In this document: piece by piece, positions 1 through 20,000 of the stretch
Numbering within the stretch: position 1 is the first letter of the stretch
Layout: each line of letters starts with the position of its first letter
Source of the DNA: an uncultured virus (IMG/VR IMGVR_UViG_3300000917_000001)
Lineage: Duplodnaviria > Heunggongvirae > Uroviricota > Caudoviricetes
Virus record (IMG/VR): IMGVR_UViG_3300000917_000001
Direction: 5' to 3' (one strand)
DNA length: 20,000 nt
Notes under the pieces: generated by a model
Told to the model about the DNA's origin: nothing
Databases searched by the model: none
The model's input: only the letters and a program-made list of their open reading frames with translations
Position numbers and translations under genes: made by a program

Positions 1-27
1 ACCCAATATTAAACTTAGGAGGTTAGA

Positions 28-363
28 ATGAAAAAAGTTTTTTTCTTAGTATTTTTATTATCTTTATTTCTAGTATTTGATGTATTCGCAAAAAGTGGGG
101 GCGGAAGTGGTGGAAGGGGAAGTGGTGGAAGAGGTAGTTATGGAGGAAGATCAACTACAGGTCCAGCTAACCCATCAAAAAGTTTCAATCCATATCATCA
201 AGAATTTAATCCAACAATACCACCAGCAGAAAATAGGCACATAAATCGGAGTCCTTATTTTAGTCCAAACTACATTCCTTTCAATCCAACTGGAAGAAAT
301 GATAGTCCAAAAAGGGATCCGTTATATGAATATAATCAAAATTTTGAAGGACGACAACATTAA
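28..363 (+). CDS. Small secreted Gly/Pro-rich hypothetical protein
   Basis: AGGAGG SD at 17-22; MKK plus hydrophobic stretch ending VFA (signal peptidase I-like site); GGSGGRGSGGRG low-complexity segment; repeated F(N/S)P motifs. Confidence 0.6.
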   Translation: MKKVFFLVFLLSLFLVFDVFAKSGGGSGGRGSGGRGSYGGRSTTGPANPSKSFNPYHQEFNPTIPPAENRHINRSPYFSPNYIPFNPTGRNDSPKRDPLYEYNQNFEGRQH

Positions 364-389
364 TTAATAAGAAGGAGAGAAAAAACATT

Positions 390-647
390 ATGACGTTATG
401 CGCGTATGGATGTGGTCAAGAATCAAAATATACATTGAAGAATGGAAAGGCATGTTGCAGTGCTCATGCTAACTCATGCCCCGTTATTAAAGCGAAACTA
501 AAAGCATCTTTGAATAAACCTGAAACAAAGGAAAAGATGAAGATTGGAATCAAGGCTGCTATGAACAACCCTGATACAAAGATGAAATTGAGCAACAGTC
601 AGAAAGCGTCTTGGCAAAGACGAAAAGAAGCTAAAGCAACAACATAG
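390..647 (+). CDS. Small Cys-rich protein with NUMOD3-like DNA-binding helices
   Basis: CxxGCG...CC...H..C putative Zn site, then PETKEKMK and PDTKMKLS repeats resembling homing-endonuclease-associated NUMOD3 motifs; AAGGAG SD. Confidence 0.5.
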   Translation: MTLCAYGCGQESKYTLKNGKACCSAHANSCPVIKAKLKASLNKPETKEKMKIGIKAAMNNPDTKMKLSNSQKASWQRRKEAKATT

Positions 648-672
648 TTTATTTAGTTGTCGTCCGGATAAG

Positions 673-716
673 ATTGGGTGGAGATTTCTTAATTGAGATC
701 TCCACCCAATTTTTTT
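673..716 (+). terminator. Rho-independent terminator
   Basis: ATTGGGTGGAGAT (673-685) / ATCTCCACCCAAT (698-710) inverted repeat followed by a T run. Confidence 0.85.
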
Positions 717-725
717 GTTAATTTT

Positions 726-742
726 TTCTATATATATTAATT
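726..742 (+). promoter_or_regulatory. Putative phage early-type promoter motif TTCTATATATATTAATT (copy 1)
   Basis: Identical 17-mer at 19253-19269; both copies are intergenic and upstream of plus-strand genes; this one follows a terminator. Confidence 0.6.
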
Positions 743-781
743 ATTAGAAACAATAGATTATTTTTTTAGAAAGGAGGTAGG

Positions 782-1306
782 ATGAATAGCAAAAGGTTTC
801 ATAGAATTGTTGATATTTTTAATCATTTAGATATCGGAAAAGAATTTACCAAAAAACAACTATTGACTTTATTACAAGGATTTTATCCATCAGCTAACAT
901 AGATCATTTAGGATATTTCTTTACTGTAATGAGAATTGTAGGTTGCGTAACTATTACTAGGAATGGAAGAGGAAATAAAAATGGTAGTTTATATAGAAAA
1001 GACAGAAATATTGATGAAGATGATCTGAAAATTGCTCATATGACTTATTCTCAGAAACAACAAGAAAAGAACTCAAATATTAACGTAGAAAAAATCACCG
1101 GACAAAAATTAGAGATATGTACTAAAATAGTAGAAGCTAAAGATATACAAAAAGTTGTTGAGAACGTCCTTATTCTAACCGACCAAAATGTCAAACTCAA
1201 AAAGGAACTAGAAGAATTAAAGGATAAACTAAAACAACTAGAGCAGCAGAACCTATGGAACATGTTGATAAAGAAAGCTGAAGAAGCTACTGGTATTTCA
1301 TTGTGA
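782..1306 (+). CDS. Hypothetical protein (possible winged-helix N-terminus, C-terminal coiled coil)
   Basis: 174-aa ORF, AAAGGAGG SD, heptad-like C-terminus; monocistronic between the 17-mer motif and a terminator. Confidence 0.65.
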   Translation: MNSKRFHRIVDIFNHLDIGKEFTKKQLLTLLQGFYPSANIDHLGYFFTVMRIVGCVTITRNGRGNKNGSLYRKDRNIDEDDLKIAHMTYSQKQQEKNSNINVEKITGQKLEICTKIVEAKDIQKVVENVLILTDQNVKLKKELEELKDKLKQLEQQNLWNMLIKKAEEATGISL

Positions 1307-1348
1307 AAAATAAGGGTCATCTATAAAGTGGATGACCCTTATTTTTTT
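1306..1348. terminator. Rho-independent terminator, probably bidirectional
   Basis: AAAAATAAGGGTCATC (1306-1321) / GATGACCCTTATTTTT (1331-1346), between convergent genes. Confidence 0.85.
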
Positions 1349-1364
1349 GTATCCATACCGACGG

Positions 1365-1399
1365 AAAAAAGACCCAAGAAGATTTCTCCTCTTGGGTCT
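1365..1399 (-). terminator. Rho-independent terminator of the capsid gene
   Basis: AGACCCAAGA (1370-1379) / TCTTGGGTCT (1390-1399), with a T run on the minus strand (A run 1365-1370). Confidence 0.8.
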
Positions 1400-1423
1400 C
1401 TTGAAACTAAGACCTAAGTCTTA

Positions 1424-2875
1424 TTAAGCACCAATTGTTAGTGTAGCAATACCTGCGCTTCTGATAAGAGCAGTTGCATATCTTGACAAGATTGTCAAGC
1501 TTGGTGTGTAGGTCAATGGATATGGGTGAAGGACCGCGGGCACATAAGGTGCGTAAATATAAATAGCCTTTAGTTCTTCTACTGGTTTGTAAACCATAAT
1601 CATTGTGCCTTGAGTTACTACTGCGGAAGTTAAAACTTTCCACTTTCCACCAGCAACTACTGCAGATCTGTAACCTAGATCACCGTCAACTGAGCTGGTT
1701 CCTGTGTAATTAAATGTTTGCAAGTCTTCTAGAATTGCTGCGTCTAGTGGGTTGCAAAGTATTGTGTTTCCAGCTTCAATATTGGTGTCTGTATAGATTT
1801 GACCAGATAGTCTGTTCATTTCTACAACAATATTTTCATGCCAGTATTTTGTTCCCCAGGTATAAGTTGGATCTGGGGTTCTTGTAAAGCTACCGGTATG
1901 GGTGACAGCATTCAATCTAGTATTGGCAGTCACAAGAGCATTGATGATTTCTCTGTCGATATCTAGTGCAACTTGTTGTCCTAATAGGTTGACAATTTCT
2001 GCTTGCATTGAGATATCAAATAGAGCTCTCATGTCTTGCTCCATATTGATTGTCCAATTTGCTTGGATCTGTCTGTCTCTAGCATATAGTCTGATCTTAT
2101 CTACTTGTAACTTAACTGTTGGGTTGATTCTGTTTTCTTCTAGTGAAGTTGTTACTTGGTATCTAGCAAAGTTAGCAACACCAGTTGTATGTGAAATTGC
2201 TACAGTACCATTCAAATAATCAACTTTACCAGAAACTACGTCAGCAGAACCACCAATTGTAACACTTTGTGAAAAATGACCTTCTACTGCTGGAATAATA
2301 GAAACATCTGTAAAGCTTGTACCGTCTGTTGAAACACCGGTAATTTCAAAGTCTCTTTCTAGATGAGCTAAAGTTGGAGTTAAACCAACATGATTTAGAA
2401 CATCATACGCTGAACTTGGAATTGGGAAGATAGCTGTAACTGGAGTACCAACAGCAACACCTCTTGAAATATCTGTTCCTGTTACAGGAGCTAGATATTC
2501 AGTTGCTGCGTTTGAAGCTGTGAAACTTGCTTTAATAAAAGCTTTCACTGTTTCTGGCTTGTCCATTGGGGAAACTGTTACTGCTTCTTTTGCAACTAGT
2601 TTTGGGTAGAACACTCTTAGAATAGGCAGAGTCAATGTTTCATATGGGTTGATTGCAAACATTGAATTTTCAAGAAGATTTACTCTTGTGTTTTCTGCTA
2701 ATAGTCTAAAAGCTGCTCTATCTTTTTTATTTTCAATTGATTCAGCTAGTGCTGTAACATATGTGTCAAAAGCTGCGTCATCTACAAGAATCGCTTTTAG
2801 ATTACCAGGTTTTGATGGATCTACACCACTTACTTTCTTTGTGGCTTTGTAGACTTCCATTAAAAGTTCTTTCAT
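1424..2875 (-). CDS. Major capsid protein, T4 gp23-like
   Basis: VDKIRLYARDRQIQANWTINMEQDMRA...AEIVNLLGQQVALDIDREII and YAPYVP match gp23-family conserved blocks; AAGGAGG SD at 2884-2890. Confidence 0.92.
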   Translation of the reverse strand: MKELLMEVYKATKKVSGVDPSKPGNLKAILVDDAAFDTYVTALAESIENKKDRAAFRLLAENTRVNLLENSMFAINPYETLTLPILRVFYPKLVAKEAVTVSPMDKPETVKAFIKASFTASNAATEYLAPVTGTDISRGVAVGTPVTAIFPIPSSAYDVLNHVGLTPTLAHLERDFEITGVSTDGTSFTDVSIIPAVEGHFSQSVTIGGSADVVSGKVDYLNGTVAISHTTGVANFARYQVTTSLEENRINPTVKLQVDKIRLYARDRQIQANWTINMEQDMRALFDISMQAEIVNLLGQQVALDIDREIINALVTANTRLNAVTHTGSFTRTPDPTYTWGTKYWHENIVVEMNRLSGQIYTDTNIEAGNTILCNPLDAAILEDLQTFNYTGTSSVDGDLGYRSAVVAGGKWKVLTSAVVTQGTMIMVYKPVEELKAIYIYAPYVPAVLHPYPLTYTPSLTILSRYATALIRSAGIATLTIGA

Positions 2876-2929
2876 TTATTTATCCTCCTTGTAATTGGTA
2901 AGTTTACCAAAACCTTGGTTAATTTGGAT

Positions 2930-2937
2930 TATGTTCT
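2930..2937 (-). promoter_or_regulatory. Putative phage promoter motif AGAACATA upstream of the capsid gene
   Basis: One-mismatch variant of AGAACAAA, which occurs upstream of four other minus-strand genes. Confidence 0.5.
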
Positions 2938-2979
2938 AATATTTTTTTAGAATTAGATAGTTTAGGATATTTTAGATAG

Positions 2980-3015
2980 GAGTCAGTTTGTTTCTAAAGG
3001 TATGAGAAACAAACT
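2980..3015. repeat. 11-bp inverted repeat overlapping a 16-bp element shared with the scaffold leader
   Basis: AGTTTGTTTCT (2985-2995) / AGAAACAAACT (3005-3015); GAGTCAGTTTGTTTCT (2980-2995) matches 9576-9591 at 15/16. Confidence 0.65.
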
Positions 3016-3439
3016 AGAACTTACTTATTTTTGAAAATCTCTTCTCAAGGAGGGTTGAAGTTTTTGCTAAATGCTCATCAAGTTTCTTTTCTGGTAGTTT
3101 ATCTAATATTTTCAACATGATAACCATTTCATTTTTTGATACCGAATCATATGTCAATCCATATGATATTAACTTCTGGATTCTTTCCAGAAGTTTGGAA
3201 ATTTTTTGCTTCTTTTTATAATCTTCAAAGATTTTTTCTATAACGATTTTTTCCTCGTCTAGTTTAATTCCAATAGCTTTCAGTTTGTTTCCTAACGTAT
3301 TTTCTTCTTTTTCTCTAATTTTAAATGTTTCATCAAATAAAGGTTTAATAGTTGAAATTATGCTGTTAGCTATTCTTAATTTTGTTTCAGATATGTTTAG
3401 TTCGTTTACATCAGGAATGCTAGTATATGTAATGTTCAT
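3014..3439 (-). CDS. Hypothetical helical protein in the head module
   Basis: 141-aa ORF, ATGA overlap with the upstream gene, located between protease and capsid genes. Confidence 0.7.
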   Translation of the reverse strand: MNITYTSIPDVNELNISETKLRIANSIISTIKPLFDETFKIREKEENTLGNKLKAIGIKLDEEKIVIEKIFEDYKKKQKISKLLERIQKLISYGLTYDSVSKNEMVIMLKILDKLPEKKLDEHLAKTSTLLEKRFSKISKF

Positions 3440-3723
3440 AATTCACTCCCTAGTTTATTCAGTAATCTAGATTTCAAACTAATGTTTTTTTGATCTAGTT
3501 CTTCAATTTTCTCTTGGAGATCTTTTTTATATTCTTGAACCTTAATTAATATTGACTCTTTTTTTGCTAGTTTTGACTCCAATGAACCTACTTTCTTATC
3601 TAAGTCAACATAACTAGTAGTTTGAAAGGTAGGTTCTGTTTTACAAACTAAAAAAATTCTTCTAAGTAGCTCTTTTATATCTTTATCGACAAATGAATCT
3701 TTCTCTAGTTCTAAAATTTCCAA
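3436..3723 (-). CDS. Hypothetical coiled-coil protein in the head module
   Basis: 95-aa ORF, TTG start with AAGGAG SD. Confidence 0.65.
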   Translation of the reverse strand: MEILELEKDSFVDKDIKELLRRIFLVCKTEPTFQTTSYVDLDKKVGSLESKLAKKESILIKVQEYKKDLQEKIEELDQKNISLKSRLLNKLGSEL

Positions 3724-3741
3724 GGAAGTTCTCCTTTCTTT

Positions 3742-4404
3742 TTAAACCCATCTATCAAAGAATGTAATCATCTTTGTTTCAATTAATTTATCAAAATAAT
3801 CAGGAAGGAAACAATGACCGCCAACACATACTAAGCCAGATGGAGATTCAAATAACATTGTTTGCTCAAATTTCATTTCATTAAAGTCTACAACTGCTGA
3901 CTTATGGGAAGGAAATGATACAGCATCAAAAGCTATAATTGTTAATGGAGATTTAACAGTTGCATGATTTGGGCCATGATCTAGTTCTGCCAAACCTCTC
4001 ATACTAAAACCAACGCCAGTTTTATCTTTTAAAAGTCCAAAAAGGATTCCACCATTTGGAGTGCTTGTAGTTTCCATTTCACCAATTAAATGTTTGTTTC
4101 TAAATTCATAATCTCTTATTATATGGGATACTTTTTCTAATGATACTGTTGTTTGTCTAATCCCATCAACTTGGTCATTTCCTGTTGGAATTGGGTGATC
4201 TAATTCAGAATAAAAAGCTCTTCGTTTCATTCTTGATTCACAATTTCCCATACCTTCTTGTAATACTGCGCTTGGATATAATCTTTTATTTTGATTTACT
4301 TCATCAACGCTTTGTATTGGGCATCTAAAAATAGCTTTTGTAGGTGAAGATTTTATTATTTCAGCTTCAGAAAAAATGCTACTCTCAAATATTAACTTAC
4401 TCAT
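3742..4404 (-). CDS. Prohead core protease, T4 gp21-like
   Basis: NQNKRLYP, ELDHP (His), GFSMRG (Ser), FDAV..PS motifs. Start moved from 4467 to the ATG at 4404, which has an AGGAG SD and overlaps the upstream stop. Confidence 0.9.
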   Translation of the reverse strand: MSKLIFESSIFSEAEIIKSSPTKAIFRCPIQSVDEVNQNKRLYPSAVLQEGMGNCESRMKRRAFYSELDHPIPTGNDQVDGIRQTTVSLEKVSHIIRDYEFRNKHLIGEMETTSTPNGGILFGLLKDKTGVGFSMRGLAELDHGPNHATVKSPLTIIAFDAVSFPSHKSAVVDFNEMKFEQTMLFESPSGLVCVGGHCFLPDYFDKLIETKMITFFDRWV

Positions 4405-5083
4405 TTTTAGACTCCTCTTTTGCTTCATGCGCATAATAATCACGCAATAAAGCATAAGTAATATCAACGAATTTATAAAACATTACTATTATTTCATCAA
4501 TTTGTTCTTTATATTGAGTGAAGTTTATTATTACAAGATCAAATAAATCAATTGCTCTTGATACAATCGTTCGTAGATGAAGCAGTGCTTCATCAGTAGA
4601 GCTTGATAAATATGATTCAATTGAAGTAAGTCTGGAGTAAATCTTTTTCAACTCATATACTCTTCCAATTTCACTAGATGTTAATGTTTGTTGCCCCATC
4701 GTATCCATACCAGGCATAGCACCAAGACCACCTGCCATCGAATTTGGGTCTGTACCTGGTGGCATAGCATTTGGATCTGTACCTGGAATATTAGGATCTC
4801 CAGTTAAATCTCCTCCACCCATTACGTCAACACCTCCAACTTTAGGAACAGCTGTATCTGCTTTTGCTGGATTCTGTTCTTCGATCTTTTCAGATTCTAA
4901 AGTTTTATGTGTAATATATGGCACTGGATCATCAATATTTGGAAAGTCTTGATATGTGTCGTAGGAACTATCTTGTCTTGTTCTACCTCCACGAACATCT
5001 ACATCTTTATCAACGGGAGTATAAAACATGGTTTGCTGGTCAAACAATCTATTAATTTCATGTTTTAACTTTTTATTTTCCAT
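4397..5083 (-). CDS. Hypothetical protein between portal and protease (possible prohead core component)
   Basis: 228-aa ORF, TAAGGAG SD; Gly/Pro/Met-rich middle with PGTDPN repeats and a helical C-terminal domain. Confidence 0.7.
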   Translation of the reverse strand: MENKKLKHEINRLFDQQTMFYTPVDKDVDVRGGRTRQDSSYDTYQDFPNIDDPVPYITHKTLESEKIEEQNPAKADTAVPKVGGVDVMGGGDLTGDPNIPGTDPNAMPPGTDPNSMAGGLGAMPGMDTMGQQTLTSSEIGRVYELKKIYSRLTSIESYLSSSTDEALLHLRTIVSRAIDLFDLVIINFTQYKEQIDEIIVMFYKFVDITYALLRDYYAHEAKEESKNE

Positions 5084-5092
5084 ACTTACTCC

Positions 5093-7060
5093 TTATACTG
5101 TAATTCCTCCACCGCCTAAACCACCACCCATTCCACCCAAACCACCTATTCCACCCATTCCCGTTGTTTGTGCTTTTTCTTCAGGATCTAATGTTTCATC
5201 AATCTTTTGATCTATCTTATACTTTTCTACTTCATTCCAATCAATACTACTTAGATATCTTCGTTTTGCATACTCTCTTGGAATTCCAATTGATTCAAGA
5301 GATTGAATTAATGAAGTAATTTCGCTCATATATCTTGATTCTCTTTCAAATTGTAATGATTTTGGTATTGGAAGAGTAATTAAAACGTTATCAAGAATAG
5401 TCAAAGCTTCTTCTGGATTGATTATATTAAAAATCTTTTGAAATAACTCATTTAGTTGTCTTGTTAAATATTTTTGATGGCCAATTACAGTTCTAGCAAA
5501 TAAGATATTTTCTTCACTTAAAGCTGCTTTATTTGAAAGGTTTTCTTCAATCCCAATAAAGCTTGGCGGAATACCTAAGCTAGATACCAATTGATCTCTA
5601 AGAAACTTTAACTCATCTGTTTTACTTCTTAGATCAACTCTACCTTCATCAAACGTACTAATATCAACAAATGGTTTTCCATCCTTTTGAGGAATATAAA
5701 CATCTTCAAAAGTTGTTATCATACTTGGAATTGTATCGACAGTTCCAAAACTATCAAGACTAATTTTTCTCTTTCTAAACTCTTCTTTCATAGCTTCAAT
5801 AGCTTTTCTTGCATCTCTTGGTAAACCAATTTCAATTGCTACTTTTCGTTTTTCTGTAGATCTTGATAATCTTTGAATTGCAAGTGCTGTCTCTAAAGCT
5901 ACTAATACTTTAGCTGTATATTGTGTACTATCAAAAACTGACTCTCCATATGGATAATATTTAGCAGAAGGAACATGAAAATGAACCATCTTTTCTGGTG
6001 GAACATATCTAATAGCTACAGCTCTATTAAAGTTTGTATTTGATAACATGGATTTAATTATATCTTGCAAATCTCTGTCATTTTTAAATTCTTTCATCTG
6101 AGGTAATTTATTTTCTAAGCTCTTTAATATTGCCATACAAATATTATTAACAGGCTCATCAGCTAATGCTGCTCCAGGAAACAAAAGAACAGCTGGAAAT
6201 ACTAAGAATCCAAAACAAACTGGGAATAAAGCACTTTGAAGTTTAACTACAAATTGTGGATGATGAAAAATCAACTTTGTATTAGAAAGTATTTTATTTC
6301 CTTTTTTTATTGAGCCACCTTTTTCTTTTTTACTTTTTNGTTCTTGGGTTGTCTCACCAACTTCCATAAGAGAAGAATAGTCAACAGTAACACTAAATGG
6401 ATTACCGTCAATATTTTCAGTTATAACATCTCTATATCCTTGCTCTCGTTGATTATCAATAATTACTTCGTATTCTCTTGCTTCTGTTAACAAACTTCTG
6501 CTAGTTAAAACTTCTTTTGGGCCACCAATTTCACAAAATAAATCACCAAATAACAATGTATTCTTAACTAGAACATCTAGTTTATCATCTACAGCTAAAC
6601 TTGATGAAACCTCTTGAACATATCTTGTTTTTGAAGCAGTTGGAGTTTCATCTTCTAAATAAGCTTTTGGTTTAATTTCTAAAGCTGTTTTAGTAATATC
6701 ATCAGGAGACAAAATATTATCAACAAGGACATTTAATGCTCTAAATGCCCAGTTTATTTGCGAAATTATTGCTTGATATGTTCTATATCTAAGCATTCTA
6801 CTACCTTGTCCAAATGCTGCTGGACTAATTCCTTGAGTAAATAAACTACCACCAACTCCAGCTATTTTTACATCTGCTGTTTTTGAAATAAGACTTCTTA
6901 CTAGATCAATATATCCATTTCGTCCAGAATTTGCTCGATATGAAATTATATCTTTAACAGCGCTATCTAAACGTGTATCAATATCACTAGTTTGTGTTTT
7001 TATAATTGTAGATTTTAAACTTTGAAGCGTATCTTTTACACTTTTCAAAGGATCTGCCAT
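5093..7060 (-). CDS. Portal protein, T4 gp20-like
   Basis: RLSRSTEKRKVAIEIG, EDVYIPQKDG, DELKFLRDQLVSSLGIP and EENILFAR correspond to gp20-family blocks; Gly-rich tail; one ambiguous base at 6339. Confidence 0.88.
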   Translation of the reverse strand: MADPLKSVKDTLQSLKSTIIKTQTSDIDTRLDSAVKDIISYRANSGRNGYIDLVRSLISKTADVKIAGVGGSLFTQGISPAAFGQGSRMLRYRTYQAIISQINWAFRALNVLVDNILSPDDITKTALEIKPKAYLEDETPTASKTRYVQEVSSSLAVDDKLDVLVKNTLLFGDLFCEIGGPKEVLTSRSLLTEAREYEVIIDNQREQGYRDVITENIDGNPFSVTVDYSSLMEVGETTQEXKSKKEKGGSIKKGNKILSNTKLIFHHPQFVVKLQSALFPVCFGFLVFPAVLLFPGAALADEPVNNICMAILKSLENKLPQMKEFKNDRDLQDIIKSMLSNTNFNRAVAIRYVPPEKMVHFHVPSAKYYPYGESVFDSTQYTAKVLVALETALAIQRLSRSTEKRKVAIEIGLPRDARKAIEAMKEEFRKRKISLDSFGTVDTIPSMITTFEDVYIPQKDGKPFVDISTFDEGRVDLRSKTDELKFLRDQLVSSLGIPPSFIGIEENLSNKAALSEENILFARTVIGHQKYLTRQLNELFQKIFNIINPEEALTILDNVLITLPIPKSLQFERESRYMSEITSLIQSLESIGIPREYAKRRYLSSIDWNEVEKYKIDQKIDETLDPEEKAQTTGMGGIGGLGGMGGGLGGGGITV

Positions 7061-7062
7061 AT

Positions 7063-7302
7063 TTACCTCATAGCTCTGCTTCGAACTCTTGGAGTATATT
7101 TTCTATGAATTTGGTCTCTATATTTAAAATATTGATCTCTAAAATAAACCATTCGTTTATATAATGGATCATTTTGTTTTCTAGCTGTTGAACTGGCAAG
7201 CTGGCCTGTTGCCTTTTTTATTTTTGTTGCTCTAGTAATTCTAGTTGCCGTAGTTCTTTTTGGAGTTTCTTGTAATTGATCTAAATAATCTTGAAGGATC
7301 AT
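7063..7302 (-). CDS. Small basic hypothetical protein
   Basis: 79-aa Arg/Lys-rich ORF coupled to its neighbours; N-terminal LDQLQE. Confidence 0.65.
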   Translation of the reverse strand: MILQDYLDQLQETPKRTTATRITRATKIKKATGQLASSTARKQNDPLYKRMVYFRDQYFKYRDQIHRKYTPRVRSRAMR

Positions 7303-7727
7303 TGTGATTTTTCCTCAATATCTGCTTCTTTTATATTTTCCATAGAAGTTTTTCTTATTTCATCAGACTCATATTTTGTATTAAAATAATCTACAAGCTG
7401 AAGAAAAAATGTATCTTCACTACCATAAAAATATGAAAACTCTTCTACCAATCTTGTACCTAGAAGTTTAAGAACCAATTTAGTGAATTTTGTTGCAACT
7501 TTATTAATATCTTCTTCTTTCATTCCATAAGCTTCAACAGAGTAAATCATTATGTCTTCTTTATAAATCATATCATAAGCTTTTTCCATAAAGTACTTTA
7601 GAACTGACTCATAAGCGACAAAATTTTGAATCATACGTTCAATCTTCACTGAATCTTTTTTTCTATATACAATTACTATAGAAGCAATAAAAAAAATAAG
7701 CCCTAAAGATAAAAAAATAATTTCCAT
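7299..7727 (-). CDS. Hypothetical membrane-anchored protein
   Basis: N-terminal hydrophobic helix IIFLSLGLIFFIASIVIVY followed by RKK. Confidence 0.7.
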   Translation of the reverse strand: MEIIFLSLGLIFFIASIVIVYRKKDSVKIERMIQNFVAYESVLKYFMEKAYDMIYKEDIMIYSVEAYGMKEEDINKVATKFTKLVLKLLGTRLVEEFSYFYGSEDTFFLQLVDYFNTKYESDEIRKTSMENIKEADIEEKSQ

Positions 7728-7728
7728 T

Positions 7729-8010
7729 TTATACTATCTCTGTTATAATATCTTCTGGTTCTTCTTTTTCAGATTTATCAAGTTCAATTTTCATTTCTTC
7801 ATTACCAATCTCTTTAACCACAATAGTCTGAATTAAACTTGGTCTAGTAATAGCAACTTCATTTGTAGTTTTTATTATAGTAACGTTTCCTGATTTCAAT
7901 AATGTTGCTAAATTATTACAATATTCTTCTAAATCTGTTTCAGAATTATCAGTTAAAGTAAAGTTATTTCGATCTTTCTGTAATATTAATATTTTCTTCA
8001 TTGATTTCAC
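7729..8010 (-). CDS. Hypothetical protein
   Basis: 93-aa ORF in a tight operon; the true start may be the ATG at 8001. Confidence 0.6.
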   Translation of the reverse strand: MKSMKKILILQKDRNNFTLTDNSETDLEEYCNNLATLLKSGNVTIIKTTNEVAITRPSLIQTIVVKEIGNEEMKIELDKSEKEEPEDIITEIV

Positions 8011-8305
8011 TCTCCATATCTATTTCTTCATTTAGAATTTTCTCAAGGAATGTTTTTTCAGAAGTTTTTTCTAATTCAACAATTGTAGGTTTATTAAAAT
8101 CAATATAGACGGGTTCTTCAATCTTTTCAGAAGAATTTTCTGAGATTATTTCGATATTAATATTATGTCGCTTTGCTTGTGATTTTAAAGAATTAAGTTC
8201 AGATTCTGTAACTTTTTTAAAGTGAGCAGGAGTTCGTATTGTTCTTCCTCTAAATAGAATCATAAAACTTGGTTCGCGAATGATTGCCATGTATCTATCT
8301 TGCAT
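7964..8305 (-). CDS. Hypothetical protein
   Basis: 113-aa ORF with a purine-rich leader. Confidence 0.6.
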   Translation of the reverse strand: MQDRYMAIIREPSFMILFRGRTIRTPAHFKKVTESELNSLKSQAKRHNINIEIISENSSEKIEEPVYIDFNKPTIVELEKTSEKTFLEKILNEEIDMESEINEENINITERSK

Positions 8306-8324
8306 ATTATTCTCTTCCCTTCGT

Positions 8325-8365
8325 AAGAAAAGGGTTAAGTTGGATTTACTCCAACCTAACCCTTT
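8325..8365 (-). terminator. Rho-independent terminator after the scaffold-like gene
   Basis: Minus strand reads AAAGGGTTAGGTTGGA-gtaaa-TCCAACTTAACCCTTTTCTT (one G-U pair). Confidence 0.75.
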
Positions 8366-8377
8366 CTCTTATTTTAG

Positions 8378-9496
8378 TTAGACCCTAATTCTGCGAGGAT
8401 CTATTTTTTCTACTTTTACTTTGTCTTCTTTTTCTTCTGGTTCTTCTTCATCCTCAACTTCTTCTCTAAAAAGCTTAAAAGCTTCTTCTAGATCCCAATC
8501 TTCTCCTTTTTTATGAGGTGAAGGACCACCTGGAACAGAACTTGGAACTGCTGCTTCTTTCTTAACTTCTTTGTCAACATCTAACTCTTTTTCTTCTGGT
8601 TCTTCAGCTGGTTCTTCTGCAGCTTCTTGCTCAAAGATGCTAGCAATTAGGTCTCTTGCTTCTTTTAGATCTGGCGGTTCAACTACTTTATCATGAATAT
8701 CTTCTCTATCAGGAATCAATGTATCAGCATCGCCAGTTCCTGCTTGTTCTTCACCACCAGGACCTTCTGTATGCTTCATTGATGCACTGTCAAAATCTTT
8801 TGAACCACCTTCTTCTTCCATAGAATCTTCAAAATCACCACCATAGAAGTCGTCACCATCAGATTCCATCTCAGAAATTAGTTTTTCAATGATGGCATTT
8901 TCCATTTCAACATCTTCTTTTACTTCTTCCTTTTTTTCTTCTTTATCTTCAGCCTTTTCTTCTTTTTCTGCTGACTCATCCTGTTCTTTTACTTCTTCTT
9001 TTTCGTCTTCTTTTTCGTCTTCTACTTTTTCTGGTTCTTCATCTTGTTCTGTTAAAACGTCTAGAAGATGTCTTAAAACAGCAGCCTCTCCTACTTCTTC
9101 TTCTTTTTCATCTTCTTTTTCATCTTCTACTTTTTCTTCTTCTTCTTTTACAATATCCTTTTCTTTTTCGTCTTTTGCACCCTCGATAGTTTTTGAGTCA
9201 GCTGTTCCTGCTTGTTCTTCACCACCAGGACCCTCTGTATGTTTCATAGCTGCGCTATCACCAACTTTTCCGGTATCGATCTCATAATCAGCTTCTTCGA
9301 TACCTTGTTCTCTTCCCTCATCAAAGTAGTATCTTTCAAGAATGCTTGCTGCATCCTTGTTAGTTGGTAGTTCACCATCTCCTTTATATGAGAGAATTGG
9401 ATCAAGCATTGGACCTTTTACATCGACCGTTTTGCTTGTATCCCACTCGCTTATAGCTTCTTTCAACATCTTTACATATGACACTTTTTTAGACAT
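8378..9496 (-). CDS. Highly acidic protein, probable prohead scaffold/core protein
   Basis: Very Glu/Asp/Lys-rich, many (L/I/V)-x-E sites, AGGAGG SD, own upstream motif and terminator, near the head genes. Confidence 0.6.
   Translation of the reverse strand: MSKKVSYVKMLKEAISEWDTSKTVDVKGPMLDPILSYKGDGELPTNKDAASILERYYFDEGREQGIEEADYEIDTGKVGDSAAMKHTEGPGGEEQAGTADSKTIEGAKDEKEKDIVKEEEEKVEDEKEDEKEEEVGEAAVLRHLLDVLTEQDEEPEKVEDEKEDEKEEVKEQDESAEKEEKAEDKEEKKEEVKEDVEMENAIIEKLISEMESDGDDFYGGDFEDSMEEEGGSKDFDSASMKHTEGPGGEEQAGTGDADTLIPDREDIHDKVVEPPDLKEARDLIASIFEQEAAEEPAEEPEEKELDVDKEVKKEAAVPSSVPGGPSPHKKGEDWDLEEAFKLFREEVEDEEEPEEKEDKVKVEKIDPRRIRV
8736..9247. repeat. Intragenic 44-bp direct repeat
   Basis: 8736-8779 and 9204-9247 are 42/44 identical; both encode MKHTEGPGGEEQAGT. 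Confidence 0.9.
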
Positions 9497-9549
9497 ATAT
9501 TATTCCTCCTAAATTAATAAGAATAACAATTCAATTTTTAAATTTTGTA

Positions 9550-9557
9550 TTTGTTCT
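9550..9557 (-). promoter_or_regulatory. Putative phage promoter motif AGAACAAA upstream of the scaffold-like gene
   Basis: Recurrent intergenic motif at about the same distance from the start (~54 nt) as the capsid copy. Confidence 0.55.
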
Positions 9558-9590
9558 GGGTTTTTTTCTAATTATGAGACAGTTTGTTTC

Positions 9591-11075
9591 TTATAAAACA
9601 TCAACTCCCTCAAATGATAGAGACGATTTTTGAGTTGCATCTGGTTTCTTTGCATTGGCTCTTGCTTGAATACTAATAAATTTAAATCTAGAGAAATCAA
9701 CTGTAAAACTTAAAGAAACATTATTTTTACCACTTCTATTCTTTCCAATTTTTCCATGAACAACTCCAGCTTCATTTTTATCTGCAGCAAGAAGCATTAC
9801 AAAATCAGCATGTTCAATTTTCTTAATTGATTCACTCATCATATCAACACCAATTTCGTCAGGACTAGTTACTCTATAAGCTCCACGACCTAGTTGAGAT
9901 GCTGTTATAACTGGAATATTATATTGAACAGCTAAAGTTTTTAATGAAAGAGTAATATGACCTAGTTCTAATCTATACATATCATATTTAATATCCGTTT
10001 TAAGCAAATCTAAGTAATCAATATAAAGACCAGCAATTGAATCTTTGCCATATTGTTCAATCATATCATCAACAACACCTGCCAAATCTAAAACACTAAT
10101 ACTCATCGGAGCAAAATATTTCATTACAATTGTTGATCCATTCTTTACTAATTCATCGTATAATCTTTTCTTAATATCAATTCCATGAGTAATATCATCT
10201 AACATCATAGTTGTTGACTTATCAAACATCGGTTGATATGTTCTCATTAAAGCTTCTTCAATAGTATTTTCCAACGTTACATAAATATATACTCTATTTA
10301 TCTCACCTTGTTTTGGCGCTTTCTTATCAAATAAATTTGGAGGTAAAATTGAAGATCTTGATATTACATTATTAATGATTGTAGATTTTCCAGCCCCAGA
10401 CCCACCACCAAAAATATATAATCTTGACGGTTCGAATCCACCATGCATAATTTCGTTATCTAATAAACTAAAACCAGTTGGAGTTGCATTGACCCTTGCA
10501 TACTTTCTTTTAATCATATCAATAACATGACTAAAATCATCTTTAGCAAAATCCAAACTAGCAGATGCTTCAATTGTAATTGCTCGATTGCTTTCCATCA
10601 TATTTGAATAAAGTAATTTAATTGTTTGCTCATAATCTTCAACTAAATCATCAATAGAATCAAAGTTTCCATTCTTTATAATTTCAAGAACTTTATTCAA
10701 TTCATCATAGTTTAAAAATAATGCATTAATCTTTTTTCTTAATCTTACTTGCTTTACAATATCTTGAAATGTTTGATCTTTTAAATCATCATTTACTTTA
10801 AGATCAAGAAAATCTCTATATTGTTTGAATTTTTCGCTGAATGAGATACTATCAAAAATATTATCTATTGTTCTATCATCCAATAACATTGATGTAATCT
10901 TTGTTAAACATTCTACTTTATTTTGTAATCCAATAGGAACCTTTACGGTTTCTTTATCTTTATAAAAACTAAGAATATCAAGAATATCTCTATATAATGC
11001 TTTGCTCTTTTTTATTTTTGATTTCTTATTCAACAATAAAGAAAAACAAGAATTCAAAAACGATTCTGTAATCAT
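9591..11075 (-). CDS. Replicative DNA helicase, DnaB/T4 gp41-like (SF4)
   Basis: Walker A GGSGAGKST, YVTLE, IDYLDLL, TASQLGR, SESIKKIEHAD, KNRSG. Confidence 0.92.
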   Translation of the reverse strand: MITESFLNSCFSLLLNKKSKIKKSKALYRDILDILSFYKDKETVKVPIGLQNKVECLTKITSMLLDDRTIDNIFDSISFSEKFKQYRDFLDLKVNDDLKDQTFQDIVKQVRLRKKINALFLNYDELNKVLEIIKNGNFDSIDDLVEDYEQTIKLLYSNMMESNRAITIEASASLDFAKDDFSHVIDMIKRKYARVNATPTGFSLLDNEIMHGGFEPSRLYIFGGGSGAGKSTIINNVISRSSILPPNLFDKKAPKQGEINRVYIYVTLENTIEEALMRTYQPMFDKSTTMMLDDITHGIDIKKRLYDELVKNGSTIVMKYFAPMSISVLDLAGVVDDMIEQYGKDSIAGLYIDYLDLLKTDIKYDMYRLELGHITLSLKTLAVQYNIPVITASQLGRGAYRVTSPDEIGVDMMSESIKKIEHADFVMLLAADKNEAGVVHGKIGKNRSGKNNVSLSFTVDFSRFKFISIQARANAKKPDATQKSSLSFEGVDVL

Positions 11076-11094
11076 ATTGAAATCCTTTCAATCT

Positions 11095-11102
11095 TTTGTT
11101 CT
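11095..11102 (-). promoter_or_regulatory. Putative phage promoter motif AGAACAAA upstream of the helicase gene
   Basis: Exact copy in a 41-nt intergenic gap. Confidence 0.5.
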
Positions 11103-11116
11103 ATATATGAAAATTC

Positions 11117-11647
11117 TTATCTTGGACCAGATGGGTTTATAGTCCATAACTTCTTAATATTTGGACTAGAAACAGATGTGAGATAGCTAGAAGCAACGTT
11201 ACCTTTACTAGAAAGATTACTTTGACATGTTGCATAACCAGATATAATATTGCCATTTGGAGTTGGAAAAGTTGAACAAGAACTTCCTGAAGATGAAGAA
11301 GACCCACTAGATCTAGGCTTTTTTCCCATAGCATTAGTTATCCAGTCTACAATTCCCACACCCCAGCATTTTTCACAAACTTCTCCTTTATCAATTCCTT
11401 CTCCTTTACATTTAGAACAATATTCTTCACCTTTTTCTGGGTCTGGTAATCTTTGAATCCTGTGCCAGTCATTAAATACCCCTTTTACTTCAAATGTTCT
11501 TCCTTCTTCTACTCTTCCTGTGTTGTTCTCTTCCCCATTATGTTTTCTATCCAATCCACCTTTCCTAAACCCCAACACTTTGGACAAATAAGAGTCTTCG
11601 TTATTTCTATCAAAAATGCTCCATGCCCTTCGCAATTGTCGCACCAT
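11117..11647 (-). CDS. DnaJ-type CxxCxGxG zinc-finger protein with Ser-rich tail (start uncertain)
   Basis: CSKCKGEG...CEKCWGVGIVDWITNAMGK; paralogous to 11509-11706. Confidence 0.55.
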   Translation of the reverse strand: MVRQLRRAWSIFDRNNEDSYLSKVLGFRKGGLDRKHNGEENNTGRVEEGRTFEVKGVFNDWHRIQRLPDPEKGEEYCSKCKGEGIDKGEVCEKCWGVGIVDWITNAMGKKPRSSGSSSSSGSSCSTFPTPNGNIISGYATCQSNLSSKGNVASSYLTSVSSPNIKKLWTINPSGPR

Positions 11648-11706
11648 AATTCACCATCCTCTAACCAAATGCTTTTTTTAAACCATATATTTAGTCTAAT
11701 ATCCAT
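11509..11706 (-). CDS. Small DnaJ-type CxxCxGxG zinc-finger protein
   Basis: CDNCEGHG...CPKCWGLGKVDWIENIMGK; TAATG coupling to the upstream gene. Confidence 0.7.
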   Translation of the reverse strand: MDIRLNIWFKKSIWLEDGELWCDNCEGHGAFLIEITKTLICPKCWGLGKVDWIENIMGKRTTQEE

Positions 11707-13097
11707 TACATTGTTAGTATACTATGACCATTTTCTAGTTCTTTAAACTCATCTTTTGCCAAGAATTTATCAACTAGATACTGACAATATTCTTCATCTA
11801 AATTCTTTAACATATCCAATGATTTAGAAATACTATATGACTTAGTTTTCTGTTTCTTAGTTATTTTTCCTTGATTTATTATTCGAGTAGCATGTAAGCA
11901 TTCTCTATTAAAATCTTCTGGTTCACCGGTTTTATAAATTGGATACACTCGGTCTGCAAAGTCTTTCATTATTGCTTGAACATCACCATATGTATTCAAA
12001 GTATATAAAATTGAATATGCTTTAATATCTTCAAAGAATGTGTTAGTTTTTGGATCGTATACTCCTTCATCAAATGAGATTGGTTTAAATCCAAATTGTC
12101 CTGCAAAGTCATTTAAAACTTTATTATAAACAGTATCTACAAAAGCATCTTCACCCTTGAATCTTTTATGAAGATTTTTTGTCTTAACATCAAGTTTACT
12201 AATATTTCCATGATTATCTCTTACATGAAGAAATCTGGCATGCATTACTTGCTTATAAATTCCAGAAGAGTCATAAGTGATATTTAAATTTATTTTATGC
12301 TCTTCAAAAACAACTTTTCTAAATAGTTCATAAAATAGAATATCTCTATAATTTGCTCCGCCTAATACGTGAAAATTTAAATGATCTTTATTATATCTTT
12401 TACATTCATTTAATAGTGGGATCAATGGCAGAACATAGATAATACATGGTATTGCCATATCGCCTGACATATTAGCAACAATACCACCGGTTCCATGATA
12501 ATTAAACTCAGGAAATAACTCGTTTTCTCTAAGAATTTTTGTATATATTTCCCACAATTTTGGAGTTCTAAAATGATGAATATAAATTATTTTATCTTTT
12601 ACTGCTTGTGATAAATTCTTTGCTTTTAAATAAGATCGTAAATTCAAATCATAAACATCATTAAAATTTTCAAATACCATGCAACCAGGACCAGGTGGAA
12701 CGTCTAAAATAAAAGCTCTATCAAGAACTTCATGATCTTTTTCTAACCACTCATAATACATTTCAATCAAGAGATCAGATTCTTTTCTTCCAAACTTTCC
12801 TATAGAAATTTGAAATCCTCCACTATCTGCAATAAAAGTACAGTTATCAAATAGTCCGGTTTCTCTACATTTTTTAAACAGATTTGTTTCATTAATACTA
12901 TGTCTTTCCATCTTCTTTCTTCGACCAAAATTTTGACCATAAGAATGAAGATATCCAGAACATGCTACTGAAAGAAACTTTGAAATCTGATCTCTTGTGA
13001 AATTATCATTCCACCTGCCTTTCTTTCCAAGCATATAGTTATCAATAATTGTTGTAAGGGTTTCAAACCCTGCTAAAACATAACCACTTCTAGGCAT
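11706..13097 (-). CDS. TGT-fold guanine transglycosylase-like protein (DpdA-like candidate)
   Basis: Ordered motifs IADSGGFQ, ILDVPP, HVLGG and YDSS correspond to TGT-family active-site segments; QueE is nearby. Confidence 0.65.
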   Translation of the reverse strand: MPRSGYVLAGFETLTTIIDNYMLGKKGRWNDNFTRDQISKFLSVACSGYLHSYGQNFGRRKKMERHSINETNLFKKCRETGLFDNCTFIADSGGFQISIGKFGRKESDLLIEMYYEWLEKDHEVLDRAFILDVPPGPGCMVFENFNDVYDLNLRSYLKAKNLSQAVKDKIIYIHHFRTPKLWEIYTKILRENELFPEFNYHGTGGIVANMSGDMAIPCIIYVLPLIPLLNECKRYNKDHLNFHVLGGANYRDILFYELFRKVVFEEHKINLNITYDSSGIYKQVMHARFLHVRDNHGNISKLDVKTKNLHKRFKGEDAFVDTVYNKVLNDFAGQFGFKPISFDEGVYDPKTNTFFEDIKAYSILYTLNTYGDVQAIMKDFADRVYPIYKTGEPEDFNRECLHATRIINQGKITKKQKTKSYSISKSLDMLKNLDEEYCQYLVDKFLAKDEFKELENGHSILTM

Positions 13098-13109
13098 TTT
13101 TCACTCCTT

Positions 13110-13301
13110 CTAAAATCCAATTCCTTCGCCATCTTTTCCTTTAAATAATTTCATAGAAGTCAAGAACGAAATAATATATGTTCCAACAAATACAAATAGT
13201 AGCGTTATCGGGTCTGTTGAAGATGATAACTTAGCGATAACTATTATAATTAAAACCAAATTTGCCAACCATATCCAATTTCTTTTTAAAAAGTCTTTCA
13301 T
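13110..13301 (-). CDS. Small membrane protein with two predicted TM helices
   Basis: 63 aa, two hydrophobic stretches, ATGA coupling to the upstream gene. Confidence 0.65.
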   Translation of the reverse strand: MKDFLKRNWIWLANLVLIIIVIAKLSSSTDPITLLFVFVGTYIISFLTSMKLFKGKDGEGIGF

Positions 13302-13828
13302 TTATGATTCTCCATTTCAAGGATAGTAAATGGCTCACCTACATGAGCACAGTATTCTTTAGCAGCATTTAACGCCATTAAAACTCGTTTCTTTCCATCT
13401 TTAACTTTCTTAGTTGAAAATAATGAACCAAAAGCATAACCACTTCCTGCACCTATAGAAGAAAAATCTCCTCTTATTTCATTCAACTGAAAGTCTATCA
13501 AAATTTCATAAAGTTTATGATTAAAAATTATTAAGAAATTGGCCTGTGTTGCTTGGGTTTCCTCGTCTGAAGAACTCAAACAACCTTTTTGTTCAAATAA
13601 ATTTCTAAGAGCGTCAGGTAAATCTTCAATATCTTTAGGTGCTTCAAAGAAACGAGATTTTATTACTTGGCCAGATCTAATATTACCAGTATAACCAATA
13701 ATATATGGACCATTTTCTATAATTTTATTTGCAATAACTGGACGTATTTCTCCATCTAATGTAGTTGCTAGTCCATCACACCCCATATATGCTTTTCCAT
13801 TTTGAATCAATCCTACAATGCAAGACAT
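13298..13828 (-). CDS. HslV/proteasome-beta-like Ntn protease
   Basis: N-terminal SCIVG...MGCDG, conserved Lys (NKII), IGYTG, SIGAGSGYAFGSL, ALNAA. Confidence 0.75.
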   Translation of the reverse strand: MSCIVGLIQNGKAYMGCDGLATTLDGEIRPVIANKIIENGPYIIGYTGNIRSGQVIKSRFFEAPKDIEDLPDALRNLFEQKGCLSSSDEETQATQANFLIIFNHKLYEILIDFQLNEIRGDFSSIGAGSGYAFGSLFSTKKVKDGKKRVLMALNAAKEYCAHVGEPFTILEMENHK

Positions 13829-13844
13829 TAATTTGCCCTCCTAA

Positions 13845-14645
13845 TTAAGTAGTTGTGGAACCTGCTCTAATACATTTTGCAATATCAAAACAATGATCGT
13901 ATAAGTGTAATCCTTTACTTGTAGCAATAATATCTCCGTCTTCAACTCCAATACAAGAAACAATGTATTCTTTCAATAATTGAATTCCTCCTAAATTAGC
14001 AGGAAATCCGTTCCACAAATCCCAGCTTCTAAAATAAACAAAAAAGTTTAATTTTCCATCTTGTAGTCTTGTATCAATCTGTCGCAAACAAGGGGGATCT
14101 TTTAACAATATATCAGATGGGTGAGCAACTTGTAAAACCATTTGATTATTTCTTGTTCCTTTATTCTTATATGTCCAAATTAATAATTCAATTTGATTTA
14201 GACAATCGCATTTAAACTCATCATCATAAAAAATGATTCCCAAATCTTCTAGTTCCTTTACTTCGTCTAATAGAATAGCCGACCCCTGATTTGTTTGCAT
14301 TTTCTTCCTAAACTCAACTGGTAATGGATATCTAGTTAATCTTTGACCATATGTATATGACTCACCTTCTGCTATATGACCAGTCATTATATATAGAACA
14401 TAATTATCTAGATAATCACAAGCAACAGGATTTGGAACACCATATTGTTGTGGAATATCTGGAAGTAATGGTCTTGTTCCCGGATACTTTATCTGAATTG
14501 TTACCCAATCATATTCTAATCGTTTTTTCGATTCAAATGAACCTCTGTCAATAATAAATTCTCTTCCTTCATCTAATATTTTATATACTGTTTGAAACCA
14601 AGCATCTGATAAATCTCTCGCTTCAATATGAACACATTTCAGCAT
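13845..14645 (-). CDS. thyA: Thymidylate synthase, archaeal/methanogen-like type
   Basis: YTYGQRL, NQI, PPC (catalytic Cys), FRSWDLWNGFPAN (Asn at the dUMP-specificity position), LHLY. Confidence 0.85.
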   Translation of the reverse strand: MLKCVHIEARDLSDAWFQTVYKILDEGREFIIDRGSFESKKRLEYDWVTIQIKYPGTRPLLPDIPQQYGVPNPVACDYLDNYVLYIMTGHIAEGESYTYGQRLTRYPLPVEFRKKMQTNQGSAILLDEVKELEDLGIIFYDDEFKCDCLNQIELLIWTYKNKGTRNNQMVLQVAHPSDILLKDPPCLRQIDTRLQDGKLNFFVYFRSWDLWNGFPANLGGIQLLKEYIVSCIGVEDGDIIATSKGLHLYDHCFDIAKCIRAGSTTT

Positions 14646-14965
14646 TATTGTCCTCCAACATTGATATTGATTGGTTCTAATCCTTCTTTTTCTTCTTCTG
14701 ATTCTAGAATTCCAAATACTTCTCCATACATTAGAGTTCTCAATATTCTCCTTTCAACAACCATTGACATTCCACCATTTGGATGATATACAATAATGTC
14801 TCCAACTTTTAATCCATTTACAGCATTACCAAATGATATTACTCTACCATATTTTTGTGGTGTTGGTTTTATGGCTGTTTCAGGAATAATAATTCCACCT
14901 TTGGTCTGTCTCTTAATAAGTTCTTCTACTACAACTTTGTCATTAATAGCTTTTATCATTTTCAT
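14645..14965 (-). CDS. groES: Co-chaperonin GroES (Cpn10)
   Basis: IKAINDKVVV, mobile loop TKGGIIIP, GRVISFG, LKVGDIIVY. Confidence 0.92.
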   Translation of the reverse strand: MKMIKAINDKVVVEELIKRQTKGGIIIPETAIKPTPQKYGRVISFGNAVNGLKVGDIIVYHPNGGMSMVVERRILRTLMYGEVFGILESEEEKEGLEPININVGGQ

Positions 14966-15255
14966 TCTCCTTCTTCCATTTCTTTACGTCTTTTTCTAAA
15001 CCTACGATATTCTTTTACCATTTTTTCTTCATCTCTTTTTCTTGCTAAAATTGCTTGTGCTCTTTTCTTTTTCTTTGCAATACACGGTTGTTCATAATAC
15101 ATCTTCTCTCTAAGTTCTTTTATTATTCCACTTTTAGAAAACTTTTTCTTAAATCTTCTAATTAAATCTTCAGTTGATTCTCCTTTCCGTTTTACTACAC
15201 AAACTCCTAAACGTTCTTCACTAAAATTTGGATATGCTACATCTGAATTTCTCAC
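14962..15255 (-). CDS. rpsU: Phage-encoded 30S ribosomal protein bS21 with terminal extensions
   Basis: VVKRKGESTEDLIRRFKKK...GIIKELREKMYYEQP..KKKK matches the bS21 signature; GTG start. Confidence 0.88.
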   Translation of the reverse strand: MRNSDVAYPNFSEERLGVCVVKRKGESTEDLIRRFKKKFSKSGIIKELREKMYYEQPCIAKKKKRAQAILARKRDEEKMVKEYRRFRKRRKEMEEGE

Positions 15256-15274
15256 TTATAAGTCACCATCCTTT

Positions 15275-15946
15275 CTAAACAAAACTATACATAATATGCA
15301 ATCTAGAAGAGAAATTAAATTTATATTTCTCTGCTGCATCAAATACTACTGGAGCATTTCTTAGCAAATCAGATCTTGTTACTCCTTCTGGCATAAGAAA
15401 AACTCTCTCACTTTGTGAAATATCATCAACTTCTTTTGATAAAAATTTACAATATCTATTCATATAATCTTCATTTTCATAAACTATTTTTATAAAAAGT
15501 CTTTTAAGAGGTAGAAGTTCTTTAGTCCTTTCAATAGCTTCTTCTGTATCTTTTTGACTGAATATTTTTGGAGAGTAGATAAATTTGACTGGTTTTAATT
15601 CATCAACTGATTTAATCAATTCTTTCAAATGAAATCCGTTTGATTCTACATTTGCAAATGGATAGTTAAGATCATTTAAAATTGAAACTGCTTCATTGAA
15701 GTGTCTATTAACTGTAGGTTCCCCACCAGTTAGTAAAACTCCTGCTTTTGTTTCATTAATAGTTTTTTGAATATCATCTAAATCATAAGGTGCCTCAGCA
15801 GAAATTCTCATTTTTACTGCAGTATCACACCATTTACAACTTAGGTTACAGGTCTTAAAACGAAGAATAAGAGCAGCCCGGCCCATATCTGGACCTTCTC
15901 CTTGAAAACTTCTAAAGTTTTCAATCAATGTTACTTTCTTTCCCAT
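15275..15946 (-). CDS. queE: 7-carboxy-7-deazaguanine synthase QueE-like radical SAM enzyme
   Basis: FRSFQGEG..G, CNLSCKWCDT (CxxxCxxC), TGGEP, VESNG, SPK, LMP, RLH. Confidence 0.85.
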   Translation of the reverse strand: MGKKVTLIENFRSFQGEGPDMGRAALILRFKTCNLSCKWCDTAVKMRISAEAPYDLDDIQKTINETKAGVLLTGGEPTVNRHFNEAVSILNDLNYPFANVESNGFHLKELIKSVDELKPVKFIYSPKIFSQKDTEEAIERTKELLPLKRLFIKIVYENEDYMNRYCKFLSKEVDDISQSERVFLMPEGVTRSDLLRNAPVVFDAAEKYKFNFSSRLHIMYSFV

Positions 15947-15971
15947 AAATTACTCCTTTCGCCTTTATAAA

Positions 15972-15979
15972 TTTGTTCT
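15972..15979 (-). promoter_or_regulatory. Putative phage promoter motif AGAACAAA upstream of queE
   Basis: Exact copy overlapping the polymerase stop codon, 26 nt from the queE start. Confidence 0.5.
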
Positions 15980-18900
15980 AAAATAATATTAGTTGCGACT
16001 TTTCTTTGACCTCAAACAAAGGTTTTAACATTAATTCATATCTATCCTTGAACGAAAAGTCTAAAGTTGCTTGGACATCTTTTATAAAATATTCTGGCAG
16101 TTTTTCTTCTTCATCAGGAACTCCAACCACTGCAAGTTTATGTCCCCCTGAAATAAATTTTTGATATTTTTCTGATACTTCCTTTGGAGCTTTATCAATA
16201 TCAATCCCTTTAACCCAGAACATATATGCTTTGGATCCTGGTTTATGAATATCATACATTATTTCATTCCACGCTTCCATAGCTCTAACGCCTTGAGGAA
16301 TTACCTTATAAGATTCTATTTCTTTTCCATAAGTAATTGGGCGTGCTATACTTTTATCACCATTTTGAATTAAATTAATAAATTCTTTTTCTTTAGATTT
16401 TATAAATTCTAATATCTTTGGTAAAGACAATTTTTCACTCTTTAAGATTAATTCAGTTAATTCACTTAAAAACTCTTTTGATTTAGATGGAAAATCTGAT
16501 CTCTTAATTTCAACACCCATATAGTTAATATCATCTGTATCTTTACCTTCTTGATTAATAACTCTAATTGCATATCGTTTCTTTGCTAAAAATAATCCTC
16601 TTGAAATAACTAGCTCATTTTTTAATGCTAATCTATTAAAATCTAAATCAACATTATGTTTTTTAACAATATTAACTACAATATTTTTGTTCAAAAATTC
16701 TTCTACTTTACTACACCATTCTTTTATATTTGCTACAGTTTTTTCTTCTTTAAATTTTTCAAAGCAACAAAATATTGAATCAGTATCCCCAGTAATAATA
16801 TAGTCATTATTTCTATCAGGCATAATATCTGAGAACATTTCTTGTTTCGTCATTTGCTTTGGAGCTTTATATTCTCTATGCTCTTGCATAGATCTCAAGA
16901 AAGCATCACCTTCAATAATACAAGCCTTTAACGCTTCTTGCCCTGACAAAGTTATTGCTCCGGCTAATGAAACATCAAAAAATCTAAATGCTTTATTAGC
17001 AACAACTCCATAAAGCGTGTTTGCCAAAACTTTATAAACCAATTGTCTTGTATAAAAGAATTCTCTTGTTTCTTGATCTTTCTTTTCAATTGCTTCTAAC
17101 ATTTTCTTTTTATAAGTTTTTCTTGATCCCATAATATTCTCAACTACTTGACCAAATACTGAGAAATCTTTTTTATGCTTTTTAAAGAAGCAACCATTTA
17201 TAGTAAATACTAATTCATTATCAGAAATCTTCTTTAATAATTGATCTTTGGTAATAGAAACTTTTTGACTTTCAAATAATGGATCGATAATAACATTTAT
17301 ATTTTCTGGAAGTTTTTCTGGACAATAAGTTAACTCATAACCCAAACTTGAATCTTCTAGTTTCATTACAAAGCTATTTACACCAATATTATAAGTAATC
17401 ATCAAACTTGGATATAGAGATGCAAAATCAAAATCAGTTACATAGCTATAAATTCCTGGAATCGGTTCAAACACAAATGCTCCAGGATACTCTTCTTTGA
17501 CAATATGCGGGTCACTATTTTTTGAAGCTAATCCTTTATTCTTTAAAAATGAAACCATCATTATATCAATTTGACCAAATGATGAAGATCCTGTATCAAA
17601 ACTTGCATTACAAATAGTTCTAATTTCATTTAATAAATTTATATGAGCTAATTTCTTTTCTAACATTTCTAACAATTCGCAATCTCTAATATTATAGTCA
17701 ATTGTTGTATTCAACATTTTCCAATACATTTCATTAAATGGTAAAGGTAATTGAATCTTTGTAACCCCAAGAGTTTTCTGAGCAACAAATCCTAACTTAT
17801 AATTTTCCATTTTTGTAAATGTAAACATCTTGAATAAAAACTCTTGGTCAAGAACAACTGTTCCCGCTAAATGACAAATATAATTTTTTCCATCTGCATA
17901 AAACTCACCAAATTTTGAAAAAGAAATTTGAGGAATTCCAACTCTTTCTAATCTATTGTAAATATAATCAATATCGAAATTGATAAAGTTCCATCCTGAA
18001 AGAAAATCTGGATCTTTTTCTTTGAAGTCCTTTATAAATTCACGAATCAAACTTATCTCGTTTGGAAATATTTTATATATAACTCCAGGTTTCTTATTAA
18101 TTGATTCTGTTTTATTATCAATAACATAAACAATTTTTTCACTATTATAAATTGTTGAAATAATACACATTGGATATTTTGCTTGTTTTGGATCTGGGAA
18201 AACTCTATCTTTTCCTGTATCAATTTCAATATCGCAAAACATTATATTAGATAAAGTTCTTTGGGCTTCACCTTTATTAAAATGATAATAGTCCATCGCA
18301 TGCTTTGCTGTTAACTTTATATCGCCCTCATATGTTTTATCAGGATCAAGATGCGTTTTATCTTTATATTGAACTGCTACTTGTGTTAATTCATCAAATG
18401 GAACAATCTTTCTTGCGTCGATTCCAATAGCTTGATAACAAACATAAGTATCATCTTCTTTATGATAAACTTTTTTATTTTCTTTATCTCTAAAAATATA
18501 TAAAATTTGATTTGTCCTAGAAAGATATTGAATATCAACTAGTCTATAATCTTCTGTATAGAAATGTTCTGGAAGTTTATATCTAAAAATTCCTTTCCCC
18601 ATTTTCTTTATTTTTTCATGTGAACTAAGAGCTATCTTTTTTCCAGTTAATAACTCGACTATTCTTGCCATATCTTCTTCAAATTTATCAGTCCATGTAT
18701 TTTTATTTCTATTTACAAATGATGGATGAACAGTAAGAAATGCTTTATATCCTTCCCATTCAAATACTTGACCATGAAGATTTGTAATACCAGATTTTGC
18801 AATTCCAAAAGCAGACATTGGGCTTGTTCCCATAATTACTATCAATTTTGGATTGCAAGTTTTGATAAGATTCATGGCGTTAATTTTACATAATTCTATA

Positions 18901-19202
18901 ACTTCTGGTTCTGGATTTCCTGTAGTTCCATCAGGATTCAAAGTTTGGCATAATACAATATTTGTTATTAGATACTTAAATTTATCCAAACCAAATTTCT
19001 TAAAGAATAATCTAAACATTTGGCCAGCTACACCAACTAATGGAAGTCCTTGTTTTACTTCATCTTTGCCAGGATTTTCCGCAACAAATACAACTTCAAC
19101 TTTTGTTAGATCGTCTTTAGAATTTGTTTCAAGAATACAGGAAGGTGCATCTAATAATGGACATATAGAGCAGTTTGCAAAAGATTTTTTTATTGACTCC
19201 AA
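15978..19202 (-). CDS. Family B DNA polymerase with N-terminal family-4 uracil-DNA glycosylase-like domain
   Basis: UDG: CxxC, AENPG..E, G.PLVG.AG, ITNIVLC, EVIELC, PKLIVIMG, HPS. Exonuclease: DIE, GWNFINFD, YNIRD. Polymerase: DFASLYPS, K.LANTLYG, GDTDS, KKRY. TTG start with GGAGG SD at 19210-19214. Confidence 0.93.
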   Translation of the reverse strand: MESIKKSFANCSICPLLDAPSCILETNSKDDLTKVEVVFVAENPGKDEVKQGLPLVGVAGQMFRLFFKKFGLDKFKYLITNIVLCQTLNPDGTTGNPEPEVIELCKINAMNLIKTCNPKLIVIMGTSPMSAFGIAKSGITNLHGQVFEWEGYKAFLTVHPSFVNRNKNTWTDKFEEDMARIVELLTGKKIALSSHEKIKKMGKGIFRYKLPEHFYTEDYRLVDIQYLSRTNQILYIFRDKENKKVYHKEDDTYVCYQAIGIDARKIVPFDELTQVAVQYKDKTHLDPDKTYEGDIKLTAKHAMDYYHFNKGEAQRTLSNIMFCDIEIDTGKDRVFPDPKQAKYPMCIISTIYNSEKIVYVIDNKTESINKKPGVIYKIFPNEISLIREFIKDFKEKDPDFLSGWNFINFDIDYIYNRLERVGIPQISFSKFGEFYADGKNYICHLAGTVVLDQEFLFKMFTFTKMENYKLGFVAQKTLGVTKIQLPLPFNEMYWKMLNTTIDYNIRDCELLEMLEKKLAHINLLNEIRTICNASFDTGSSSFGQIDIMMVSFLKNKGLASKNSDPHIVKEEYPGAFVFEPIPGIYSYVTDFDFASLYPSLMITYNIGVNSFVMKLEDSSLGYELTYCPEKLPENINVIIDPLFESQKVSITKDQLLKKISDNELVFTINGCFFKKHKKDFSVFGQVVENIMGSRKTYKKKMLEAIEKKDQETREFFYTRQLVYKVLANTLYGVVANKAFRFFDVSLAGAITLSGQEALKACIIEGDAFLRSMQEHREYKAPKQMTKQEMFSDIMPDRNNDYIITGDTDSIFCCFEKFKEEKTVANIKEWCSKVEEFLNKNIVVNIVKKHNVDLDFNRLALKNELVISRGLFLAKKRYAIRVINQEGKDTDDINYMGVEIKRSDFPSKSKEFLSELTELILKSEKLSLPKILEFIKSKEKEFINLIQNGDKSIARPITYGKEIESYKVIPQGVRAMEAWNEIMYDIHKPGSKAYMFWVKGIDIDKAPKEVSEKYQKFISGGHKLAVVGVPDEEEKLPEYFIKDVQATLDFSFKDRYELMLKPLFEVKEKSQLILF

Positions 19203-19228
19203 GAAACAACCTCCAAGGTTATTTATAA

Positions 19229-19236
19229 TTTGTTCT
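19229..19236 (-). promoter_or_regulatory. Putative phage promoter motif AGAACAAA upstream of the polymerase gene
   Basis: Exact copy 27 nt from the start codon in a divergent intergenic region. Confidence 0.55.
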
Positions 19237-19252
19237 CATTTTATAAAAAAAG

Positions 19253-19269
19253 TTCTATATATATTAATT
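19253..19269 (+). promoter_or_regulatory. Putative phage early-type promoter motif TTCTATATATATTAATT (copy 2)
   Basis: Identical to 726-742, upstream of the plus-strand gene at 19339. Confidence 0.6.
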
Positions 19270-19338
19270 TCTAAGGTTAGCAGTTATGTATTTATTTTTT
19301 CTTATTAACCCAAACCAAACACAGGAAAGGAGACAAGC

Positions 19339-19974
19339 ATGGTAGATCAACAAGGAGCAGTAGTATTTGAACCCGAAGTGGCCATGGAAATTCCAACCAT
19401 GGATATTTCCGACGCGGCAAAGCTATTGAAGATCAAGGCGAAAGAGGTTTCATCCGACATGGTCTTCGAAGCATTTTACAAGGCCGCAACCGAGAAAGGA
19501 CTTTCAAGCGAGAACAGAAAGAACCTCATCCTCGCAAGAAACGTCTTCGTTCGTCAGTTCACTCTGAGCCAGATAGAAACCCAAGGCTTCTTCGAAGTCA
19601 CATCTGGCTACGAAATTCCATGTGACGTTTGTCACGGGACCGGAGAACTCTATAAGTTCAAGAAGAGTCCTGTGAGCGTCAAGTGTAAAGCTTGCGAGAA
19701 TGGAAGGGTTGTAATTCCTTGCCATTCCTGCAAGGGCACGAAGAAATTCCGGGCTGGCACCAAGGTCGTAGACTGCACCCGGTGTATGGACCCCAAGACC
19801 GGAGAGAGCACCGGAAAGATGACCGTGAAGTGTAAATTCTGTCACGGTACCAGTCGTGTGAAGCGGCCAGTTCTGGAACCCGAACTGCTTGCTGTTACTC
19901 CATGCAAACGGTGTCGTGAAAATGGGTTCCTCTACCCTCGGAAGCAGTTTAACTCTCCGAGAGTATCCGAATAG
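19339..19974 (+). CDS. DnaJ-like Cys-rich zinc-finger protein
   Basis: Six CxxC units (CDVCHGTG, CKAC, CHSCKGT, CTRC, CKFCHGT, CKRC); AAAGGAG SD; visibly higher GC than the rest of the window. Confidence 0.75.
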   Translation: MVDQQGAVVFEPEVAMEIPTMDISDAAKLLKIKAKEVSSDMVFEAFYKAATEKGLSSENRKNLILARNVFVRQFTLSQIETQGFFEVTSGYEIPCDVCHGTGELYKFKKSPVSVKCKACENGRVVIPCHSCKGTKKFRAGTKVVDCTRCMDPKTGESTGKMTVKCKFCHGTSRVKRPVLEPELLAVTPCKRCRENGFLYPRKQFNSPRVSE

Positions 19975-20000
19975 TTTGATTGAGCACTTCTCTACTTAAC

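Follow-up and report, generated by a model that had tools for sequence, protein, structure and literature searches.

Introduction

Archaeal family B polymerases carry a read-ahead uracil pocket in their N-terminal domain, by which uracil is bound and the polymerase is stalled, no excision taking place. Poxvirus-type uracil-DNA glycosylases (UDGs) belong to family 1 and are devoid of an Fe-S cluster. Among the closest systems described so far are the SP15-like UDG-PolA enzymes (YerA41 and phiLo; PDB 9QHS): as reported by Missoury et al. (NAR 2026, PMC13697223), template dU is excised ahead of the polymerase site, the AP site is bypassed with dA and, in SP15-like phages, PolX completes the repair after excision by UDG-PolA. 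According to the same paper, the mpox E4 UDG is enzymatically active and sits on the template ahead of the site of the B-family polymerase. Further UDG-PolA fusions are reported for SPO1-like and N4-like phages and for PaBG (PMC10201439, PMC7412058), and the archaeal read-ahead pocket figures in an introductory statement of PMC7544198.

The papers that we searched describe UDG-PolA fusions and, for viral PolBs, UDGs that act in trans, but no covalent fusion between a family-4 UDG and PolB. This agrees with the initial annotation of the locus presented here, which named UDG-PolA fusions and poxvirus D4 as the known cases and listed no characterised covalent UDG4-PolB. The locus lies in a window of 20,000 nucleotides, the whole stretch of DNA analysed, and its source is an uncultured jumbo myophage whose relatives are found on contigs of ~245-250 kb.

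Results

Structure of the UDG-PolB gene

The gene and its parts are the following:

15978..19202, minus strand: whole UDG-PolB gene; single open frame, 1074 aa plus stop, TTG start
19210..19214, minus strand: Shine-Dalgarno-like GGAGG preceding the TTG start by 7 nt (from the sequence itself)
18633..19202, minus strand: family-4 UDG-like domain, residues 1-190 (Pfam, PDB alignment, conservation, Foldseek)
18588..18632, minus strand: variable linker, residues 191-205 (drop in identity and low pLDDT)
17568..18587, minus strand: PolB N-terminal and 3'-5' exonuclease domains, residues 206-545 (Pfam, PDB matches, alignment, Foldseek)
15981..17567, minus strand: PolB palm, fingers and thumb, residues 546-1074 (Pfam, PDB matches, alignment, Foldseek)

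The uninterrupted 1074-aa ORF reported initially is indeed a single open frame, with the start codon at 19202-19200 and the GGAGG at 19214-19210. The linker, of 15-20 aa, is variable, and the mean pairwise identity falls to 0.377 over residues 186-205, compared with 0.67-0.69 elsewhere in the protein. The AF2 model of the full-length protein has a mean pLDDT of 89.8 and a pTM of 0.73, with a pLDDT of 64 at linker residues 191-200.

The fusion could in principle be an artefact, whether of a chimeric assembly, of an overlooked stop or frameshift, or of gene calling that joined two genes. This explanation, to which we give practically no credence, is already effectively refuted: the frame is uninterrupted; Logan contigs from 4 of 4 runs bridge the junction (~18588-18647) with zero differences or indels; and both domains reside in one protein in 120/120 listed homologs (JGI, ENA, NCBI, Logan) and at 9/9 IMG/VR loci having the 5' end. 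Nothing supports it, the sole caution being that the runs with the exact DNA may include the source sample, and this also applies to the contigs that bridge the junction; a failure of reads to span it had been named at the outset as a point against the fusion. The sequencing runs listed for the exact DNA include no RNA data.

The N-terminal domain is closest to family-4 UDGs

Residues 34-179 match UDG PF03167 in Pfam (E 1.3e-17), and in phmmer searches the first 215 aa match the solved family-4 UDGs 1L9G/1VK2 (E 1e-18), 1UI0 (3e-18) and 4ZBX (3e-16). The five best Foldseek matches of the AF2 model of residues 1-200 are all family-4 UDGs (TM 0.64-0.70, E ~1e-13). As judged from these sequence and model comparisons, the domain has the alpha/beta fold of the UDG superfamily and is nearest to family 4, as anticipated.

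The alignment to 1UI0/1L9G bears out the family-4 layout of the first ~190 aa. In it, the Fe-S cysteines are matched by Cys11, Cys14, Cys85 and Cys105, from which we infer a [4Fe-4S] cluster; motif 1 reads AENPG..E, and ITN and HPS are also present. The characteristic positions are E42-N43 (motif 1), E48, L55, N81 and H159-P-S (motif 2). The doublet of the family-4 motif-1 consensus, GE(G/A)PG, is not matched, the Glu being retained and the Gly/Ala replaced by Asn. The same alignment displays the two departures already noticed initially: GLPLVG stands in place of GRPFVG, so that Leu55 occupies the position of the missing aromatic uracil-stacking residue (F54 in T. thermophilus), and the CRPP.NR.P loop has diverged to CQTLNPDGTTGNP. 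With 4 extra residues in this motif-3 loop, the counterpart of the water-positioning Asn (N89 of T. thermophilus UDGa) cannot be placed; either of two query residues, N89 and N96, could fill this role, the loop alignment being ambiguous.

Conservation of the uracil pocket

As reported by Xia et al. (2017, PMC5387724), the pocket of T. thermophilus UDGa consists of E41, G42, E47, F54, N80 and H155, where E47 bars thymine and N80 reads N3/O4 of uracil; H155S costs ~3-4 orders of magnitude and G42D alone lowers k2/Km ~89-fold, while F54A causes only a ~17-fold loss. In the 1UI0 alignment these residues correspond to E42, N43, E48, L55, N81 and H159 of the query. Among the query and its 120 listed homologs, E42, N43, E48 and L55 are present in 121/121 sequences, N81 and H159 in 120/121. 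The remodelled motif-3 loop is likewise conserved in the subfamily as D91-G-T-T-G-N-P97; the change of Phe to Leu, that of the motif-1 Gly/Ala to Asn and the loop remodelling are all three fixed there.

A wider view is given by 64 near-complete fused UDG domains, namely the query and, of the 77 cluster representatives with a UDG, 63 (distinct 50% clusters; 14 partial matches were left out). The four Cys are found in 64/64, the Glu in 60/64, the Asn in 63/64 and the His in 62/64. The stacking position is occupied by Leu in 54 of these domains and by Phe in the other 10, and the motif-1 doublet, E-N in 121/121 members of the subfamily, is the canonical E-A in 39/64 of the more distant fused domains. 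In terms of mean pairwise identity (0.687 for the UDG domain, 0.667-0.692 for the PolB domains), the UDG domain is as constrained as the polymerase, and its four Fe-S-type cysteines together with E42, E48, N81 and H159 match the polymerase core in tightness of conservation.

Some lineages depart from this pattern. In P0124, P0143 and P0214 the motif-2 His and other pocket residues are lost, while the domain and its four Cys are kept. Furthermore, 14 rows of the core-region alignment have an N-terminal extension of 120-400 aa in which a purpose-built HMM finds no UDG match; none reaches the Pfam UDG cut-off, with one weak sub-threshold match. The loss of catalytic residues and the non-UDG extensions suggest that catalysis is dispensable at least sometimes.

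A complete T4/RB69-type polymerase

Pfam places the PolB exonuclease domain (PF03104) at residues 316-470 and PolB (PF00136) at 553-950. The exonuclease motifs are Exo I (DIE, 324-326), Exo II (D410) and Exo III (Y503/D507), and the polymerase motifs are A (D590..SLYPS), B (K724..N728..YG) and C (DTDS, 806-809). The initial statement that these motifs are intact holds, since D324/E326, D410, Y503/D507, D590/D592/S595/Y597, K724/N728/G732 and D806-T-D-S809 are invariant in a 48-sequence alignment. Every Exo and Pol motif is shared with T4/RB69 gp43, which also provides the top Foldseek matches (E 7.6e-45; TM by target 0.70-0.78) and the best phmmer matches in the PDB. However, the identity is only ~20-26%, the query has 205 extra N-terminal residues, and its motif B, KxxxNTLYG, is unlike that of gp43. 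By its motifs and predicted structure, the polymerase portion is a complete family B polymerase of the T4/RB69 gp43 kind.

Its C-terminus is hydrophobic (...QLILF). A short hydrophobic tail, ...[VIL]L[TS][FIM], is kept in the family and is common to unfused relatives; it is consistent with a clamp-binding tail such as that of RB69 gp43. The beta-clamp motif QLxLF was considered as a family feature and ruled out, because just 2/121 tails read so. A complex prediction of UDG 1-190 with PolB 206-1010 gave a score of 0.00 and, being without controls, is evidence neither way.

Distribution of the fusion

The fused architecture is found in 120/120 listed homologs and in 77 of the best 150 cluster representatives at 50% identity, down to ~28% identity. 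On the other hand, a search of 50,697 GenBank phage records with three fused queries returned no fused form, nor does the PolB classification paper that we checked contain any. The initial annotation had allowed that the architecture might be already common and characterised: common it is, in environmental phage metagenomes, whereas no characterisation was found. Some longer forms (X-UDG-PolB) carry an extra N-terminal segment of 150-200 aa with no Pfam family and no ESM Atlas match.

In a FastTree of the PolB core (105 rows; representatives covering <85% of residues 206-815 were dropped), the fused forms group together strongly (0/500 shuffles gave a value as low). As the deep nodes are weak and many of the "unfused" rows are probably 5'-truncated gene calls, we claim neither a single origin nor a number of losses.

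Neighbouring genes and large relatives

The following genes lie beyond the 3' end of the UDG-PolB gene:

15275..15946, minus strand: QueE-like radical-SAM gene (PHROG 2076, E 5e-31), 31 nt downstream of the polymerase gene on the same strand
13845..14645, minus strand: divergent thymidylate-synthase (TS)-family gene (Pfam PF00303, E 1e-9)
11706..13097, minus strand: TGT/DpdA-like candidate, 463 aa (ESM Atlas lead only)
9591..11075, minus strand: DnaB-like replicative helicase (Pfam, PHROG, comparison of relatives)

The comparison of gene neighbourhoods covers the 56-67% identity subfamily. The QueE-like gene directly follows UDG-PolB in 9/9 IMG/VR relatives. The TS-family gene is likewise found in 9/9; its top match in the PDB is a TS (E 1.6e-9), to which it aligns at the catalytic Cys and at a dUMP-type Asn. 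The TGT/DpdA-like candidate occurs in 8/9 relatives. Pfam, PHROG and PDB sequence searches gave no match for this 463-aa ORF; by its features in the ESM Atlas it scores 0.94 against a viral cluster (15% of members with PF01702) and 0.90 against a DpdA cluster, and its TM to Tgt is 0.56/0.66.

Two large IMG/VR relatives served for genome-wide searches. In these ~245-kb relatives PF03167 gives one match each, inside the PolB ORF, and the fused domain is their only recognisable UDG. A 248-kb relative with a 65% identical protein (contig ~79% complete; PHROG scan of 222 ORFs of at least 130 aa) has replication and recombination partners of the T4-like kind: a DnaB/gp41-like helicase, a gp44-like clamp loader (E 2e-57), UvsX, Dda, gp46/47-like proteins and topoisomerase II. 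It also encodes QueC, QueD, a dCMP deaminase and a glycosyltransferase. The same scan of this ~79% complete contig recognised no PolX among the 222 ORFs, and yielded a weak ligase-like match (E 3e-6) and a denV-like glycosylase/AP lyase gene. As for the sliding clamp, PF02916 gave only weak sub-threshold matches inside RNAP-like ORFs and PF09116 none in the two relatives; PHROGs at 1e-5 gave none in G001, the sole relative annotated, and Pfam at E<=1 nothing among the clamp-loader neighbours. The presence of the gp44-like loader implies a clamp too diverged for recognition.

Discussion

Proposed uracil removal at the replication fork

We consider it fairly probable that the UDG domain acts at the fork as a glycosylase, catalytically active and selective for uracil. 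The gene encodes a replicative polymerase in which a [4Fe-4S]-type family-4 UDG domain is tied by a short flexible linker to the N-terminal domain of PolB. Because the UDG domain would travel with the polymerase, it could inspect the DNA being copied there. Its target is most probably the single-stranded template immediately in front of the polymerase site, where dU deriving from dUTP misincorporation or cytosine deamination would be flipped out and excised. Excision would then be followed by A-rule bypass, by stalling with recombinational restart, or by phage or host AP processing. This "replication-coupled base scanner", proposed in the initial annotation, is the best-supported reading and draws on residue conservation and on the analogy with the SP15-like UDG-PolA enzymes characterised in 2026 and with mpox E4-F8; glycosylase activity, uracil specificity, the strand inspected and the post-excision step are all points that we infer.

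The fold and family matches, the conservation of the pocket, the PolB-like constraint and the status of sole UDG in the two relatives favour an active glycosylase. The invariance of the Glu that bars 5-substituted uracil (E48) argues for uracil, and the Leu at the stacking position need not be disabling, given the modest effect of F54A (PMC5387724). Against activity stand the three fixed differences in or near the pocket, the lineages that keep the domain and its four Cys after losing the motif-2 His and other pocket residues, and the 14 rows whose N-terminal extension gives no UDG match. A dU-containing genome is held unlikely, because a uracil pocket is conserved on the replicase.

The domain could instead be mainly non-catalytic: a DNA-binding module, an aid to processivity or strand displacement, or a sensor by which uracil, left uncut, brings the polymerase to a stall, in function akin to the archaeal read-ahead pocket. 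We regard this as rather unlikely. The altered stacking, motif-1 and motif-3 regions, the lineages without His or Glu that still hold the domain with 4/4 Cys, the 14 extended rows and the unrecognised sliding clamp all point in this direction, and a processivity role is proposed for the UDG-like domains of SPO1 and T5 in PMC3201878 and for the inactive N4-like UDG-PolA in PMC10201439. However, the near-invariant residues for uracil hydrogen bonding and leaving-group contacts (E42, E48, N81, H159) would be needless for generic DNA binding, the gp44-like loader implies a diverged clamp, and the hydrophobic tail kept in the family is consistent with clamp binding. The architecture and the background of the first interpretation stand, whereas its built-in processivity module is weakened by the loader and by the pocket constraint; the persistence of the domain beyond its catalytic residues does favour a non-catalytic role.

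MUG and SMUG1 are broader-specificity families with GINPG/GMNPG motifs, and the motif-1 Asn of the query resembles the Asn of these motifs. An active glycosylase with specificity shifted towards the phage's own DNA chemistry would be a modification proofreader and not a uracil repair enzyme; for instance, it might remove an unmodified or wrongly modified base from a genome with 7-deazaguanine and possibly modified thymidine. We rate this altered specificity, one of the initial suggestions, as improbable. In its favour, the E-N doublet is universal in the subfamily while E-A prevails at a distance, the motif-1 Asn falls at the position of the UNG catalytic Asp (PMC5387724 and the 1UI0 alignment), and Leu replaces Phe beside a remodelled but conserved loop. 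The block with QueE, the TS-family enzyme and the TGT/DpdA-like candidate is kept in 8-9 of 9 relatives, and the 248-kb relative adds QueC, QueD, dCMP deaminase and glycosyltransferase; a thymidine-modified genome is possibly indicated by the divergent TS-family gene with its dUMP-type Asn together with the last two. On the other side, E48, which excludes 5-substituted uracil, is invariant, N81 and H159 are uracil-reading residues, a purine (guanine or 7-deazaguanine) would be unlikely to fit a family-4 pocket, and the neighbourhood is known for the 56-67% identity subfamily only. Moreover, the motifs of distant fused relatives are canonical, so modification proofreading was not the reason for the fusion. 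There is a small chance that the E-N doublet, the Leu and the enlarged loop retuned the pocket, and that a replicase-borne glycosylase polices modified DNA during copying; if true, a family B replicase would thereby have a third proofreading activity, of a chemical kind.

Phage family A polymerases and, in trans, poxvirus family B polymerases are the cases in which uracil removal is now known to be coupled to the replicase. As this gene shows, a large and deep radiation of environmental jumbo phages has built that link as a covalent one, on a family B polymerase of the T4 type, with an Fe-S family-4 UDG that appears independently acquired. The clade would offer a single-chain model, suited to bacterial expression, for the handling of template uracil at a B-family replisome; it makes the fate of the resulting abasic site a testable question, and its natural active and decayed variants provide a means to separate catalytic from structural roles. 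Given the absence of fused forms from the GenBank phage records and from the PolB classification, catalogues may under-represent a common replicase design.

Comparison with known systems

The SP15-like enzymes (YerA41, phiLo, SP-15) and the other UDG-PolA proteins likewise have a UDG-superfamily domain N-terminal to a replicative exo+ phage polymerase. Their active forms keep the catalytic Glu and His, as does the query; active and decayed versions occur across lineages, as in UDG-PolB; and TS-family and other nucleotide-modification genes are found nearby. The phiLo UDG domain matches that of the query (phmmer E 1e-9, Foldseek E 1.6e-9). However, the polymerase of UDG-PolA belongs to family A and that of the query to family B, and the query UDG domain scores ~70 bits to free-standing UDGa against 41 bits to phiLo, which suggests an independent fusion. 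Unlike the SP15-like proteins, the query has four cysteines of the Fe-S type along with the variant E-N/Leu motifs, and it is without the SP15-type inserts 1 and 2 and the C-terminal extension of the family A enzyme. The SP15-like system has a phage-encoded PolX and ligase, whereas PolX is unrecognised in the ~79% complete 248-kb relative.

The free-standing UDGa proteins of Thermus thermophilus, Thermotoga maritima and Sulfolobus tokodaii (1UI0, 1L9G, 4ZBX) share with the query the fold, the four Cys, the motif-1 Glu, the thymine-excluding Glu, the uracil-binding Asn and the motif-2 His-Pro-Ser. At 25-30% identity, the query differs by Phe to Leu, Gly/Ala to Asn, 4 additional residues in the motif-3 loop and the fusion to a polymerase.

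In poxviruses (D4/E4 with E9/F8) a UDG is likewise physically coupled to the viral family B replicase, but as a separate protein in trans bridged by A20/A22, while in the query the link is covalent and the domain of the family-4 type; the UDG-polymerase associations of herpesviruses and ASFV also involve a separate protein in trans. Finally, archaeal PolB too detects template uracil on a family B replicase, and the query UDG is fused to the same, N-terminal, domain; the archaeal pocket, however, is part of the polymerase fold, whereas the query has a separate, appended glycosylase domain.

The UDG-PolB gene and its domains

The polymerase gene of the window and the Pfam domains of its product (the query) are as follows.

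15978-19202, (-) strand: UDG-PolB gene, a single open frame of 1074 codons
query residues 34-179: UDG-superfamily domain (Pfam, E 1.3e-17)
query residues 316-470: PolB exonuclease domain (Pfam)
query residues 553-950: PolB polymerase domain (Pfam)

The start codon is TTG, with GGAGG upstream at a spacer of 7 nt. In PHROGs, phrog_262 ('DNA polymerase') matches residues 232-985 (E 1.5e-121), and the nearest solved structures of the polymerase part are T4 and RB69 gp43 (E ~1e-36). For residues 1-215, the matches among solved structures are three family-4 UDGs, from Thermotoga, Thermus and Sulfolobus (E 1e-18 to 3e-16), and the UDG domain at the N-terminus of 9QHS, the family A polymerase of phiLo (E 1e-9). 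The AF2 model of the full-length protein is confident, with a mean pLDDT of 89.8 and a pTM of 0.73, the pLDDT dropping to 64 in the linker (residues 191-200); Foldseek places RB69 and T4 gp43 on top (E 7.6e-45, TM by target 0.70-0.78). When residues 1-200 are modeled separately (pLDDT 77.7), ranks 1-5 are family-4 UDGs, followed by UdgX, phiLo, SMUG1, UNG, TDG and MUG. The initial annotation had read UDG and PolB motifs from the sequence and proposed an HMM and structure search of each domain: all the motifs are present in a residue-by-residue alignment, and the searches returned family-4 UDG matches for one part and T4/RB69 gp43 matches for the other.

The in-frame junction also stood up to scrutiny. 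The exact stretch was found in seven metagenome runs from soil and wetland, and in all four runs examined, among which the source sample may itself figure, contigs cross the junction (~18588-18647) with no differences or indels. Each of the 120 listed homologs of 746 matches (62-92% identity to the query; from JGI, ENA, NCBI and Logan) carries PF03167 and the two PolB families on a single chain of ~1075 aa, and the same protein is encoded at nine IMG/VR loci at 56-67% identity. These relatives provide independent support, and the chance that the fusion is an artefact is negligible; the feature is real and robust.

Gene neighbourhood and gene content of a relative

The window is phage DNA. In addition to a prohead protease and a DnaB-like helicase, it carries the following genes.

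1424-2875: gp23-type capsid protein
5093-7060, (-) strand: portal-like gene with an ambiguous base, translated as X; the window thus has an N
8378-9496, (-) strand: acidic 372-aa protein, with extreme Glu/Asp/Lys content and an internal duplication of MKHTEGPGGEEQAGT
11706-13097, (-) strand: 463-aa TGT/DpdA-like candidate (ESM Atlas leads to TGT/DpdA)
13298-13828, (-) strand: HslV-like Ntn peptidase (PHROG 1040, E 2.9e-15), among replication genes
13845-14645, (-) strand: divergent TS-family enzyme of 266 aa, with PPCL at the PCH position of TS and the dUMP-type Asn kept
14645-14965, (-) strand: GroES-like co-chaperonin, amid replication genes
14962-15255, (-) strand: ribosomal protein bS21 homolog (Pfam PF01165, E 2.9e-11)
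15275-15946, (-) strand: QueE-like gene, 31 nt after the polymerase
19339-19974, (+) strand: 211-aa protein with many CXXC zinc-finger repeats, transcribed away from the polymerase

The acidic protein is without a family match. The 463-aa ORF, which shares a conserved block within the replication module with the QueE-like gene, matched nothing by sequence in Pfam, PHROG or PDB. The TS-family enzyme could act either as a TS or as a dUMP hydroxymethylase. The region of the 211-aa protein has 43% G+C, compared with ~30% in the rest of the window, and homologs lie at the matching position in seven of the nine IMG/VR relatives. These nine repeat the order UDG-PolB, QueE, (S21), GroES, TS-like, HslV-like, TGT/DpdA-like candidate and DnaB, with QueE, GroES and TS-like genes in all of them and S21 and TGT-like genes in eight.

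Gene content was also read from a relative, G001, a 248-kb IMG/VR contig (~79% complete) whose polymerase is 65% identical to the query and in which 222 ORFs of at least 130 aa were annotated. It encodes a gp44-like clamp loader (E 2e-57), Dda, UvsX, topoisomerase II, gp46/47-like SbcCD, ribonucleotide reductase and RNase H, as well as dCMP deaminase, a nucleoside 2-deoxyribosyltransferase-like protein, a glycosyltransferase, a denV-like enzyme, QueC and QueD. The presence of QueC and QueD, together with the QueE-like gene and the TGT/DpdA-like candidate of the conserved block, points to a putative 7-deazaguanine DNA modification in the lineage.

Neither PolX nor a sliding clamp was recognised among the 222 ORFs of this contig. 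The C-terminus of UDG-PolB bears a short conserved hydrophobic motif, common to unfused relatives; this motif and the gp44-like clamp loader argue that processivity in the family would still come from a clamp, which makes the built-in processivity module entertained in the initial annotation less likely.

G001 also contains two phiKZ-like sets of genes for multisubunit RNAP beta/beta' (in its parts L020, 11783-18880, and L022, 14018-19680). Its PolB, capsid, sheath and baseplate are of T4 type, so that hallmarks of both group 1 and group 2 in the jumbo-phage scheme of PMC7824862 come together in it.

Distribution and variants of the fusion

Environmental jumbo phages carry UDG-PolB widely. Among 1.84 billion representatives of clusters at 50% identity, 17,078 matched at E<=1e-3, of which 971 reached E<=1e-30. 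Among the best 150, 77 match an HMM made from the UDG domain of the query family, Pfam detecting both UDG and PolB in all ten of these that were checked, and fused forms reach down to ~28% identity to the query. Besides the plain form of ~1080 aa, there are a split form, in which a ~830-aa UDG-exo-palm protein (e.g., P0156) is accompanied by a ~300-aa thumb protein (e.g., P0222), intein-bearing forms (P0081, P0126, P0204), and forms of 1200-1400 aa with an unknown 150-200 aa before the UDG (e.g., P0150, P0170, P0179, P0188, P0215); residues 1 to ~200 of these five have neither a Pfam family nor an Atlas match.

In a FastTree of the PolB core (105 rows, the other representatives being excluded for core coverage <85%), fused forms are strongly clustered and occur across most clades. 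Because support is weak at the deep nodes and many of the rows scored as 'unfused' resemble truncated gene calls, we claim no single origin for the fusion. Six PolBs of ~650 aa (P0192, P0195, P0207, P0210, P0213, P0216) start exactly at the PolB N-terminal domain and nest amid fused, split-type relatives; they may have a separate UDG gene or be truncated gene calls.

The glycosylase pocket and its possible role

The pocket of T. thermophilus UDGa consists of E41, G42, E47, F54, N80 and H155 (Xia et al., 2017, PMC5387724). In this enzyme H155 stabilises the leaving uracilate, its change to Ser costing 3-4 orders of magnitude, N80 reads uracil N3/O4, E47 blocks thymine, F54A causes a ~17-fold loss, and N89 of motif 3 positions the water (PMC5387724). 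The corresponding query residues in the 1UI0 alignment are E42, N43, E48, L55, N81 and H159. Across the query and its 120 listed homologs, E42, N43, E48, P54-L55, P160, S161, C85 and C105 are present in 121/121 and N81 and H159 in 120/121, while C11 (116/121) and C14 (117/121) are never substituted where present, the other sequences having N-terminal gaps. A broader set of 64 near-complete UDG domains (the query and 63 of the 77 representatives, 14 partial matches being excluded) retains the four cysteines in 64, Asn81 in 63, His159 in 62 and the motif-1 Glu in 60; Leu fills position 55 in 54 domains and Phe in the other 10, and Ala (39) is more frequent than Asn (20) at position 43. The UDG domain has a mean pairwise identity of 0.687, compared with 0.667-0.692 for the PolB domains and 0.377 for the linker; by this measure it evolves as slowly as the polymerase, with the linker free to vary. 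In two relatives of ~245 kb, the polymerase-borne domain is the sole UDG-superfamily match.

This conservation pattern is the one expected of an active, uracil-reading pocket, and we lean towards the domain being a uracil-selective Fe-S glycosylase that is active and is carried along by the replicase. Several observations speak against it: Asn43 occupies the position of the UNG catalytic Asp, the single change G42D is harmful in the T. thermophilus background (PMC5387724), and the motif-3 loop is remodelled in the query. Furthermore, P0124, P0143 and P0214 lack the motif-2 His and other pocket residues although they keep the domain and its cysteines, and 14 core-region rows have an N-terminal extension with no UDG HMM match, all below the Pfam UDG cut-off. 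The domain therefore probably has a non-catalytic value too; that it is chiefly a non-catalytic DNA-handling or sensing module seems to us rather unlikely, given the retention of the uracil-reading residues. A specificity retuned to serve the modified DNA of the phage, in line with the altered specificity first considered, is more doubtful still.

The archaeal PolB N-terminal domain houses a read-ahead uracil pocket beside the incoming template. An active glycosylase attached to the PolB N-terminal domain would similarly meet template uracil before copying. Excision could be followed by A-rule bypass, by stalling and recombination-dependent restart, to which UvsX, Dda and gp46/47 of G001 are relevant, or by AP processing by phage or host enzymes.

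Comparison with known polymerases

The query and two distant fused forms (P0188 and P0157) were compared by tblastn with 50,697 GenBank phage records. Each found ~2,660-2,680 PolB-bearing records with matches confined to the PolB part, and no place in these records covers at least 80% of any of the three. The UDG domain alone matches 25 records: 11 annotated as DNA polymerase (SPO1-like Bacillus and Lysinibacillus phages, phiLo, and MW202455.1, whose protein is a UDG-PolA by Pfam), one DnaE-type archaeal-virus protein, one free UDG, one hypothetical protein and 11 unannotated, of which the two inspected are free-standing ORFs of 216 and 280 aa. One UDG-like match (H61, MK994522.1, 59989-60378) lies under a polymerase gene of Methanobacterium virus PhiF1 annotated as DnaE superfamily, which may represent a third polymerase family with a UDG.

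UDG-PolA fusions are well described (PMC10201439, PMC7412058, PMC3201878), and October 2026 brought a structural and biochemical characterisation of active forms (PMC13697223). In the latter paper, B-family polymerases appear only as partners of trans-encoded UDGs (herpesviruses, mpox, ASFV). Neither 'UDG' nor 'glycosylase' occurs in the main text of PMC7544198, which classifies PolBs, and a jumbo-phage survey (PMC7824862) names a glycosylase only as T4 endonuclease V. A UDG-PolB fusion was not found in the literature, full-text search included, within a scope of open-access papers without their supplements. The initial view of a covalent UDG4-PolB as uncharacterised holds for the literature searched, and the architecture is common in environmental sequences.

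Sensing of template uracil before copying has been shown for the SP15-like PolA and proposed for mpox E4-F8, a UDG and a PolB acting in trans (PMC13697223). In UDG-PolB, undescribed as far as our searches reach, a UDG is coupled covalently to a replicase of family B.
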